From assembly GCA_000004985.1 (NCBI GenBank), contig GG739491.1: a stretch of 1,228 bases of DNA. One strand, 5' to 3'. Origin of the DNA: Naegleria gruberi (lineage: Eukaryota). Below, piece after piece: positions 1 through 1,228 of this stretch. Below the pieces are notes generated by a model. That model was not told the DNA's origin and made no database searches. It saw nothing but the letters and a program-made list of their open reading frames with translations. Both the position numbers and the translations under genes were made by a program. Numbering within the stretch: position 1 is the stretch's first letter; each line of letters starts with the position of its first letter.

Positions 1-64
1 TTGATGATTCCAACAAGTGTTGACGATTATTGTTGGATTCTGTATAATTTAAACCGACAACCAT
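1..64 (-). CDS. Possible 5' end of a leftward gene. ATG is the complement of 62-64. It reads MVVGLNYTESNNNRQHLLESS... and runs off the left edge. Very uncertain.
   Basis: The minus-strand frame is stop-free from 175 down to 1, which is 58 codons (chance of about 1% for one given frame). The only ATG is at 64-62. No Shine-Dalgarno sequence is present; the upstream context is ccagaagaac. There is no recognisable protein similarity. Region 1-87 is also open in + frame 1 (..MIPTSVDDYCWILYNLNRQPCSSGEQL*), so the coding strand, if any, cannot be decided. Confidence 0.15.
   Translation of the reverse strand, partial: MVVGLNYTESNNNRQHLLESS
20..48 (+). promoter_or_regulatory. Near-consensus sigma70/sigmaA-type promoter. 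The -35 is TTGACG (20-25), the spacer is 17 bp, and the -10 is TATAAT (43-48). The predicted transcription start is about 55-57, reading rightward.
   Basis: Read directly from the sequence: ttgacg-attattgttggattctg-tataat. That is a 5/6 match at -35, a 6/6 match at -10 and optimal 17-bp spacing. No other promoter-like site of this quality exists on either strand of the window. Caveat: 1-87 is also open in + frame 1, and 1-175 is open on the minus strand, so the promoter may lie inside or overlap flanking coding sequence. Confidence 0.45.
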
Positions 65-370
65 GTTCTTCTGGAGAACAGTTGTAAATATTTGATTAAT
101 GATAATAGAAATTGCTCTAAATGTTGCACACAACTGTTGGTTGAGATTAAGCAACAATGGAATCGAGTACTTTTTTCAAAATAGTTCTAATTATTGGAGG
201 AGCATGTTGAGGACACACCCAATGATTCAATAGTCTCCGGTCTTATTAGGGTTGAATAATCCTTCATTATCGCTGTAATAATTCTTTCTAAGCAGCATTT
301 GGAAGCGTAACCACAATTGTTTCCCTACTATGTTATTGTTCAAAAAACAAGTTCGGTACAGCGGGAATAA

Positions 371-400
371 ATTTTAAAATACCGCGCCCAATAACGCGAC
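371..400 (-). terminator. Possible intrinsic terminator for a leftward (minus-strand) transcript. It is a GC stem with G-U wobble extensions followed by AUUUUAAAAUUUAUU.
   Basis: The minus-strand RNA reads gucgcguuauugggcgcggu-auuuuaaaauuuauu. CGCG pairs with CGCG (complement of 395-398 with 383-386) and can extend by two or more G-U pairs. In the plus-strand RNA the same positions are C-A mismatches, so the structure is strand-asymmetric. A U-rich tract follows on the minus strand. A T6 run lies further downstream on the minus strand at 341-346. This is the only GC-rich segment in an otherwise AT-rich stretch. Confidence 0.25.
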
Positions 401-462
401 AGAGACTGTGTATTCTAATACTGTTGATGACATAAAATAGTGTTGAAGAGAAATTAGATGAA

Positions 463-660
463 ATGATGTTAAAAAACTGTAGATTACCAATGAAATGTAG
501 TGATGGATTCTTATGTTGTATTACAATGAAACATCAATGCCCTTCAATTTATTTCTATCGCCCAAAACACATATTTTTGTGTGACCCTCAATGCTTCATC
601 TTAATGCCAGGTTTTGAGATAAAAATTTTAAGGATTAGGAAATTGTGTGCGTTTGTATAG
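463..660 (+). CDS. Hypothetical 65-aa cysteine-rich ORF. It is probably not a real gene.
   Basis: This is the only ATG-to-stop ORF of 65 aa or more in the window (8 Cys in 65 aa). No GGAGG-like Shine-Dalgarno sequence is upstream; the nearest purine run is gaagag at 445-450, 12 nt before the ATG. Its 3' end runs into the inverted-repeat element (605 onward). With TAA, TAG and TGA making up about 8% of codons in this AT-rich DNA, a 74-codon open stretch somewhere in six frames is about a 50:50 chance event. The protein is not hydrophobic, so it is not toxin-like, and it carries no recognisable motif. Confidence 0.12.
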   Translation: MMLKNCRLPMKCSDGFLCCITMKHQCPSIYFYRPKHIFLCDPQCFILMPGFEIKILRIRKLCAFV

Positions 661-751
661 AATCACAAGACATCAACAAGCAATTGCTAATAGAAATCTA
701 TTTTCGTTAAATACAATGAACCAACTATCTCAAAACCTGGCAGTACCATGA
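596..751. mobile_element. Candidate non-autonomous MITE-like element of about 140-156 bp, with terminal inverted repeats starting 5'-TG and ending CA-3' and no internal ORF.
   Basis: The terminal inverted repeats are described in the repeat feature. TG...CA termini are typical of IS3, IS481 and many other IS families. The interior (622-725) is AT-rich with no coding capacity. No flanking target-site duplication is visible: the flanks are cttaa on the left and gtacc on the right. That weakens the call. Confidence 0.25.
605..742. repeat. Perfect 17-bp inverted repeat TGCCAGGTTTTGAGATA (605-621) and TATCTCAAAACCTGGCA (726-742), separated by 104 bp. It extends imperfectly to about 26 bp per arm (596-621 and 726-751, about 23 of 26 positions matching).
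   Basis: Verified base by base. The reverse complement of 726-742 is identical to 605-621. The outer flanks continue to pair at 602-603/744-745 and 596-599/748-751. A 17-bp perfect inverted repeat is not expected by chance in 1.2 kb (expected count about 1e-4 to 1e-3). Confidence 0.9.
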
Positions 752-1035
752 TTTTCAGCCCAACCATAGACCTATATTGTAGTGTAATCTCTTTCAAGAC
801 CCTTCACAACTGATCATCGATATAGAACAATGAAAAAATGTGATTAGACACAAAGGAATATTCAATCAGATCTGAAATAAGTATTTAGAATGAAGGGTTA
901 GACATATCAAAGAATACAACTAATCTGTTCAAGTTTTATTTATAAATACCTTTTCACTTTGTTAGCACAACATTACCAAACATATTTTAATATACCTTTT
1001 TCAACACCTATTCCTCGTTAGCTGCTGTGTAATTA

Positions 1036-1228
1036 CTAACCTAATAATTTACATACTTCATATAATAATTCAGCTTTCTTAATAGGCTTAATTAGAACCT
1101 TGTTGATACCTGTGTCAAGTAGAGAATTAATCTCCTCTTTCGCACTGTTTCCAGTTAAAGCTATTATTGTATTATTGGTGTTGTTATCTTTTTTTCTCTT
1201 CTAAGTATTCGTGTTGTTTCTAAACCCA
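1036..1228 (-). CDS. 3' end of a gene encoding a two-component receiver (REC/CheY-like) domain. The 5' end lies beyond the window. The reading frame is interrupted by a 1-nt frameshift at the T7/A7 tract (1189-1195), so this is either a homopolymer sequencing error or a pseudogene.
   Basis: My own reverse-complement translation. Codons from 1199 down to 1036 read KRKKDNNTNNTIIALTGNSAKEEINSLLDTGINKVLIKPIKKAELLYEVCKLLG, then stop (TAG = complement of 1036-1038). This matches the conserved C-terminal half of receiver domains: the hydrophobic beta4 strand plus T/S ('IIALTG'), and the beta5/alpha5 segment 'VLIKPIKKAELL' with the conserved Lys-Pro. That frame has an upstream TAG (complement of 1201-1203). 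The adjacent -1 frame reads GLETTRILRREKK (complement of 1226-1188), which is the expected preceding 'DG-LE--R-LR' receiver segment. The two frames join if the A7 run were A8. No downstream terminator is evident. Confidence 0.75.

What the first reader, a model, noticed from the sequence alone, without database searches (positions are those of the whole stretch)
596..751. Perfect 17-bp (extended about 26-bp) inverted repeat flanking a 104-bp AT-rich core: candidate MITE or long RNA stem
TGCCAGGTTTTGAGATA at 605-621 is exactly reverse-complemented at 726-742. Pairing continues outward with a few mismatches to 596/751. The arms begin TG and end CA, as transposon termini of the IS3 and IS481 families do. 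The core has no ORF. A match this long is not a chance event in 1.2 kb. Alternatives are a 17-bp RNA helix closing a 104-nt loop in a transcript from either strand, or a1/a2-like arms of a retron-type ncRNA. No reverse-transcriptase gene is adjacent, so the retron reading is weak. The left arm overlaps the 3' end of the 65-aa ORF, consistent with an insertion into older sequence.
Basis: seen in the sequence. Interest (0 to 1): 0.55.

Follow-up and report, generated by a model that had tools for sequence, protein, structure and literature searches.

The report
Lone inverted repeat in Naegleria spacer
The 17-bp perfect inverted repeat is real and unlikely to be chance, but it lies in non-coding spacer DNA of the amoeba Naegleria gruberi, not in a bacterium; it is most likely an ordinary small transposon relic or a replication-copying scar, and which one could not be settled.

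Summary
TGCCAGGTTTTGAGATA (605-621) is exactly reverse-complemented at 726-742. With mismatches the repeat extends to 596-621/726-751 (23 of 26 paired), around a 104-nt core of 29% GC. No shuffle of 3000 gave a perfect repeat this long within 300 nt.

The context changes the reading. The window is eukaryotic nuclear DNA of Naegleria gruberi. Its right end (1228 to 1039, minus strand) is the C-terminal receiver domain of a hybrid histidine kinase. That domain is broken by an 8-bp tandem duplication and matches an N. gruberi partial gene model 19 of 19 residues. The repeat lies in the roughly 1-kb non-coding spacer, 285 nt past that gene's stop. The IS3/IS481 and retron readings therefore do not apply.

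There was no Rfam match. The core folds no better than shuffles, so only the arms give structure. No convincing target-site duplication was found, only a chance-level TA. No second copy turned up in any reachable collection, but none of them holds this genome.

- **Best guess (0.4):** a MITE-like, non-autonomous DNA-transposon relic.
- **Rivals:** an inverted copy made by replication template switching (0.2), a functional hairpin or palindrome (0.1), and chance (0.07).

Interest is low.

The parts
596..621 (.). Left arm of the inverted repeat. The perfect block is 605-621 (TGCCAGGTTTTGAGATA); the outer 9 nt (596-604) pair at 6 of 9 positions.
622..725 (.). 104-nt AT-rich core (29% GC). It has no meaningful ORF and no secondary structure beyond the level of shuffled sequence on either strand.
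726..751 (.). Right arm of the inverted repeat. The perfect block is 726-742 (TATCTCAAAACCTGGCA); the outer 9 nt (743-751) pair at 6 of 9 positions.
602..603 (.). TA dinucleotide. Together with 744-745 it is the only symmetric direct repeat flanking the arms. It is a possible Tc1/mariner-type target-site duplication if the element ends at 604/743. It is at chance level and self-complementary, so it is also simply part of the extended palindrome.
744..745 (.). TA dinucleotide, partner of 602-603.
1039..1228 (-). Context: the C-terminal part of a receiver (response-regulator) domain of a hybrid histidine kinase gene, running off the right end of the window. The stop codon TAG is at 1038-1036. 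The reading frame is broken at 1162-1177.
1162..1177 (.). Context: an 8-bp unit repeated twice in tandem (TATTATTG x2 on the + strand; CAATAATA x2 on the coding strand). It shifts the receiver frame. Removing one copy restores ...EKKITTPIIALTGNS..., which aligns without gaps to the Naegleria and Willaertia homologues.

Best explanation
The repeat marks a small (about 138-156 bp), non-coding, MITE-like or foldback element. It would be a relic of a non-autonomous cut-and-paste DNA transposon, sitting in the roughly 1-kb spacer downstream of a frameshifted hybrid histidine-kinase gene in the nuclear genome of Naegleria gruberi. In this reading the 17-26-bp arms are terminal inverted repeats, once bound and cut by a transposase supplied in trans from an autonomous element elsewhere in the genome. 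The AT-rich core is filler. The copy is probably inert now.

Shown: the repeat, its size, the lack of coding capacity and of core structure, and the eukaryotic intergenic location. Inferred and not shown: mobility, family membership, the transposase superfamily, and the exact termini.
For: - The repeat is real and far above shuffles and above the background in 23 kb of a related Naegleria genome, where the best nearby inverted repeats are 18-19 nt at 84-89% with no perfect 17-mer.
- The size, arm length and AT-rich non-coding core are typical of MITEs (established knowledge; reviews found).
- The arms are a compositional island: 41% GC against 29% in the core and 30-31% in the flanks. The inner boundary of the repeat is sharp.
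- The core is unstructured as RNA on both strands and nothing matches Rfam. The arms therefore look like DNA-level termini, not the closing helix of a compact RNA.
- The element lies between genes, in DNA that is non-coding in every frame.
- Naegleria genomes do carry DNA transposons, with PiggyBac and CMC-EnSpm reported in N. lovaniensis. Most N. gruberi repeats are unclassified.
Against: - No target-site duplication was found at 605/742 or 596/751. The only symmetric candidate is a TA at 602-603/744-745, which is at chance level.
- All three arm mismatches lie in the outermost 9 nt. True transposon termini are usually the best-conserved part of an element.
- No second copy was found in phage, plasmid, viral, prokaryotic-genome or metagenome collections. 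This is weak evidence, because none of them holds the N. gruberi genome.
- Naegleria genomes are poor in transposons: 0.28% classified transposable elements and 5.1% total repeats in N. gruberi.
Confidence: 0.4

Rival explanations
1. The repeat is a de novo inverted duplication made by replication template switching, or an older weak palindrome perfected by it or by conversion between the arms. The polymerase briefly copied a nearby stretch from the opposite strand. This wrote a perfect 17-nt reverse-complement copy 104 nt from its template. It would be a neutral mutational scar with no mobility and no function.
For: - A single perfect block with sharp edges sits inside a weaker palindrome (6 of 9 outer positions pair). 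This is the pattern described for template-switch mutations that create or perfect hairpin stems (PMC8794818, PMC10710096, PMC7954356).
- No target-site duplication was found and no other copy.
- The neighbourhood carries another replication-slippage scar, the 8-bp tandem duplication at 1162-1177.
- The genome is poor in transposons.
Against: - Described short-range template switches mostly involve short loops and closely spaced source and target. A 104-nt spacer is at the long end.
- The higher GC content of the arms relative to their surroundings is not predicted by this reading.
- The event cannot be polarised without an outgroup sequence.
Confidence: 0.2
2. The repeat is a functional hairpin or palindrome. 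It could be the stem of a hairpin RNA, such as a substrate for small-RNA processing. It could also be a pair of inverted protein-binding sites acting on the neighbouring genes.
For: - The whole 168-nt segment folds well below shuffles on both strands (z -4.07 on + and -3.25 on -).
- 23 pairs over 26 positions would be long enough for a double-strand-specific RNase (inference).
- The perfect block could reflect selection.
Against: - All of the stability comes from the arms; the core is at shuffle level.
- There is no Rfam match at E up to 10.
- A 104-nt open loop is unlike known microRNA or small nucleolar RNA precursors (my knowledge).
- The homologous gene in N. lovaniensis has only a 43-bp downstream spacer and nothing comparable, so there is no sign of conservation.
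- No expression data are available.
Confidence: 0.1
3. The repeat is a chance match in AT-rich non-coding DNA, noticed because many windows were read.
For: A first-order Markov null predicts about 4 perfect inverted repeats of at least 17 nt with a spacer of 300 nt or less per 41-Mb genome. Three of 3000 shuffles reached 17 nt at any spacing.
Against: - The expectation is about 1.2e-4 per window, and 0 of 3000 shuffles reached it within 300 nt.
- The arms are richer in GC than the background, which makes this particular match roughly eight times less likely than an average 17-mer (my estimate).
- The further 6 of 9 outward pairing has a probability of about 0.02 (my binomial estimate).
Confidence: 0.07
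4. The element is a bacterial mobile element or retron: an IS3/IS481-derived MITE, or the a1/a2 arms of a retron non-coding RNA.
For: The arms start with TG and end with CA. The inverted repeat flanks a non-coding core.
Against: - The DNA is eukaryotic. The adjacent gene fragment is 19/19 identical to an N. gruberi gene model and 50-60% identical to Naegleria and Willaertia hybrid kinases.
- There is no 3-5-bp duplication at 605/742.
- No reverse transcriptase or transposase appears in any frame.
- The 17-mer hits in 185,579 prokaryotic species genomes are all single-arm matches and about as many as chance predicts: 82 stretches against about 69 expected (my estimate), with none extending beyond 27 nt.
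Confidence: 0.01

Closest known systems
Eukaryotic MITEs (for example Stowaway-like, Tc1/mariner-derived elements with a TA duplication)
   Same: Total length is 138-156 bp. The terminal inverted repeats are 17-26 bp. The core is AT-rich and non-coding, and the location is intergenic and close to genes. A TA dinucleotide lies one base outside each perfect arm.
   Different: Multiple copies have not been shown and no matching autonomous element is known. The TA is at chance level and lies inside the extended palindrome. With ends at 604/743 the terminal bases (A...G) are not complementary. The host genome is unusually poor in transposons.
Template-switch mutations that create perfect hairpin stems (PMC8794818, PMC10710096, PMC7954356)
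   Same: A perfect reverse-complement block with sharp edges lies near its presumed template. No target duplication is needed. The block sits inside a weaker pre-existing palindrome.
   Different: The 104-nt spacer is longer than most described events. No outgroup is available to show a single-step origin.
Bacterial IS3/IS481-type terminal repeats and IS-derived MITEs
   Same: TG...CA ends, and a short non-coding element bounded by inverted repeats.
   Different: The host is a eukaryote. There is no 3-5-bp (IS3) or longer (IS481) target duplication. No related sequence was found in prokaryotic genomes.
Retron msr/msd flanking repeats (a1/a2)
   Same: An inverted repeat brackets a non-coding segment of about 100 nt.
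   Different: There is no reverse transcriptase nearby, the genome is eukaryotic, and there is no Rfam retron match.

Membership tests
MITE (non-autonomous class II transposon) | Terminal inverted repeats | tested here: met
   17/17 perfect, 23/26 extended
MITE (non-autonomous class II transposon) | Small size (under about 800 bp) and no coding capacity | tested here: met
   138-156 bp. Only ORFs of 21-36 aa overlap the core. No Pfam hit in any frame.
MITE (non-autonomous class II transposon) | Target-site duplication directly flanking the termini | tested here: inconclusive
   A scan of 22 symmetric boundaries for duplications of 2-10 bp found only TA at 602-603/744-745. More than one such 2-bp match is expected by chance (my estimate). 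There is none at 605/742 (TTAA against GTAC) or at 596/751.
MITE (non-autonomous class II transposon) | Many dispersed copies with different flanks in the host genome | not testable with these tools
   The N. gruberi genome is in none of the searchable collections. The exact 17-mer and paired-arm scans found no related locus. Exact-protein look-ups for N. gruberi genes and window ORFs returned nothing.
MITE (non-autonomous class II transposon) | An autonomous partner element with matching terminal repeats | not testable with these tools
   There is no access to N. gruberi transposon sequences or to Repbase.
IS3 / IS481-derived bacterial element | Prokaryotic host and relatives in prokaryotic genomes | tested here: not met
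   The source is Naegleria gruberi. The 82 hits in prokaryotic genomes are single-arm matches of at most 27 nt, about as many as chance predicts.
IS3 / IS481-derived bacterial element | TG...CA termini with a short direct target duplication | tested here: not met
   TG...CA is present, but there is no direct repeat at 605/742.
Retron non-coding RNA | Adjacent reverse-transcriptase gene | tested here: not met
   A six-frame Pfam scan found only the receiver domain.
Retron non-coding RNA | Match to known msr/msd RNA models | tested here: not met
   No Rfam match at E up to 10 apart from a chance long non-coding RNA hit elsewhere in the window.
Structured non-coding RNA | Fold more stable than shuffles beyond a single helix, or a match to a curated family | tested here: not met
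   The core has z +0.55 and +0.46. There is no Rfam family and no tRNA or tmRNA.
Structured non-coding RNA | Conservation with covarying arms in relatives | not testable with these tools
   The only reachable homologous locus (N. lovaniensis, L086) has a 43-bp spacer and no similarity outside the coding part.
Template-switch inverted duplication | Perfect reverse-complement block close to its template, with sharp edges | tested here: met
Template-switch inverted duplication | A sister lineage shows the ancestral state with only one arm | not testable with these tools
   No close relative's sequence of this spacer is available.

The most novel reading that the evidence does not exclude
The repeat is the founding or only intact copy of a Naegleria foldback element or hairpin locus that is transcribed and processed into small RNAs. 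It might have been born in a single template-switch event. That would make it a caught-in-the-act example of de novo hairpin-RNA gene birth in a deep-branching eukaryote.
Probability: 0.04. Interest if true: 0.45.

Novelty: new member of a known kind. Interest (0 to 1): 0.12.

Why it matters
It matters little as it stands. If the element proves to be one of many copies, it would add a MITE family to a genome whose repeats are mostly unclassified, which is of modest use for Naegleria annotation. If it is single-copy, it is one more neutral inverted repeat.

The practical lesson concerns the scan. This window is eukaryotic DNA. Bacterial frames of reference (IS families, retrons, sigma-70 promoters, table-11 ORFs) mislead here. 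The 11/12 sigma-70-like promoter at 20-48 is also at chance level.

Tried and rejected
- **Alternative genetic codes.** All three stop codons occur in all six frames at about the random rate, so the spacer is non-coding in any code.
- **Hidden pseudogenes in the spacer.** A six-frame Pfam scan found only the receiver domain.
- **Known RNA families, tRNA and tmRNA.** None was found.
- **Source or copies in phage and plasmid records.** No match.
- **Exact 17-mer in viral contigs.** None. In 185,579 prokaryotic species genomes it gave 82 single-arm hits, against about 69 expected by chance (my estimate). None extended beyond 27 nt and none had the second arm.
- **Paired-arm pattern in viral and metagenome contigs.** Three metagenome loci (L083-L085) share only the 12-mers.
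- **Exact-protein look-ups.** Four window ORFs and the two N. gruberi models P0121 and P0009 were not on record.
- **First protein search.** The repaired 60-aa fragment found nothing through the word index. The full HMMER scan, the cluster look-up and then the profile search identified the organism.
- **Orthologous-position test in N. lovaniensis.** The locus was fetched, but the downstream spacer there is 43 bp with no homology, so the test was uninformative.
- **Bacterial inverton reading** (invertible promoter between inverted repeats). I considered this before the source was known and dropped it: the genome is eukaryotic, no recombinase is present, and the core has no promoter-like site.
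- **Intron with pairing ends.** There is no coding potential on either side.
- **Box C/D or H/ACA small nucleolar RNA.** I could see no box motifs in register (inspection).
- **Literature.** A search for the arm sequence returned only unrelated primers. The N. gruberi genome paper is not held.

Full report
**1. The observation**

The window contains the inverted repeat exactly as described. The arms are 596-621 and 726-751: 26 nt, 23/26 complementary, with 104 nt between them. The perfect block is TGCCAGGTTTTGAGATA at 605-621, reverse-complemented at 726-742. Pairing ends abruptly on the inner side. The three mismatches are all in the outer nine positions.

- In 3000 dinucleotide-preserving shuffles of the window, the longest perfect inverted repeat with a spacer of at most 300 nt was 15 nt. 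At any spacing, 3 shuffles reached 17.
- A first-order Markov simulation with the window's composition gave 2 such repeats in 20 Mb. That is about 4 per 41-Mb genome, or about 1.2e-4 per window.
- The arms are 41% GC in a 29-31% background, which makes this particular match rarer than average.

The repeat is therefore very unlikely to be chance in this window. A scan of a whole genome would still meet a few chance cases.

**2. What the window is**

No frame holds an ORF longer than 65 codons. Stops of all three kinds occur in all six frames at about the random rate, so the DNA is non-coding in any genetic code. A six-frame Pfam scan found one thing only: a receiver domain on the minus strand at the right end.

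That fragment is split over two frames. TRF finds an 8-bp unit repeated twice at 1162-1177. Removing one copy restores ...LRREKKITTPIIALTGNSAKEE...KLLG-stop. This aligns without gaps, at 50-60% identity, to the C-terminal receivers of hybrid histidine kinases of Naegleria lovaniensis, N. gruberi and Willaertia magna, and to one unnamed ENA metagenome protein. tblastx against the intact N. lovaniensis gene shows the same two-frame split.

A profile search then returned P0121, 'predicted protein, partial [Naegleria gruberi]', on a 413,107-bp contig. P0121 ends ...GLETTRILRREKKITTPII, which is 19/19 identical to the window's translation up to the frameshift.

The window is therefore nuclear DNA of Naegleria gruberi (Heterolobosea). 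The kinase reading frame stops at 1038-1036. Bases 1-1035 are downstream spacer. The repeat starts 285 nt past the stop.

**3.

IS3/IS481 ancestry and a retron are bacterial frames and do not apply. Independently of that:

- No direct repeat flanks 605/742 (TTAA against GTAC) or 596/751.
- The only symmetric candidate among 22 boundary pairs is TA at 602-603/744-745. It is at chance level and is itself part of the palindrome.
- No reverse transcriptase or transposase is present.
- The 65-aa ORF that the left arm overlaps is of the length expected once by chance in this window (my estimate from the 171 stops). It has no family match and no record as a called gene.

**4. RNA or DNA**

The 168-nt segment folds with z -4.07 (+ strand) and -3.25 (- strand) as RNA, and -3.71 as DNA. 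The 104-nt core alone is at shuffle level on both strands (z +0.55 and +0.46). Nothing matches Rfam at E up to 10. There is no tRNA or tmRNA.

All the structure is the arms. This is what terminal repeats of a DNA element, or a bare inverted duplication, look like. It is not what a compact functional RNA looks like.

**5. Search for other copies and for conservation**

- Phage and plasmid records gave no match.
- Viral contigs gave none, for the 17-mer or for paired arms.
- Prokaryotic species genomes gave 82 single-arm hits, against about 69 expected by chance (my estimate). None extended past 27 nt.
- Metagenome contigs gave three loci that share only the 12-mers.

None of these collections holds the N. 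gruberi genome. Exact-protein look-ups for N. gruberi models and window ORFs returned nothing. Copy number in the host, which is the decisive criterion, could not be tested.

The N. lovaniensis homologue was reachable (L086). There a convergent gene follows after 43 bp, and nothing outside the coding part is similar. No conservation test was possible either.

In those 23 kb of Naegleria DNA, the best nearby inverted repeats are 18-19 nt at 84-89%, with no perfect 17-mer.

**6. Explanations**

*Best, at about 0.4:* a MITE-like or foldback relic of a non-autonomous DNA transposon.

- For it: the size, the arm length, the AT-rich non-coding unstructured core, the GC-richer arms with a sharp inner edge, and the intergenic position. 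DNA transposons are also present in Naegleria genomes, and N. gruberi repeats are largely unclassified.
- Against it: no target duplication, mismatches confined to the outermost bases, no second copy seen, and a transposon-poor genome (0.28% classified elements, 5.1% repeats).

*Rival, at about 0.2:* a template-switch replication error, or conversion between the arms, that wrote or perfected a 17-nt inverted copy inside a weak palindrome.

- This explains the sharp perfect block, the imperfect outer pairing and the missing duplication. It also sits beside another slippage scar, the 8-bp duplication.
- The 104-nt spacer is long for described events (PMC8794818, PMC7954356).

*Other rivals:*

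- A functional hairpin RNA or a pair of binding sites (about 0.1) has no positive evidence beyond the arms.
- Chance is about 0.07.
- Bacterial readings are about 0.01.

The remaining probability covers an internal repeat of a larger, decayed element, and things I have not thought of.

**7. Novelty and interest**

Whichever reading is right, this is a known kind of thing: a small inverted-repeat element or scar in eukaryotic spacer DNA. I rate it 'new member of a known kind' with low interest (0.12).

The most novel reading not excluded is a transcribed hairpin locus born by template switching in a deep-branching eukaryote. I give it about 4%.

A single BLASTN of 596-751 against the N. gruberi assembly and a close relative would settle the matter.

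Noticed in passing
window 1039-1228 (minus strand), duplication at 1162-1177: The hybrid histidine-kinase receiver domain is frameshifted by an 8-bp tandem duplication (CAATAATA x2 on the coding strand). The N. gruberi gene model P0121 is 'partial' and stops exactly there. This is either a young pseudogene or allele, or an assembly error.
   Followed up: yes
window 6-48 (+ strand): A near-consensus sigma-70-type promoter (TTGACG, 17 nt, TATAAT; 11 of 12) is overlapped by an 11-nt inverted repeat (6-16 / 30-40). It looks like a bacterial promoter with an operator. However, 114 of 1000 shuffles reach 11/12 and the DNA is eukaryotic, so it is fortuitous.
   Followed up: yes
window 1-175 (minus strand): A reading frame stays open from the stop at 178-176 to the left edge of the window, with an ATG at 64-62 (MVVGLNYTESNNNRQHLLESS...). 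It may be the start of the next gene on the minus strand. If so, the repeat lies about 530 nt upstream of it.
   Followed up: no
window 563-585: A small AT-rich palindrome, AAAACACATATTTTTGTGTG (ACACA/TGTGT stem), lies just left of the repeat. It was not reported by the terminator scan, and its significance is unknown.
   Followed up: no
window 463-660 (+ strand): The 65-aa ORF is rich in cysteine (9 of 65). It has no Pfam match, is not on record as a called gene, and is of a length expected about once by chance here.
   Followed up: partly
L083 2061-2241 and L084 3153-3356 (metagenome Ga0209679): These are contigs unrelated to the window. They carry hairpin-forming repeats built around GACCAGGTTTTGAG / CTCAAAACCTGGT. 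L084 shows a unit of about 47 bp repeated in tandem. They share only the 12-mer with the window.
   Followed up: no
L001-L082 (prokaryotic genomes): Many of the chance 17-mer hits fall in Bryobacteraceae/Bryobacterales and Chitinophaga genomes. This suggests the 17-mer lies in a conserved gene segment of those groups. It has no relation to the window beyond 17-27 nt.
   Followed up: partly
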